This document shows positions 1 to 64,000 of a stretch of 64,000 bases of DNA, in pieces (position 1 is the stretch's first letter; every line of letters starts with the position of its first letter). The notes under the pieces are model-generated. The model did no database searches, had not been told where the DNA came from, and worked only from the letters and a program-made list of their open reading frames with translations. Position numbers and translations under genes: made by a program. The stretch comes from Fimbriimonadales bacterium (GTDB taxonomy: Bacteria; Armatimonadota; Fimbriimonadia; Fimbriimonadales; ATM1): positions 21,326 through 85,325 of the forward strand of contig JBPCLO010000027.1 in the NCBI GenBank assembly GCA_051003155.1. The letters run 5' to 3'.

Positions 1-2
1 GA

Positions 3-269
3 TATTTCCCGACCTACCAACTCGGAAACTTGATTTCCGCGCAACTCTGGGAGAAGATGCAGGCAGCGATCCCCGACATTTATTCGCAGATCGAGCGCGG
101 GGAGTTTCAGCCGATTTTGGAGTGGCTCAGGAGCAACGTCCACCAGCACGGGCGAAAATACCTTCCCGGGGAACTGATCATGAGGATCACGGGCCGGCCG
201 ATTGAATCGGGTCCCTATATGAGCTACTTGCGCACGAAATACAAGGACACTTACGAACTCGGAGACTGA
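3..269 (+). CDS. Peptidase M32 (carboxypeptidase Taq-type), C-terminal fragment; 5' end lies upstream of the window
   Basis: The frame is open from the window edge: YFPTYQLGNLISAQLWEK...HGRKYLPGELIMRITGRPIESGPYMSYLRTKY. This matches the conserved M32 C-terminus by eye. The track start at 30 is an internal TTG. Confidence 0.8.
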   Translation, partial: YFPTYQLGNLISAQLWEKMQAAIPDIYSQIERGEFQPILEWLRSNVHQHGRKYLPGELIMRITGRPIESGPYMSYLRTKYKDTYELGD

Positions 270-949
270 TGACTTCTAAGGAGGCGATTAAGGAGATCGA
301 GCGATCGATCGAGATGCTACACCAGGCGGCGGATGGTCTCGCAGGCGGCCTTCCTGCGCTGAGAAAGGAGATCGACGGCGGCGCCGAGGCAAAGGCGACT
401 TTAGATAAGACGAGCCGCCTACTCTTGGAGGCGGAAAGTCAGCTGGCGAGCGCGTCCGCATCCCTTGGCGGTATTGAGGCGGCGGTGCTCGATTCTATGT
501 CTGCCGCACGGGAGGGATTGCACGATCCGACCCTCTCACTCGAAACCCGACTGGAGGTAGTGCGGCTTTGCCAGAAGCTGTTCTCTAAACTCGCTTCCGC
601 GGGTTTCGAGGTTGATATTCCCGAGATCGGCGCCCCTGTAAGCTTGGACAGGCACGCCGTTAAGGGCCGGGCGCGCAGCAAACTTGGCAAAGCGGAGGTC
701 GCCGATGTCATCTCGTGGGGCTACCGGTTCCCGAGCGGACAAAGCCAGCTTGCGGAAGTTCTTGTTGGAGATGCTTCCTTGCGAGAGGAGGCCGAAGAGC
801 CGGCAAAGCCCTCACCGCCAAGCAGGAAGTCAGGAATTGCCATGGTCATCGACGAAGACAGGGATCCGAGGGTCAAGAAGGCAGCGAAAGCCCCGGCGAC
901 TATGTTCGACCAACTCGCGGAAGCGGCCGAGCGGAACAAAGAGGATTGA
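269..949 (+). CDS. GrpE-like nucleotide-exchange-factor domain protein with a long charged C-terminal tail
   Basis: The N-terminal half is helical. The segment GFEVDIPEIGAPVSLDRHAVKG...VISWGYRFPSGQSQLAEVLV aligns by eye with the GrpE beta-domain (GVEVI..G..FDP..H.A....GY.l.gr.lRPA.V.V). The start overlaps the upstream stop (TGATG). Confidence 0.5.
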   Translation: MTSKEAIKEIERSIEMLHQAADGLAGGLPALRKEIDGGAEAKATLDKTSRLLLEAESQLASASASLGGIEAAVLDSMSAAREGLHDPTLSLETRLEVVRLCQKLFSKLASAGFEVDIPEIGAPVSLDRHAVKGRARSKLGKAEVADVISWGYRFPSGQSQLAEVLVGDASLREEAEEPAKPSPPSRKSGIAMVIDEDRDPRVKKAAKAPATMFDQLAEAAERNKED

Positions 950-1539
950 GGATCGTCCCCTGGGCCAAGGCGAGCCATCGATTTCTATCCAAAGACGAAC
1001 TGCTGGCCAACGTCGTGATCGAAGAGGGCCCGCCTACGATCGGGCTCCCAAGCCACCCGTTCTCCATCTTGATCGAATCGATTGCGGGCCAGCAGCTCTC
1101 CGGTAAGGCGGCGGACGCGATCTTCGCGCGCGTGCAAGCGGCGGCGGGCGAAATTTCACCAGAAAGGCTGTTGGCGAGCGAGGAGGCGCTCAGCGGATCG
1201 TGCGGGCTCTCGCGGGCTAAGACGGGTACGATCCTCGCTTTATCGAGAGCAGCTGTGGATGGATTCGACTTGAACCACCTAAACGGGGCGCCGGATGAAC
1301 AAGTTTACGAGAGGCTAACGGAGTTCAAGGGAGTCGGACCCTGGACCGCAGAGATGTTCATGATCTTCGGGCTCGGGCGCCAAGACGTGATGTCGCCTGG
1401 CGACCTGGGGCTTCGACGGGGCTTAAAGGCAGCTTACGGCCTGGAAGACGTGCCGACGATCAAGGAATCGGGACCACTATTCGAACGCTGGAGGCCCTAC
1501 CGCAGCGCAGCGTGTTGGTATCTGTGGAAGATAACATGA
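946..1539 (+). CDS. DNA-3-methyladenine glycosylase II family (HhH-GPD base-excision glycosylase, AlkA-like)
   Basis: HhH-GPD signatures are present: SILIESIAGQQLSGKAADAIFARV and GVGPWTAEMFMIFGLGRQDVMSPGDLGLRRG. The track start at 715 would overlap the upstream gene by 235 nt. TTG at 946 (TTGA overlap with the upstream stop) gives a family-typical length of about 197 aa, but the start remains uncertain. Confidence 0.8.
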   Translation: MRIVPWAKASHRFLSKDELLANVVIEEGPPTIGLPSHPFSILIESIAGQQLSGKAADAIFARVQAAAGEISPERLLASEEALSGSCGLSRAKTGTILALSRAAVDGFDLNHLNGAPDEQVYERLTEFKGVGPWTAEMFMIFGLGRQDVMSPGDLGLRRGLKAAYGLEDVPTIKESGPLFERWRPYRSAACWYLWKIT

Positions 1540-1711
1540 CAATCGATCCCAAAATACGTGAAGGATCAACGTCCTTAGCAGCCGACTACAAGTGGGGTGA
1601 AAGAGGGGGCTGGGAGCTTCCCTGCTCCGTCCTCCGTTACCACCTAAATCCTTGGTGACAGCCTCCTTATTATAGACGCCTAAATGCCGCAAAAGCAACA
1701 AATGCGGGCGT

Positions 1712-2083
1712 CTAGCGTGATACGAGTAGGCCTTCGGACCTAGGCAGCCTCGTATGAACCACGTTGAGCAGGTGGATCGGGCCTTGCTCTTTGGTCCAAA
1801 TCGATTCCTGTCGATTCAGAAAAACGCAATAGACGGGTTTCGAATCCGGATCGCGGTGCCATCCGTTTGTTCCGCGCCCGGTAATCAGTAACACGTAGCA
1901 CGAAGCGGGTATTTGCACCTCATCGGAAAATGCAAATGTATTATCATGGCTTCCTGCGCAAATCGCGTCTTCATTGGCGATCATGTGGCCTTTAAGTCCA
2001 ATCTTCAATCCTCCATGGTTTTGTAAGACGATATATTCGTTTTGAGTATCCGGGTTTCGATGGACTTCGACTATTCGCAGCAT
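1712..2083 (-). CDS. Small lamin-tail-domain (LTD)-like protein
   Basis: LRIVEVHRNPDTQNEYIVLQNHGGLKIGLKGHMI resembles the LTD N-terminal signature (I.EI..N....EYVEL.N.....dL.G). It is a clean ORF with no competing frame. Confidence 0.5.
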   Translation of the reverse strand: MLRIVEVHRNPDTQNEYIVLQNHGGLKIGLKGHMIANEDAICAGSHDNTFAFSDEVQIPASCYVLLITGRGTNGWHRDPDSKPVYCVFLNRQESIWTKEQGPIHLLNVVHTRLPRSEGLLVSR

Positions 2084-2185
2084 GATTTATCCGCTCTTAT
2101 TTATTTTGACGCAACAGATGCCGGAAAGCCGCTATTTATTTAATCAATTTTTAGGATTCCGGGCGTGGATATCGAGTGGATAATC

Positions 2186-2208
2186 GAAAATCCCGCGCCC
2201 GAAGCGCG
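2186..2208 (-). terminator. Candidate intrinsic terminator downstream of nrdJ
   Basis: On the minus strand, directly after the nrdJ stop (2213-2211), there is a CGCGC-UUCGG-GCGCG hairpin (2208-2194) followed by GGAUUUUCG. Confidence 0.45.
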
Positions 2209-2210
2209 AT

Positions 2211-5200
2211 TTAGCTGCAGCCGCTGGTCGACCCACAGCTATCGCATTTGAGGCAAGTACCGTTACGCACCATCGTGAACTGGCCGCACTCCGAGCAGGG
2301 ATCGCCTTCGTAGCCCTTGATTTTCGCGGCCCTGACCTTCTGTGCGAGTTCCCCACCCTGGCCAACATCGTAGGTGTCAGGCTCAGAGGGTCTTTTAATA
2401 AGATTAGCAAGAAAACCTACACTTTCGTTAGCCTGCGCAGCCTGGCCCGGAATGGTACCGTTGTGCTCTTCGGACACCACTTCCTCCTCTACGAATTCGG
2501 GCTCCTGTTGCGGCTTGCCGACCGTGTCCGAGCGCAAGTCTTCCTGCGAAACTTGAACAAAATCGCTCCTGCCCAGGTATGTGACCGCCAACTCTCTGAA
2601 GATGTAGTCGATTACCGAAGTCGACATCTTGATCTGCTCGTTGCCGGCAACCATGCCATTAGGTTCGAACCTCGTGAAAACGAACGCATCGACGAACTCT
2701 TCTAACGGCACCCCATATTGAAGCCCGAGCGAAATCGCGATCGCGAAGCAGTTCATCAGGCTTCGGAACGCTGCGCCTTCGCGGTGCATGTCCACAAAGA
2801 TCTCGCCGAGTGAGCCGTCCACGTATTCTCCAGTGCGCAGATACACCTTGTGGCCGCCCACCCGGGCCTTCTGCGTGTAGCCTCGCCGACGGCTGGGCAA
2901 CAAGTGCCTCTTCGCGATGTATCGGTAAACCAGCTTCTGCGCGGCCCGAGTCGTTTCGCTTGAGGCGGGGTCGATTTCCATAATCGCTGCGGCAGCTTCG
3001 TCGGCGGCCGTGTTCAGCGGCTGACTTAGCTTGCTTCCGTCGCGATAAAGCGCGTTGGCCTTCAGCGCCAGCTTCCCACTCAAGGTATAAGCATCGCTGA
3101 TCTCGGAGACGGTCGCCTCGTTGGGAAGATTGATCGTCTTGCTGATAGCGCCTGAAAGGAACGGCTGTGCGGCGGCCATCGCCCGGATGTGGCCTTCCGT
3201 CGAAATGAACCTCTTGCCCGATTTGCCACACCGGTTCGCGCAATCGAAGACCGGGTAGTGCTCGATCTTCAAGTGCGGCGCGCCCTCGACGGTCATCGTT
3301 CCGCAACAGTAGGTGTTTGCCTGCTCAACGGCCTCCCTACTAAAGCCCAAGGCATCCAGCATATTGAAGCCCCAATCGTCGAGCTGGGCATCCGTAAACC
3401 CGAGGTTCTCGACGCAGAACTCGCGTCCAAGAACGTAAGGATTGAAAGCGAACTGGAGTTCGAACGCCGATTCAAGAGCCTGCTCCAGCTTTTCGAGGGC
3501 CTCGTCCGTAAATCCCTGCTCGCAAAGCTCGGGGTGCGAAATCTGCGGCGCGCCAACGAGCGTTCCTTGGCCAACGCAATAATTGACAATGTCTTCGATT
3601 TGCTCCACGTTGTATCCGAGCTTCGAAAGCGCGAGCGGGATCGACTGGTTGATGATCTTGAAATAGCCGCCTCCCGCCAGCTTCTTGAACTTCACAAGTG
3701 CAAAGTCCGGTTCGATGCCGGTCGTGTCGCAGTCCATGACGAGCCCAATGGTCCCGGTCGGGGCGAGCACGGTGACCTGTGCGTTTCGGAAGCCGTGCGC
3801 TTCGCCGAGCCTCAAAGCCTCGTCCCAAGATTCGCGCGCGGCCTTCAGGAGGTCGGTCGGGCATTCGTCCGGATCGATTCCGACCGGCGTCACCGACAAC
3901 CCTTCGTAGTCGTTGGCGTTGTAGGCCGCCCTGCGATGGTTGCGAATCACGCGGAGCATGTGCTCTTTGTTGCGGGCATATCCGTTGAATGCCCCCAGCT
4001 CTCTGGCCATTTCGGAGGACACGGCATAGCACTCGCCTCCCAGAATCGAGGTCAATGCGCCGGTAATCGATTGGCCCTCGCTGCTCGCATACGGCATTGC
4101 CATGCGCATCAGCAGCGCACCGAGATTCGCATAGCCCAAGCCGAGAGTTCGGTACCTGTAGGAGAGTTCGGCGATCTCTCGGCTGGGGAACTGGGCCATC
4201 AGGACGCTAATTTCGAGGACGATCGTCCAAAGCCGAATCGCGTGGCGATAGCCCTCAATGTCGAACTTGCCGGACTCGTCGTCGTAAAACTTGACCAAGT
4301 TCAGGCTTGCCAAGTTGCAAGCGGTGTCGTCGAGGAACATGTACTCGCTGCACGGATTGCTCGCACGAATAGGGCCGTCGGCAGGGCATGTGTGCCACTC
4401 GTTGATCGTCGTGTTGTACTGAATCCCCGGGTCTGCGCTCGCCCAGGCCGAATAGCAGATATCCTCCCACAGATCGGCGGCGTTCACCTTCTTGGCGACC
4501 TTGCCGGTTGTGCGCCATTTCAGTTCGTAGTCTCCGCCACTTTCCGCCGCGCGCAGGAACGCGTCGTCAACACGTACCGAATTGTTTGAGTTTTGTCCGC
4601 TAACTGTCAAATAAGCGTCGCTGTCCCAGTTCAGGTCGTACGTTGGAAACTCGATGGATTGGTAGCCAGATTCGGCGAGCTGCAGAGCCCGCTGAATGTA
4701 GTTGAGGGGAATCATCGCCGACTTAGCGTCCGCGATGGCCGCCTTCAAGCGGCCGTTTTTCCGTGGATCAAATCGCTCCGGTTCCTCGGGACACTCGTGG
4801 CACGATTTCATGATCGCATTGAGGTGCAGGTTGTTGAGCTTCGAGCCAGTGACCAACGAGGCGACCTTCTGCTCTTCGATCACCTTCCACTTGACGAACG
4901 TCTCGATATCCGGATGATCGACGTCGAGGCAGACCATCTTTGCAGCTCTTCGGGTTGTTCCACCGGACTTCACCGCACCCGCGCTTCGGTCACCGACCCG
5001 CAGGAAGGACATGAGCCCCGACGACTTGCCGCCGCCGCTCAGGGGCTCACCATCTGCCCTCAGATCTGAAAAGTTCGATCCCACACCGCTGCCGTACTTG
5101 AAAATGCGGGCTTCCCGCGTCCACAGGTCCATGATCCCCCCGGGATTTACGAGGTCGTCTTTGATCGAGAGAATAAAGCACGCATGTGGCTGTGGCCTTT

Positions 5201-5690
5201 CGTATGCGTTCTCACTCTTTATGGCTTCGCCGGTCTTGGGGTCGACGTACCAGTGTCCCTGCGGAGGCCCCTCGATGTTGTAAGCAAAGTGCAATCCCGT
5301 ATTGAACCACTGTGGGCTGTTCGGGGCTGCGATCTGCCTGGCGAGCATGTAACGGAGCTCGTCGTAAAACGCCTGGGCATCGTCCTCGCTGTCGAAATAC
5401 CCGTGGCTTTGTCCCCAATGCCGCCAGCAGCCGGCCATCCGGTGGAATACTTCGCCTGAGTCGGTCTCGCCGCCGAGGGAAGCGTTTTCTTGAGGAACAC
5501 CTGCCTTTCGGAAATACTTTTGAGCGATGATGTCGGTCGCCACCTGCGACCATTCGCTCGGAACCCTCACGTCCTCCATCGAGAAGACGGTGGAGCCGTC
5601 CGGATTTCGAATCTCGGATTTTCTGCCGACGAACTCGATTCCTTCGTAAGCGTCCTGTCCAGCAACCGTGTAATACCTGTCAATCTTCAT
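2211..5690 (-). CDS. nrdJ: Class II (adenosylcobalamin-dependent) ribonucleotide reductase
   Basis: This is an 1159-aa ORF with typical class II RNR blocks: [58 protein letters not shown] and ISKTINLP. It also has a C-terminal Cys-rich tail, [22 protein letters not shown]. It lies immediately downstream of nrdR. Confidence 0.95.
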
Positions 5691-5707
5691 TGTTCATGCC
5701 TCCCCTC

Positions 5708-6184
5708 TTATCGCGCATCGACGGGCGCGCGCTTCCGCTTTTGGAAAGAAGCGATGAAATCCCGAAACTCGGCCGCGTCTTGGAAGTCGCGATATACGCT
5801 CGCGAAGCGCACATAGGCCACGTGATCGATTTCGTATAGCCTGTCCAACACCATCTCTCCGATCAGGTTCGAGGGGAGTTCGGATTCGGGCGTATCCGAC
5901 GTTCTCCTCTCTAGATCCTCGGCGGCGCTGCGCAGGATGGCTGTCGGCACCGGCCTCTTTCGACAGGCCACCTCCATGCTCGACAGGATCTTCTCTCGGC
6001 TGAACGGCTCTCGCCGTCCGTCCTTCTTTACGATTACCGGAAGCCTCTCCACGATCTCTTCGAACGTCGTATATCTCCGCGTGCACCGTAGGCATTCACG
6101 CCGGCGCCGTATCGCGCCGCCCTCCCTGGCAGACCTGCTTTCGATGACTTTATCTTCCTCGAAGCCGCAAAATGGGCACTTCAT
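5708..6184 (-). CDS. nrdR: Transcriptional repressor NrdR (zinc ribbon plus ATP-cone)
   Basis: MKCPFCGFEEDKVIESRSAREGGAIRRRRECLRCTRRYTTFEEI is the canonical NrdR N-terminus. The gene sits 17 nt upstream of nrdJ. Confidence 0.95.
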   Translation of the reverse strand: MKCPFCGFEEDKVIESRSAREGGAIRRRRECLRCTRRYTTFEEIVERLPVIVKKDGRREPFSREKILSSMEVACRKRPVPTAILRSAAEDLERRTSDTPESELPSNLIGEMVLDRLYEIDHVAYVRFASVYRDFQDAAEFRDFIASFQKRKRAPVDAR

Positions 6185-6209
6185 TGCTTCTTACCATTAT
6201 ACCTTGAAG

Positions 6210-6225
6210 CCACAAGATATGGTGT
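6210..6225. promoter_or_regulatory. NrdR box (proximal)
   Basis: CCACAAGATATGGTGT is a near-perfect palindrome matching the published NrdR-box consensus acaCwAtATaTwGtgt. It lies 26-41 nt upstream of the nrdR start codon. Confidence 0.6.
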
Positions 6226-6241
6226 ACAAAGATAGTGTGCA

Positions 6242-6257
6242 TCCCCATATATCTGGC
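6242..6257. promoter_or_regulatory. Possible second (distal, degenerate) NrdR box
   Basis: TCCCCATATATCTGGC keeps the central ATATAT core. Its centre is 32 bp from the proximal box, the usual tandem spacing. The flanks match poorly. Confidence 0.3.
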
Positions 6258-6340
6258 GTCAAGGGTTATGACGGTGGACAACGATGGAAGTTGTCGTGGA
6301 TTTCTTGGGGAAAATTCCGTCGGAGCAGACGCATTGGAAA

Positions 6341-6417
6341 TGGTCGGGGCGACAGGATTCGAACCTGCGACCTGCTGGTCCCAAACCAGCCGCGCTACCA
6401 AGCTGCGCCACGCCCCG
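6341..6417 (-). tRNA. tRNA-Pro (anticodon UGG)
   Basis: The reverse complement reads CGGGGCGTGGCGCAGCTTGGTAGCGCGGCTGGTTTGGGACCAGCAGGTCGCAGGTTCGAATCCTGTCGCCCCGACCA. It has a 7-bp acceptor stem, a TTCGAAT T-loop, anticodon loop TTTGGGA and an encoded CCA. Confidence 0.93.
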
Positions 6418-6524
6418 GGGAACATGAAGTGTACCTCCGACCAGAACGACCAAGACGGCTTCCGGATGTTGCCATGAGGCCTAGTGCGGCGCCCGCTTCC
6501 TTTAAGGTACATTTAACGCGTTAT

Positions 6525-6601
<77 letters not shown>

Positions 6602-6632
6602 CTCTGGCCGGCTTAGGTACAGTGCGCAAAGC

Positions 6633-7361
6633 ATGCGCGCCCTACTTCTCCTACCAGTTTGCGCATTGGTGGGATGCGGCACGCGCGATTCCGAGGGCGG
6701 CAAGCTCACGGTTTTTGCGGCAGCGTCCCTCAAGGAAGCTTTCAGTGAGATCGGCCTGGACCTCGACGGAGTGGAAGTAATGTTCAATTTCGCGGGGTCG
6801 AATCAGCTCGCCAGCCAGATTTCACGTGGCGCGCCTGCGGACGTCTTCGCGAGCGCGGATTTCAAGGCCATCGAATCTGCGCGGCTTGCCGATCCTGAAA
6901 AAGCAAACCCGTTCGCGCACAACTATCTGGTTATCGTCGTTCCCAAAAACGATGCCAAGATTGGTATGTATGAGAACCTGGCAAACCCGGGGATCAAATT
7001 GGCAATCGCGGCAAAGGGGGTGCCCGCGGGAAATTATGCTCGGGAGTTTCTCGACAAGGCTAGCGCGGGGTACCGCAACAGCGTTTTGAAGAATGTCGCC
7101 ACGGAAGAAGAAAATGTGCGGGCTGTCGTGACGAAGGTTTCCCTTGGTGAAGTGGACGCCGGAATTGTCTACAAAAGTGACGCTAAACCGACGGATAATG
7201 TGCGCATTGTGGTAATTCCACCGAATCTGAATGTTCGCGTGACCTATTTTATTATCGCCGGGTCGACAAGCGAGTTCTCGGCCAAATTCATCGATTTAGT
7301 GCTGTCGGCTCGAGGACAAGGAATACTCGAAAAACACGGACTCGTTCCCGTTTCAAAATAA
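6633..7361 (+). CDS. modA: Molybdate ABC transporter substrate-binding lipoprotein
   Basis: It has a lipobox (LVGC) followed by LTVFAAASLKEAF...FNFAGSNQLASQISRGAPADVFASAD, a typical ModA pattern. modB follows. Confidence 0.9.
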   Translation: MRALLLLPVCALVGCGTRDSEGGKLTVFAAASLKEAFSEIGLDLDGVEVMFNFAGSNQLASQISRGAPADVFASADFKAIESARLADPEKANPFAHNYLVIVVPKNDAKIGMYENLANPGIKLAIAAKGVPAGNYAREFLDKASAGYRNSVLKNVATEEENVRAVVTKVSLGEVDAGIVYKSDAKPTDNVRIVVIPPNLNVRVTYFIIAGSTSEFSAKFIDLVLSARGQGILEKHGLVPVSK

Positions 7362-7365
7362 ACGC

Positions 7366-8196
7366 ATGTTTGTTTTTCGGCCGCGAGCCCAGGCAGCACG
7401 GAGTCGAAAGCCCGAGGCCCTCTGGCTATTATCTTCCGTTCCGATCATCGCATTTCTCGCAATTCCCGTTTTCGCTTTGCTCGGGACCGCGCAGCCTGGC
7501 GAAGTGCTACAAAGCCTTCAAACCGCTGAGGCGCAGGGCGCAATGAAGCTCAGCCTCTATACGAGCGTTGTCACTACCCTTTTGGCGCTCATTCTCGGCA
7601 CACCGCTCGCCTATCTATTGGCCCGCCGAACCTTTCCCTTCCGAGGCGCGCTCGACACGCTAGTCGACTTGCCGATCCTGATTCCGCCGGCTGTCGCGGG
7701 CATCAGCCTGCTCGTGGCATTCGGGCGTCAGGGCCTGATCGGAAGCCACCTTCGGGCGTTCGGCATAGAGCTTCCTTTCACTGCCGTTGCCGTCGTCCTC
7801 GCCCAGCTTTTTGTTGCCGCTCCGTTCTACGTGCGGGCTGCGAGCATCGGCTTTGCGCGCGCTGACTCGGAGATGGAGGAAGCTGCACAACTCGACGGAG
7901 CAGGGAGTTGGCAAACCTTTCGCGAACTGCACCTGCCCCTGGCCCGGGCTGCGCTCGCGAGCGGATGCGTCACCACCTGGGCGAGGGCGCTCGGCGAGTT
8001 CGGAGCCACGATCATTTTCGCAGGCAACTTCCCTGGCCGAACTCAAACCATGCCGCTCGCCATTTATCTCGGCTTCGAACTCGACTTTCGCGTCGCGACC
8101 TCGCTGTCGATCGTCCTTCTGCTTAGCTCGTACCTCCTGCTTCTTGCCGTCCGAAGCCTCATCGCCAAGGCTGAGCCGGTAATCTTGCTGCCATGA
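7366..8196 (+). CDS. modB: Molybdate ABC transporter permease
   Basis: This is a multi-pass membrane protein with the EAA loop EEAAQLDGAGSWQTFRELHLPLARAAL, and LPILIPPAVAGISLLVAFG. It is adjacent to modA. Confidence 0.9.
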   Translation: MFVFRPRAQAARSRKPEALWLLSSVPIIAFLAIPVFALLGTAQPGEVLQSLQTAEAQGAMKLSLYTSVVTTLLALILGTPLAYLLARRTFPFRGALDTLVDLPILIPPAVAGISLLVAFGRQGLIGSHLRAFGIELPFTAVAVVLAQLFVAAPFYVRAASIGFARADSEMEEAAQLDGAGSWQTFRELHLPLARAALASGCVTTWARALGEFGATIIFAGNFPGRTQTMPLAIYLGFELDFRVATSLSIVLLLSSYLLLLAVRSLIAKAEPVILLP

Positions 8197-9116
8197 GCGA
8201 CGCCGGCATAATGAAACGGAAGACGACGGCCGCCGCGGTCTCCATCGCGTTCAACCTGGCGCTCTTGATAACGAAGGTCGTCATCGCCATGCTATCCGGC
8301 TCGGTCTCCGTATTGTCCGAGGCGTTGCATAGCGTCGGCGATTCGGTAGCTAGCGTCATCGCCTACATCGGCGTCCGCGTCGCGGATAAACCCGCCGACG
8401 ATGATCACCCTTTCGGCCACGGAAAAGCCGAATCGCTGGCCGGCCTTGCGGAAGCAACGCTGCTGCTCATGGCGGGACTTTATATCGGTATCGAGTCCTT
8501 TCTCCGCCTCGAAGAGCCGGAGCCCGTGAAGGTCGACATCGCACTGTACGTGATCGCGGGCACGGCCGTGGTCAATATCTTCGTCGGTCGATACCTCTCT
8601 CGCGTCGCCAAGGAAACCGACAGCCGTGCTCTCGAAGCCGACGCCGCGCATGTAATCGCCGACTTCGTGACCAGCCTGGGTGTTCTCTTTGCGCTGGCGC
8701 TCGTTCGCATAACGGGTAACCCAATCTACGACCCCGCGATTGCGCTGGTCTTAAGCGCATGGATCATCTACACCGCCTTGCGAATCGCTGCCAACACGCT
8801 AAAGCTGCTCATGGACAGGCAGCTGCCCGACGAAGAGATTCGAGCGATCGAAGCGATCCTCTTGGCGCACCCCGAAGTAAAGGATTGGCACCAGCTGCGG
8901 ACGCGAAAGTCGGGCTCGACCCGGCACATCGATGCGCACATCCTTTTGAGGGACGAGCTGAGCTTGATCGAGGCGCACGAGATTACGGAGGAGGTCGAAG
9001 ACCTGATCCGAGCGAAACTTCCGGGGGTCAGCATCAGCCTGCACACGGAGCCTTTTGGGCACGAAATGGCGCATAGGCGAGAGGCGCATTCCGACCAAAA
9101 CAGGCAGACAAAGTGA
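8193..9116 (+). CDS. Cation diffusion facilitator (CDF) family metal efflux transporter
   Basis: SVLSEALHSVGDSVASVIAYIGVRVADKPADDDHPFGHGKAESLAGL and a C-terminal cytoplasmic domain (IDAHILL...) are present. The start overlaps the modB stop (ATGA). Confidence 0.9.
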   Translation: MSDAGIMKRKTTAAAVSIAFNLALLITKVVIAMLSGSVSVLSEALHSVGDSVASVIAYIGVRVADKPADDDHPFGHGKAESLAGLAEATLLLMAGLYIGIESFLRLEEPEPVKVDIALYVIAGTAVVNIFVGRYLSRVAKETDSRALEADAAHVIADFVTSLGVLFALALVRITGNPIYDPAIALVLSAWIIYTALRIAANTLKLLMDRQLPDEEIRAIEAILLAHPEVKDWHQLRTRKSGSTRHIDAHILLRDELSLIEAHEITEEVEDLIRAKLPGVSISLHTEPFGHEMAHRREAHSDQNRQTK

Positions 9117-9128
9117 TACACTATTGAC

Positions 9129-12052
9129 GTGCCGAGGCGAGGTGGTGTCACGATCCTGCGCGTGCTGCCGGGGTTTGCTGCGGTCAGAGAGGCAGCCGCG
9201 CGGTTCGCTCACGCTAAAGGCACGTTCTTCACGTCGAGCAACGCTTCGACTATCGCTCAGCTTCGGGACCACATCGAGGCTAACGATAACCTGCGCAAGC
9301 ACTATGAAACGGGCTGCATTCGTATCGACCTGCTAGGATCGCTAGTCCGCATATTCGCCGACTGCGCGAACCTACCCCTGGCCGCGCCAGCGGCATCGGA
9401 CTACCAGGAGGGTCTCGCCGGACTCGCGGCGGAGAAAATGTCTAACGACAGCCCATTCTTCGAGTGCCGCGAACTGCCCGGCTTCCACGCTGCCCTTGTC
9501 GACACCTTGCAAGAGCTTCGCAAGCATGACATCGATCTCTCTCGTGCGGTTTCGCCACCTCGCAAACTCGCAGACATTCGCGACCTTGCGGAGAGTTTTG
9601 AGGACGCCCTTGCCACCCACCGGCTCACGACGCTCAGCCATCGACTCAAACGGCTGCTCGACGCGTCGCCCAGCGCCCCACAGGAGTTGAAGGTCGTGGT
9701 CTGGCTCTCCGAAACCGAGTGGCCGCCCCTGTGGCTGCAGTTCGGTGACTGGCTTCGCCTGGCAGGCGTCGAGCTTGTGTTCTTCACCGAGCGACATTTG
9801 ACCGACGCTTCGTTTTTCCTTGGCGCAACACAGCTTGCCGCTGCCTGCCCCGACGCGAGAATCGAGAATGTCCAATGCCCAGCGACGGCGTGCGCCTCGC
9901 TGTTTTCCGGCGGTGGCGCACCCGCGCGGTCGAGCGATGGCGTCACAGTTCTCGAAGCTGCCGACGAGCATCTCGAAACCGAGTGGGCCCTACGAACAGT
10001 TCATTCCCACCTACTGCGAGGAGAGGCCGAGGGGAGAGTTTGCATTTTCTCGCGACATCTAGAGAAGTACGGGCCGCTGCTTGAAGCCGCTTCGTTTCGA
10101 TTCGGCGTACCGCTGAAAATGTCCCGCAATGAGCCGCTGCTAGCCAACCCGTTCGCGTCGTACTGCCTCGCCACTCTTAAGGCGTTGGCGAGTGGATCGA
10201 TCCAGGATTTGGCCTCGGCCATCAGTTCGCCCTATGCCGATATCGATCGTGCCCATTGGAAACTGGCCCGGGAGCAGATCTCCTCATGCGAGCGCACCCA
10301 AGGCGATCCGTGGACCGAATTAGGGCGGCTGGCACGCGATCCGAACCGCGTCGTTCCGACCTGGCTTGACTTCTGCGTCTCATGGCGAGACGAAGCGATC
10401 CGCGCCGCAAGGACGCTAGCGGACTGGATCCGTCGGTTCAATTTACTGATGGCGGGTACTCCATGGCTCGACGCTTGCTCGGGCGGCGGGCTCGTTGCGA
10501 AACGGGACGCATCGGCGCAGCATGCGATGGTAAGGTCGCTTCTGGTCAGCCAGCTCTTGGGCGACTCGACGCGCAATCTTGCACTCGGCGAATTCGTCGC
10601 GCATTGCGAAAAGCGATGGCAAGGCAACTCGTATACCATCCGCAGCCAAACGGGCGTCCGCGTTTCGACTACTCCTGCAGGGATAGGCGATGCGAACATC
10701 GTGATCGCCCTCGGAATGCTCGAAGGCAGGTTTCCCTCCCGGCGAGCCGAAGATCCGATTCTCCTCGACCGGGACCGGGAGTGGTTGAGGCAGGCGAGGA
10801 TGGATTGGCGCCTTCCGTCCAGCTACGAAAAGGCCGAAGAAGCCCGGCGCGAGTTCTACCGTGTGGCATGCGCGGCCCCGCAGATCGTGTTTTCGTACCC
10901 GCTAAACTTCGGCGAAACACCCGAAATCCGCACCTCGTATCTGGACGACTTGGAAGCCGACGGAATCATGCCCTCGTACACGGCCAAGCGATACGAAGAT
11001 CGATTCCCGAAACCGCATGCATCGCTCGTCATGGCAGACCTATTAGGCGCGCAAGCTTGGCACGATGACAAAACGTTCGATCCCGGCGAGCTCGTCGCCA
11101 ACAGACAGGACCAATTGCGGCAGGCGGCCTGTTCGGCGAAAGACGCCCTCATAGCCAATCCAGAAATCAAGCGCGAATTATCCGCCCTGCCGCGGCCTTT
11201 GCGACTGGCGCATCTCCGATCGCTGCGGCAGTGCCCGTTTCAATACGTCGCTCGGGCGAAACTGAATCTCCACAGCGCCCGCCCGCGCTGGGCTTGGGAC
11301 TGCGTGGCCAACGCGGTTCGCAAAGCGGATCTTAACGCCGATTCAGCCGACGCTCTGATGTCCAACCTGATGGCAACACTCGAATCCGAGCTTTGGTATT
11401 GGCGAGGCAAAGCGCCGCAGCATGAGCTTGAACTCGTGCGGGTCGCCGCGCCGAAAGCGCTCCGCGCGTTCGCTAACCGAGAGATAGCTATGCGGCAAAA
11501 GTGGGGTCTTCGTATCAAGGGCCAGAACGTCTCATTGGGCGAAGCCTGCCTGCGAAGCACAGTGCCGTTAGGTGAGTACAGCCTCAATTTTCTGAACGAA
11601 TCGACGTCCTGTATGAACGTGAAGGAACGTCCGACGTCGCGCAGCTCCGGATGGGTCGAACGCGACTGTCCGGACCGGCAGGGGATCCGGAGTTCGACCT
11701 GGAGACGAGCATCATAACTTTCTTAGGCAAAGGTCAGGTGGAGAGGCTTTCGATCGTTGACAGCTTGGAGTCCGGGCAACGCCTGGTCTCCCCCCGCAGA
11801 GTATTCGGTGGCATCTCCGCGTTAAAGAACAGCGCGTCCGAATGCCTTTTCGTCGACTCGTCGAGCGATCCCTTGGCTGCATTGAAGATCGATTTTGTCG
11901 AGCAGCTCAAGGGCCTGGTCGCGATCGCGAGCCGCGGCGACCTAACGGCGACTCCCGGGGTCTATTGCCGAACGTGTGATTACCCGGCCCTTTGCAGGCA
12001 GGCGCAAAGCAGTGAGGTCGGCTCCGCGCAGGGGGGTTTCGACGAGGAATGA
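9129..12052 (+). pseudogene. AddB/RecB-family helicase-nuclease subunit (PD-(D/E)XK nuclease with Fe-S Cys motif), split by a frameshift near 11588-11591
   Basis: There are two same-strand ORFs: 9129-11717, and an open frame 11576-12052. The nuclease-domain Cys ligands are split between the two frames: CPFQY (Cys codon 11232-11234) and CRTCDYPALC (11966-11995). The frame switch falls at a T-run. The 3' end has an ATGA overlap with the UvrD-like helicase gene. Confidence 0.7.
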
Positions 12053-14310
12053 CACTTTCCGATGAGCAACTGCGGGCAATTTGTGTCGACGCGCCGCAGG
12101 TTACCATCAGGGCTGGGGCAGGCGCTGGAAAGACCGGCGTGCTGACCGAGCGGTACTTGAGGCACGTGGTGGAGCAGGGGGCAAGCCCCGACAATATTCT
12201 CGCGATTACGTTCACTAAGAAGGCTGCTGCCGAGATGAAGCGCCGCATCGTCAAGCGGCTGCGCGCGGAAGGTCTGAACGAGGCCGCGCGACAGGCGCAA
12301 GTAGGGCCTATCTCGACTGTTCATGGCTATTGCGAACGATTGCTGCGGGAGTATCCGTTCGATGCCGGTCTCGATCCAAAGTTCCAGGTACTGTCCGATG
12401 TCTCCGCCGAGCACCTTGTCGCGAGCTGCGCCAAGCGCGTCCTCGCCGAAGGGGGCGCTGAGAACGAAATCGCGATTTTAAGTCACCTGGTTGGGCAACG
12501 TCGCCACGGGGCGTATACCCGCGACATCTCTCTAATCCTTGTGGAATGGATTGCCAAGGTGCTTGACGAGTACCGGACAGCGGGCAAAAAGGTCGAAGAT
12601 TTGGAGCTCTTGGCGGCGTCACCCGATAAAGTGACCGAAGCTTGGCGCGCCTATGAGGAGGCTTGCGCTTGCGAAGACCTCGGAGAGTCACCTCCTCCCG
12701 GCTGGCGGAAGGAGAAATCCTTGTTGAAGGAATTCAAGAAACGCCCGGCATGGCTGGCGTCGATCCGCCACGATGCTGCCCTCGACCGAAAGTGCGCGGA
12801 GCTGACCGGCGGTCTCGCGTCCCTGACCGCGCGAACGTGGCGGATGCTCTGCGGCGAGTTCGGCCGGCGCCAGGAACTGGACTTCGCCGAACTGGAGACC
12901 CGAGCGTGCGCGATGCTCGAGGAAAAGCCTGAAAGCATCGCAGGCAAGTATCGCTGGCTGATCGTCGACGAGGCGCAGGACCTGAACCCGGTTCAATACC
13001 GCATCCTGCGCGCTACTCCCGCGGAGCACTACCTTTGGGTGGGCGATCCACAGCAATCCATCTACGGCTTCCGGGGGGCGACGAGAGATCTCTTTCTGCA
13101 AACCATGGAGAAATCAAAATGCTGCGACCTGACCACCAACTGGCGCTCCACGGAGAAGGTCATGACGGCTGTCGACCAGGTGTTCCGAGGCCTTTGGCCC
13201 GATATCCTGATCCGCATGACGCCAGGACGCTCCGAGATCGAGGAGGCCCCGGCGGTCGAGCTCTGGAAGGTGGGCGATAACCCAGAGGCCGACGTGGCCA
13301 ACGGCGTCTTTAGGCTAGTGGATAGCGAGAGAGTCCGGCCGGGCCAAATCACGATCCTCGTCCGAACTGCCAACGCGACGGATTCCTTGGTGCGCGACCT
13401 GCGCTCGCACGGCCTCAAGGTGGCGTCCGGGGTGGGCAAGAACTATTTCCTCAGAACCGAGATTCGCGACCTCGGCTCGACCCTGCTGGCCCTGGCCTAT
13501 CCCGACGACAACCTGATCCTTCTCTCGCTGTTGCGCTCACCCCTCGTCGGGGTTCCGCTCGAAATCTGTGTCAGCCTTGCCTTGAAAGCCAGCGAGTCGT
13601 CAAATTCCGTTTGGGACCTGATTCGGACATCGGACGAATTCTCGGAGTTCGTGGGATGGTTCCAACCGCTGAGCGAACGGTCCTGCCGGCTGCGGGCGTG
13701 GGAAGTACTGGCAGAAATCTTCGCCGCGACGAACCTGGACGCGCGATTCGCGATGATGCCATCCAAGGAGCAGCTGATCGCCAACGGCCGCAAACTGCTT
13801 TCTTTAGCCATGGAGCGGCGGGAACTTGGACCGTGGGAGTTCGGCGAATGGATCGGCGCGCAAGGCAGGATCCGGGGAAACACCGGCGACGCAGAAACGC
13901 TCTCTGGAGAGGATGACGCGATACGCATATCGACGATCCATAAAGCCAAGGGCCTCGAATGGGATGTGGTGGTCGTACAAGCGGAATCGCCTAGGCGGAC
14001 GAATAGGAACGACTTGGTCGTGGTTCCTGCGAGCGGGATTCTGGGGATCGGCAGCGGCGGCTTTCGGCCATTGGCACTGGAGGCCGCGAGGGAGCGCCGC
14101 GTGCGCAGGGAGGACGAGGAAGCGCGACGACTTCTGTACGTAGCGATGACGCGTACGAGGGAGCGCCTTTGCGTCGTCGTAAGTCGTGGCAAGAGGCCGG
14201 GCGACCATTGGCACCCAGTGATTACGGCCGCGCTGGACAAAGACCCTTCGGTCCTCGTATGGGACGCCGCGACCTACGTGCCCCGAGACCGGTCCACCGC
14301 TGGGGAATGA
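12049..14310 (+). CDS. UvrD/Rep/AddA-type superfamily 1 DNA helicase (no C-terminal nuclease domain)
   Basis: SF1 motifs are present: AGAGAGKTGVLTERY (Walker A), WLIVDEAQDLNPVQY, VGDPQQSIYGFRGA, ISTIHKAKGLEWDVVVV and RRLLYVAMTRTRERL. Confidence 0.9.
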   Translation: MTLSDEQLRAICVDAPQVTIRAGAGAGKTGVLTERYLRHVVEQGASPDNILAITFTKKAAAEMKRRIVKRLRAEGLNEAARQAQVGPISTVHGYCERLLREYPFDAGLDPKFQVLSDVSAEHLVASCAKRVLAEGGAENEIAILSHLVGQRRHGAYTRDISLILVEWIAKVLDEYRTAGKKVEDLELLAASPDKVTEAWRAYEEACACEDLGESPPPGWRKEKSLLKEFKKRPAWLASIRHDAALDRKCAELTGGLASLTARTWRMLCGEFGRRQELDFAELETRACAMLEEKPESIAGKYRWLIVDEAQDLNPVQYRILRATPAEHYLWVGDPQQSIYGFRGATRDLFLQTMEKSKCCDLTTNWRSTEKVMTAVDQVFRGLWPDILIRMTPGRSEIEEAPAVELWKVGDNPEADVANGVFRLVDSERVRPGQITILVRTANATDSLVRDLRSHGLKVASGVGKNYFLRTEIRDLGSTLLALAYPDDNLILLSLLRSPLVGVPLEICVSLALKASESSNSVWDLIRTSDEFSEFVGWFQPLSERSCRLRAWEVLAEIFAATNLDARFAMMPSKEQLIANGRKLLSLAMERRELGPWEFGEWIGAQGRIRGNTGDAETLSGEDDAIRISTIHKAKGLEWDVVVVQAESPRRTNRNDLVVVPASGILGIGSGGFRPLALEAARERRVRREDEEARRLLYVAMTRTRERLCVVVSRGKRPGDHWHPVITAALDKDPSVLVWDAATYVPRDRSTAGE

Positions 14311-14317
14311 CAGCCCT

Positions 14318-14800
14318 TTATTTCGACGAAATGTGACCGTCCGCCCAAAGCACGTTGTTCCGGGGACTCGGCGGAAATGATTGCGGGCCGTCGGCATCGA
14401 ACGCATGTCGTTCTGTCTTTTCTGAGTCGTAGACGAGCGGCTGGTCGACGGCTCCCCTCGTTGCAGCCGCGTTGAACGCGTAGCCGTACCCCGTGGCCAA
14501 ATCAGGGCATCTCAGGAACTTGGCGGTCTCGGTTTTCTCCATGTCGCCGGCGCGAAGGTATTGCTCCACGCGGTCCATCCAAACGTTAGCCGGAGGAAGA
14601 GCCGCATCGGCCTCGTGATATAGGTCCAGCGCCTTGCCGATTCTTCGGAGATTGTCGAGGCAATTGCCGGAATGGCTGCGCTTGCCAATAAATTGATAAG
14701 GCAGAATAGCAAACAAAAAGGGGCCCAGCCAAATCAATAAAACGAGAACCGAGACAATCGCGACCGTCCATTTCGCGACCTTGCTCTTCCACCAGCTCAT
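14318..14800 (-). CDS. Membrane-anchored H-X9-DG (DUF1559-like) protein
   Basis: It has an N-terminal TM helix. CLDNLRRIGKALDLYHEADAALPP matches the C.nNLKQIglAl.nY core of the family, and the C-terminus carries the NVLWADGHIS (H-X9-DG-type) motif. There is no GFTLIEL-type prepilin leader. Confidence 0.65.
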   Translation of the reverse strand: MSWWKSKVAKWTVAIVSVLVLLIWLGPFLFAILPYQFIGKRSHSGNCLDNLRRIGKALDLYHEADAALPPANVWMDRVEQYLRAGDMEKTETAKFLRCPDLATGYGYAFNAAATRGAVDQPLVYDSEKTERHAFDADGPQSFPPSPRNNVLWADGHISSK

Positions 14801-17800
14801 TACGTCACCAACATGATCGTGATAATTTCGAACGGCTTATAATCGAACTGGACTACGCCGCCATGAATTTCCAGGCTGGCGACCTTATTCTCGCTGAGGT
14901 CGCATATATGGGCGGACTTAATCCTTCTCGAACAGCTTAGCTCTGCGGAGCCTCGGGAGTTGTGCGCTTCGTAAAGCCGAATAATCGTGGCATCGGAGAC
15001 CTCCGCTTTCTTGACGGATTCGACGATAACATTACGGTCTTCGCATACTAGGAGCGGCTTGCATTCACCTTTGCCTACGCCATCCTTGGCTAAAAACTTG
15101 GAGTGCAAAGGCACGTTAAGCGCTTGCGCAGCCTGGACGACACCTGCCCAATTATAGGGTCCAAAATGAGGCATCAGAGCGTACGTAAATCGGTGGATGC
15201 CCATGTCCGCGTTTGGATCGGGGGCTTTCGGTGACCGAAGGAGCGTCATGCGCATGACGTTGCCGCGAATATCGTGACCATATTTCCCGTCGTTTAGGAG
15301 CGCTACCCCGTGGCCGCCTTCGCTTAAGTCCACCCATTTATGCGCGCAAACCTCGAAACGCGCCATATCCCAACTCGTGTTGACATGCGTGGGTCTCTCG
15401 ACATTGCCGAATTGGATCTCGTAGGTCGCTCGGGGCGAGTTCACATTGACCGGAAACGCCACCTTGAGCATCTTTTCGTCTTCGCGCCAATCGATCCACG
15501 TGTCGAATCGAATTCCCGGCGTCGGTCCAAGGCTAATCCGCTGACGTATCGTGCTTTGCCCGAATTTTTTCTCGACCTCGACGGCTACCCTGACCGGGCC
15601 GCGCTCCACTACCTCGAAACGCTCGCTGCGGATCAGGTCTTGTTGGGTTTCGAGGGCGAAAACATCGATGTCCCAAGCGCTCCAAGATAAGGGCCGGTCG
15701 TCGAACAGTTGGAAACAGTTCGCGACCTTGCCCTGCTCTAGGTACTCCGTTTGGTCTTCGAGGGAGAGAATGCTCGTTATGTTCCCGTGGGGATCGAACC
15801 GCACCGCCCAGGTGTCGTTTTCGATCCGCCTGGCCCGCGCGACAAGCCTCGATTTCGATACCGCCGCCTCAGTACGGAGGTCGCAAATCGCGACGTTGCC
15901 CAGGGCGCGCTCGGGAACAGGGAATATGATGTGTTTTTCTCCGAACTCCTCGATTTCCTGTACCGGTAGGCTTTCACCGTCGCTCTGCAGGCTTTGTGAA
16001 CCGGACTTCCCGGTCGCCGGCAACCGCCCTTCGGTGCTCACGTCGGCGAACTTGAAGAGCGCAATCGGCTTTTCCATTTCCGCAGTCGCGCACGTCTCCG
16101 AGATGGAGGAGAGGCATTCCTGGGCAATGGCATTCGCCCGATCGACAACCTCCGCGTAATCGCAGTCGCTGTCGTCGTAAACCTCGCGCACACTGCTGCC
16201 CGGAAGAATGTCGTGGAACTGATTCAGCAATACCAGCTTCCAGAGCCGCTCGATCTCTTTAGCCGGATAGCCCTTTGGAAACTCTTTGCGAAGGACAGAA
16301 AGAAGTTCGATGTCCCTCATGAGAAATTCGCAATGCCGGTTAAGCTTCTTATTTGCGGCCTGGGTCGTGTAGGTCCCTCTGTGGGCTTCCAGATACAGCT
16401 CGCCGGCCCATATCGGAAGATCGCGGCTTTTGTCTTTCGCCTCCTGAAAGAATTCGGAAGCCTTTCTGAACTGAATTTGTGGTAAGCCAGGCGCGCGCGT
16501 TGCGCGTCTAAGAAATTCTATGTGCTCCGCAGTGGGTCCTCCGCCACCGTCTCCGTAGCCGTAAACGTACAGGCCGTGATCCGAGCGCGCGGGATCGCGG
16601 TGGTCGGTCAAATGCTTTTTAAGCTCGATAGGAGTGCACATACCGCAGTAGGTATCTGCCGGGGGGAAGTGGCTCCATATCCGGCTGCCGTCGATTCCCT
16701 GCCACCAAAATGTGTTGTGCGGAAATTTATTGATCTGGTTCCAGGATATTTTCTGCGTTAGAAAGTAGTCTATGCCGAGTTTGTTCAGCATTTGCGGGAT
16801 GGCCGCGGAATAACCGAAAACGTCCGGCAGCCACATATCCCTCGTCTCAACATCGAATTTTTCTTGGAAATACCTTTTGCCATAAAGAAACTGTCGCACC
16901 AGAGCCTCGCCGCCGGCCAAATTGGTGTCTGCCTCGACCCACATGGAGCCCAGCGGCTCCCACTGCCCGGCCACCACCTTTTCGCGGACACGCTTAAAGA
17001 GCTCGGGATACTCGTTCTCCAGCCATTCATATTGCGACGCCTGGCTATGTACGAAAACGTACTCTGGATATCGATCCGCGAGCGCGAGCTGCGTCGACGT
17101 GGTGTGCGCCATCTTCTTCTTAGTGATTTGGATCGGCCAGAGCCACGCGGTGTCGAGGTGTGCGTGGCCCACTGGGGTGAGCGTGTGATACCGATCGATA
17201 CGGCGTGAAACCGCCCATTCTCGCAGGGCGCGGCGCGCTTCCTGCAAGGTTTCGCGGTTTTCCGGGTCGAATCGATTGGCGGCTTCGTTCAGCCCCCTCA
17301 AGACGTGTGCGCGCGCCACGTCGACCTCGTCGAAAGTCACGAGCAGCCCGTAGCAAAACTTGCAGTCCAAATAGAAGTCCCAAAGCTCCCGGTCGAAAAC
17401 GCGCAGCGAGACATCGCCGACGGTAAAGGGCTTCGGCTCCGGCTCGAGTGGCCGGCCGTGGACCCGAACGGCAGGGTTGTCACCGTATGCCTGGATCCAG
17501 ATTTCGACGGCTTCACCGCCGCGCGCGACTGTCGCCACCGGATACGAGTCATGGGGCCCGTCGATCCCCCAACAGGGAGAGTCACCCTTCCAAATCGTCC
17601 TCTCGCCTCCGACCTCAAGCTTCGCAATGGCCTCCATGCCCGCCCACGAGGACGGAATCCTTCCGGATGCTTTGAACCAAACCGTGCGCCATGCGGGGCC
17701 CCATTTGAAGCCGGGTGCGACCGACACCCACTTACCCCTTGCGGCTTCCTTTCGGTTAGCGCTGGCCTCTGGACAGAACTCGAGTCGCAAGGGCGCCGAC

Positions 17801-17880
17801 CCAACCTCCAACCGAGGCTCCAAAAACATGCGTATGAACTGTTCGATCCTCTTCTCGGTGAGTTCCCGGTGTTTGAGCAT
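14800..17880 (-). CDS. Glycoside hydrolase family 38 alpha-mannosidase
   Basis: This is a 1026-aa ORF with GH38 hallmarks: GHAHLDTAWLWPIQITKKK, YGYGDGGGGPT and NQFHDILPGSS. Confidence 0.9.
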   Translation of the reverse strand: MLKHRELTEKRIEQFIRMFLEPRLEVGSAPLRLEFCPEASANRKEAARGKWVSVAPGFKWGPAWRTVWFKASGRIPSSWAGMEAIAKLEVGGERTIWKGDSPCWGIDGPHDSYPVATVARGGEAVEIWIQAYGDNPAVRVHGRPLEPEPKPFTVGDVSLRVFDRELWDFYLDCKFCYGLLVTFDEVDVARAHVLRGLNEAANRFDPENRETLQEARRALREWAVSRRIDRYHTLTPVGHAHLDTAWLWPIQITKKKMAHTTSTQLALADRYPEYVFVHSQASQYEWLENEYPELFKRVREKVVAGQWEPLGSMWVEADTNLAGGEALVRQFLYGKRYFQEKFDVETRDMWLPDVFGYSAAIPQMLNKLGIDYFLTQKISWNQINKFPHNTFWWQGIDGSRIWSHFPPADTYCGMCTPIELKKHLTDHRDPARSDHGLYVYGYGDGGGGPTAEHIEFLRRATRAPGLPQIQFRKASEFFQEAKDKSRDLPIWAGELYLEAHRGTYTTQAANKKLNRHCEFLMRDIELLSVLRKEFPKGYPAKEIERLWKLVLLNQFHDILPGSSVREVYDDSDCDYAEVVDRANAIAQECLSSISETCATAEMEKPIALFKFADVSTEGRLPATGKSGSQSLQSDGESLPVQEIEEFGEKHIIFPVPERALGNVAICDLRTEAAVSKSRLVARARRIENDTWAVRFDPHGNITSILSLEDQTEYLEQGKVANCFQLFDDRPLSWSAWDIDVFALETQQDLIRSERFEVVERGPVRVAVEVEKKFGQSTIRQRISLGPTPGIRFDTWIDWREDEKMLKVAFPVNVNSPRATYEIQFGNVERPTHVNTSWDMARFEVCAHKWVDLSEGGHGVALLNDGKYGHDIRGNVMRMTLLRSPKAPDPNADMGIHRFTYALMPHFGPYNWAGVVQAAQALNVPLHSKFLAKDGVGKGECKPLLVCEDRNVIVESVKKAEVSDATIIRLYEAHNSRGSAELSCSRRIKSAHICDLSENKVASLEIHGGVVQFDYKPFEIITIMLVT

Positions 17881-17974
17881 TTCGCAGGGCCGTTAGTCCG
17901 TCAGTTTAGACCAATCGCCCACCTAAGGAATCCTGTCGAGCGAAGTTTCATCTTTTATAGTACTATAATTATAT

Positions 17975-18841
17975 ATGCTGGAATTGATGTGCCTGTTCGA
18001 CAAATGGCCGGGCCGGCGGGTGCCCACTCTAAGTTCTCGCGAATTCACTATTGTCGCGCGGTGCTTAGCCCAGCACAGATCGGCGGGTGAGCGTGCGTAC
18101 TGTCTTCGATCGGGAGGCCTTTGGGAAGCCGCCGCTCTCGTGGAGGATGCAGGCCTCCGTGCGAGCGCGTCGGGGGCGTTCCGGGATCGGCTGAGGGGCG
18201 GCTGGAAGCCCTTGCTCGCTTCCTCTCCCCTTATGCCGCCGCGCCTCCGGTCGTCGCTGGGCCATTCCTGCCCGCCGGTGCTGTGGCTTCGCGGTTCGGC
18301 AATGCGGCTCCGACAGCCAGGAGTCGGGATCGTCGGCAGCCGCACGCTCTCCGTGGACGAAGCCCGATTCGCATCCGAGGCGGGCGCATTGCTCGCCCGG
18401 ATGGGCGCCACCGTCTTTTCAGGAGGCGCCGCGGGGTCGGATTCATTCGGCGTTGCCGGGGCGGTGAGAGCAGGCGGTTACGGGGTTCACTTCCTGCCGG
18501 GAGGCGAGCCGCGCAGATACCCCGAGGGCTGCCTCCTGAGCCGCTTCCCGGAGGCGCCCGAGTTCGACCGAATCGAGGCTCTCATCCGCAATCGGTGGAT
18601 TTACGCTGCCTCGGATGCCGTCATCCTTGTTAGCAGCAGGTTCGGCCAAGGCGGAAGTTGGGCCGGGGCAATCTCCGCCCGCAGGTCACGCGCGTCGCCG
18701 ATCCTCGTATTTCGAGGCAAACAGCCGAGTTCGGGCAACGAGGTTCTGGCCAAGCTCGGAGCGACTTCCGTTTCCTCAATCGCCGAGCTCGAGGGAGCCT
18801 TGAGACCGTGCTTGGCGAAGCCTCTCGAGCTCGCAGTGTAG
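17975..18841 (+). CDS. dprA: DNA-processing protein DprA/Smf-like (divergent)
   Basis: GIVGSRTLSVDEARFASEAGALLARMGATVFSGGAAGSDSFGVAGAVRAGG...RNRWIYAASDAVILVSS matches the DprA Rossmann-fold core (vaIVGsR...SGlA.GiD..ah.gAl...RNRiia). The start is uncertain. Confidence 0.65.
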   Translation: MLELMCLFDKWPGRRVPTLSSREFTIVARCLAQHRSAGERAYCLRSGGLWEAAALVEDAGLRASASGAFRDRLRGGWKPLLASSPLMPPRLRSSLGHSCPPVLWLRGSAMRLRQPGVGIVGSRTLSVDEARFASEAGALLARMGATVFSGGAAGSDSFGVAGAVRAGGYGVHFLPGGEPRRYPEGCLLSRFPEAPEFDRIEALIRNRWIYAASDAVILVSSRFGQGGSWAGAISARRSRASPILVFRGKQPSSGNEVLAKLGATSVSSIAELEGALRPCLAKPLELAV

Positions 18842-18891
18842 ACGCCAACCTCGCCGAGCGATTTCAGTCCCGCGGCGCGTCTAACAGTTCG

Positions 18892-20334
18892 ATGCTCGCC
18901 CTGGCCGCTGCTTCGTTGGCTCTTTCAATCCCTCAATTGGGCTGGCGCGCGGGCACTCCTGAGCCGATTCTGGAAGCCAGCCCGCGCTGGGTCGAACTGT
19001 ATTGGAAAGCCTGGGAAAACGTCCAGGTGGCCACGGTGAAATCCGACGGTCCTCCCGGAATGCAGGGGCCGGGCTCGAAGCCGTTTCCGCACGGCGTTAT
19101 TGCCGAAGGAGGGGCCGAGAATTACGACGGATCCCTTGCCGTAGCACTTTTTGGGCGCTGGGCATTTCGCGCCTGCGGGGCGGACGCGACGATCAGGTGG
19201 GCGTTAGGAAAGGTTGACACATCCGGCAGGGTTTCGAACGCTGCCGGCAGCTTCGCCTGGGAGGCGCATGGTCCCCCGATTGCCGGTCTTGTTGCCTGGA
19301 GGCTATACCAGATCACCGGGGACAAGGCGAAACTCGAGCCATTGTTAGCCCCGCTTGTTCGGCGCCACGCCTATATCACCGCGCGGTACACTGCCGAGCC
19401 CGAGCCCAAGCCGGACAACCCGAAAGACAAACCCAAGGTGCGACACTTCGTTGCGCCAGGCCTTTCGGTCATTCCGGGACCGGCACCCGAAGTTGAGCAA
19501 TCCGCAGAGGCAGTCGGCCTCCTGCTGCAAGGGGCCGTTTTCCTGAGGAAAGTCGCCCGAACGCTCGGCGTCGGTAGGGCCGAGCGCGTGTACGAAGGGC
19601 TCGTCGAGCGCGGATCGGCGGATCTGGCGGCGATGTGGGATACCGACCTAAAGATGCTCACCGGCCGAAATGCGGAGGACGAGCCGTCGGAACGGCGCTC
19701 TTTGGTGCCGCTTTGGGGGCTGATCGGGGGTGAAGTCCCTGTAAGCGTTTCGCAAGCGGCCCTCGGAGCGCTACGCGACCCGAAGCTTTTCTACCGGCGG
19801 ACGCTGTTCCCCCTTCTGCCGAAAACCGACCCGGTATACGACGGATCCGCTGGTGTCCGCCCCTTGTACTCGTACCTCACGCTGCGGTCGCTCATCGACT
19901 GCGGTTTATCTGAGCAAGCGGGGCGGGCGGCGGAGTCGATGCTCAGCGTGTACGAAGGTGCCGCAGGATCGAGCCTGACACTTTTTGACATGTACGGCCC
20001 CGAGACAAGGACGCCCGCCCCGCGGGCCAATCCACACTCCCTCGAAGCGGGCTTGATCGTGATCGCAGCCCTAATCGAAGCCGTTATCGGGATCGACGTC
20101 GACGCTTCCAAATCTGAGGTCCAGTGGAACATCCGGCGCGCGGACCGACACGGAATCGCCAACCTCCGCTTCGGCAATAACCTCGTCACCTTGAGATGCG
20201 GGCCGCGCCAAACGTCCGGGGACTTGCCGACTGTGTCCATAGACTGCGAACGGCCGTTCACGCTCTCGATCGCGTGGGGATCGCAGAAGGCAAAGAAGCG
20301 GTTCCCTGAAGGCAGGCATCAGTGGACTCCGTAG
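18892..20334 (+). CDS. Secreted protein, possibly an (alpha/alpha)6-barrel glycoside-hydrolase-like enzyme
   Basis: The track ORF from 18658 overlaps dprA. ATG 18892 gives a signal-peptide-like MLALAAASLALS start. GPPIAGLVAWRLYQITGDKAKLEPLLAPL resembles GH63/GH37-type six-hairpin motifs. The functional call is weak. Confidence 0.4.
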   Translation: MLALAAASLALSIPQLGWRAGTPEPILEASPRWVELYWKAWENVQVATVKSDGPPGMQGPGSKPFPHGVIAEGGAENYDGSLAVALFGRWAFRACGADATIRWALGKVDTSGRVSNAAGSFAWEAHGPPIAGLVAWRLYQITGDKAKLEPLLAPLVRRHAYITARYTAEPEPKPDNPKDKPKVRHFVAPGLSVIPGPAPEVEQSAEAVGLLLQGAVFLRKVARTLGVGRAERVYEGLVERGSADLAAMWDTDLKMLTGRNAEDEPSERRSLVPLWGLIGGEVPVSVSQAALGALRDPKLFYRRTLFPLLPKTDPVYDGSAGVRPLYSYLTLRSLIDCGLSEQAGRAAESMLSVYEGAAGSSLTLFDMYGPETRTPAPRANPHSLEAGLIVIAALIEAVIGIDVDASKSEVQWNIRRADRHGIANLRFGNNLVTLRCGPRQTSGDLPTVSIDCERPFTLSIAWGSQKAKKRFPEGRHQWTP

Positions 20335-20338
20335 AGGC

Positions 20339-21340
20339 CTACGATAGAAACGGCACCGGCTCGCCTATCCCAGCGCTCCGATATCCCGCCATGGCGAAGC
20401 GCGCTGCCAGCAAGCCGTCTTCCAGGCTCACTGGAGGATGCACGTCTTCCTCTACACACTTGATAAAAGCGGCCACCACCGCGGAGTCAAGGTCGCTTGC
20501 AAAAGAGGCAACGGAGCCCCTCATCGCGTTGTTGGAATACACGTCGAAGGCCTGAGCGAACATGTCCAACTGGATGACCCCATTATCTCCGACCACGCTC
20601 AGCTTGACGTCACCCCACGTCTTGTACGAGGACGGGCGTGACCAACTCGCGTCGATCGTTGCAAAAATGCCGCTCGGAAATTTCACGTGCAGCATCGCCG
20701 TGTCCTCCCAGCTCTGACCGTAAAGCAAGTTCGCCGTTTGCGCGTAAACCTCCGCGGGTTCCTCGCGCAAGAGGTCGCGTAGAAGGTCGGCCACGTGAAC
20801 GGTATGGTCCATCATCGCGCCGCCCCCGGACTTGTCTTCTTCGACGAACCAGCCGAACGGACACGTACCGTGGTTGGTGGCATTGATCGCGAGGATGTTC
20901 CCGATATCGCCGTTCGCGATTCGCTCTTTGAGACGTGCGTAGGCGGGGCTGAAGCGGCACGGGAACGCGGTCATTACCTTGACGCCGGCGGTACCCTCCG
21001 CCATCATCGTGGCCTCCTCTTCGGTAGCTACGAGCGGCTTTTCGCAAAGAATATGCTTCCCCTTCGCGGCCGCGGCTTTGGCCAAGTTGACGTGCCGTTT
21101 GTTTTCGCTGGTGATGATCACAGCGTCGGCCCTCTCGAGAGCCTCCGACCGATCGGCGAAGAACGGAACGCCAAACCGTGAGGCGAACTCACGTCCACGC
21201 GCCGAGTCGTCGTCCCAAACTCCAACAAACTCGCAGCCGGGATTGCTCAAAACGCCGTACGCGTAACCGAAACTGTGCATGTGTGCGGTGGAGAGGATGG
21301 CGACACGAACCGGCATACCCGATAGTTTGCCGCAGGCCAA
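20339..21340 (-). CDS. Gfo/Idh/MocA family NAD(P)-dependent oxidoreductase
   Basis: VRVAILSTAHMHSFGYA...EFVGVWDDD is an N-terminal Rossmann motif, and HILCEKP is the family motif. Confidence 0.85.
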   Translation of the reverse strand: MACGKLSGMPVRVAILSTAHMHSFGYAYGVLSNPGCEFVGVWDDDSARGREFASRFGVPFFADRSEALERADAVIITSENKRHVNLAKAAAAKGKHILCEKPLVATEEEATMMAEGTAGVKVMTAFPCRFSPAYARLKERIANGDIGNILAINATNHGTCPFGWFVEEDKSGGGAMMDHTVHVADLLRDLLREEPAEVYAQTANLLYGQSWEDTAMLHVKFPSGIFATIDASWSRPSSYKTWGDVKLSVVGDNGVIQLDMFAQAFDVYSNNAMRGSVASFASDLDSAVVAAFIKCVEEDVHPPVSLEDGLLAARFAMAGYRSAGIGEPVPFLS

Positions 21341-21351
21341 GGACTTCTTGC

Positions 21352-22161
21352 TCAGAAGCTATCGACGAGAAACCGTTCGAGCTCGCGCTTCGCGATGAGG
21401 ATGCCCGGACGCCGCATCGCACCCGACCACGTCTCGCTGTGAGGCTCGATGCTGATTACGCCCTTGTACCGCTTCTTGTACAGGATGCCGATCAGCTTGC
21501 CCCAATCGAAGTCTCCCTGCCCCGCCATGGGCTCGTCGACCACCCTGTCCCCGACCTTCAGCACCTCCTTCGCGTGGAAGTGGATCACGTGCTCTCCGTA
21601 GTCGGCGAGGTGGGCATACGGGTCGTCGCCCGCGTTGTAAGGGTGCGACGGATCGAATTTGATCCCGATCCCCGGCAGCTGTTTCAGCACTACGTCCCAG
21701 GCAGCCGGGCCGGTAACGCAGTTCGCCCATGGGCAGTTGTAGAAGCAAACCCTCACGTTCCTCTCTTCCGCATATTCTGGGATTCCCTTGTAGATCGCGA
21801 CCACGTCTTTCAATTTCGCGTCCAATTGATCGCCCTCGCGATCGCCACCGCCCGTCATCACGATTGGACAGTGCAGATGGGCTGCGTAGTCGATCGTATG
21901 CTTGAGCCTGCGTAGCGCCTCATCGCGCTTAGCAGCGTCCTTGCTGATGAAATCTTGCCCCCAGCAGCCCAAGGCGCAAGCATGCACCAGATGCTGGCGC
22001 AGCCAAAGATGCATCTGGGTCGCTTGGGGGAAGCTGTCGTCAAAGTCGACGTGGTAGTTGTACTCGACATTAGGTAGGCCGTTTCCCTGGGCCCACTTGA
22101 TGTCGCTTTCGTCGTGCTCAGCGATAAAGCCTAGCCTGATCGGCGCCTCGAGATGCTGCAT
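21352..22161 (-). CDS. Sugar phosphate isomerase/epimerase (xylose-isomerase-like TIM barrel)
   Basis: HFHAKEV...GQGDFDWGKLIGILYKKRYKGVISIEPHS is typical of the AP-endonuclease-2/TIM-barrel family. It is adjacent to the Gfo/Idh/MocA oxidoreductase. Confidence 0.8.
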   Translation of the reverse strand: MQHLEAPIRLGFIAEHDESDIKWAQGNGLPNVEYNYHVDFDDSFPQATQMHLWLRQHLVHACALGCWGQDFISKDAAKRDEALRRLKHTIDYAAHLHCPIVMTGGGDREGDQLDAKLKDVVAIYKGIPEYAEERNVRVCFYNCPWANCVTGPAAWDVVLKQLPGIGIKFDPSHPYNAGDDPYAHLADYGEHVIHFHAKEVLKVGDRVVDEPMAGQGDFDWGKLIGILYKKRYKGVISIEPHSETWSGAMRRPGILIAKRELERFLVDSF

Positions 22162-22197
22162 GGCGTTACGATTCGGCGGAGAATCTCTTTTTCCTTG

Positions 22198-23931
22198 CTA
22201 CACGCTCGATGACTGCGCCGACTCCGGAATCGGTAGCAGGATCGTGAACCGGGCGCCTTTGCCCTCCTCGCCGCTCTCGTACAGCTTACCGCCATGTGCG
22301 TCGATGATCCCCTTTACAATGGAAAGCCCCAGTCCCATGCCGCGTGGGCGCGAAGACTTGTAGGGCATAAAAATCGACTCTTTGCTTCCCGTGGCAACAC
22401 CCGGACCCTGGTCTTCCACCTCGATGAGAACATGCTCAAGTCCCCGCGGGTCCCACTTTGCGCGGCGAAGATCTTCGGGCGTCGCGACGCGAGTTCTGAG
22501 CGCGATTTCGCCACGCTCCACGAAATGGAGCGCGTTCTCGACGAGCTCCGAGATGGCTCTTTCGATTTTCTTGGGGTCAAATTTGAAGCTGTCTATGTTG
22601 CCGGCGAGATCGAGCTTTAGCTTTACAGGGCTGGTTTCCGGGATCAGCGCATTGGCCGCATCCCTGGCCACTGCGTTGATGTCGGCAACTTCTTCGTTCA
22701 GTTTGGTTGCGGTTACAAAATCGCGAAACTCATGCAGGATTTCATCGAGCCGTCCAATTCCTTTTTCAAGGCTTTCCGTAATATTCGCAATGCTATTCCG
22801 CGCAAGCTCCGGTTTGCTCAAAAGATGTTTCAGCTCGTTTAAGTCGCCTTTAAGTGCAAAGACGCGATTGCCTATCATATGCGAGCTTTTCGCACTTAAT
22901 TCCCCCCAGGCGGCCATTCTCTCGCTGTTAATCAATTTTCTCATTCCGCGCAATTTCTGCAAGCCGGCTCCCAACTGTTCAGCGATTGCCATGAGCAGCC
23001 TCTCGTCGCCCTCGGTAAAGCGGTTGTCGATAAACGGATTGCTGGCCTTTTTCCGCAATGCCCGCATGCAGCCCAAAGCAGTTCCGCCGCTCGTGATCGG
23101 CACCGCAAGAAAGGACTTAATCTCTTCCCGCGGAAACTCGAGAAATCTGCCTCGCCAGCGCGGGTCCTTCGACGGGTCGGAGAGGCGCACTGGTTCGCAG
23201 TGCTCGCAAACCCATCCAGTACAACCCTCCCCGGCTAAATATTGGGCTTCAGGAGCGAGGGTCGACGAGCCGACAGTATCGTTAAGGACGAACGCTTGCG
23301 CCCTTTCATCCCAAAGGAAGATCGAATAGGCACTGACCCGGAGCACTTTCTGCGTGACGGACGCCACTCGCTTGAGAAGGTCCTCCTCGGTTTTGGCCTG
23401 GTCGAGGGCGGTGACGATCTGAAAGAGAGCCTCTTCCGTAATGCGCGAGTCTTCGCGATCCAGGACGATTCCCGCGATAACGGCGAGGAGCTCGAGATTC
23501 TCCTTGTCCAGATCGTCGAATTTCGCCGTCTCATCAGACTCCGCATTCAGAACACCACGCATTCGCGCGTCCGCGTCCCGGATCGGCGAGGCCAGCTCGC
23601 TGCGCGTCCCCTCGATCAGCCGCCTATACCTGCTCTCGACCCGAACGTCGCTGCTCAAATACGAAGTCCCTGTGGCGGCCACGTATGCGGTAATGCCTTC
23701 GTTCTGCTCGTCGCCGATGTTGATCTGCTCGCCGAGAAGGTTAGGGCTCCAATCCTCCCCGATGCCCGCGCGCAGAGTCATGTAGCCTTGCTCCGCGTTG
23801 AAGTCCGCGATCATCGCGTTACGCGCGCCCGTCATCGTCACCGCGTTCTCGCACACGGTGTAAAGGGTCGTGGCGTCGTGCGACAGCGATACCTGCTCTA
23901 AAAGTTTGCGCAACTGCACGACGGTGTCCAC
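22198..23931 (-). CDS. Multi-GAF sensor histidine kinase
   Basis: GAF-like repeats make up the N-terminal two thirds. The C-terminal HATPase carries DQGPGV and GMGLGLSIVKGIIDAHGGKLYESGEEGKGARFTILLP. No response regulator lies next to it. Confidence 0.85.
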   Translation of the reverse strand: MDTVVQLRKLLEQVSLSHDATTLYTVCENAVTMTGARNAMIADFNAEQGYMTLRAGIGEDWSPNLLGEQINIGDEQNEGITAYVAATGTSYLSSDVRVESRYRRLIEGTRSELASPIRDADARMRGVLNAESDETAKFDDLDKENLELLAVIAGIVLDREDSRITEEALFQIVTALDQAKTEEDLLKRVASVTQKVLRVSAYSIFLWDERAQAFVLNDTVGSSTLAPEAQYLAGEGCTGWVCEHCEPVRLSDPSKDPRWRGRFLEFPREEIKSFLAVPITSGGTALGCMRALRKKASNPFIDNRFTEGDERLLMAIAEQLGAGLQKLRGMRKLINSERMAAWGELSAKSSHMIGNRVFALKGDLNELKHLLSKPELARNSIANITESLEKGIGRLDEILHEFRDFVTATKLNEEVADINAVARDAANALIPETSPVKLKLDLAGNIDSFKFDPKKIERAISELVENALHFVERGEIALRTRVATPEDLRRAKWDPRGLEHVLIEVEDQGPGVATGSKESIFMPYKSSRPRGMGLGLSIVKGIIDAHGGKLYESGEEGKGARFTILLPIPESAQSSSV

Positions 23932-24070
23932 CGCGAGATTATGACCTCCGGCGGAGACTCTCGCACCTCCGGAACCGTCTTGGAGACGCTTGTTGTCACG
24001 CCTCCGCGATCGTGCGACAGCATGGGCGCGTGTAACCTAGCCATCTCTTCGAATCGGCGTATAGTTAGGC

Positions 24071-25186
24071 ATGAGGAGAGTTGCGGGCTTCGTTCTGTTT
24101 GGATTGTTTGGCGTCGGCCTGGCGCAATACAAGGTCGAGGTCCTGCATCCCGACGGCGTCGGGCCGAGATCCTTCGGCATGGGAGCGGGCGGTGGGCAGC
24201 AGGTGGGGCATACGAACCTTTTTCAGATTGGCCCCAGCCACGCGCTGCTCTGGTCGGGATCGCAGGAGAGCTTCATCTACTTGCATCCCGCCGGCTGGGA
24301 CGGGTCGTATGCGATGGGCGTATCGGGCGGCAAGCAGATCGGCTACCGTGAGAGGAGCTCCGGCCAAGGTCGCGGGCAGTTCGCGACCCTTTGGTCCGGC
24401 TCGGCGAAGAGCTGGGTGGACTTGCACGACGACCGGTACATCGAAACGAACGGTCTTGGGATCGGCGGAGATCAGCAGGTCGGCTTTGGCGCGATCAACC
24501 AAGAGGACGTGCACGCGCCCATGTGGCTCGGCACAGCGAAGTCCCTCGTAAGTTTGCATCCTGGCAATGAGTTCGAGGCGAGCAGAGCGTACGACACCGA
24601 CGGCAAGCAGCAGGTTGGCGGCGCCGCGACTAGAGTCTTCTCCCACGCAGCGCTGTGGACCGGCACAGCGGAGAGCTACGTGGACCTGGGACCGAAAGGG
24701 TATGGGACTAGCGTAGCTCATGGAGTGGCCAAGGGCCAGCAAGCAGGTTGGGCGGCTTTCGATGGGAACGCGCACGCCGGCATTTGGCGAGGAACCGCGG
24801 AGTCGTTCGTCGACTTGAATCCTGGACCCAACGATCAGGTTGGTTCGATAGCATTCGCAACGAACGGCGAGACACAGGTGGGAGTTGCCGCTGGGCTACT
24901 GATCGGCGGCTTCCATGCTTCTTTGTGGCACGGGAGTCCAGAGACGTTCCCGGACCTGCATACTTTTCTCCCCGAGCGATTCCAAGGAAAGGGAGCCGAG
25001 TCGGAAGCAAGGGGAATCGACGAATTCGGCCATATCGTCGGGTGGGCGCGAGACACCAACACGCAGGCCGCGCAAGCGATTCTTTGGACGCCGGTGCCAG
25101 AGCCAGCTTCCGGCACCATTCTATTGACATCCCTCGTTCTGTTGCTGGCTAGAAGAAGCGGGGGAACCCAGACGAAGACGCCCTAG
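24071..25186 (+). CDS. HAF-type repeat protein with a PEP-CTERM sorting signal
   Basis: It has a signal peptide and six to seven repeats of about 44 aa, each starting with HA.LW.G...S.VDL.P. The C-terminus is VPEPASGTILLTSLVLLLARRS. Confidence 0.85.
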   Translation: MRRVAGFVLFGLFGVGLAQYKVEVLHPDGVGPRSFGMGAGGGQQVGHTNLFQIGPSHALLWSGSQESFIYLHPAGWDGSYAMGVSGGKQIGYRERSSGQGRGQFATLWSGSAKSWVDLHDDRYIETNGLGIGGDQQVGFGAINQEDVHAPMWLGTAKSLVSLHPGNEFEASRAYDTDGKQQVGGAATRVFSHAALWTGTAESYVDLGPKGYGTSVAHGVAKGQQAGWAAFDGNAHAGIWRGTAESFVDLNPGPNDQVGSIAFATNGETQVGVAAGLLIGGFHASLWHGSPETFPDLHTFLPERFQGKGAESEARGIDEFGHIVGWARDTNTQAAQAILWTPVPEPASGTILLTSLVLLLARRSGGTQTKTP

Positions 25187-25327
25187 ATCTGGGAATTCGA
25201 CCCCGCGGATACCGGCCAGATGGCCCACCGGATCGCGCGTTGGCTCAACTGCAGCGAACCCGGCCCTTGGAGCGACACCGTCAGCGCAACTATGCCCTGG
25301 GTAGAGAACACTTCGAGTGACGAAGAG

Positions 25328-25381
25328 CGGCAGTAACCCGAAAGAGCCGCCAGCATTTCGGGTACACTGCCGTCTTCTTTC
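25328..25381 (+). terminator. Long hairpin plus U-rich tract (candidate intrinsic terminator)
   Basis: CGGCAGUAACCCGAAA-GAGCCGCCAGCA-UUUCGGGUACACUGCCG (7 + 8 bp stems) is followed by UCUUCUUUC. It lies about 140 nt downstream of the PEP-CTERM gene. Confidence 0.45.
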
Positions 25382-25503
25382 GGGGGAACCCAGAATGACC
25401 ATTCGTTTCGCTTGAGCTAAAAAACACCGGCCACTTCGATCGCGCGGCCTTTCGCCCGCCGGTTCGGCCGTACTAGCTCCTCCTTTCAGCCTTTCGTGCC
25501 TGT

Positions 25504-26898
25504 ATGCAATGCATATCGGCCCCCGTCCACAGCGGAGCGTTTCCCTTGTCATCGAATTACAGCAAACAATCCATATTCAGCTACGCCGGCTTTCGGGACA
25601 TATTCATCGGCCAGCTTATCTCGCAGTTCGGCGACGTGCTGTACTTCCTGGTCTTCCTTTGGTGGGCCTACGAGATCGGTGGCGCGGCGGCGGTAGGCAT
25701 CGTCAGCGCGTGCTCGGTGGGGGCTTACCTGGTGCTATCGCTCTACGCGGGCACGGTCGCTGACCGCTACGACCGCCGGACGATACTTCTGGTTTCTGAT
25801 ATTGCGTGCGCAATCATCATAGTGGGCCTCATTGTAGTTGTGCTGATCGACCCGACGCCGCGGCTGTGGGTGCTCTGCGCGTTCACGGTCGCCTTGAAAG
25901 CGGCGTTCGTGTTTCAGAGGCCGGCGCGGACGGCCGCGATACCTCGGCTTGTGCCTACCGCGAGATTGCTGGAAGCAAACTCTCTAAATACGACGTTCCA
26001 AACCGCGATGCCTTTGGCCGGCAACGCGCTCGGAGCGGTGGTGCTCGGCGCCATCTTCAAGCTGAGTGCCTCGCTTGCCTACATCGTGACCTTCGCTGTG
26101 AACGGCATCACCTTCATCTTGTCGGCGATCTTTATGGCCAAGCTGCCGCCGATCGTCCCGGAGCGCGAAGGCCCGCCCAAGCACGCCTGGCACGAAGCCA
26201 AAGAGGGAATCAAGTTCATTTGGAGTCATTCGGTGCTGCGACCTTGTGCGATCCTGTTTTTTGGGTTCGAGTTCTTTGTCGCGCCATTTATGCCCGCTTA
26301 CGTTATTGCGGCCAAAACGACCTTCGCGTCCGGGTTCAATTTGTTCGGTCTGAACATTGCCGGGCCCGCCCTCCTGGCTCTGCTCGAAACCGGGTTCTTC
26401 CTCGGCTTCGTCCTTGGCTCGTTCGTGCTCTACAAGCGCCCTGTCCACCGTGTCGGCTACGCGTTCGCGGTGTTCATGGCGCTCGGTTCGCTCACGATCA
26501 TCCCGATGGGCTGGATCACGTCGATCCCGCTCTTCTGGTTCCTGAACTTCCTTTGCGGCCTGTGCTTCCCATTCGGAATCATCCCGCTCGAAACGTTCAT
26601 GCAGACAGTTACGCCGGATGAATTCCGAGGCCGAATGAGCTCCGCGATCGGCACGCTGAGCGCAAGCGCGGCGCCGGTCGGGATGCTGCTCAGCGGCTTC
26701 CTGATCGTATGGATCGGGTTGACGGGAACGTTCGCGTTTATCGGAATCGGCTTGGTGATCACCGCGCTGGCAGGCCTGATTCCGGCCAGCTTCAGGCGTG
26801 CTCGCCTCACCAACGAGCAGGCAGAGGGCCACGTTTCCGACGAGCAGATCACGCCTGGAGCCCTGGTTCAGGAGACGGTTTCGGCGACGGCGGAATAG
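25504..26898 (+). CDS. MFS transporter (MFS_3/EntS-like)
   Basis: It has about 12 predicted hydrophobic segments. The N-terminus FRDIFIGQLISQFGDVLYFLVFLWW is typical of this MFS subfamily. Confidence 0.85.
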   Translation: MQCISAPVHSGAFPLSSNYSKQSIFSYAGFRDIFIGQLISQFGDVLYFLVFLWWAYEIGGAAAVGIVSACSVGAYLVLSLYAGTVADRYDRRTILLVSDIACAIIIVGLIVVVLIDPTPRLWVLCAFTVALKAAFVFQRPARTAAIPRLVPTARLLEANSLNTTFQTAMPLAGNALGAVVLGAIFKLSASLAYIVTFAVNGITFILSAIFMAKLPPIVPEREGPPKHAWHEAKEGIKFIWSHSVLRPCAILFFGFEFFVAPFMPAYVIAAKTTFASGFNLFGLNIAGPALLALLETGFFLGFVLGSFVLYKRPVHRVGYAFAVFMALGSLTIIPMGWITSIPLFWFLNFLCGLCFPFGIIPLETFMQTVTPDEFRGRMSSAIGTLSASAAPVGMLLSGFLIVWIGLTGTFAFIGIGLVITALAGLIPASFRRARLTNEQAEGHVSDEQITPGALVQETVSATAE

Positions 26899-26937
26899 TC
26901 CGACAGGCCAGACATGTCGGGCGTCTCCGACCGCGGC

Positions 26938-28185
26938 CTATTGCTGCTCGGCAGGCCCTTCGTCGAAGAGCGATGTCTTTTGGAAGGCTATTCGCTCTTC
27001 GGCGGAATCCTTGGCGGCTAGGACCCCCGCAGGGAGGATTGCATTCTTACCGAACTTCGCGTTAAGAACGTCTACGGCGCTGGCCAGCTTATGCCGATCG
27101 TTGTCCCGGTCGAAAATCGATGGTGTTCGTTCCGCGGCCGGTTCCAAGTCGTAGAACGTGAGCCCGACCTGCGTCGGATCCTCGATGGGGTTACTCGCCC
27201 AAGCCTCCTGCAATATCTCGACGAGGACAAGCGTCTCGGAGGTCGCCTCGACCTTCACCTTGTGAACCCACTCCTCTTTCCCATCCCGAACGATGAATGC
27301 GGCCTGCCGGCACGTCAACGCCTCCCGCCGCAGACGCGCAGTCGCCTTCTGAAGCAGCCGCAGCAGCACTTGGTAAGAACCTTCCCGCGTTCGGTGCTGC
27401 GGAGGCAGAACATGACTGTTTCCCAAGCTCTTCCGAGGACGCTCCTTCTCCGGAACATCGTATCCGCGCAGGAGGTACCACCAGCGCCCCCCGACGACGC
27501 TGCCGAACGCCGATCGCAACTGCGGCTCGCTCGCCGAGAGCATGTCGGCCGCGGTGAATATCCCGCCAAGGCCCAGCCGCACCGCCATTCGCTTATTGAT
27601 TCCATAAAATTCGGTCACGCCGAGTGCGCGGAGCCGCTCGGCCATGGTGTCCGGATGAAGCAGCACCAAACCGTTCGGCTTCTCCATATCGCTTGCCACC
27701 TTGGAAAGGAACGCGTTTGGCGCGAGCCCGATCGAGCAAGTCATGCACTCGCCGACCTGTTCGTAGATCGCGGTTTTGACGCGAGCCGCGATTGCGCGCG
27801 CCGCTTCCTCAGTCGCCTCCGATCCTAAAAGCATCACGCGCATCTCGTCGATCGAGCAAACCTTCTCCACCGGAACGACGGATTCCACCGCCTTCACGAC
27901 TCGGTCGTGGTACTCGGCGTATGTCTTGTGGTCGCCCTCGACCAGCATGATGTGAGGACATAGCCGTTTCGCGTCACTCACGCGCGTCAACGTGTTGCAG
28001 CCGAACTTCTTCGCCTCATAGCTCGCGGCGATGAGAACAGTGCTGTCAGCCAGCATGGGCACGACGCCGACGGGCTTACCGCGGAGTTCGGGGTTCTCTT
28101 GCTGTTCCACCGACGCGAAGAACGCGTTCAGGTCCAAAAACAAGTACCTGTACGGCGCACCGCGGTTCGGCGAAGCTAGATGCAT
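26938..28185 (-). CDS. dinB: Y-family DNA polymerase (DNA polymerase IV-like)
   Basis: YLFLDLNAFFASVEQQENPELRGKPVGVV and SIDEMRV are catalytic motifs of the UmuC/DinB family. Confidence 0.85.
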   Translation of the reverse strand: MHLASPNRGAPYRYLFLDLNAFFASVEQQENPELRGKPVGVVPMLADSTVLIAASYEAKKFGCNTLTRVSDAKRLCPHIMLVEGDHKTYAEYHDRVVKAVESVVPVEKVCSIDEMRVMLLGSEATEEAARAIAARVKTAIYEQVGECMTCSIGLAPNAFLSKVASDMEKPNGLVLLHPDTMAERLRALGVTEFYGINKRMAVRLGLGGIFTAADMLSASEPQLRSAFGSVVGGRWWYLLRGYDVPEKERPRKSLGNSHVLPPQHRTREGSYQVLLRLLQKATARLRREALTCRQAAFIVRDGKEEWVHKVKVEATSETLVLVEILQEAWASNPIEDPTQVGLTFYDLEPAAERTPSIFDRDNDRHKLASAVDVLNAKFGKNAILPAGVLAAKDSAEERIAFQKTSLFDEGPAEQQ

Positions 28186-28206
28186 GTCTACTATTATGGA
28201 CGAGGC

Positions 28207-28968
28207 TCACTTTACGATTTCGCCGACATCCGCGCAGATATATGTCGGCGGCTGCTTGGCAGTCTTTAGATCGACCTTCGAAATTTCACCCGTAAGGACG
28301 AGCGCCGAATCGCAGCCGGCACGAGCCGCACATTCGATATCCGTATCCAACCGGTCACCGACTACCAGAGTTTCATCGGGAGAAATCTCCGTTTCCGCCC
28401 AAATCATTCGAACGAGCGTCGGCTCCGGCTTGCCGATCGTGATCTCGGGGTACTTTCCCGCGGCGGTTGCGATCGCCGCGACCATCGCACCCGCCCCCGG
28501 CTTTAACCGGCAACCTTCAACGGGATAGGTCGGGTCGAGGTTAGTCGCCATGAACCGGGCGCCCTGACGAATCCGCCATTGAGCTTCGTCGATCATCGCA
28601 TAAGTGAGACCCAAACAAGCTCCTACGACGACCCAATCCGACGCCTCGTCGCCAACGATCCGGCAACCCATCTCTCGCAGTTCCTCAACCAGCCCCTCTT
28701 CCCCTACCATGAAGACGCTGGCGCCGGCAAGAGCGATTGCCGCTCCGGCTGCGCTGGTGTAGATTTCTGTGGGACGGGCTTCGAAGCCCATTTCGTTTAA
28801 CTTGTCCGCGAACGCCTTGCGGGTCAGCGTTGAATTGTTCGTCATAAAGCGAACCGTCGAACCCTGGTCACGAAGCGGTCTTAGAGCATCCGCTGCGCCA
28901 GGGATCGGCGAATTACCGCGGTAGAGGACGCCGTCCAAATCAAAAACATACAGCTCGTACCGCCTCAT
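28207..28968 (-). CDS. HAD-IIA family hydrolase (NagD-like)
   Basis: YVFDLDGVLYRGNSPIPGA (DxDG motif), TNNS and VGDRLDTDI are present. Confidence 0.85.
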   Translation of the reverse strand: MRRYELYVFDLDGVLYRGNSPIPGAADALRPLRDQGSTVRFMTNNSTLTRKAFADKLNEMGFEARPTEIYTSAAGAAIALAGASVFMVGEEGLVEELREMGCRIVGDEASDWVVVGACLGLTYAMIDEAQWRIRQGARFMATNLDPTYPVEGCRLKPGAGAMVAAIATAAGKYPEITIGKPEPTLVRMIWAETEISPDETLVVGDRLDTDIECAARAGCDSALVLTGEISKVDLKTAKQPPTYICADVGEIVK

Positions 28969-28976
28969 GCCGGCGG

Positions 28977-29984
28977 CTACGAATCCCGACAGACGAGGAT
29001 TTGCCCAAGATTCGCCAGCAACTGGGTCGCGGCGTTGTGCGGCAGATCGTTTAGCGCTTCCTTTGCCGTGTCGGAATAGGCTTCGGCTCTGCTCTTCGCG
29101 CTCGCAAAAGCCTCCCGATCAAGCATCCATCCCGCGATTGTTTCGAGGTCGGAATCCGTCACGCCGTTGCCGAATTTCGATCGAACATACGCCGCCTCAT
29201 CAACGGCCAAGCGGCCTCGAAGATAGATGAGCGGCAATGTCGCGCATCCTTCGTTGAAATCCGTCGCGCGGGGCTTTCCGGACACCTCCGGCAGGCTTTG
29301 GAAATCGAGCAGGTCGTCGGCGATTTGATATCCGATCCCGATCGCTTCGCCGTAGCCCGCAAGCGCGCTCGCAACCCGCCCATCCGCGCCAGCGACCAGC
29401 GCTCCCGCCTCGCAGCAGCAAGCGATGAGGACGGCGGTCTTCCGTCGCAATATCTCGACATGTTTCTCTTCGCTCAGGTCGAAATCGCCGCGGCTTTGAA
29501 CTTCGAGGACCTCGCCCTCTGCCATCTCGGCCACGGCTTTGCTAACAATCCTTATGATTCGCAGGTCGCCGTCCTCAGCCAAAACTTGCATCGCTTTCGC
29601 GAGCAGAACGTCGCCCGTCAGGATACTCGCGGTGCTGCCGAACAACATCGACGCGGTCGGCCTGCCACGGCGAGTGGCGGCGTGGTCGATCACATCGTCG
29701 TGGATGAGCGTCGCCGTATGGATCATCTCCATGCATGCCCCGATCGCGGCGACCCTCGCTCGCGAAAACGGCAGCCCGGTGGCCCGGGCAGCCAAGCTCA
29801 CGAAGAGGGGTCTGAGCCTCTTACCGCCGGCGCCGAACACATGCTCGGCAATGTTCTCGACTGTTTCCACGTCCGAGCCCAGCCGCTCCGCCATCACCGC
29901 TTCGCAGGCTTGCACATCCGAAGCCATTTCCATCGCCAGATCGCCGGCCAACTCACGCGCCGCGTCCAGATAAGCCGTCGTCAT
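28977..29984 (-). CDS. Long-chain all-trans polyprenyl diphosphate synthase (hepta/octaprenyl type)
   Basis: It has the FARM motif LIHDDVIDHAATRRG and the SARM motif GIGYQIADDLLDF. The track ORF start (30230) runs through ubiE. ATG 29984 has a GGGGGAGA Shine-Dalgarno 5 nt upstream and an ATGA overlap with the ubiE stop. Confidence 0.88.
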   Translation of the reverse strand: MTTAYLDAARELAGDLAMEMASDVQACEAVMAERLGSDVETVENIAEHVFGAGGKRLRPLFVSLAARATGLPFSRARVAAIGACMEMIHTATLIHDDVIDHAATRRGRPTASMLFGSTASILTGDVLLAKAMQVLAEDGDLRIIRIVSKAVAEMAEGEVLEVQSRGDFDLSEEKHVEILRRKTAVLIACCCEAGALVAGADGRVASALAGYGEAIGIGYQIADDLLDFQSLPEVSGKPRATDFNEGCATLPLIYLRGRLAVDEAAYVRSKFGNGVTDSDLETIAGWMLDREAFASAKSRAEAYSDTAKEALNDLPHNAATQLLANLGQILVCRDS

Positions 29985-30709
29985 TTCTCCCCCCATTGAA
30001 TGCAGATATTGCCAAAGAAACGATCCTCGTACCGAATGTTCTTTAAGCCGGCGCACCGCATCGCCTTTGCCAATCCTTCGCGCGTTGTAAACCGATCCGT
30101 CGACTTCGGCAAATATGTGTAGGCCTCTCGCTTTCCGAAAAGCGAGCCCATGGCTGGAACCGCCATATTGAAAACGAAATGGCTCAGGCCCCTCGAAATG
30201 CGAGACCTCGGCCGTGCCATATCGACGCAAACGAACCTACCGCCTGGCTTCAAAATTCGGACAATCTGGGATAGGGCGGCGTCCGCGTCGGGCACGTTTC
30301 GCAATCCCCATCCCACGGTCACGCCGTCGAAACTCGAAGACCTTAGAGGAATGGCACAAGCGTCGCCCAGGGAAAGCCCCATGTCGTACGGCTTATGCCG
30401 CGCGATCTCGAGCATGGGCATGCAAAAGTCGACCCCGATGATGCGCCCCGATGGAGAAACTGCGTTACGCAAGGCGCGCCCGAAATCACCCGTGCCACAG
30501 CAAAGGTCGGCGGCCACGTCGCCGGCGCGCAATCGGAGCCCCTTCACGGCATCCGCTCTCCACCTGTGGTGCAGTCGCAGGCTAATGGCGGAGTTGAGCA
30601 GGTCGTACGTGGGAGAGATGTCGGCGAACATCCGGCGCACTTGTCGCCGCTTCTCTTCTCCATCCACCTCCCATGGCCGCGGTGCGGCATTCTCTGCCAT
30701 CAAGGTCAA
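29981..30709 (-). CDS. ubiE: Demethylmenaquinone/ubiquinone C-methyltransferase
   Basis: VRRMFADISPTYDLLNSAISLRLHHRWR and the SAM motif DLCCGTGD are canonical UbiE/MenG. Confidence 0.9.
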   Translation of the reverse strand: MTLMAENAAPRPWEVDGEEKRRQVRRMFADISPTYDLLNSAISLRLHHRWRADAVKGLRLRAGDVAADLCCGTGDFGRALRNAVSPSGRIIGVDFCMPMLEIARHKPYDMGLSLGDACAIPLRSSSFDGVTVGWGLRNVPDADAALSQIVRILKPGGRFVCVDMARPRSRISRGLSHFVFNMAVPAMGSLFGKREAYTYLPKSTDRFTTREGLAKAMRCAGLKNIRYEDRFFGNICIQWGEK

Positions 30710-30781
30710 TGTACCGCCGAGCCGAGCGAGTTTACAAGGATTACTGAAACTTCAGGAATATAAAGCGTGCGAAATCGAGCG

Positions 30782-30787
30782 TATAAT
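30782..30787 (+). promoter_or_regulatory. Candidate -10 box
   Basis: A perfect TATAAT lies 18 nt upstream of the GTG start at 30805, with GGAGG in between. No convincing -35 box was seen. Confidence 0.25.
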
Positions 30788-30804
30788 TCCACGGAGGTTC
30801 AAAA

Positions 30805-31296
30805 GTGGTAGCTGCGTTGTTCGCGTCGCTTGTCATATCGTTCGCACCGGGGGTTCAAGGAAACCCGCTCGCCCCGGGAACTCAGATAGATTTCATTGCG
30901 CAAACCTTGCATGGTGCTTCTATCGGCTCCAAGGAACTCAAGGGCAAGCAATCGCTAATCGTCCTCTGGGGAACGAGCTGGTTGACGGAGTCGCTCCCGG
31001 CGCTCGACGAAGCCGAGCGCGTGCGCAAGAAGTACGGCGAAAAGCTCCGGGTTGTCGCGTTGAGCAGCTTCGATCTGAAACAGCAAGTCATTTCCTTCGA
31101 GAATGGGCATCCTCATTACAAAATGGAATTCTGGGTCGACACTTCGGAGCGTGAGGGCCTCGACGCTTCCATAGCTGCCAAGGTCTTCAAAGCCAAAGAG
31201 TTTCCGACGGTCTACGTTCTGGACAAGGGCTGCAAGGTCGTGGGCGGCATCGTCGGCTTCAAAGCCGGCGACAACATCGAAACCTTTGTCCGGTAA
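30805..31296 (+). CDS. TlpA/ResA-like thioredoxin-fold protein lacking the CXXC cysteines
   Basis: It has a signal peptide. KQSLIVLWGTSWLTESLPAL aligns with the FWATWCGPCRAEMP block of TlpA-type redoxins, but reads W-L-T-E-S instead of W-C-G-P-C. Confidence 0.7.
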   Translation: MVAALFASLVISFAPGVQGNPLAPGTQIDFIAQTLHGASIGSKELKGKQSLIVLWGTSWLTESLPALDEAERVRKKYGEKLRVVALSSFDLKQQVISFENGHPHYKMEFWVDTSEREGLDASIAAKVFKAKEFPTVYVLDKGCKVVGGIVGFKAGDNIETFVR

Positions 31297-31305
31297 TGAC
31301 GGCGA

Positions 31306-32421
31306 TTACCTTCCGCGCGGGTTAACGGGAGTCCCGTTGATACGGATCTCCCAGTGCAGGTGTGGCCCGGTGCTCATTCCTGTGGAGCCGACCGCCGCGA
31401 TCACATCTCCCTTGTCGACCGTCTTGCCGACGCCCACATAGAGCCGCGAGCAGTGTCCATATAGGGACGCTTTGCCACCGCCGTGGTCGATGATAATGCA
31501 GTTTCCATAGCCGCCGCGATATCCGGAAAAGATCACAGTCCCGCTACCCGAGGCGTGAATCGGCGTACCGGTAGGCGCAGCGATATCGAGACCTGTGTGC
31601 ATTCTCGACCTCCCGGTAATGGGATGGACGCGCCTGCCGAAGCCGCTTGTCAGCCTCCCGTTCACCGGCAACCGGTGGGAACCGCGATACATGCGAGCCG
31701 TTGACTTTCGAGCACCGTAGAAGCGGCGAAGTTCGGCCTCGATATTCGCACTCTCGCGCTCGAGTTCGTCCAGCTCGTCTTGGGCATCGTGCTGATCCTG
31801 CTTCAGCTCACCGAGCAGGCCCTTCTTGAATCTCATGCGGCCGTCGAGGTCCTTCTTGTACTCCAGCCGCTGCCCAACCAAGTATTCGATGCGCGACACA
31901 ACGGCGTCCTTGCGGGCCTTCTTTCGGTCGACGTCCTCGCGGTACTGGCGCAGCTCGTCGACCAACCTGTCGTCCTGGTCGGCGATCTTCTGGATGATAA
32001 ACGTGTGATCGGCCGAGTCCGCGAACGACTCGGACCCGATGAAGGCGCCGATCGGTCCACGCTCGCCGTTCATATAGAGAGACCGCATTCGCTGGCCCAC
32101 GATTTCGCGCTTCGCGTCGAGCTTTTCGGCCGCCTCGTCGAGCTCTCGGGCCACCTTCTGCTGTTCGTCTTCGGCGTCGTTCAAGGCTATCTCGGTGTGT
32201 TTGAGGTTCGATCGAGCATTTTCCAGAAGGTCGTCCGCTTTGACAATGTCGGACATCACGTAGCTGATCCTGCGCTTCGTCTTCGTGATCACCTTGCGCA
32301 GCTGCTGAGCCTCTTGCCGAGTCGCCTTCTGCTTGTTCAACAGGAGCTTTTTCGACGGTCTCTGCCCCCACGCAATAACAGCCAGAAGCAAAGTGAAAAC
32401 AATTAGTAGCCTGACTCTCAT
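31306..32421 (-). CDS. EnvC-like coiled-coil M23 (LytM) peptidase / murein hydrolase activator
   Basis: A long coiled coil is followed by HTGLDIAAPTGTPIHASGSGTVIFSG...IIIDHGGG..SLYGHCS...GSTGMSTGPHLHWEIR. The gene has an ATGA overlap with ftsX. Confidence 0.9.
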   Translation of the reverse strand: MRVRLLIVFTLLLAVIAWGQRPSKKLLLNKQKATRQEAQQLRKVITKTKRRISYVMSDIVKADDLLENARSNLKHTEIALNDAEDEQQKVARELDEAAEKLDAKREIVGQRMRSLYMNGERGPIGAFIGSESFADSADHTFIIQKIADQDDRLVDELRQYREDVDRKKARKDAVVSRIEYLVGQRLEYKKDLDGRMRFKKGLLGELKQDQHDAQDELDELERESANIEAELRRFYGARKSTARMYRGSHRLPVNGRLTSGFGRRVHPITGRSRMHTGLDIAAPTGTPIHASGSGTVIFSGYRGGYGNCIIIDHGGGKASLYGHCSRLYVGVGKTVDKGDVIAAVGSTGMSTGPHLHWEIRINGTPVNPRGR

Positions 32422-33308
32422 GTTGCAAACCTCAGGTATTTGCGGACCGAAAGGCCCGCCGCAACCATCCCCATGATTGCGCCCACTCCCGCCAAGATAC
32501 CTATCATCGGCACGGCGGGAAATTGCATGTCCGTAGAAAGCAGCGGCCCCATCAGCTTAGTAGAGCGCGCAGTAAGGTACGCCGCCAAGCTCCAAAGCAG
32601 CAAACCGGCAAGAACGCCGCCCAAGATGCCTTGGAAAGCTCCCTCGAAAAGAAACGGCCATCGTATCGTTCCGTGGCTTGCGCCGACGAGCCGCATGATC
32701 TTGATCTCCTGCTTGCGTGCCAGCACGGTCAGATGCACGGCGTTGAGGATCAAACTCCCAGCGGTAAAGAACGCTATTAGACCGAAAATGATGCCCGCCC
32801 ATCTGACGAACTCGATCATGGAGGTCACCCGCTGCCTCAGCTCGATGGCGTCTCGAATTCCGTCTCGTCCGTCGTACAACGGCTGCCTCCGAATGGCGTC
32901 GCGAACATGCTCGGCCTTCTTCAGGTCGGTCAGCGTGATCACGAGTTGGTCAGGAAGGGGGTTCTTGATGTCGCGCGTGTCACCCAAGATGCCCTGGGAC
33001 TTGCGCCAGGTTTGCCACTCGACGTCTTTTGGCAGCAGCGAGACTTGCGCAACACCGTTTACCTTGCGCAGACTCTGTGTCATAGCTTTGACCTGGTCCT
33101 TGTCCGCCTTGGGCTGTACAGAAATCTTGATTTCGAACTGGGGAGGAAGCGACTCGAGCCTTGCGGAAAGGTTAAGGTAGGCGTATCCGAGTCCCCCCAG
33201 AATAAACAGCGCAATCGCGGCGGTGTTTATCGCCGATAGCGTCATCAGGCCGTTTCGCTTCAGCGCGGTCACCGCCTCGCCGAACACAAACTCCAGGCGG
33301 TCAAACAC
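32418..33308 (-). CDS. ftsX: Cell division ABC transporter permease FtsX
   Basis: EAVTALKRNGLMTLSAINTAAIALFILGG and four TM segments are present. It sits between ftsE and the M23 gene. Confidence 0.9.
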   Translation of the reverse strand: MFDRLEFVFGEAVTALKRNGLMTLSAINTAAIALFILGGLGYAYLNLSARLESLPPQFEIKISVQPKADKDQVKAMTQSLRKVNGVAQVSLLPKDVEWQTWRKSQGILGDTRDIKNPLPDQLVITLTDLKKAEHVRDAIRRQPLYDGRDGIRDAIELRQRVTSMIEFVRWAGIIFGLIAFFTAGSLILNAVHLTVLARKQEIKIMRLVGASHGTIRWPFLFEGAFQGILGGVLAGLLLWSLAAYLTARSTKLMGPLLSTDMQFPAVPMIGILAGVGAIMGMVAAGLSVRKYLRFAT

Positions 33309-33999
33309 TCGCGCCCTCCAAGGTCAAACTTCCCATACCGAACATGTCCCCGCGAACCATCCCCTTGCTCAGCGTAACGACCCGCCGGTGGAGCTTCGAG
33401 ATCGCCATGATGTCATGCGTCGCCATCAGTACCGTGGTGCCCTTGTTGTTGATGTCGAGGAGCACACCCAAGATGTCGGCGCTCATCTCGGGATCGAGGT
33501 GGCCGGTGGGCTCGTCTGCGAGGAGAACGAGTGGGTTGTTGATGAGAGCCCTCGCGATCGCCACACGCTGCTGCTCGCCACCGGAGAGCTCGCTCGGGAA
33601 TGCATTTGCTCGGTAGAGGACGCCGAACCTGTCCAAGAACTCTGGGACCCGCTTCCTAACCTCGCGCTGGGAATGACCCGCAGCGCGCATGGCATAGGCG
33701 AGATTCTCCCAGATCTTCTTGTTAGGGAGGAGCAGGATGTCTTGAGGAACAAACCCGATCTGGCGGCGCAGCTTGGGTACCGTGTTGCCTGGGAGCTGTG
33801 CGAGATCCCGACCCCTTAACAAGACTCGTCCTGAAGTCGCCTTGAGCTCGCGGATAATGAGTTTTAGAAGAGTTGATTTGCCTGAGCCCGAAGCGCCGAC
33901 CAAAAAGGCACATTCCCCTTGACTGATCGACAAACTTACGTCCCGCAGAGCGCACACTCTCCTGTCGTACTCCAGGCTTACGTTCTGGAATTCGATCAC
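33301..33999 (-). CDS. ftsE: Cell division ATP-binding protein FtsE
   Basis: MIEFQNVSLEY...GASGSGKSTLLKLI (Walker A), LSGGEQQRVAIARAL (signature) and LLADEPTG (Walker B) are present. Confidence 0.93.
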   Translation of the reverse strand: MIEFQNVSLEYDRRVCALRDVSLSISQGECAFLVGASGSGKSTLLKLIIRELKATSGRVLLRGRDLAQLPGNTVPKLRRQIGFVPQDILLLPNKKIWENLAYAMRAAGHSQREVRKRVPEFLDRFGVLYRANAFPSELSGGEQQRVAIARALINNPLVLLADEPTGHLDPEMSADILGVLLDINNKGTTVLMATHDIMAISKLHRRVVTLSKGMVRGDMFGMGSLTLEGASV

Positions 34000-34473
34000 C
34001 TACGCACCATTATGGCCAACTCCATGCGCAAGATGCGCCGATCGCAGCTTTATGCCGAAGGAATTCGGTTCGCACAAGGTTAAGACACGCAGAAGGCTCA
34101 AATGGCGTCCACTTCTCGACCCTTCCAGCCCTATCAGTCTTAATGAGTCCAATTTGTACTGCCTCGAATCTACCCCTCCACCGCTTGTACTCGGTGCCAG
34201 GTGCGATCCTGGCTAAGGCCAAATTAACTTCGCGATTTCTGGTGTCCTATAGGTAGGCGAAGCTGCATCTGGCCGCCGGCCGTCTCGTCGACCAGGCAAC
34301 CTGGTCAACCAACTTGGTGGCAAGAACAACGATGAATATGATGAGTGTAGTTAACGATGAATCGGCGTCACCCGCCGCCGCAAATCTTCAAGCGTACGCG
34401 TGGCTATCGTCATGACGAGTCGCGAATCGGTCGCGAGGCGTGCCCAGAGGCTCCCGCCGGTATACTTAAGCCC

Positions 34474-35943
34474 GTGGTCGACCTCTTTGAAGAATCGGAT
34501 CACTTAAAGGAAGAGTGCGGCGTCTTCGCGGCCTTTTCCCCAGGCTCGGAAGCGGCGAGGTTAACCTTTTTCGGGCTTTTCTCCTTGCAGCATCGCGGCC
34601 AGGAGTCGTGCGGCATCGCAGTGTCCGACGGACGCAAAGTGCGCATGCACAAGGACATGGGCCTCGTGAGCCAAGTTTTCACCGAAGAGATTCTGGCGGC
34701 CCTCCCGGGCCACATGGCTATCGGCCACACACGCTACTCCACAACCGGATCGAGCGTCAGGCGAAACGCCCAGCCGGTCAGCTGCACCACGATTGTCGGC
34801 GACATCGCGGTTGCCCACAACGGCAACCTGATCAACGCTCACGAACTGCGTGCACGAATGGAAGCCGAAGGGGACTCGTTCGTCACGACCAACGACAGCG
34901 AAGTCATCGCGAAGCTTCTCGCCCGCGAACACTCGGGCGACCTGGCGGCGTCCATTGCGAACGTCATGAAGCAACTTAGGGGCGCCTACAGCGTCGCAGT
35001 CCTGACGCCCAAGCACATCGCCGCTTTCCGTGACCCGAACGGCGTGCGCCCATTGGTCATCGGCCAGATCGAAGGCGGCTACATTGTCGCCAGCGAAACG
35101 TGCGCGTTCAACCCGGTCCAGGCCAAGTTCTTCCGCGAACTGAAGCCCGGAGAAATAGCCGTCGTGGACGAAGCCGGGCCCCGCATCGTGCAAGGCTTCG
35201 AGCCGGGCCGACCCGCGATGTGCATGTTCGAGTTCATCTATTTCGCCCGGCCCGACAGCGTGATGTACAACACCAGGCTCTATACCGCGCGTGAACGAAT
35301 GGGCGAAGAATTGGCGCGCGAGCACCCCGTGGAAGCCGACGTCGTCATGCCGGTCCCCGACACCGGCTATCCCGGTGCACTAGGGTATAGCCGGGTCAGC
35401 GGCATCCCCTTCGTCGAGGGCCTGATCAAGAGCCGATACATCCACCGAACGTTCATTCAGCCTGACCAGAAGATGCGCGAGATGGGGGTCCGGATGAAGC
35501 TCACTCCCCTCGAAGAGCAGATCAAAGGCAAGCGCCTCATTGTCGTCGACGACTCGATCGTCCGCGCCACGACGACGAAGCAAATCGTGAAGCTGCTGTT
35601 CGAATACGGCGCCACGGAGGTCCACATCCGAATCACCGCGCCGCCGATCAAGCATCCGTGCTTCTACGGGATCGACATGGCTAGCAAGGGCCAACTCGCC
35701 GCCGCGAAGTGGTCGATCGAGGAGATTCGTGAGCACATAGGCGCTACGTCTCTAGGCTATTTATCGACGGACGGCGTCGTAAATGCGGTCGGCAAGCCCA
35801 AGGACACCTTCTGCCTAGCGTGCTTCAACGGCGACTACCCAATCGACGTCCCGCTACAGGTTCAGAAAGACGTCTTCGAACGACCGAAGGTGGGCGCTTT
35901 CGCCACCGTGAGCGCGGGTCAAGGCGCGCTCGACTTCGACTAG
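34474..35943 (+). CDS. purF: Amidophosphoribosyltransferase
   Basis: The Ntn nucleophile context is EECGVFA. It also has HTRYSTTG, VPDTGYPGALGY, the PRPP loop LIVVDDSIVRATT and CFYGIDM. The track ATG at 34357 would add about 55 aa before the catalytic Cys. An in-frame GTG at 34474 gives a 15-aa propeptide. The start is uncertain. Confidence 0.9.
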   Translation: MVDLFEESDHLKEECGVFAAFSPGSEAARLTFFGLFSLQHRGQESCGIAVSDGRKVRMHKDMGLVSQVFTEEILAALPGHMAIGHTRYSTTGSSVRRNAQPVSCTTIVGDIAVAHNGNLINAHELRARMEAEGDSFVTTNDSEVIAKLLAREHSGDLAASIANVMKQLRGAYSVAVLTPKHIAAFRDPNGVRPLVIGQIEGGYIVASETCAFNPVQAKFFRELKPGEIAVVDEAGPRIVQGFEPGRPAMCMFEFIYFARPDSVMYNTRLYTARERMGEELAREHPVEADVVMPVPDTGYPGALGYSRVSGIPFVEGLIKSRYIHRTFIQPDQKMREMGVRMKLTPLEEQIKGKRLIVVDDSIVRATTTKQIVKLLFEYGATEVHIRITAPPIKHPCFYGIDMASKGQLAAAKWSIEEIREHIGATSLGYLSTDGVVNAVGKPKDTFCLACFNGDYPIDVPLQVQKDVFERPKVGAFATVSAGQGALDFD

Positions 35944-35947
35944 CTTC

Positions 35948-36346
35948 ATGCGGGTTCTTGGTATCGATTACGGTCTAAAGCGGATCGGCGTCGCAATCGG
36001 CGAATCCGAGGTACGCATCGGGTTTGCTCGTAGCTTCATTCCTTGTTCCGGAACGCCCCAAACAGATGCGCGTCTTGTGGCGGACTACTCCTGTTCCGAA
36101 GGCTGCGATGTCGTGCTCGTCGGCCTCCCTTATCTCGAATCCGGCGACGAAGGTGAACAGGCGCGCCTCACGCGCGAGTTCGCTGGGCACTTGCAGGGCC
36201 TCGGCGTTCGCGTCGAGTTCTGGGACGAGCGGTACACTACCGCCTCCGCTCGAAGGAATTTGGCCCACGTGGAATCCGGCAAGCGCAAGCGGCTGTTGGA
36301 TAGCGAATCGGCGCGAATCATGGTCACGGAGTACCTAGCCCATTAG
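35948..36346 (+). CDS. ruvX: Holliday junction resolvase-like nuclease RuvX (YqgF)
   Basis: MRVLGIDYGLKRIGVAIGE and the C-terminal DSESARIMVTEYL are typical of YqgF. Confidence 0.9.
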   Translation: MRVLGIDYGLKRIGVAIGESEVRIGFARSFIPCSGTPQTDARLVADYSCSEGCDVVLVGLPYLESGDEGEQARLTREFAGHLQGLGVRVEFWDERYTTASARRNLAHVESGKRKRLLDSESARIMVTEYLAH

Positions 36347-36350
36347 AGCT

Positions 36351-37361
36351 CTGAAGCGAATCATCCTCGCGCTCTTTATACTTGCCCTGGTCGCCGCCGC
36401 AATCGCCGGCGGCCTGCTTTACGCCGCATTGAAGCCCGTTGTCGAGGCGAAAACCGCCACCCAGTACTTCCGCGTGAAGGATGGAGAAGGCGTCCGCCAA
36501 GTTCTCGAGCGTGCGGAAGACAAGGGTTTGCTCAAGAGTTCGACGGCAGTCAGGCTCATGAATCGACTATCCGAACAGCCCGGAACAATCCGCGCCGGAA
36601 CCTACGAACTCAGCCCATCGATGACCGGCCAAGAGCTGCTGGGAACCCTATTGCGCTCCGGGCGCGTTCGCCAGGATGTTCTGATACGCGAAGGCCTGTC
36701 GACGATCGAGACGGCGAGAATCCTCGAAAGTAAACGCGTTGCCGACAAGAAAGCCTTCTTGGATCTTTGCCGCGACCCCAAGCAACTCTCCCACCTGCCG
36801 AGATTCGTAATCGTCAGGAAAGGGTTGGAGGGCTACCTCTTCCCCGACACGCACAACTTGCCGCCCCTTCTCGGCGCGAGGGACGCTGCCGAGCAGCTCC
36901 TCTCTACATTCGAGCACAAGGTTTACAAGCCCCTTGGAAGTCCGACGCCCCAGAAGATGCGCGCGTGGGTCATCATCGGTTCGATGGTCGAACTCGAAGC
37001 CAGGAAAGCGGCCGAACGTCCCCGGATTGCCGGAGTGATTTACAATAGACTGACCAAGGGGATACCTCTTCAGATCGATGCCACGGTTGCGTATGGACTC
37101 AACAATAAGCGCAGGTTGCTGAACGACGACTACCGGATCGACCACCCCTACAACACTTACAAGATCAAGACTCTGCCACCCGGACCGATCTGCTCGCCCG
37201 GAGCGTCGTCGATCAAGGCCGCTGCTCGCCCCGAGAAACACGGCTTCCTCTACTACGTGGCCATGCCCGACGGCTCTCATCGCTTCGCCAAGACATACGC
37301 CGAGCATCTAACCAACGTGGCGATAAGCCGCAAGGCCTTCGGCGTCGCGCGCAAGAGCTGA
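36351..37361 (+). CDS. mltG: Endolytic murein transglycosylase MltG (YceG-like)
   Basis: The YceG core is present: LIREGLSTIETARILE, EARKAAERPRIAGVIYNRL, LQIDATVAYG and YNTYKIKTLPPGPICSPG. The expected N-terminal TM helix (KRIILALFILALVAAAIAGGLLYAA) lies upstream of the first canonical start (TTG 36429). CTG 36351 is the best candidate start. Confidence 0.8.
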   Translation: MKRIILALFILALVAAAIAGGLLYAALKPVVEAKTATQYFRVKDGEGVRQVLERAEDKGLLKSSTAVRLMNRLSEQPGTIRAGTYELSPSMTGQELLGTLLRSGRVRQDVLIREGLSTIETARILESKRVADKKAFLDLCRDPKQLSHLPRFVIVRKGLEGYLFPDTHNLPPLLGARDAAEQLLSTFEHKVYKPLGSPTPQKMRAWVIIGSMVELEARKAAERPRIAGVIYNRLTKGIPLQIDATVAYGLNNKRRLLNDDYRIDHPYNTYKIKTLPPGPICSPGASSIKAAARPEKHGFLYYVAMPDGSHRFAKTYAEHLTNVAISRKAFGVARKS

Positions 37362-37915
37362 TGCTAGGCAAACATCCTCGGTTCGAAAGGGAGAAGGCCC
37401 CGGCGATCCTTCGCCGCTTTTGCCCGGACTATCATGTTAGGGAGATTTCCGACATCGACCCGAAAGACGTAGTGGCCGGCGGAATACGCGGTGTGCTTCT
37501 CGATCTCGATAATACGCTCCTGCCCTGGAAGGGCAGCGAACTACCCGAGGAAACCGTGGCCTGGATCGAGAAATGCCGAGACGCGGATCTCAAGATGTGC
37601 CTAGTGAGCAACACCCGCAACCTCTCGCGGCTACGCGCCATCGGCGAGCGTCTTAACGTGGAGGTAGTGATGCCGGGAAGAATGAAGCCCGCGCGCGAGG
37701 GGTTCCAAAGGGCGCTCGCGCACCTGAACTTATCTCCGGCGGAAGTTGTCATGGTCGGCGACCAAATGTTCACGGACATTTGGGGCGGTAATCGCATGGG
37801 GCTTTGCACAATTTGGGTCGACCGAATACACCACCGCGAGTTCTTCGGCACGAAGATCAGCCGCTTCTTCGAGCGCGTGATCATGGGAATTCTTCGCAGA
37901 TCGGAAAGGAAATGA
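37361..37915 (+). CDS. yqeG: YqeG-family HAD-IIIA phosphatase
   Basis: GVLLDLDNTLLPW, LVSNT and MVGDQMFTDIWGGNRMG match the TIGR01668-type pattern. Confidence 0.8.
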   Translation: MLGKHPRFEREKAPAILRRFCPDYHVREISDIDPKDVVAGGIRGVLLDLDNTLLPWKGSELPEETVAWIEKCRDADLKMCLVSNTRNLSRLRAIGERLNVEVVMPGRMKPAREGFQRALAHLNLSPAEVVMVGDQMFTDIWGGNRMGLCTIWVDRIHHREFFGTKISRFFERVIMGILRRSERK

Positions 37916-38790
37916 GCCCGGTGATCGCCCTCCTCGCCGCGATGCGCCCACGCCAGTGGACCAAGAACCTCCTCGTCTTCGCAGGGCTAGTCTTCGCTGG
38001 CAGGTTCGTCGACCCCGATGCGATATGGCTTGTCGCCGCCCTGTTTGCCGCCTTCTGTTTGGTATCGAGCGCCGGCTACCTGCTGAACGACATCATCGAC
38101 CGCGCGGGAGACGTCAACCACCCCGAAAAGCGACTGCGGCCGATAGCTTCCGGGAAGGTCTCCACACAGACAGCCGCGTGCGCCTCGGCTGTTCTTCTCG
38201 TCGCCGGCTTCGCCATTCCCCTGGTGATGGGCATTCCCTGCGGTGTCCAACTGCTAACCGTTTACGCAGCGAATCAGGTCTTCTACATGAGCGCCGCTCG
38301 CCGTGTCGCCATTCTGGATGTATTCGTTATTTCGATCGGGTTCCTCGTAAGAGCCGTCGCAGGCGCTGCGGCTCTTAGAGTGTTCATCAGTCCATGGCTC
38401 CTAGTATGTACGTTCCTACTGGCGCTGTTCCTCGGCTTCGCAAAACGGAAACACGAGTACCACCTCGTCGCAAACGCGCGCGCCTCGCTCTCGGGTTATA
38501 CGAGCCAGCTGCTCGACCAGTTCATCATGATCTCCGCCGCGGCTTCGGCTCTCTCATACAGCGTATACGCAATCGAATCGCACACTGCAATTTCCCACCC
38601 GATGCTCGTCCTCACGATTCCCTTTCCGATCTTTGGCATATTCCGTTACCTGCAGTTGGTTTATAAGGATAACGGAGGCGGCAACCCCGACCAGGCGCTG
38701 GTTAAAGACCCGTGGATGTACGGAACGATTTTGCTCTGGGCAGTTCTAAGCTTATACGCCGTTTCGGCGGAAGGATGGGTGTCGCCTTAG
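37912..38790 (+). CDS. UbiA-family decaprenyl-phosphate phosphoribosyltransferase-like enzyme
   Basis: MRPRQWTKNLLVFAGLVFAG and YLLNDIIDRAGDVNHPEKRLRPIASG match the DPPR-synthase (Rv3806c-type) signature. ATG 37912 overlaps the yqeG stop (ATGA), with GGAAAGGA upstream. Confidence 0.8.
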   Translation: MSPVIALLAAMRPRQWTKNLLVFAGLVFAGRFVDPDAIWLVAALFAAFCLVSSAGYLLNDIIDRAGDVNHPEKRLRPIASGKVSTQTAACASAVLLVAGFAIPLVMGIPCGVQLLTVYAANQVFYMSAARRVAILDVFVISIGFLVRAVAGAAALRVFISPWLLVCTFLLALFLGFAKRKHEYHLVANARASLSGYTSQLLDQFIMISAAASALSYSVYAIESHTAISHPMLVLTIPFPIFGIFRYLQLVYKDNGGGNPDQALVKDPWMYGTILLWAVLSLYAVSAEGWVSP

Positions 38791-38831
38791 GTTTCCAAGC
38801 AACTGTGAAAAGGATCAGCGAGCGTCGTGGA

Positions 38832-39281
38832 ATGCGACAGTTCGCGAAGTTCGTCATCGTCGGCCTTAGCAGCACGATCATCGACTTTGGGCTCCACTTC
38901 CTGCTTTTCAAGGTGATCGACGGTGGACTCAACGATGCGATCCGAACCTTCGTCTACGGCATCATTCCGGCGCTTCAAGACTCGAAAGTCGACCCGGCAT
39001 TCGTTGTCATCAAGGGCATTTCGTTCATCACGGCGACGCTCAACGGATTCCACTGGAACCGCCATTGGTCATTCAAGGCGGCCGACAAGGACCTTGCCCA
39101 TCGCCAGCTCTTGCGCTTTTACATCGTCTACGCGATCGGGCTGTTGATCAACACAACCGTCGCGGGCTCACTCTATGCTCGTGGCGCGGTTTACATCCTC
39201 GCACTCCCGATCGCCACAGTCATCACCACCGCTTGGACCTTCCCAATGACCAAGTTCTGGACCTTCCAGCGCCGGCAATGA
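38832..39281 (+). CDS. GtrA family membrane protein
   Basis: MRQFAKFVIVGLSSTIIDFGLHFLLF and a C-terminal WTFPMTKFWTF are present, with four TM segments. Alternative in-frame starts are 38805 (GTG) and 38775. Confidence 0.8.
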   Translation: MRQFAKFVIVGLSSTIIDFGLHFLLFKVIDGGLNDAIRTFVYGIIPALQDSKVDPAFVVIKGISFITATLNGFHWNRHWSFKAADKDLAHRQLLRFYIVYAIGLLINTTVAGSLYARGAVYILALPIATVITTAWTFPMTKFWTFQRRQ

Positions 39282-40057
39282 GCCTCGTGTCGCTTGCGGT
39301 TCTGGGCGATCCGGTCGAGCACTCGCTTTCGCCTCGCATGCAAAACGCCGCCCTTCGTGCGTTGGGGATCGAGGGCGAGTACGTCGCTGTGCGCGCTCCG
39401 GCGGACGAGTTTGCGGAATGCGTGGCGCACCTTCGGGACCGCGGGTTCGTCGGCGCGAACGTGACGATCCCGCATAAGGAGCGGGCGGCCGGGATCGGCA
39501 CCGCGGACGACGAAATTGTGTCTGCGACGGGGGCGGCCAATACACTGAAGTTCCTCTCTCCGGTCCTTTGCCGAAACACCGACGTTCCCGGCTTCCTGCG
39601 GCCAATCCAGAGTCTCGCTCCTGGCGCGGCGCTCGTTCTGGGCGGCGGAGGTGCGGCCGCCGCGGCGGTCTACGCGCTAGTCCTCGCGGGCTGGGGAGTT
39701 CGCGTCTGGAATCGCAACCCCAAGAACTCGATCCGTTTGACCCAGAGGTTCGGCTGTTCATTTGCGAGCGACCCCGATCCCTCGTCTTGCAGTCTAGTCG
39801 TCAACGCAACGCCTCTCGGCCTGCGCGAGGGAGAAATGCCCGAACTAGGCTGGGAGTCCGCGGCCGCCGAATCCGTCATCTACGACCTCGCGTATCGAGA
39901 CGGCCCTACGGACTTGCTGGAGCATGCCCGTTCTTTGGGTCATCGAGCGATCGACGGCCGAGAGATGCTCGTCGAGCAGGGCGCGCTCTCGTTGGAATGG
40001 TGGACGGGGCAGAACGTCCCACGGCAAGTCATGCGCGAGGCCGTCGGCCTAACATGA
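39278..40057 (+). CDS. aroE: Shikimate dehydrogenase
   Basis: LAVLGDPVEHSLSPRMQNAALRALG, NVTIPHK, NTD and GGGGAAAA (Rossmann) are present. ATG 39278 has an ATGA overlap with the gtrA stop. The track start at 39065 is an upstream extension through gtrA. Confidence 0.9.
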   Translation: MSLVSLAVLGDPVEHSLSPRMQNAALRALGIEGEYVAVRAPADEFAECVAHLRDRGFVGANVTIPHKERAAGIGTADDEIVSATGAANTLKFLSPVLCRNTDVPGFLRPIQSLAPGAALVLGGGGAAAAAVYALVLAGWGVRVWNRNPKNSIRLTQRFGCSFASDPDPSSCSLVVNATPLGLREGEMPELGWESAAAESVIYDLAYRDGPTDLLEHARSLGHRAIDGREMLVEQGALSLEWWTGQNVPRQVMREAVGLT

Positions 40058-40677
40058 TCTGGTTTCGACCGGCAGGAGCGGACGATCCTCGCTTGGCCGA
40101 GGTGGCGGCGGCGGTCTTGGGTGGCGAGATCGCCATCGTTCCGACCGAAACGGTTTATGGCCTGGCATGCCTCGCCGACGATCCGAGAGCAATCACGAAG
40201 GTATTCAAGGCAAAGGGGCGCACGCCCGACAAGCCGCTGATCGTGGCAGCGACCGAAATCGCACAAGCCCGCATGCTTTGTTCGGACTGGCCGGAAATCG
40301 CGGAGAAACTGGCGACGGCGTTCTGGCCCGGGCCGCTGACCATCGTGCTGCCAAAGGCGATCGCCGTTCCCGACCTTGTGACGGCCGGGGGAAATACGGT
40401 CGCCGTACGCATTCCTAACCAGACGGTCCTCTTACGCCTGATCGATTTGGTCGGCAGACCGCTTACCGCCACGAGCGCCAATCAAAGCTCTCAGCCGTCG
40501 CCGCTCAGCGCCGAAGAAGCCGTGCGACAACTCGGCCCCACCTGTGCTTACGTCGTGGACTGTGGTCCTACGAGTGTCGGAAAGGAATCTACGATCGTGC
40601 AGATCGCCGGCAATACAGTGGCGATTCTGCGAGAAGGCGCGATCCCGCTTTGCGAGATCGAGTTAGCGGCAATGTGA
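40054..40677 (+). CDS. tsaC: L-threonylcarbamoyladenylate synthase (YrdC/TsaC type)
   Basis: GGEIAIVPTETVYGLACLADDPRAITKVFKAKGRTPDKPLIV and LTATSAN are present. ATG 40054 has an ATGA overlap with the aroE stop. Confidence 0.88.
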   Translation: MIWFRPAGADDPRLAEVAAAVLGGEIAIVPTETVYGLACLADDPRAITKVFKAKGRTPDKPLIVAATEIAQARMLCSDWPEIAEKLATAFWPGPLTIVLPKAIAVPDLVTAGGNTVAVRIPNQTVLLRLIDLVGRPLTATSANQSSQPSPLSAEEAVRQLGPTCAYVVDCGPTSVGKESTIVQIAGNTVAILREGAIPLCEIELAAM

Positions 40678-41148
40678 GCAGAGGCCGATAACTTCGACCC
40701 TGGTCTGCCTCGCCATAAAGCCGAGCCGCGAGCCCGAAACGCCGATCTCGCTCAAAGCCGTCTGCGGCACGGGAATCTCCTCTACGCAGCCGCACGATTC
40801 ACAAACGAGGTGCTCGGTCTGGTGATCTCCGGAATGGTTCCCGGAACATGCCAGATAGCCGTCGACGATGCCGATCCGATGCGCCAAACCGGCTTCCACT
40901 AGGCTCGCCAGGATTCGGTAAACGCTAACGACGTCGATCTTGCCCCCGGTGGCAGCGACCTGATCTCGAATCTCATAAGCGCCCATCGGCTTCCTGGTTT
41001 CCGCCATAGCGCGCACAACCGCACGCCGGGGCCCGGTGACGCGCATGCCCTGCGATTGCAAACGCTCGATCGCCTTGCTCTCGTACTGCTCCGCCAGAGG
41101 CGGCTCGACGATATTACATTGGATGTCGGTCTGCGATGCCATAGGCAA
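40663..41148 (-). CDS. Fur family transcriptional regulator
   Basis: It has a winged-helix region (RVTGPRRAVVRAMAE...VYRILASLVEAGL), a metal site (HLVCESCGCVEEI) and a C-terminal CSHC. Confidence 0.88.
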   Translation of the reverse strand: MPMASQTDIQCNIVEPPLAEQYESKAIERLQSQGMRVTGPRRAVVRAMAETRKPMGAYEIRDQVAATGGKIDVVSVYRILASLVEAGLAHRIGIVDGYLACSGNHSGDHQTEHLVCESCGCVEEIPVPQTALSEIGVSGSRLGFMARQTRVEVIGLCSHCR

Positions 41149-41284
41149 TTATGGCTCGCGTCTTGCGGTCGATTCAGCGAAGTCGCGAAATGGTCCAGCG
41201 AGCTTGCGCACCGGTCCAGCCACGCTGCGGAAAGCATGGTTATTCATAAATCGTACCGGATACGTGTAATATCAGACTGTGGAC

Positions 41285-42610
41285 ATGCGCAAACTTCTCC
41301 TCTTCTTACCGACACTCATTGCCGCGGGCTGCTTCGGCGGCGGGAAAGAGACCGCAGCCCCTACGGGTACCGGAAAGGTCGAAGGCAGTCTCGAGATCGC
41401 CGCCTTCCAAGGCGGCTACGGAATCGATTTCTATCAGGCCGCCGCCAAAGAGTTCGAGTCGAAACATCCGGGGCTGAAGATCAAGGTCGAGGGCAACCCG
41501 CGCATATGGGAGCAGCTGCGCCCGAGGTTCATCGGAGGCAATCCGCCCGACCTGTGCTACCCCGGATGGGGCATGGACCACTGGGCGCTCGCAGAAGAGG
41601 GTCAACTCATGGCCTTCGACGAAGCCCTGGCCGCCAAGCCATACGGAGGCGATGGCACTTGGGGCGAAACATTCGAACCCTCCATCCTGGCACTTGGAAA
41701 ACTCGAGGGCAAACAGTACGTCCTTCCACACTTCTTTAACCTGCTTGGCTGGTGGTACGACCCGGGCATCTTCACCAAGAACGGTTGGACCCCTCCGAAG
41801 ACCTACGAAGAGCTACTGGCTCTCTGCGCGAAGATCAAGGCGCGCGGAATCGCTCCGATTACCTATCAGGGCAAGTACCCGTACTACATGGTAGAGGGAA
41901 TGCTCCTCCCGTGGGCGATGAGCGCCGGCGGAGCGGAGGCGGTACGCGCCGCACAGAACCTCGAGCCCAGCGCGTGGAAGTCGCGCGCGATGCTGAAAGC
42001 TGCCCAGATGATCGCCGAACTTAGGGACAAAGGGTTTTTCCAATCCGGCGCCACCGCCATGAGCCACACCGAATCACAGCAAGAGTTCGTCCAGGGCAAG
42101 GCTGCGATGATCCCTTGCGGGACGTGGCTCCACTCGGAGATGAGGAGCGTAATGCCTGCCGGAGCGAAAATGGAATTCATGCTGCCGCCGGTCTTGTCAC
42201 AGGGCAACGGCGAACCGACGAACGTTATCATCGGCATCGAGCCATGGATGGTGCCGAGCGATGCTAAGAACCCCGATGCTGCAGTCGCATTCCTTAAGTA
42301 CATGACCTCGCCGGAAAAGGCGAAGCAGTTTGTAGAGGAGAAGGGCACGCTGGTAGCGATCAAGGGAAGCGACCGAGCGCAGCTCCCTGAGGTCTTGGTC
42401 AAGCCTGCGGCCATATTCAAGAGCAGTAACTTCGTTTGGGCAGTCCAATATCGCCAGTGGTATCCGGCGTTCGACACGGAGATCCAAAACGCTCTGACGG
42501 CCATGCTGAACGGCGAACTGACTCCGGAGGCATTCTGTGGCCGAGTCGAGGCGGCCGCGGAGAAAACTCGCAAAGACCCAAACATCGCCAAGCATAAAGT
42601 CGCCGGCTAA
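41285..42610 (+). CDS. Carbohydrate ABC transporter substrate-binding lipoprotein (family 1 SBP)
   Basis: It has a lipobox (LIAAGC) and family-1 SBP features (GNPPDL, WWYDPGIF). Two sugar permease genes follow. The track start at 41279 is a GTG two codons upstream. Confidence 0.88.
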   Translation: MRKLLLFLPTLIAAGCFGGGKETAAPTGTGKVEGSLEIAAFQGGYGIDFYQAAAKEFESKHPGLKIKVEGNPRIWEQLRPRFIGGNPPDLCYPGWGMDHWALAEEGQLMAFDEALAAKPYGGDGTWGETFEPSILALGKLEGKQYVLPHFFNLLGWWYDPGIFTKNGWTPPKTYEELLALCAKIKARGIAPITYQGKYPYYMVEGMLLPWAMSAGGAEAVRAAQNLEPSAWKSRAMLKAAQMIAELRDKGFFQSGATAMSHTESQQEFVQGKAAMIPCGTWLHSEMRSVMPAGAKMEFMLPPVLSQGNGEPTNVIIGIEPWMVPSDAKNPDAAVAFLKYMTSPEKAKQFVEEKGTLVAIKGSDRAQLPEVLVKPAAIFKSSNFVWAVQYRQWYPAFDTEIQNALTAMLNGELTPEAFCGRVEAAAEKTRKDPNIAKHKVAG

Positions 42611-42640
42611 GAAACGTGGACATTCAAAGACGCATCGGAG

Positions 42641-42892
42641 TTGTCGCGCGCGCATCATTGGCGCTGTGCTAAAACCGGGCCGGAATATCCGCACGAATAC
42701 ACGCTGCGCAAGCAGTGGCAGAACCAGGAGGATATCGACGGAGTGGCGATCTTCATTCGTGAGAACGGTTACGTTGTAAATTTCAGAGGCCGAGACTACA
42801 TCTGCTTCGATGTGGGCGGCTATATGCGCTGGATCAGGGGCAGTCCGGTAAACGAGACTATCCTTGTCAACCGCGCACTAAACCAACAATGA
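42641..42892 (+). CDS. Small (83 aa) protein of unknown function embedded in the sugar ABC operon
   Basis: The sequence looks protein-like: EYPHEYTLRKQW...FIRENGYVVNFRGRDYICFDVGGYMRWIRGSPVNETILVNRA. It starts with TTG, and its stop overlaps the ATG of the next permease gene (ATGA). Confidence 0.55.
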   Translation: MSRAHHWRCAKTGPEYPHEYTLRKQWQNQEDIDGVAIFIRENGYVVNFRGRDYICFDVGGYMRWIRGSPVNETILVNRALNQQ

Positions 42893-43776
42893 GGCGCGAC
42901 GGTCGAACGACGTTCATCATCACGTTCCTGGCCCCGGCTGTGGGTCTCTATGGCGTCTTTGTGGTTTGGCCACTCCTCCAATCGTTCGTTCTCTCGCTCT
43001 ATCGATGGCGCGGGGTTTCGGCGAAGAAGACTTACGTGGGCCTCGAAAACTTTCAAGCCCTAACCCGGGACGACGTCTTCTGGCAGGCTCTAAAGAATAA
43101 TTTGTGGCTGCTCGTCGTGGGCGGCCTGGCAGTGCTTGTTATCGGTGTCACAATCGCGCACGCGATGCAAGGCTCGGGCCGGATGGCTCGCGCCCTACGC
43201 GGCATCTACCTGTTCCCACAAGTGATCTCCCTCGTCGTCGTGGCGATCCTATGGATGTTCCTCTACAACCCATCCTTCGGCCTGATTACGAGCGGACTGA
43301 ACGCCATCGGCCTCGGCGACCTCGCTCGCCCGTGGCTTGGTGACTCCAAGACCGCCTTGCCCTCGGTCGGCATCGCTTTCCTGTGGTACGTGCTCGGCTT
43401 CTATATCATGCTGTTCGCCGCAGGAATCAAGTCGATCCGCTCGGAGATCCACGAGGCCGCAGCGCTCGACGGATCGGCCGGTTTGAGCAAGTTCTGGAAA
43501 GTAACCTGGCCGATGCTCTGGTCGGTCAAACGTGTAGCGGTCGTTTACATCGTGATCAACGTGATGAACGTCTTCGCGCTCGTCTATCTTATGACGCAAG
43601 GCGGCCCTGATCGCAAGACCGAGGTCATGCTCACATACCTCTACGAGCAGGCATTCAAGAACAACCTGTTCGGCTACGCAACGGCTCTTGCAGTGGGCGT
43701 TTTCGTCGTCTCGATGGCGTTCTGCCTTATCCTGATGTTCCTGTTCAGGAAGAATCCTGAGGAAGCGCGCGCTTGA
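42889..43776 (+). CDS. Carbohydrate ABC transporter permease (MalF/UgpA-like)
   Basis: It has six TM segments and the EAA loop HEAAALDGSAGLSKFWKVTWPML. Confidence 0.9.
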   Translation: MRRDGRTTFIITFLAPAVGLYGVFVVWPLLQSFVLSLYRWRGVSAKKTYVGLENFQALTRDDVFWQALKNNLWLLVVGGLAVLVIGVTIAHAMQGSGRMARALRGIYLFPQVISLVVVAILWMFLYNPSFGLITSGLNAIGLGDLARPWLGDSKTALPSVGIAFLWYVLGFYIMLFAAGIKSIRSEIHEAAALDGSAGLSKFWKVTWPMLWSVKRVAVVYIVINVMNVFALVYLMTQGGPDRKTEVMLTYLYEQAFKNNLFGYATALAVGVFVVSMAFCLILMFLFRKNPEEARA

Positions 43777-44591
43777 AGAGAGTGCTCGGCAACTTCGGCC
43801 TAGTCTTGTTCGGCCTGAGCGTCGTCGTGCCGCTCATGTGGGTGCTCCTGACCTCGCTGAAATCCGGCCCAGAGGTCTTCGCCTCGCCCTGGGGCCTCCC
43901 GAAAAGCCCGCAATGGCAGAACTATTCGAACGCCTGGCAGCAGGCCGGCGTCGGCAAATATTTCCTCAACAGCCTCCTCGTAACCCTTGGGACTCTCCTG
44001 ATCCTGCTCCCGATCGGTGCAATGGCGGCGTACGTGCTCGCCCGCTACCCGTTTCGGGGTTCGAAAACGATTTTCGGCACGTTCCTCGGTGGGATGATGT
44101 TTCCGAACTTTCTTATCGTCGTGCCACTGTTCTTCCTTCTCAAAAGCATGGGAATGCTCGATACAAAGACGGGGCTTATCCTGGTCTATGTCGCCTATTC
44201 GCTGTCCTTCACGATATTCGTACTGACGGGCTTCTTCCAATCCCTGCCGAACGAACTCGCCGAAGCGGCGATGATCGACGGGTGTACCCATTCGAGCACG
44301 TTTTGGCGGGTGATGTTACCACTTGCGAAGCCCGGACTCGTCGTCGTGGGAATCTTCAACGCGATCGGTCTGTGGAACGAGTACGGACTGGCGCTTGTCC
44401 TCGTCAACAGCGAAGAAAACCGCACGCTGCCTTTGGGAATCGCCAACCTAGTGATGACCCAGCATTACCAAAGTGACTGGGGCGCGCTGTTCGCGGGCCT
44501 AGTGATTGTGATGCTTCCGGTGCTTATGGTGTACTGGATTTACCGGGACAAGATCCATGAAACGATGCTTGCAGGAGCCGTAAAAGGGTAG
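43773..44591 (+). CDS. Carbohydrate ABC transporter permease (MalG/UgpE-like)
   Basis: The EAA loop AEAAMIDGCTHSSTFWRVMLPLAKPG is present. The start is a TTGA overlap with the upstream stop, or GTG 43782. Confidence 0.9.
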   Translation: MKRVLGNFGLVLFGLSVVVPLMWVLLTSLKSGPEVFASPWGLPKSPQWQNYSNAWQQAGVGKYFLNSLLVTLGTLLILLPIGAMAAYVLARYPFRGSKTIFGTFLGGMMFPNFLIVVPLFFLLKSMGMLDTKTGLILVYVAYSLSFTIFVLTGFFQSLPNELAEAAMIDGCTHSSTFWRVMLPLAKPGLVVVGIFNAIGLWNEYGLALVLVNSEENRTLPLGIANLVMTQHYQSDWGALFAGLVIVMLPVLMVYWIYRDKIHETMLAGAVKG

Positions 44592-44750
44592 AAAAAGTAC
44601 TCGGATGGAGCGGCATTTTGGCTACTTCGGTCGTCAACATAAACGATAATTGATTCGATTAGGTTCAAATAAACCTGAAAACCGGTTGAATCCGTGATAC
44701 AATTCATCTAGTTTGAACCTGAGTTCCCTTGGGGCTCTACGGAGGAAAGA

Positions 44751-44948
44751 ATGAAGTTCTATAACCTGAAGACACGAAGCCACGTCGAAGTGCCCGACTC
44801 CGACATGCAAAAGAAGAAGATGGTGCGCAAGACCAAGAACGGCACCCAGACGCGATACGCCCTTGTCGCAAACCACCAGGGCAGCAAGCTGTTCAAGTTC
44901 GTCAGCGAAGCCGACTACAAAGCCGCGAACTGCAAAGAAGTTTCCTAA
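44751..44948 (+). CDS. Small basic protein (65 aa), function unknown
   Basis: It has a strong GGAGGA Shine-Dalgarno 7 nt upstream, an AT-rich leader and a textbook terminator immediately downstream. The composition is Lys-rich. Confidence 0.7.
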   Translation: MKFYNLKTRSHVEVPDSDMQKKKMVRKTKNGTQTRYALVANHQGSKLFKFVSEADYKAANCKEVS

Positions 44949-44961
44949 CTTCGAAGATGTG

Positions 44962-44993
44962 AAGAGCGCTCCTCGCAGGGGCGCTCTTTTTTT
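44962..44993. terminator. Intrinsic terminator between convergent genes
   Basis: AAGAGCGCUCC-UCGCA-GGGGCGCUCUU is followed by UUUUU on the plus strand. On the minus strand the hairpin starts right after the TAA of the thioredoxin-like gene. Confidence 0.8.
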
Positions 44994-45414
44994 AGAGCTT
45001 GGCCCTGGCAGCGTCCATCTCGGCCGCGAACGCGTCGGCGGGCAGGTACCCGAGGATCTTGTGCACGACGTTGCCTTCAGAGTCCAGGAATAGGATCGCC
45101 GGAAAGCCGTCTATGGCGTGCTTCTTGACGAGTTCGGGGCCTTCGCCCTTCTCGCCGTCTATCTTGATCGGGACAAACTGTCCCGCTCGCCGGATCACGG
45201 AATCTTGGGTGTAGGTCTCCGCGTCCAGCTTCTTGCAGTATCCTCACCAATCGGTATAGAAGTCCGCCATCACGAGGGTCTTATCGGACGCGGCCTTCCC
45301 AAGCGCGGACTGGATGTCCCCGGTGTGCCACATGATGCCGGTGCCTGTTTCAGTTTCCTTCTGACAAGAGACGGCGACGAGCGCCAACAGCGGCAGAAGC
45401 CGGATGGGTTTCAT
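44992..45414 (-). CDS. Thioredoxin-fold (Thioredoxin_7-like) lipoprotein with in-frame UGA at the CXXC position; candidate selenoprotein (alternatively a nonsense allele)
   Basis: There is one continuous frame: MKPIRLLPLLALVAVSC...KTLVMADFYTDW-[TGA 45246-45244]-GYCKKLDAETYTQDSVIRRAGQFVPIKIDGEKGEGPELVKKHAIDGFPAILFLDSEGNVV. The track shows only the 68-aa 3' part (44992-45198). Confidence 0.6.
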
Positions 45415-45417
45415 GAC

Positions 45418-45804
45418 CTAATATATGTCGTGAAGGCCGAAGTTGTTCGCTTCGACGACTCCAAGCTCGTCTTCCTCGAAGTATCCGTCTAGGTCGCACG
45501 AGGCATGCCCGGCGGCCGCCATCGGTTCGGTCTCAGGACTCACTTCAACAGAACAGTCCACATTCTGCCGGCTGATGTGAAAAACCAACCAGGGGTTTTC
45601 GGGCATCTTCTTGGCTGCCCTTTGAGCGTCGGGGACCTGTAGCCACGACTTCCCCGGAGCTTTAAAGAAGACCTCGAACCCCTCCTGCGCTCGACCGGTG
45701 AGGACAAGCGCGTAGCCCCTTGAGGGCAAGTCTTCCGGAGGCAAGTCCACGGGCGGCGCTGTGCCAAAGCCAATTGTTGTCACGGCGATAACGCTAATAA
45801 GCAT
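45418..45804 (-). CDS. Hypothetical exported or membrane-anchored protein co-transcribed with the thioredoxin-like gene
   Basis: An AGGAGGA Shine-Dalgarno lies upstream of ATG 45804. The N-terminus is hydrophobic. The stop is 3 nt before the downstream ATG. Confidence 0.6.
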   Translation of the reverse strand: MLISVIAVTTIGFGTAPPVDLPPEDLPSRGYALVLTGRAQEGFEVFFKAPGKSWLQVPDAQRAAKKMPENPWLVFHISRQNVDCSVEVSPETEPMAAAGHASCDLDGYFEEDELGVVEANNFGLHDIY

Positions 45805-45927
45805 ACTTCCTGTCCTCCTACAGCGTCGATTATATCAGATAGGACGGGATGGTGCAAGTTTTTGTTACTAGTGGAGTGTGTCAAACTTGCAACGCACGAT
45901 TTTTGTCCACGGATAGGAGGAAGATAA

Positions 45928-46437
45928 ATGAAGTTGAAGATGGTCACTCTGGCGGCAGCCGCAGCGACATTTGCGGGAGCGGCGGCCCAGTCGGTAATTC
46001 CGACACCTCTCGGAATCATGATTCGGGCCGGGATTTTCAACCCCTCGAGCGGATCCGGCGGAGCGTTCGGCGAGAGCTGGTTCACGGCCGGGGTCGAGGT
46101 CGACATCCTGCGTCTCGGAATGGGCGGGCTGAATCCCATGCGCTCTAAGATCACCGTTTCGGTCGACACCTACAGTAAGAGTGGGGCCGCAAGCGTCCCG
46201 GTCCTCGTCAACTACGTTGGCTACATGCAGCGCATCAAGTACTCAGCCGGCATAGGGTTCAGCATCGCGGATCGTCCGGGCCATGACAGCTCGGCCAACT
46301 TCGCATACCAGGTATCGGCCGGCTATGACCTTCCTTGGGCGGGCCTGCCTTTGACTGCGGAGCTGCGCTACTTCGGTGTTCAAGGCGTCGGCACGGCCCT
46401 TGACGGTTTTGCGCTCACGCTCGGTTTCAGGCTGTAG
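45928..46437 (+). CDS. Small outer-membrane beta-barrel protein (OmpW/OmpA-beta-barrel-like)
   Basis: It has a GGAGGA Shine-Dalgarno, the signal peptide MKLKMVTLAAAAATFAGAAAQ, alternating beta-strand patterns and a C-terminal ...ALTLGFRL. Confidence 0.7.
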   Translation: MKLKMVTLAAAAATFAGAAAQSVIPTPLGIMIRAGIFNPSSGSGGAFGESWFTAGVEVDILRLGMGGLNPMRSKITVSVDTYSKSGAASVPVLVNYVGYMQRIKYSAGIGFSIADRPGHDSSANFAYQVSAGYDLPWAGLPLTAELRYFGVQGVGTALDGFALTLGFRL

Positions 46438-46529
46438 TATCCAGAAAGTGGACTGAACATCTGCCGTGAGCCTGCGTTAAAACCTATTGGAGGCGCAGCG
46501 AGTGGGAGATCACATTAGGAGCACGGGAA

Positions 46530-47128
46530 TTGTCGCGAGGCGACGCTAATCCGGGTGGGGACGAGAGCATCATTCAGCGGTGTCAGACCACGGCCCGGAC
46601 GCCTTCGGCTTGCTGATCGACCGATACGCCGCGCGGGTATTCGGCTTCGTTTCGCGCACGGTGCGGGACCGCGACGACGCCGAAGACATCGCGCAGGAGG
46701 TCTTCGTTCGAGCGTTTCAGAGCCCGGGAAGGTTCGATGACCGGGCCTCCTATCTAACCTGGCTCTTCAAGATCGCAACGAACTTAAGCGTCGACCGCGC
46801 GCGGAAGATGGGCCGAGGGCCGGCGTTTGTGTCCTTTGGGAATGACGCAGATTCTCATCGAGCATCCGCAATTTCCGATGTGCACGCGGACCCGGAGAGC
46901 CGGGCCATCGTCGGAGAGATGGAGTCGGCGATCAAGGCCGCTATTTCCGGTCTTTCAGACAAGCTGCGAACAACGCTCCTGTTGCATGACCTCGAACGAC
47001 AATCGTACGAGGAAATTGCCGAGATACGGGAAGTGCCGGTCGGTACAGTGTAATCTCGCCTCTTCCAGGCTAGGACGCGGCTTCAGGAAGCGATCGCAGA
47101 TTACATAAACGAGGAGGGAGGGAAATGA
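46530..47128 (+). pseudogene. ECF-type RNA polymerase sigma-70 factor with a premature in-frame TAA (47051) and a probable N-terminal frameshift (about 46586)
   Basis: The intact ORF is 46580-47053 (DAEDIAQEVFVRAF, YLTWLFKIATNLSVDRARK, QSYEEIAEIREVPVGTV). After the TAA the same frame continues SRLFQARTRLQEAI... to a TGA that overlaps the anti-sigma ATG. Confidence 0.75.
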
Positions 47129-47580
47129 TTCGTGAACTCCTGCGAAAGATCGAGAAAGGATTATCGCTGACTGAGGAAGAGGTGGCAATGGTCGAGAAAA
47201 TCATGGCCGAGGAGGAACAAGAAATCGACCTCAACAGTCTCCTGTCCGAGCAACACCCAGGCGAGATCTGGAGGCGCGAGCTCGACGCAAGAATCGACGA
47301 TATTACACGGAAGCGGCGACTTTGGGGGAGGCCGCAGGTTCGCTTGGCGCTCTCAGGGGCGTTGGCGGCAGCGGCCGTCGCCGCATTTGTTCTCATGGCC
47401 AGGGGCCGCTTCGAAGCCCCTGGGCCGGAGCAAATGCTTCAGTGGCACGAGGAGGCGGTGGCGTCCACGCTCCTTCCAGGTGACGGCGCCAACCTCGGCG
47501 CATTCTCGACGATGCCGTGCCAGCCCGTGCCGGGCGACAAGAACGACCCGCTCTGCGACGGATCGTTACTCTCGCTATGA
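47125..47580 (+). CDS. Putative anti-sigma factor (single-pass membrane protein)
   Basis: The call rests on its position directly after the ECF sigma gene, a central TM helix (LALSGALAAAAVAAFVL) and an ATGA overlap with the downstream RseB-like gene. It has no recognisable zinc-finger motif. Confidence 0.55.
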   Translation: MIRELLRKIEKGLSLTEEEVAMVEKIMAEEEQEIDLNSLLSEQHPGEIWRRELDARIDDITRKRRLWGRPQVRLALSGALAAAAVAAFVLMARGRFEAPGPEQMLQWHEEAVASTLLPGDGANLGAFSTMPCQPVPGDKNDPLCDGSLLSL

Positions 47581-48449
47581 GACCCCTCGCCGTACTGGTT
47601 GTCTCTTATGCGCTTGTAGGTGCGCTCGCCCAAGAAACCGATCCGCGGATTGTCGCGTCCCTCCAGCGCTCGCTCAAGGGGCAGGACGGCCTCAAATATA
47701 GCGGCGAGCGGCATGTAGAACTCGTTGTAGGTGGAGAGAGAAAGGTTCTCATCGAGTACGTTCTGCGCTCCGGCGCGCGCTCGAGAATTACCTACCCTAA
47801 CGACTCGCCGCGCCGTGGATTCGTCATCGTGGAAACGCCTCAGGGACGATGGGAATACGACCCTAAAAGGAACGAAATCCGCGTTTCGAGCCCCAAGCGG
47901 GGCGATTCGCTGCGAATCATGGGAGCACTCGTAAGATCAGCGCAAACCCGCAGGCTCAAAGTGTCTGCATTAGAGCAAGAAATGATCGCAGGCCGCAAAG
48001 CCAGCGGCTATGCTTTCTAAGACTCGAACGGTAACGTCGCTCGCAGGGTCTGGCTGGATGACGAAACGGGCCTCATTCTCAAGGCGGAGCACACGGGCAA
48101 GGTCGGCGAACGGCTCGCAGCTTTCGAGTACGTTCGCGTTAACTATAATCCCGCGATCGAAGCCGACGACTTCGCCCCGCTAACCCGCCAGGGCGCGAGG
48201 GTCGTCACTAATGAGCCACATTTCGATGTGCCGTGGACGGTCCTTGGGCCACAATGGCTCCCCGGCGGCTTCAAGGAAATTCGCCGAGGCATGAGGAAAT
48301 TCAAGGGCAAAGTAATTTTGATGTTGCATTACAGCGACGGCCGCCGGAACTTTACGATCTTCCAGGGCGAAGGCACGAAGACTCCTTCACTGCCCGAAAG
48401 AAATCGACGTGGCGTCTCCCTGCGCTCGAAATCGTATGACGACGTCTGA
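47577..48449 (+). pseudogene. MucB/RseB-like (LolA-fold) periplasmic protein interrupted by an in-frame TAA at 48018-48020
   Basis: The N-terminal ORF (47577-48020) and the 48228-48449 ORF are in the same frame. The stretch between them is open and protein-like (DSNGNVARRVWLDDETGLILKAEH...), matching the RseB pattern lw.D.etgllLk and W..lP.GF...h..YSDG. Confidence 0.7.
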
Positions 48450-48556
48450 TCGACAATCGTTGGGCGTTTGAAACCGGAAACTCTCGACCGCGTCCTGCTG
48501 TCTTTAAAAGGGTAGCCGAAGCGGCAAGGCCGCCCATTGCGCAATAATTACTTAGA

Positions 48557-50917
48557 ATGCCAGGGCCTACACCACCCGTAAAAGGACGGAAAATTTCTCC
48601 CAAGAATCCATGGATGAGGCGCTTCAAGCGCGCCCTCTGGGCGAGTGTCGCGCTCTTGCTCGGCATGTTCATCGCCTTTGGCGCCTATGTGTGGGTTATT
48701 TTCAACTCACTCGATGCAAAGGTTGCGCTGCTCCCCAAGAAGCAAGCCGACCTCCGTCGTAGCCCCACCGAAATACTTTCCGCCGACGGCATCGTCCTGT
48801 GCAGGTTGGCTACGGAAATGCGCGAGCATGTGAGCTATCAAGACATCCCGAAGAGGATCATCAACGCCACGATCGCAGCCGAAGACATTCGCTTCAACCA
48901 GCACAGCGGCGTCGACCTAACGGCCATTGTCCGAGCCATTTGGACAAACTTGAGGTCAGGTTCGGTGAGACAAGGCGGCAGCACAATTACCCAGCAGGTT
49001 GCTAAGAGGCTCCTGACCACCGGTGACCGAACATTTCGCCGAAAGATCGAAGACGCGTGCCTGGCCCTCCAGATAGAGCGCAAATACTCCAAAGAGCAAA
49101 TCATGGAGATCTATCTCAACCAAGTGTACTACGGAGCCCAAGCCTATGGAATCAAGGCAGCTGCAGACGTCTATTTCGGAAGGCCGCTCGATGAGTTGAG
49201 CCTTAGCCAGACCGCCTTGCTTGCGCGCCTGCCACGTCGGCCATCCGACGAAAACCCGTTCGTGGACATGGAGGCCGCCAAGGCAAACCGTGACGTCGTG
49301 CTGCAGATCATGCTCGAAGAAAACATGATCGAGCCCGACGACCAGGATCGAGCGATGAAGGAGAGGGTTCGGCTAGTCTCTGCGAAACCGATCAGAGGGG
49401 TCGGCATCAAACATTCCCCCTACTTCGTTACTTGGGTACTTGAAGCCCTTCGCGACCGTTTTCCGAACGAGGATTATGCGCGTGGCGGCTACAAGGTTTA
49501 CACGACGCTCAATTACAAAGCTCAAGTCGAAGTGGAAGACGCCGTGGAGGCGACGATTCGCCGCAACCGGCACAGACGGGTGACGGAGGGGGCGATGGTC
49601 GTCATAGATACCAACGGCGAGGTCGTCGCCATGGTGGGCGGCCTCGATTTCAACCGCTCTCAATACAACATCATCACCCAGGGGCACCGGCAACCAGGAA
49701 GCTCCTTCAAGCCGTTCGTGTACGCCACGGCCCTGGAACTGGGCACGATCCACCCGAACTCGTCCGTTTCCAACGCGCGGATCGCTTACCGCGACCCAAG
49801 CAGCGGCCGCGTCTGGCGTCCTAAGGGCGGCGGCAGAGGCGGATCCATGAGTCTGCGATCGGCTTTCATCAATTCGGTAAATATTCCAGCTATTCACGTC
49901 AATATCGACGTCGGTCCAGAGAACGTCGCCCGGTTCGCCAAGGATGTGTTCGGTTTTCGCTCCGAACTCTTCCCAGGCCCGGCTCTCGCCCTCGGCTCGA
50001 GCGCTGTCAGCCCGCTGGAAATGGCCCAAGCGTATAGCGTGTTCGCCACAGGTGGAAACCGGGCCACGCCCTACGGTATCCGCCGCGTGGTAGGCCCCGA
50101 GGGCACGATCGTTGCAGACTTCAGGCCCTTGATCGCGCCCAATGTTCTCAGCGGCGGCACGGCAGAAACCCTTCGAGATCTGATGCGCGGAGTAGTGACT
50201 AGCGGTACGGGAACAGCCGCCGGATCCGTGCGCAATGCGTCTGGAAAAACCGGGACGACAAACAGTTATCAGGACGCATGGTTTTGCGGATTTACCGATA
50301 ACTTGATCGGCATCGCCTGGGTGGCAAACGCAACCTACGACCCCGACAGCACGCCGGCCTGGAAATACGGCCGAATGGACGGCGTTATGGGAGGCAAGGT
50401 CTCGGCGGTGATGTGGGCAAACGCGATCGGGCCAGTTCAGCGAATGTTCGACGGCAGGCCAACGCCCGCGAGGAACACCGACGAGGCTCAAATGCTCACC
50501 CAGGACGTAGGTGATACGATTCGAATTCGTGTCTGCAGCGAGTCGGGACTTCGGGCGCGACGGAGCTGCTCTTCGGTTCGCCGCGCGATGGGACGCGACC
50601 AAATTGCGGAGCTCGGATGGTGCGATTTGGGCCACCCCCGCCAAAGCCGGGTCCGTGAGGCTGATCCGAATCCCGAGCCCGATCCTGATCCAGGTCCGCC
50701 CGAAGACGCCGGACCTCCGGATGCTCCAGCACCACCAAATGCTCGAGACGACCCGTCCGCCAGGCCACCCACCGCTAGACGTCCTGCCGCGAACGTCAGC
50801 GTAGAAATTTGCGTCGAAACAGGCTTGCGCGCAACGACGTACTGCCGCCTCAAGCGACTTCAGAAGTTCCGCCGAGACTCGGAGCCGATGGATACCTGCC
50901 ACGTTCATAGACCGTAG
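48557..50917 (+). CDS. Class A penicillin-binding protein (PBP1A-type glycosyltransferase/transpeptidase)
   Basis: The GT51 motifs are AAEDIRFNQHSGVD, GGSTITQQVAKRL and KEQIMEIYLNQVYYG. The transpeptidase motifs are GSSFKPF, SVN and KTGTT. The tail is Pro-rich and Cys-containing. Confidence 0.93.
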   Translation: MPGPTPPVKGRKISPKNPWMRRFKRALWASVALLLGMFIAFGAYVWVIFNSLDAKVALLPKKQADLRRSPTEILSADGIVLCRLATEMREHVSYQDIPKRIINATIAAEDIRFNQHSGVDLTAIVRAIWTNLRSGSVRQGGSTITQQVAKRLLTTGDRTFRRKIEDACLALQIERKYSKEQIMEIYLNQVYYGAQAYGIKAAADVYFGRPLDELSLSQTALLARLPRRPSDENPFVDMEAAKANRDVVLQIMLEENMIEPDDQDRAMKERVRLVSAKPIRGVGIKHSPYFVTWVLEALRDRFPNEDYARGGYKVYTTLNYKAQVEVEDAVEATIRRNRHRRVTEGAMVVIDTNGEVVAMVGGLDFNRSQYNIITQGHRQPGSSFKPFVYATALELGTIHPNSSVSNARIAYRDPSSGRVWRPKGGGRGGSMSLRSAFINSVNIPAIHVNIDVGPENVARFAKDVFGFRSELFPGPALALGSSAVSPLEMAQAYSVFATGGNRATPYGIRRVVGPEGTIVADFRPLIAPNVLSGGTAETLRDLMRGVVTSGTGTAAGSVRNASGKTGTTNSYQDAWFCGFTDNLIGIAWVANATYDPDSTPAWKYGRMDGVMGGKVSAVMWANAIGPVQRMFDGRPTPARNTDEAQMLTQDVGDTIRIRVCSESGLRARRSCSSVRRAMGRDQIAELGWCDLGHPRQSRVREADPNPEPDPDPGPPEDAGPPDAPAPPNARDDPSARPPTARRPAANVSVEICVETGLRATTYCRLKRLQKFRRDSEPMDTCHVHRP

Positions 50918-50918
50918 C

Positions 50919-52697
50919 ATGTCGGCAATCGAACAGCAGCGCGGGCCTCAATTGAACTCGCAAGCATACATCCTGCCGATCACGGTGGGTATTGCGCTTA
51001 TGGGCATCCTTCTCCGGCTCTGGTTCCTCCAAATCTTGCAAGGCGAAGAGCTCGGCCAGCAGGGACTGGAAGGTCGAACTGTGAGCATCTCGGTTCCCCC
51101 ACCACGCGGAGAAATCGTAGACCGGAGAGGGCTTGCTTTGGCGGGCGTGAAGTCGACCCTCGCCCTAATGGTTACTCCTGGGCCAATCATGGACAAGCCA
51201 GAAATCGTTGGCCGACTCGCTCAGATCTGCTCGCTCGACAAGGCGGAACTGATGGGTGACATCAAGGAAAACTCTTACCGCAGATTCCTACCCTTCGTCG
51301 CCAAGCTGGGGATAACCTCCGAGCAGGCCGTTGCGGTCGAGGAGCAGAGAGCGTTCCTACCCGGCGTTTTCGTGAGGCCGGAATCGGTCAGACAGTACCC
51401 CTTTGGTCCGGCATCGGCTCACGTTATCGGATACGTCGGCGTTCCCAACAAGGAGGACGTCCGAAGGCTTTCCGAAGCCAATCGTGGCCTTCCTAGCTTT
51501 GTTGGCAAAGTCGGCGTCGAGCGCGTTTACGATGAGGCGCTGATGGGAATTGCCGGCAAGGATTGGGTCGAAGTGGATTCGCGTGGCAGCCAACTAAGAG
51601 CGCACAACTCGGATCCACCCATCCCCGGGAGCAAGGTTGTGCTGACCATCGACCTCCGGCTGCAGAAGGTCGCCGCGGAGCTCATGGCAGGTAGGAAAGG
51701 CGCGGTTGTCGCCCTCGATCCTCGCAGCGGGGAGATCCTCTGCATGGTCAGCGGGCCCTCGTTCGACCCGAACCTATTCGCTAGGCGAGCACCCCGGAAG
51801 CAGGTTCAGGCGATCCTCCGAAGCGAACTCCAGCCCATGCATGATCGCGCCAGCCGCAGCGCCTACGCCCCCGGCTCTAGTTTCAAAATCGCCACACTCA
51901 TCGGTGGCATCCAGACCGGCACGCTGACGCCGACCACCTCCTATCATTGCGCGGGCGGCCTACGTCTCGGCAGCCGCTTCTTTCGATGTCTAGGCCATCA
52001 CGGCACGATCTCATATGAACGGGCTATGGAGAAGTCGTGCAACGTCTTCTTTGCCCAAGTGGGCCGTAGAGCCCAGGGAGAAGGAATGGCGAAGGCTGCG
52101 ATCGGCCTCGGCCTCGGCGACAAAACTGGGGTTGATCTCCTCGGCGAAAATCCCGGGATTATTCCAAATGAAAAATGGATTAAGGAGCACGAACGAACTT
52201 GGTACCCCGGTGACGCCATCAACATGGCCGTCGGCCAGGGATACGTCGAGGCTACCGCTCTCCAGATGGCGACGTACATCGCGACCGTAGCTAGCCGGGG
52301 CAAAAGGTATCGGCCGCACTTGCTGCGATCCACGATTCCACCGGGGGTCGAGGAGAAGCCGATCCGCTCGAAGCCTGAGCTCTTATCTGAAGTGGAGCTC
52401 AGTGATGACTGGTGGGACCGGATTCATCGAGCGTTGACTCGGGTCGTCCAAAGCGGAACCGCGCGCAGCGCCCAGATAAGCGGGATCACCGTTGCAGGCA
52501 AGACGGGAAGCTCCGAACACCGCCGCGGCAAGTCGTCACATGGTTGGTTTGTCGCTTTCGCTCCTGTGGAGCACCCCCAGATTGCGATCGCGGTTGTGCT
52601 CGAGGCCGGCGGTCATGGTGGATCGGTGGCGGCCCCCGTCGCAAGAGGCGTCATCGAAAAATACCTGCGAAGTAGATCTCAAGAAGCCTCCCGCTGA
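50919..52697 (+). CDS. mrdA: Penicillin-binding protein 2 (elongation transpeptidase)
   Basis: It has an N-terminal TM segment and dimerisation domain, plus PGSSFK, a serine-X-asparagine region, and KTGSSE. Confidence 0.88.
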   Translation: MSAIEQQRGPQLNSQAYILPITVGIALMGILLRLWFLQILQGEELGQQGLEGRTVSISVPPPRGEIVDRRGLALAGVKSTLALMVTPGPIMDKPEIVGRLAQICSLDKAELMGDIKENSYRRFLPFVAKLGITSEQAVAVEEQRAFLPGVFVRPESVRQYPFGPASAHVIGYVGVPNKEDVRRLSEANRGLPSFVGKVGVERVYDEALMGIAGKDWVEVDSRGSQLRAHNSDPPIPGSKVVLTIDLRLQKVAAELMAGRKGAVVALDPRSGEILCMVSGPSFDPNLFARRAPRKQVQAILRSELQPMHDRASRSAYAPGSSFKIATLIGGIQTGTLTPTTSYHCAGGLRLGSRFFRCLGHHGTISYERAMEKSCNVFFAQVGRRAQGEGMAKAAIGLGLGDKTGVDLLGENPGIIPNEKWIKEHERTWYPGDAINMAVGQGYVEATALQMATYIATVASRGKRYRPHLLRSTIPPGVEEKPIRSKPELLSEVELSDDWWDRIHRALTRVVQSGTARSAQISGITVAGKTGSSEHRRGKSSHGWFVAFAPVEHPQIAIAVVLEAGGHGGSVAAPVARGVIEKYLRSRSQEASR

Positions 52698-54862
52698 ATC
52701 GAGTCCAGCCGGATTTCGATCTTCTTGCGAATGTCCACAAGCTTCTCTGCACCGTCGACGGATTCGCCGGCCAGCTTGAACGATCGGGCCTGTTCGACGA
52801 ATTGCTGTAACTCTTCCAGCGTCATTCGCCACTCTAGGGCCACATCCGCGTCGGTTGCTCTGCGCCCGAGCTCTTTGCTCAATGCTTCCCTATCTTCTTC
52901 GACCTGTGTCAGCCCAGTAACCCGCAGGAGTTCCGGCAGCGTCTTGCTTTCGTATTCCCTTAGGATGTCGCGCGCGCCGGATAGCAACGCAATCTCATTT
53001 TTCTTGTCGCCCCTGCCTCCGGCTCGGTTCGCAAGAAAAATGTGGGCGTCTACGGCATCCGTACTGACCAACCACGGCAAAGCCGAAACGGCCTTGGCTT
53101 CGGTCTTGCCCGCGGTGATCAAGTCCTTGGCAGTGGCCTCCGCATTCGCCATGCGGCCATGCTCCACCAAAAAGTCTAGATATTTGCGCAGTGTGTAAGA
53201 GCTCTTGTGCTGCTGAGCCGCGGTCGCATAAGCCTGTCGCGCGTCCTCCAGCTTGCCACTAGCCTCGTACGCTTCGCCAAGCATCAACAAATGCTTCGGT
53301 GTTGGCGCCAGATCCGCAGCTTTGTGCGCGCTGGCAACTGCTTCTTCGGGCCGGCGCATCGCAACGTCGACGCGGGACAACTCCGCGTGTGGCTGAGATG
53401 CCAGAGGGGTGGCAGATACGGCCGATCGCAGACGCCTTTCACCCACCTCGATCCTCCCTTCTCGAAGTGCGTACAGTCCAACCGACATCTGGTACTGCGA
53501 AACCGCGACGACGACAAGGTAATAGAGCGCCGCCAGTGAAATCAGGCCAGCGCCGAGGGCTCGGCTCAGTAGAGGCGCGCGTTCCGGGGCAACCCCATCG
53601 ACGGCGAGCAATAAGCCAATACCCAGAAAAGCGAATAAGGCCGTAGAGAACCCGAAATAGCTGAGGCTCGACTCGACGACCAAGTTGGCGCCCGCAGCGA
53701 CCACCGCAGCCGCAATCCCCACTCGAAGGAGATTGATTTCGGCGGGCAACCCTTCATGCCTGCGCAGCACTGCTACGAACCAAACACCGGCGATAAGGAG
53801 CAGCAAGACGGCCGCTGGAACGCCAGACTCCGCGGCCATCTGCAAGTAGCTGTTGTGGGCGACTACCGAACCCTCGGTCGCCGTGAAATTCTGGATTTCC
53901 TCACCGTATGTCCCTGCGCCCGAGCCGAATGCCGGATAAGCTTGCGCCATTTTGATGGTGTCCTTCCAGAGCTGTTGCCGGAATCCGAAAGACTGCTCCG
54001 CTTCCCGACCAGCCGCCATTAGCCTGCCACCCGCAGCTGATTTCTCCCCGACTGCAGATGCAAGCGACGATATCCCTACGACCAAAAAAGCCGCCAGGGC
54101 GGTGACCAACCCGAGGGCAACAAGATGCCGGCGGCCGAGCAAACGGTGGACGGCCGCAAAGGCGGCAAACGCCAGGAGGCCGACCGCAGCCGCAAGGAGC
54201 CCCCCTTTCGAGGCGGTAAGCCACAGGCCGACGCAGATTAACGAAGAACCCAGAACAAACAGCAGTCTTTCAGCACCCTGCTTCGACGACAACGCGAGAG
54301 CAACCCCGACGGGGAGAACGACGGCGAACAGCCCCGCAACCGCGTTCGGGTTTTGCCAGCCCGCAAAAATGCGCCAATCGGGAGCGATGCGCATCGACCT
54401 CATGAACTCGTTGAGTCCCGACAGAGCCACGAGCGTCGTTCCCACAAAGATAGCGATCAACGCAGACCTCGCCAACGTGCCGCGCCCGAGCAGTAGTACG
54501 CACCCAAACAGGGTGAACAGATACGACGTGTAGCGCGCGAGCTCGAGGATCGATTCGTGCTTAAACCGGCTTCCCATCACCGATATTCCGATCCAGACCC
54601 ACAGGAAAAGCAACAGCGGCGCGATGAGCGGCCCCGGAATCTGCAACACATTCCGCCGGAAGGCGGCAATAGCAACCGCGAGCAAGATGAACGTGGCGAT
54701 CAGCGCGTGGTTCACCGCAGGATTCGTCCGGCTAACGAAAGCCGAGTACCAGAAGTCGGACCCGCTCATGGGCTCCGCGTCGAACAAGACATGACCTCCT
54801 AACCACGGAGCGAGCGCCAGGCCGACGAGCAGGAGAATAGTCGGCAGAGTCGCAGCCTTCAT
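52679..54862 (-). CDS. O-antigen ligase (Wzy_C)-like polytopic membrane protein fused to a C-terminal TPR domain
   Basis: It has at least 10 TM segments with the HNSYLQMAAESGVPA loop typical of Wzy_C/O-antigen ligase. The C-terminal roughly 280 aa are TPR-like helical repeats. Confidence 0.8.
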   Translation of the reverse strand: MKAATLPTILLLVGLALAPWLGGHVLFDAEPMSGSDFWYSAFVSRTNPAVNHALIATFILLAVAIAAFRRNVLQIPGPLIAPLLLFLWVWIGISVMGSRFKHESILELARYTSYLFTLFGCVLLLGRGTLARSALIAIFVGTTLVALSGLNEFMRSMRIAPDWRIFAGWQNPNAVAGLFAVVLPVGVALALSSKQGAERLLFVLGSSLICVGLWLTASKGGLLAAAVGLLAFAAFAAVHRLLGRRHLVALGLVTALAAFLVVGISSLASAVGEKSAAGGRLMAAGREAEQSFGFRQQLWKDTIKMAQAYPAFGSGAGTYGEEIQNFTATEGSVVAHNSYLQMAAESGVPAAVLLLLIAGVWFVAVLRRHEGLPAEINLLRVGIAAAVVAAGANLVVESSLSYFGFSTALFAFLGIGLLLAVDGVAPERAPLLSRALGAGLISLAALYYLVVVAVSQYQMSVGLYALREGRIEVGERRLRSAVSATPLASQPHAELSRVDVAMRRPEEAVASAHKAADLAPTPKHLLMLGEAYEASGKLEDARQAYATAAQQHKSSYTLRKYLDFLVEHGRMANAEATAKDLITAGKTEAKAVSALPWLVSTDAVDAHIFLANRAGGRGDKKNEIALLSGARDILREYESKTLPELLRVTGLTQVEEDREALSKELGRRATDADVALEWRMTLEELQQFVEQARSFKLAGESVDGAEKLVDIRKKIEIRLDSIQREAS

Positions 54863-55782
54863 TTCGCTGACCGCTTTCGCCTATATGCGTCGATATGGTT
54901 CTTGATAATAAATATGGACTGTCTCGTGAACAGCATCGCTCGGGCCGCGACGAGGGCAAACGGGCGGAGCAGGGCATTCGTCTTTGGCAAATAATGCTTC
55001 CGGTAGAAAAGCATCATGCTCTCGTGAAACTGACGAATCATTCTGTTCGCGACTCGGTCCGTGCTGCGACCGATCGCATGGGTGATCACCGCCTCCGGAT
55101 AGTAAACGACGCGATAGCCTTTCTCATGTGCTCGGTAGCAAATGTCCACGTCCTCCAAATACATGAAAAACTGCTCGTCGAAGCCACCGTTTTGAATGTA
55201 AAGCCTCCTAGTCATCGTAAGCGCGGCTCCACTCACCCAATCCACATCGCGAGCCTCGCTGTGCGGCCAGTCGCTCATAAGGTAATCGCGCGTAAACCTG
55301 TTGTTCGGAAAAAGTTTTCCCAAGGGCGTGTTTCGGAAAAGCGCAGCCACAGGCGTCGGAAATCTGCGGCAACTCATCTGCAAGGTGCCCTCCGGATCGA
55401 GCAATTTGGGGCCGACGATCCCTATCGAAGCGTCGCTATCCATAAATCGGATTATTTTTTCGATCGCAGTTGCGTGCACGATCGTGTCCGAATTAAGAGC
55501 CATCAGCAACCGGGCGTCCGATTGGGCGAACGCGTAGTTGTGGCCCTTTCCGAACCCTAAGTTCTCGTGGAGAGCGAACATCCTAACCCAGCCAAACTCT
55601 TCCGCAACCATTTTCGCGCTGCCATCATCGCTGGCGTTATCTATGACAACGACCTCGAAACTTCCCTCCCCACGCGCCGCTTCGAGGCTCTGAAGACACA
55701 CCCTTAAATCTGGGAGCGTGTTCCAACTGCAGATCGTGACGCTAAGGTCTATATCCTGCATTCCATCCTCGCGCGCGAACAA
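54859..55782 (-). CDS. Family 2 glycosyltransferase
   Basis: LSVTICSWNTLPDLRVCLQSL...VVVIDNASDDGSAKMV and YLEDVDICYR are present. The gene has an ATGA overlap with the downstream ligase-like gene. Confidence 0.88.
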   Translation of the reverse strand: MFAREDGMQDIDLSVTICSWNTLPDLRVCLQSLEAARGEGSFEVVVIDNASDDGSAKMVAEEFGWVRMFALHENLGFGKGHNYAFAQSDARLLMALNSDTIVHATAIEKIIRFMDSDASIGIVGPKLLDPEGTLQMSCRRFPTPVAALFRNTPLGKLFPNNRFTRDYLMSDWPHSEARDVDWVSGAALTMTRRLYIQNGGFDEQFFMYLEDVDICYRAHEKGYRVVYYPEAVITHAIGRSTDRVANRMIRQFHESMMLFYRKHYLPKTNALLRPFALVAARAMLFTRQSIFIIKNHIDAYRRKRSAK

Positions 55783-56599
55783 GAGCGCCTAACCAAACGA
55801 TTCCGCTGAACAGGACCAAGAGTGGCGTAGACCACCATGTCTGATACCATTTCCAATAATAACGAATCAGGCTCCTATGAGACTCCCAGATCATGGATTT
55901 CGGAATTTGCTTCGTGCTCGCGCCGCCGTGATGAATTAACTGAACTTCCGGCGAATACCAAATTGTCCATCCGGCGCTCTTCAGTCGAAACAAAATATCC
56001 ACGTCGTTGAAAAAAATCGGAAATCTCTCATCCATAAGACCGACATCGTTCAACGCCGATTTCCTGAATAAAAGGAAACTGCCCATAGGCTGCTCGGCCT
56101 CACCTTCAAGCGAGTAGTCGAAGTCCAGTTGCCGGTAGCCGCCGAACTGCCTGGGCAGGACCTTCGCCAAGCCGAACATTTCCGGAAGGATCGCGCCAGG
56201 AGTCGGAAATCTGCGCATGCTATGCTGCACTGTCTTTTGGTTCGGCTCCAGCAGCTTTCCTGCCAAAACGCCGGCGCCTTTGCGCCCCTTCATGAAATCA
56301 ACCGCAGTTTGCAGAGAGTCGTCGAAAAACTCCGTATCAGCGTTCAATGTCAGCTGCCATTCCCCCTTGGCCATGACGAATGCGATGTTGTTTCCCGCCG
56401 CATACCCGAGGTTCTTGTCTGAGGCTTCTAGCTCAACCCAAGGAAACTCGGCCCGCACCATCTCGGCCGAACCGTCTTTGCTCGCATTGTCGACGACCAC
56501 GACCTGCAGTGGCGCGTTCGGCGGATGCTCCGCGATCGACCGCAGACATCGCTTCAGGTACTCGCACGTGTTCCAATTGACGATCAAGATGCTGAGCAT
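55742..56599 (-). CDS. Family 2 glycosyltransferase (paralogue of the neighbouring gene)
   Basis: MLSILIVNWNTCEYLKRCLRSI...VVVVDNASKDGSAEMV and FFNDVDILFR are present. Confidence 0.88.
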   Translation of the reverse strand: MLSILIVNWNTCEYLKRCLRSIAEHPPNAPLQVVVVDNASKDGSAEMVRAEFPWVELEASDKNLGYAAGNNIAFVMAKGEWQLTLNADTEFFDDSLQTAVDFMKGRKGAGVLAGKLLEPNQKTVQHSMRRFPTPGAILPEMFGLAKVLPRQFGGYRQLDFDYSLEGEAEQPMGSFLLFRKSALNDVGLMDERFPIFFNDVDILFRLKSAGWTIWYSPEVQLIHHGGASTKQIPKSMIWESHRSLIRYYWKWYQTWWSTPLLVLFSGIVWLGALVRARGWNAGYRP

Positions 56600-56704
56600 G
56601 AAATCTGCGCGACGTTTGTAATGACTTTATACCGGGGTGCAACGATTGACGATAATTTGCGGCCTCCGAAAGGGATTCTCGAGCCCGTATGCGAAGTATA
56701 AATC

Positions 56705-57502
56705 ATGCTGCGCTTCATGGGCGCTGCGTTGATCGCTTTAATGGGGTGTAACGCGACTGTGGAAAAGGTACAAAAGGGCGTGACACGAATGGATGAAAAG
56801 AGGTCTGCAGCCAAAGCGGTCAAATCGGCCGAAGTTGAATTGAAGGCGTCGGACGGCAAGCGCGTAGTCGCTGACCTTTACACGACGGCCGGACGCTCGA
56901 GCGTGATCCTTCTGCTCTTCCACCAAGCTCGCTCGAGCGCCGCCGAGTACGCGCCAATCGCGCCGCGCCTCGTCGCCGAAGGCTACGACTGCCTCGCCAC
57001 CGACCAGCGATCGGGTGGCGACATGTATGAGCCCGCGAACCGCGTCGGTAGCCCCGGAGCACCCTACATGGCAGCGTATCCCGACATGCTCGGAGCGCTT
57101 GCGTGGGCTAAGGCGAAGGATTACAAAACGATCGTCGCCTGGGGAAGCAGCTACAGCGCGTCTCTGGCCATGAAACTGGCCACTCAGCACGCGGAGGTCG
57201 ATGCGGTACTCGCCTTTTCGCCCGGTGAGTATTTCGATGCGCTGACGACCGTGAAAAACTGGAACATGAAGGTTCAGGTTCCGACGTTCATGGCGATGAC
57301 GCCCGAAGAAGGCGAAGAGGGCGGGCTGCTCCTTTACGAAGCGTCTTCACACTCTGAGGCGCGCAAGCACTCGGACATGTTCGTCTCTTTCCCTGACGGT
57401 GTTCACGGCTCGTCTACCCTTCGCGAGGACAAGAACCCCAAGAGCTACAAGAAATACTTCCAGGCAGCAATTAGTTTTTTGAAGGCGAACGCTTCACCGT
57501 AA
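56705..57502 (+). CDS. Alpha/beta hydrolase lipoprotein
   Basis: It has a lipobox (LMGC) and a nucleophile-elbow-like VAWGSSYSASLA. Its size and pattern are dienelactone-hydrolase/S33-like. Confidence 0.65.
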   Translation: MLRFMGAALIALMGCNATVEKVQKGVTRMDEKRSAAKAVKSAEVELKASDGKRVVADLYTTAGRSSVILLLFHQARSSAAEYAPIAPRLVAEGYDCLATDQRSGGDMYEPANRVGSPGAPYMAAYPDMLGALAWAKAKDYKTIVAWGSSYSASLAMKLATQHAEVDAVLAFSPGEYFDALTTVKNWNMKVQVPTFMAMTPEEGEEGGLLLYEASSHSEARKHSDMFVSFPDGVHGSSTLREDKNPKSYKKYFQAAISFLKANASP

Positions 57503-59063
57503 CCCGCAAGTACTCCTCACCCTTCATCGCCAAAAACGAGAAGGCCCCTGACGCGTCGATAGACGGGACGCCGGCCCATACGAGCGAATCGTAACGCTTA
57601 CCTTCGACACCCCCGATCACCGGGAACCATTTGTCGTCCCGTTTCGCCAACATGCACAGATTGCGGCTACCCGGATCGAAATCCATGAAACCCGAGTCGT
57701 CGAACTCGCCCCTGATCGCGCCGTCTTCGACAAGCACCACGCCTTTGCCTTTAGGCCCAACGCTGGCCAGCTTTTTGCTGTCGGGGCTAAACACAACCGC
57801 AACCTGATCACTATCGTAAGCTGGCCCTTTCACTCCGTCCACATACAGGGACCAGACTCCGCCTTCTCTTGCCACCACCGCCAGCCTGCGCCCATCGTGA
57901 GAAAACTGCGCAGTCCGAACAGCTTCGAATGATTTCGCTATTCCGTCGACCACGAGGTTTTCCCCGGCAAGCTTTCCCGAGTAGACGAGCCGCCGCCCGG
58001 CGGGTGCGAATCTCGGCCACATGCCCACGTCCGTATACTCTTGGCTGCGCTTCCCATCGTGGACAACGAAGCGCTTGAGACTCTTCTCAGCGACGAAGGC
58101 AGTCGACGATCCGTCGTGGCTGAACACGGGGTCGCTCACCCAGTCGAACACATCCCCCGCAACATCGTCGATCACGACGAACGATCCGGCCGCCTGACGA
58201 ACCACGAAAACCACCTTTCCACCTGGGGTGAACTTGTAGCTGTTTTCCGATATGGGACCGTGACGCTTGCTCTCCTTGCCGTCGACGACCAAGAAGCTGC
58301 CCGTGCCGTCGGACGCCCGGTGGAGCACGCGTTTGTAGTCTGGGCTGAAAACGATGTTATTGCCAACACCGTCGTACGGCCGGCTGGGTTTGCCGTCGAT
58401 CCAAACCACCCACTTGTCGCCGACCTTCGCGACGTCGTAGGTTCTGCCGCCATCTCCGCCGAAATCGGGGTGCCCGTGGTAATCTGCCTCGGGTACCTCG
58501 ACACCGTCGACGACGGCGAACGCCTTTCCACCACGGCTAGAACGGTAGAGCAATCGTTTGCTATCGGGACTGAACATCGGACGGAAGCTATCCACCGAGT
58601 CGAACCCCCGGCCCTCGACCCCGTCCGATACACAGAACTCTTGCTTGCCGCGAGTCGCGAAATATGCGAGCCGCTTGCCGTCGGGGCTAAAAGTCGGGGC
58701 GCCGATACTTATGTGGTCGTAGACCTTCCCTTCTCCGCCTTTCCGAACAACGACATACTTCGGGCCTTTCCGCGCAACATACGCGACGTCACGGCTGTCC
58801 GGACTGAAAGTGATCTGATCCTGAATACCCGCTTCGGTCAGCGCTGCGCGGGGGATCGAGTCGTAAAGCGTCCCGGGCACACCGTCGGCCACGACACACT
58901 CCTTTCCTCCTCGAACGTCGGTAAAGGCGATGTGATTTCCATCCGGGCTAACGGCGAAGCTGTACTTGGCCTGCCCCGGTGTCGTCAACCCCAAGGAAAC
59001 CTCGGTCGTCTGGACTTGCGCCTGACCGATCAGTAGTTGAAACAGAACGACCACCGCTATCAT
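57471..59063 (-). CDS. WD40-like beta-propeller repeat protein (TolB C-terminal-like)
   Basis: It contains repeated FSPDGKRLAY / FSPDSKRLLY / FSPDYKRVLH / FSHDGRRLAV / FSPDSKKLAS blades. The track start (59387) runs antisense through the BON gene. ATG 59063 gives a signal-like MIAVVVLFQLLIGQAQ. Confidence 0.8.
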   Translation of the reverse strand: MIAVVVLFQLLIGQAQVQTTEVSLGLTTPGQAKYSFAVSPDGNHIAFTDVRGGKECVVADGVPGTLYDSIPRAALTEAGIQDQITFSPDSRDVAYVARKGPKYVVVRKGGEGKVYDHISIGAPTFSPDGKRLAYFATRGKQEFCVSDGVEGRGFDSVDSFRPMFSPDSKRLLYRSSRGGKAFAVVDGVEVPEADYHGHPDFGGDGGRTYDVAKVGDKWVVWIDGKPSRPYDGVGNNIVFSPDYKRVLHRASDGTGSFLVVDGKESKRHGPISENSYKFTPGGKVVFVVRQAAGSFVVIDDVAGDVFDWVSDPVFSHDGSSTAFVAEKSLKRFVVHDGKRSQEYTDVGMWPRFAPAGRRLVYSGKLAGENLVVDGIAKSFEAVRTAQFSHDGRRLAVVAREGGVWSLYVDGVKGPAYDSDQVAVVFSPDSKKLASVGPKGKGVVLVEDGAIRGEFDDSGFMDFDPGSRNLCMLAKRDDKWFPVIGGVEGKRYDSLVWAGVPSIDASGAFSFLAMKGEEYLRVTVKRSPSKN

Positions 59064-59135
59064 GACTCCATTATGCGCGAGCCGGTAAAATGTCCAAGCC
59101 GGCAGCAAATCGCTGCCATAGGAGGCATCTAGGTT

Positions 59136-59510
59136 ATGAAGAAATATATTGCTATCGGAGCAGCACTGCTCATCGCCGGAAGCATCATCGGATGTAAGAA
59201 GGAAGACACCGACGCCGGCAAGGATCCGGGCGCGGTCGTCAAGGACACAATCGACGCGGCAACGCCAGACTTCAGCACAGACGCCACGCTCACCTCGACG
59301 GTCATCCCCGCCATCACCACGGCCATTTCCACCGCAGTGGGCACCGAAGGTGAAGTGACCGTAGAAGCCATGGACAAGGTCATCCACTTGAAGGGCACCG
59401 TCGCCAACAACGATCTAAAGCGCAGCGCTGAAACCGCAGCCAAGGATGCGCTCATGAAGATGAACGCCCCCGCCGAGGTCACGGTCAACAACGCCTTGAT
59501 GGTCAAGTAA
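59136..59510 (+). CDS. BON-domain lipoprotein (OsmY-like)
   Basis: It has a lipobox (IIGC) and the BON pattern VEAMDKVIHLKGTVANNDLKRSAETAAKDA...VTVNNALMV. Confidence 0.75.
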   Translation: MKKYIAIGAALLIAGSIIGCKKEDTDAGKDPGAVVKDTIDAATPDFSTDATLTSTVIPAITTAISTAVGTEGEVTVEAMDKVIHLKGTVANNDLKRSAETAAKDALMKMNAPAEVTVNNALMVK

Positions 59511-59524
59511 GGAGGACAAGACAA

Positions 59525-59863
59525 ATGCCATACACGATCAACGGTTTAGAACAGACCATTCCCAACCCCCAGATGAAGGACGGGACGACGTTCGTCCCAC
59601 TTGCCGACGTTTCCGACACGCTTGGCGGCTATGTGGACTTCGACCATGAGAGCAAGACAGCCAATGTCGAGCTCGGCGCTAAGAAAGCAAAGGTGACAGC
59701 GAACGACATTTCCGTAGAATCCGGAGGTGCAACGATTTCGCTGCAGGCCGCTCCGTACATCGAGAACGACACCATGTGGGTCCCCGTCCGATTCTTCCAG
59801 CATGTCTTCGACTGCGAACTGAACGTGGACGGAGACAATGTTTCGATCAAGAGACCTTTGTAG
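59525..59863 (+). CDS. Copper-amine-oxidase N-terminal (stalk) domain-like protein
   Basis: DGTTFVPLADVSDTLGGYVDFD...NDTMWVPVRFFQHVF matches the stalk-domain pattern (g.tyVPLR.vaeaLGa.V.wd ... g.tyVPlRfi.e.l). Confidence 0.6.
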   Translation: MPYTINGLEQTIPNPQMKDGTTFVPLADVSDTLGGYVDFDHESKTANVELGAKKAKVTANDISVESGGATISLQAAPYIENDTMWVPVRFFQHVFDCELNVDGDNVSIKRPL

Positions 59864-59961
59864 GCTCGTCCTAATGCCGCGGGTGTCTTCCATGGAACCC
59901 GCGGCATTCTCGTACCTGGCCGAAGCACAACTCAAAGGCGGAACCGAATGTGTCTGAACGC

Positions 59962-60816
59962 ATGCTTCTGAAATCGATCAATTACTGGTCCATGCCGGGC
60001 GGCCTCGAGGGGACGCTCGAAGTAGTCGAGTTCATGCGCCTCGCGAAGGAGCACCGCTTCGAGGCGGTCGAGCTCGCCATCGGCGAGTCCGGAGCGCTCG
60101 GGCTCGACACCGACGAAGCCAAATGCCGCGCCATCCTGGCCGAGGCCGAAAAGATCGGAATCCAGGTCGCAAGCGTCGCCAGCGGGCTCTACTGGAATCG
60201 ATCGCTCGGAGATGTTGACGAGCGGGCCTGCTCGCAGGCCCTGGAAGAACTGAAGAAGATGCTCCAAATCACGTCCTGGCTCGGATGCAAAACCCTCCTC
60301 ACGATCCCGGGCTCCGTCGACGTTTTCTTCATGCCGGAACGTGCCCCGCTGCTCTACGCGCACGTGTGGCGATATGCCCAAGAGGGCCTGAAGGCAGCGC
60401 TTCCAACCGCCGAGGCGTGCGAAGTGCGCATGGGCATCGAGAACGTTTGGAACAAGTTCCTCATGAGCCCGATCGAAGTCGCGACGTTCATCGACCAATT
60501 CCAAAGCCCCTGGGTCGGCGCCTACGTCGACGTCGGCAACGTCCTCGCCTTCGGATACCCGCAACAATGGCTCAGGGTCCTTGGCAAACGGGTCGTGGGT
60601 ATCCACTTCAAAGACTACCGCAAAAACGTCGGAACTGTCGACGGTTTCGTCGACCTCTTAGAAGGCGACGTGGATTGGCCGGAGGTGATGTCTGCGGTCG
60701 CCGAGATCGGATACGAGGGCCCGATCGCGGCTGAAATGATCCCCGGCTACAAACACCACCCGATGGTGCGCATCGCAAACACCTCGAACGCGATGGACGC
60801 GATCCTGGCCCGATAG
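59962..60816 (+). CDS. Sugar phosphate isomerase/epimerase (xylose-isomerase-like TIM barrel)
   Basis: FEAVELAI, MGIENVWNKF, YVDVGNV and GYEGPIAAEM are typical motifs. The track start at 59950 is a GTG four codons upstream. Confidence 0.8.
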   Translation: MLLKSINYWSMPGGLEGTLEVVEFMRLAKEHRFEAVELAIGESGALGLDTDEAKCRAILAEAEKIGIQVASVASGLYWNRSLGDVDERACSQALEELKKMLQITSWLGCKTLLTIPGSVDVFFMPERAPLLYAHVWRYAQEGLKAALPTAEACEVRMGIENVWNKFLMSPIEVATFIDQFQSPWVGAYVDVGNVLAFGYPQQWLRVLGKRVVGIHFKDYRKNVGTVDGFVDLLEGDVDWPEVMSAVAEIGYEGPIAAEMIPGYKHHPMVRIANTSNAMDAILAR

Positions 60817-60912
60817 TCCTCGATACCGAATTGTCCGTGCGCCGTTCGTGCAAAATCCCATCATCATTGTAGCAAGAGTGCAATTGAAATAACAAAGAAA
60901 TAGGTGGGAACA

Positions 60913-61503
60913 ATGAGGACTTCGTTTCTCGTTACCTACGCGCTAGCGCTTTCTTGCGCCGCTTCCGCGCAAATTTGGACCGAAGAGGGGGACGCCGGTA
61001 TGCTGCCGGGTACCGCTCAATTTACGATTGGTTCGGGCCCACTTACTCAGATCGATGGCAACTTGGCGCCGACCGACATCGATCTCTACACCATCATGGT
61101 CGTGAACATCGCGAAGTTCTCGGCGACGAAGACGGGAACCGGATCCGAGTACGTGCAGCTCATGCTTTTCCAGATGGACGGAATGGGCGTCACGCTCTAT
61201 TCGACCGTCCCTGGTGGGGAGTCGCACATAGCGGTCATCACCGGACAGTTCGTCGATGCCAAGGGCCAGTACTTGCTAGGCATTTCCTATTGGAACAACG
61301 ACCCCCGGAGTTCGAGCGGCAATATCTGGCTAAGCGACCCATACTATGAAGAACGTGAACCGGACGGCCTCGGAGCCGCTGATCCCCTCGTGAAGTGGGA
61401 GCTCAACGACAAACCGGAATTCGATTACTCGATCGTCTTGACCGGTACCGAGTACTCCGGCGTTCCCGAGCCCGGAACGATGATCTGTCTCGCGGCGGCC
61501 TAG
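60913..61503 (+). CDS. PEP-CTERM protein (EEGDAG...DIDLY domain) whose sorting-signal tail is out of frame
   Basis: It has a signal peptide, and EEGDAGMLPGTAQ...LAPTDIDLYTI. It ends ...GVPEPGTMICLAAA-TAG. The missing GLVGLVARRRRR-stop is encoded in the adjacent frame, 61497-61535. Confidence 0.75.
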   Translation: MRTSFLVTYALALSCAASAQIWTEEGDAGMLPGTAQFTIGSGPLTQIDGNLAPTDIDLYTIMVVNIAKFSATKTGTGSEYVQLMLFQMDGMGVTLYSTVPGGESHIAVITGQFVDAKGQYLLGISYWNNDPRSSSGNIWLSDPYYEEREPDGLGAADPLVKWELNDKPEFDYSIVLTGTEYSGVPEPGTMICLAAA

Positions 61504-61630
61504 TGGGCCTTGTTGCCCGACGACGAAGGCGATAGAGCAGCCGCACTTAATCGTGTAAATGGAAATCCGCTTCTTTCAAGGCGGGTTTCCATTTCCAATC
61601 TATGAGCCTCGACTTGTGCCATAACCGAGG

Positions 61631-62269
61631 ATGCTTCGATTCGTAGGCACATCGTTCACGGCCGCGCTGCTGCTCGCGGGCGCAAATTCTCAATTCCCGG
61701 GGATGATGGATCCCGAGGCGATGTTCACATCGCCCTTTATGCTGATCCAAAACCCCGACGTCCAGAAGGCAATCAAGCTCGACAAAGCGCAAAAGGCTGA
61801 GCTCAAGATGATCCAAGACGAACTCGGGGCCCTCAGCAAGAGAGCGCAAAGCGGAGCCCAAGACCCCGCGGCAGCGATGGGGTTCATGAAGGAATTCGAC
61901 AAGTTTCAGGAGGACGCAGGCAACCGCATGATCGCGACGATGGACCCGGTCCAAAAGCAGCGGTTCGGCGAAATTAGAATTCAAGTCCGCGGCGCCACAG
62001 CGCTCGCTGATCCTGCCGTCCAAGCCGACCTTGGGTTCGCCGAAGAACAAAGAGCCGCGGTATCGGAGCACATGCGCGCCGAGCGCAAAGGCATGATGGA
62101 CAACCTCCAACAAACCAAAACCCGAAACAAGTGGAAGAAGGAACGTCCCCTTCGCGACGCAGGCCTGTTGAAAATCCTCACTCCAGAACAGTCCGCCAAG
62201 TTCGCCCAAATGTACGGCTCCGTCTTCAAAGCCGCGAAGAAAATCCGCAAAGGCGCGGGCATAGAGTAG
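61631..62269 (+). CDS. Periplasmic LTXXQ-repeat protein (Spy/CpxP-like)
   Basis: It has a signal peptide and repeated x-x-x-Q motifs in helical context: LDKAQKAEL, MDPVQKQRF, FAEEQRAAV and LTPEQSAKF. The longer antisense ORF looks like a composition artefact. Confidence 0.65.
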   Translation: MLRFVGTSFTAALLLAGANSQFPGMMDPEAMFTSPFMLIQNPDVQKAIKLDKAQKAELKMIQDELGALSKRAQSGAQDPAAAMGFMKEFDKFQEDAGNRMIATMDPVQKQRFGEIRIQVRGATALADPAVQADLGFAEEQRAAVSEHMRAERKGMMDNLQQTKTRNKWKKERPLRDAGLLKILTPEQSAKFAQMYGSVFKAAKKIRKGAGIE

Positions 62270-62512
62270 CCTCCCACCGAGCCTCTCGTTCTGAACCCCT
62301 TTCCTCTGTTTTCGCGACAAATACTCCCGCCAGCCGCCATCAGTCATCGCGAGTAAATGGAGGAAAGGGCAGGGGATGGAGCCAGCGTGCCCCAACAACA
62401 CCTTAACAATGAGCACAGCCGCGCCCGAACCATCCGAGCGACTTACAGCGTAATTGCGGATACGGCTCAAAAGAGCATTGGCCGACCTTATCCTTGGGAG
62501 GACCACCCACAA

Positions 62513-63003
62513 ATGAACATCACAATCCTCGGCGCAATTGCCGCCGCAACCCTTTTGGCTTCCCCCGATCGATTCGGGCCTGGGCCGTCGGAGAAGCTAC
62601 GACTCCGTTCCACCCTACCCATGTGTCCGGCCCCGATAAGGGCACCAAAAACTGCCCGCCCTGCACCTACGGCAATCGCCCCGCGGTCCAGGTTTGGGTG
62701 AACGGCGACGACATGAAGATCGTCAACTCGATCGCCAAGCTCCTACACGAGTCCGTCGAAGCCAACAAAGCCGCAGAGCTCAAGGGCTATTTGTAATCTT
62801 TGTCGACGGCCAGGCCGAGGCGAAACGCTCGCCAAAGAAACGGGCTACGAGGACATCGCCGCCTACAAGATCAACGTCGACCCCGAGGTCAAGAACACGA
62901 TCCTCGTCTATAAGGACAAGAAGGTATCCGCCAAGTTCGTGAATCTCGTCGCCGACGGAGAAGGGCCTCGCGGAGCTTTCCGGGGCTATCAGATCCATCG
63001 CTA
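62513..63003 (+). pseudogene. Secreted CPPC thioredoxin-fold-like protein gene broken by three frameshifts
   Basis: A GGGAGGA Shine-Dalgarno plus the signal peptide MNITILGAIAAATLLAS are in frame 2. AVGEATTPFHPTHVSGPDKGTKNCPPCTYGNRPAVQVWVNG...AELKGY is in frame 1. VIFVDGQAEA is in frame 0. ETLAKETGYEDIAAYKINVDPEVKNTILVYKDKKVSAKFVNL...HR-stop is in frame 2. Confidence 0.65.
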
Positions 63004-63092
63004 ACTCAGACTGAAGACGGAGGCCTGGAGACCGCGTCGCTCTCGGACTCCAAGCTTCGCTATCTTTCGCATACACTACGCTTGCCTTTTTC

Positions 63093-64000
63093 CTAGTGTA
63101 GAGACATTTCAGAATGGTACTCCACGCCCACCGTGCCGACGTTGCTAGAAAGCCAGGTCTTCAAGGATGTTCGGTCAATAGGTGGCTCATCTGATTCTAA
63201 GAAGTCCGCCATAAGACCGCGCACTTCGTCCCAAGTGACAATCCTATCGCGGACGGGCGGACCGATAATCAAAGATGCAAGGTAAAACAAGCGCGGCGGT
63301 ACTCTGAATATGCGTGCCCTGAGCCGATTGTTTGTTTTATCAGCTTTACCATGTCGACGAAAGAGTACGTCTCGGGTCCGACCGCATCGCAAACGATCGA
63401 TTCCTCGGTCCCCTTTCGACGTGCTCAAGCATCAAGGCAGCGTAATCTTCGGTAGCCATGAGCTGGATCCTATACCTGCCGTCACCTGCACCGAAGAACC
63501 GGGGCGAGTGCCGGGCCAGCCATGTGATGTTGTTGGTCAGTATGTCTTCCTTTCCAAAGAACACTGTAGGTCTCAGAAGCGTGTGAGGAATTCCGCTATC
63601 CTTGAACGCAAGCTCGACGCTCGCCTTCCCCCTGTAATAACCGAATGGCGAGTCGGCGGACGGATTGGCGATGCTCGTATGGACGATCCGCCGAACACCG
63701 GCAACCTTTGCAAGCAGAGAACAGGGCTGTTGAGTTTTCCGCTGCGCGCTCGTACGTCATTTCGCCCCGTGGATACCGTATGCAATAAGTGTTGTAAAGC
63801 GTTCGAGCGCCACCCATAGCCTCGGCCATTGCGTCCACGTTGTCAAAGGAAAAACAGACGAGGTTCCACCTATCTAGAAAATCGTTCGCGCGCGAAGTGT
63901 CGTTTGTGAAGCCAACGACGTGCTCACCGTCCTCGATTAAGGGCTTTGCTAGGTACTTGCCGGTAAATGACAATGGCCCGGTTACGACTGCATCGGGCAT
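63093..64000 (-). pseudogene. NAD(P)-binding SDR/NmrA-like (NDUFA9-like) oxidoreductase gene broken by three frameshifts; the start codon sits at the window edge
   Basis: The Rossmann N-terminus is VVTGPLSFTGKYLAKPLIEDGEHVVGF (frame of 64000). It continues as AKVAGVRRIVHTSIANPSADSPFGYYRGKASVELAFKDSGIPHTLLRPTVFFGKEDILTNNITW, then EESIVCDAVGPETYSFVDMVKLIKQTIGSG, then ARIFRVPPRLF...TWDEVRGLMADFL, each segment in a different frame. Confidence 0.7.

Follow-up and report, generated by a model that had tools for sequence, protein, structure and literature searches.

An in-frame UGA in a thioredoxin-fold gene of an Armatimonadota bacterium is very probably decoded as selenocysteine and is followed by a conserved two-hairpin RNA element

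The canonical bacterial SECIS has an apical loop of 3–9 nt, a stem of 4–16 bp and a G at loop position 1 or 2 (PMC13188914), with 16–37 nt between the UGA and the loop and an MFE ≤ −7.5 kcal/mol (PMC13188914; bSECISearch model, Fig. 2A). Some bacterial selenoprotein genes do not conform to this canonical model (reviewed in PMC13188914); BSepDB gives canonical elements for 87.4% of its bacterial selenoprotein entries and none for the other 12.6%, so that a non-canonical element such as the one described below is not unprecedented.

Oxidoreductases of the thioredoxin fold with a UxxC motif are a well-known type of selenoprotein, and another example will not surprise the specialist. A known Thioredoxin_2 (PF13098) UxxC selenoprotein, which we compare here by description only, has the same top Pfam domain and the same N-terminal-Sec motif as the protein encoded at our locus, and both would be thioredoxin-fold redox selenoproteins with Cys homologues; the proteins of the present family differ from it in having a Thioredoxin_7/DsbD-gamma signature and, mostly, a C-terminal TPR domain, our own example being a short lipoprotein-type form. 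TsoB (NF045694) and Trx7/PDZ (NF041199) have a DsbD-gamma/Thioredoxin_7-type domain in common with our protein, and Sec is used in such a fold. However, TsoB carries a UxxxxU motif in a rhodanese fusion, whereas our protein has no rhodanese domain, and Trx7/PDZ combines a CxxU motif with a PDZ domain, whereas our protein has UxxC and no PDZ. Our protein is a member of neither family: the selenoprotein TsoB model gave 73.5 bits against a cutoff of 805, and the Trx7/PDZ (seleno)protein model gave 20.3 bits against a cutoff of 300, in the long homologue only.

Sec decoding exists in Armatimonadota, as follows from the report that canonical tRNA-Sec is present in MAGs of this phylum that encode Sec-type group 4 hydrogenases (PMC13582414). 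This was the one specific report found in our search of the literature on Sec in Chthonomonas/Armatimonadetes, and the locus described here provides evidence for Sec use in a lineage of a phylum that appeared once in the selenoprotein literature searched.

The locus lies in a 64-kb stretch of DNA, the whole of which was analysed and is called the window below. An initial annotation, made from the sequence alone, had proposed a candidate selenoprotein gene in it. We describe the gene by the following features:

44992..45414, minus strand: the candidate selenoprotein gene, 140 codons plus a TAA stop, with one in-frame UGA as codon 57
45235..45246, minus strand: the redox motif U57-G-Y-C60, with the putative Sec codon UGA at 45244-45246
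45364..45414, minus strand: a predicted signal peptide with lipobox L-V-A-V-S-C17, read from the translation at the level of pattern only, Cys17 being the predicted lipidation site

The minus-strand frame runs from ATG 45414 to TAA 44994-44992 with the TGA at 45246-45244 as its sole interruption, exactly as the initial annotation had it, and its translation reads MKPIRLLPLLALVAVSCQ...MADFYTDW*GYCKKLDAE...AARAKL*. In a codon-usage scan this TGA ranked first in the 64-kb window among in-frame stops with coding signal on both sides. The base call is reproducible, because window positions 38700-46374 recur with 100% identity in a 7,675-bp contig that Logan assembled independently from run SRR33880242. 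Gene calling on the Logan contig cut the gene into fragments of 56 aa and 68 aa, so that the splitting by ORF callers that had been anticipated is real. As the gene is split in this way, and no curated NCBIfam model covers the family, automated annotation probably misses its Sec forms, tandem Sec/Cys paralogues included. We also considered that the locus might yield two separate products, a 56-aa peptide and a 68-aa peptide initiated at GTG 45198; we rejected this because the thioredoxin domain covers both halves and the UGA falls in the column of the catalytic residue.

With U written as C, the protein matched Thioredoxin_2 (PF13098; 2.3e-16, 60.5 bits against a gathering score of 27), Thioredoxin_7 (PF13899; 5.5e-12, 46.1 bits against 27) and Thioredoxin (PF00085; 3.8e-11, 43.3 bits against 23.5). 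The thioredoxin match runs from residue 30 to residue 134, across the UGA, which agrees with the earlier proposal that the two parts form one Thioredoxin_7/DsbD-gamma-like domain. No curated NCBIfam model reached its cutoff for the window protein, the best being domain-level matches only; the protein is not DsbD, the model for which (NF001419) gave 63 bits against a cutoff of 330 and matched over the gamma domain alone (profile positions 462-572). Of the proteins with solved structures, the closest in sequence were 2kuc_A, a Bacteroides ‘putative disulphide-isomerase’ (E 4e-17), and cDsbD (6dnl; E 1.5e-10), both of which are periplasmic thiol:disulfide oxidoreductase domains, as is predicted here. 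DsbD itself has membrane and alpha domains, whereas the window protein is a stand-alone 140 aa with neither, and Sec would replace Cys. Column 57 aligned with the first Cys of WCGYC in homologues and, in sequence alignment with the solved structures 2kuc, PDI-A4 and cDsbD, with the first Cys of WCGPC, WCGHC and WCISC respectively; the UGA thus occupies the position of the attacking Cys of W-C-x-x-C, where it had been placed from the start. The product is thus a thiol:disulfide oxidoreductase domain of DsbD-gamma/Thioredoxin_7 type that stands alone and is predicted to be exported.

Because ORF-derived protein databases cannot show Sec forms, and indeed yielded homologues that were at most 45% identical and all WCGYC, we scanned at the DNA level, covering 49 loci from reference genomes and 37 from metagenomes. 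Among all copies of the motif that the window and these 86 related loci contain, column 57 was TGA in 22 and TGC or TGT in 87, and was never TAA or TAG. All 22 TGA copies contained a single TGA, with 83–293 open codons downstream of it and a signal-peptide start 49–62 codons upstream. In the closest relative, locus L003 from the Armatimonadetes MAG MGR_bin364, which was obtained in a different study and is ∼96% identical to the window at the nucleotide level (∼94% over 11 kb), TGA is present at the identical codon in a gene of the same architecture. TGA is likewise kept (W*GFCKK) in L054, an orthologue with 79% amino acid identity and the same short lipoprotein architecture. More distantly, at 33–48% identity, TGA occupies column 57 in Chthonomonadia/Chthonomonadaceae (L005, L009, L012, L016, L056, L071 and L076), in a chromosome of Phycisphaerales (Planctomycetota; L014) and in Calditrichota (L044, L049, L050, L084 and L085). 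Tandem paralogues are found in Chthonomonadaceae, in the combinations Sec+Sec (L012), Cys+Sec (L016) and Cys+Sec+Sec (L076).

The alignment of orthologues at the UGA column, which had been suggested as a check, therefore gives the pattern of a Sec/Cys pair: a UGA that aligns with Cys in homologues, is kept as UGA in orthologues and has intact flanks. Neither of two findings that had been named as telling against a selenoprotein was seen, since no close relative had TGC or TGT (L003 and L054 both keep TGA) and no TGA-bearing orthologue had an extra disruptive lesion. In the neighbourhoods of 14 Sec-form loci we observed only local synteny and tandem paralogues, and no partner gene (e.g. CcdA/DsbD) was shared across lineages.

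The short lipoprotein-type architecture is that of the window form, L003 and L054, most other relatives in the family carrying a C-terminal TPR domain. An ...SC end of the signal peptide is kept in both orthologues, as LVAVSC in L003 and LAATSC in L054; judged against the lipobox [LVI][ASTVI][GAS]-C, the ...LALVAVS-C17 of the window form fits the looser PROSITE-type pattern. In the long homologues with a TPR domain, the signal peptide is of the ordinary kind and has no lipobox Cys. The ...S-C ending suggests that the window form, L003 and L054 are lipoproteins.

We then estimated selection on the two sides of the UGA (Nei-Gojobori). Between the window and L054, the whole gene gave dS 0.90, dN 0.123 and ω 0.136, with ω 0.175 for the N-terminal part and ω 0.114 (dS ∼1.0) after the UGA. 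Purifying selection on the post-UGA peptide requires that the UGA be read through. The pair formed by the window and L003, with eight synonymous and eight non-synonymous differences (ω 0.30), is too close to prove current selection in the source genome. Synonymous change was unevenly distributed: the first 22 codons past the UGA had 2 differences at 16 synonymous sites between the window and L054 (dS 0.14), against 30.5 at 42.3 sites further downstream (dS > 2; Fisher p = 7e-5). The near absence of synonymous change in these 22 codons points to an RNA element that overlaps the coding sequence.

The RNA downstream of the UGA contains two hairpins:

45189..45229, minus strand: hairpin H1, at +18 to +58 from the U of the UGA, with a 13-bp stem, one bulge and a large variable loop
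45169..45185, minus strand: hairpin H2, at +62 to +78, with a 6–7 bp stem, the loop A-G-U-U-U and an invariant G at 45178

Relative to shuffled sequences, the 63 nt after the codon were more stable in Sec forms (mean z −1.68) than in Cys forms (−0.44; Mann-Whitney p = 0.003). In all Sec forms of the Armatimonadota/Planctomycetota group, the outer 7-bp helix of H1 is kept (91% paired, with compensatory changes at two pairs), the register of the inner stems differing between sequences. H2 is 100% paired in all Sec forms of this group, with a GC↔AU compensatory change in four sequences, and its loop conforms to A-G-[U/G]-U-N. When H1 and H2 were taken together in a 10-sequence alignment, 95.4% of cells paired, compared with 15–48% in slid controls, and compensatory double changes were present at three pairs (seven cells); neither value was reached in any of 500 shuffles.

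Across 77 unique sequences, H1 averaged 5.5 of 7 pairs in Sec forms and 3.0 of 7 in Cys forms (p = 1e-6), and H2 averaged 4.9 of 6 and 2.5 of 6 respectively (p = 8e-6), the Cys-form maximum for H2 being 4 of 6. Such comparisons of Sec with Cys forms are partly confounded by phylogeny, a concern that is lessened by paralogues within the same genome, which are the strongest control for a Sec-specific RNA element. The Sec paralogues of L012, L016 and L076 have 6–7 of the 7 pairs of H1 and all six of H2, whereas the adjacent Cys paralogues, in the same genomes and encoding nearly the same peptide, have 4–5 of 7 and 2–3 of 6. Codon choice follows the same division, since the loop G of H2 is supplied by a Gln codon, for which 11 of 11 Sec forms use CAG and the four Cys forms with Gln at this position use CAA. 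Cys forms that encode K-L-D...V-I-Q retain most of the outer helix of H1 (6 of 7 pairs in L004, L007 and L055) but have lost H2, which fits H2 as the helix that is tied to Sec. We conclude that the Sec forms have a conserved RNA structure of their own. Rfam contained no SECIS or other relevant family that matched, either at the gathering threshold over the whole window or at E ≤ 10 over 45120-45300, where chance matches to snoRNAs were the only hits.

How does this structure compare with the canonical SECIS? It resembles it in being a stem-loop in the coding region just 3′ of the UGA. Exhaustive enumeration found no hairpin of the canonical kind 16–37 nt from the UGA of the window gene, which in this departs from the canonical model; H1 lies at the canonical distance, yet its loop lacks a conserved G (present in 2 of 10 MFE folds). 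H2, in contrast, agrees with the canonical model in everything except spacing, with a stem of 6–7 bp, a 3–5 nt loop N1-G-[G|U]-N-N2 and an MFE of −7 to −10 kcal/mol. Its loop is 64–65 nt from the UGA, and this holds for the whole Armatimonadota/Planctomycetota group, H1 filling the canonical interval. In the Sec forms that Calditrichota contribute to this family, the element is fully canonical, AGAC-[AGGUUA/AGGUCA]-GUCU or a GGUC loop, 21–22 nt from the UGA, and the A-G-[U/G]-U-N loop of H2 matches the loop of these relatives. With H1 folded, the H2 loop would come within 14 + 3 + 6 = 23 nt of the UGA, a distance near the Calditrichota value, which suggests that H1 acts as a spacer and H2 as the SelB-binding hairpin. 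It is a tentative further step, to which we give rather low odds, that Armatimonadota and Planctomycetota use, in this family, a distinct, bipartite class of SECIS, in which H2 would bind SelB at about twice the accepted maximum distance and H1 would be a folded spacer. Were this so, it would explain why canonical SECIS searches miss such genes.

The conserved two-hairpin element, with its canonical-type loop far beyond the accepted spacing, is the sole unusual feature of the locus. The family offers a natural comparison, in which homologous genes have, after the same UGA, either a canonical SECIS (Calditrichota) or the two-hairpin element (Armatimonadota/Planctomycetota), with Cys paralogues in the same genomes as controls. 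How strict the UGA-to-SECIS spacing is in bacteria, a long-standing question, is thus directly testable in this family.

Genes for Sec decoding are sparse in the DNA that we searched. The 64-kb window contained no selA, selB, selD or tRNA-Sec, and ARAGORN found no tRNA-Sec in the window and 49 loci. A tblastn search with E. coli SelA, SelB and SelD against 1.09 Mb (the window and related loci) recovered only a SelD homologue, which in L050 (Calditrichota) is encoded 2.4 kb from the TGA form.

We conclude that the window contains an intact selenoprotein gene of an Armatimonadota bacterium, in which the UGA is decoded as selenocysteine, and give this reading a probability of roughly 0.85. Conservation of the UGA, selection downstream of it and a Sec-specific RNA structure all support what had been put forward as a candidate. 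That the UGA is conserved and under selection is shown by these data; that the post-UGA peptide is translated is judged from the purifying selection on it. We infer that the residue is Sec rather than Cys, that SelB is involved, and that the protein is exported and lipidated. In the mechanism that we propose, codon 57 would be read as selenocysteine by Sec-tRNA(Sec), brought by SelB, which would itself be recruited by the RNA structure within the 80 nt after the UGA, inside the coding sequence. In the periplasm, the selenolate at position 57 would attack the disulfides of substrates or other oxidised substrates, and Cys60 would resolve the intermediate. By analogy with cDsbD-like domains, a reductive periplasmic role with Sec57 as nucleophile and Cys60 as resolving residue is the most likely.

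The explanation that survives best beside decoding as Sec is that the UGA is recoded as Cys, in a SECIS- and SelB-dependent manner, by an allo-tRNA of the tRNA(ReC) type, which would yield an ordinary CxxC protein. The conserved UGA, the downstream selection and the RNA element would fit the insertion of either amino acid, and tRNA(ReC)-like tRNAs occur beside canonical tRNA-Sec in five of five Armatimonadota genomes with UXXU hydrogenases (PMC13582414). In that report, however, tRNA(ReC) is tied to UXXU and not to single-U motifs. The TGA forms of our family are also present in Planctomycetota and Calditrichota, one of them beside selD, and a UGA for Cys would have no obvious advantage over the TGC that many paralogues already use. 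We therefore regard recoding as Cys as unlikely.

Less probable again is an inherited nonsense mutation, the gene having been a pseudogene since the common ancestor with its relatives and having as yet acquired no further lesions. The initial annotation had cautioned that other genes of the window carry nonsense and frameshift lesions, and this is borne out by a sigma-70/MucB-like operon at 46580-48449, only 1.3–3.2 kb from the selenoprotein gene, which contains in-frame TAA, TAA and TGA codons. The ECF sigma factor gene (46580-47108) has an in-frame TAA at 47052-47054, at a conserved Lys of region 4.2 (VGTV*SRL), and the MucB/RseB-like gene has an in-frame TAA at 48018-48020 and an in-frame TGA at 48447-48449. 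The window and L003, taken as a pair, would also permit an old nonsense mutation, with ω only 0.30 from 16 substitutions. In L003, however, the same operon is broken by a frameshift and a TAG and has lost 1.5 kb (window positions 46938-48428), and the window TGA at 48447 is CGG (Arg). The operon is thus a true pseudogene cluster, with heterogeneous lesions that are not shared with L003. It serves as an internal contrast to the thioredoxin TGA, which is common to both genomes over the same divergence. Furthermore, the TGA is kept in L054 at dS ∼0.9 with ω 0.11 downstream, and occurs at the same column, where TAA and TAG are never found, in lineages that are 33–48% identical and have up to 293 open codons after it. 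Conservation of synonymous sites and covarying hairpins have no explanation under neutrality. An inherited nonsense mutation is accordingly very unlikely.

A sequencing or assembly error, in which TGC or TGT was miscalled as TGA, has nothing in its favour beyond the prior, except that the L003 MAG is of low coverage (cov_0.98). The same TGA is present in the window, in the independent Logan assembly, in L003, in L054 and in ∼20 other contigs, which makes such an error highly improbable. The alternative that had been kept alive in the initial annotation, a TGC/TGT to TGA mutation or a base-call error, is effectively excluded. Genome-wide reassignment of UGA to a sense codon (e.g. Trp or Gly), for which we found no point in favour, can be dismissed, because many well-supported genes of the window end in TGA, which is therefore a normal stop codon in the source genome, the genome is 59% GC, and TGA has no consistent sense meaning, aligning always with Cys in homologues of the thioredoxin gene and with the Arg codon CGG of L003 in the MucB-like pseudogene.

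Two further features flank the gene:

44964..44986, minus strand: a GC-rich inverted repeat, GAGCGC...GCGCTC, directly 3′ of the stop codon, kept in L003 with small changes
45418..45804, minus strand: an upstream ORF of 128 aa, called as a gene in the Logan contig, with its TAG stop 3 nt before the selenoprotein ATG

A scan for transcription signals found no promoter. The inverted repeat is a possible transcription terminator, although its T tract is too weak for the scan to have called it. The product of the 128-aa ORF had no Pfam match. Because its TAG is only 3 nt from the ATG of the selenoprotein gene, the two are probably co-transcribed.

Tandem paralogues of mixed state, encoding the longer homologues of the thioredoxin-like lipoprotein that carry a C-terminal TPR (Trx-TPR), are present on three Chthonomonadaceae contigs, with either TGA (Sec form) or TGC/TGT (Cys form) at the first Cys of WCxxC:

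L012, 9188 and 10097: Trx-TPR paralogues, Sec and Sec
L016, 9186 and 10088: Trx-TPR paralogues, Cys and Sec
L076, 6957, 7905 and 8777: Trx-TPR paralogues, Cys, Sec and Sec

The upstream paralogue is therefore a Sec form in L012 and a Cys form in L016 and L076, from which we conclude that related Chthonomonadaceae genomes differ through Sec↔Cys switching at these genes.

In the Chthonomonadales Cys forms L004, L007 and L055 (motif WCVWC), the outer helix of H1, the first of two RNA hairpins found 3' of the UGA in Sec forms of the Armatimonadota/Planctomycetota group, is retained at 6 of 7 pairs, and the second, H2, is gone, with 2–3 of 6 pairs left. The H1 helix may be a trace of an earlier Sec state, or it may be a side effect of the conserved K-L-D...V-I-Q codons.

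The motif nearest to that of the window is the WCGYC of an Abditibacteriaceae Cys form, and a Calditrichaeota MAG, CLD3 (L050), has a TGA-containing Trx-TPR gene 2.4 kb from a selD homologue:

L045, 10001–10367: Cys-form homologue, WCGYC, Abditibacteriaceae MAG
L050, 4989–5972, minus strand in the locus: selD homologue, 38% identity across 329 aa with the E. coli protein SelD

The L045 Cys form appears frameshifted or truncated ∼25 codons past the motif (…KKLDRKPFRRARGPAVRRVRAH, then stop). Its extended frame contains four stops, so that either this copy is a pseudogene or the assembly is wrong here.

Gene calls on the Logan contig (SRR33880242) place small ORFs on both flanks of the selenoprotein gene and a third in the sugar ABC transporter region, none with a Pfam match:

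45418–45804, minus strand: 128 aa, stop 3 nt ahead of the selenoprotein ATG
44751–44948, plus strand: 65 aa, other flank
42641–42892, plus strand: 83 aa

The 83-aa ORF overlaps the start of the first permease gene by 4 nt and sits between that gene and the one for the substrate-binding protein.

Elsewhere in the window, one operon is a pseudogene cluster undergoing decay:

46580–48449, plus strand: ECF sigma factor, anti-sigma and MucB/RseB-like operon, with in-frame stops

A TAA at 47052–47054 takes the place of a Lys that is conserved in region 4.2, a second in-frame TAA lies at 48018–48020, and the TGA at 48447–48449 reads CGG (Arg) in the relative. The copy in L003, the close relative MGR_bin364, is disrupted in other ways: it has lost 1.5 kb corresponding to 46938–48428 and also carries a TAG and a frameshift.
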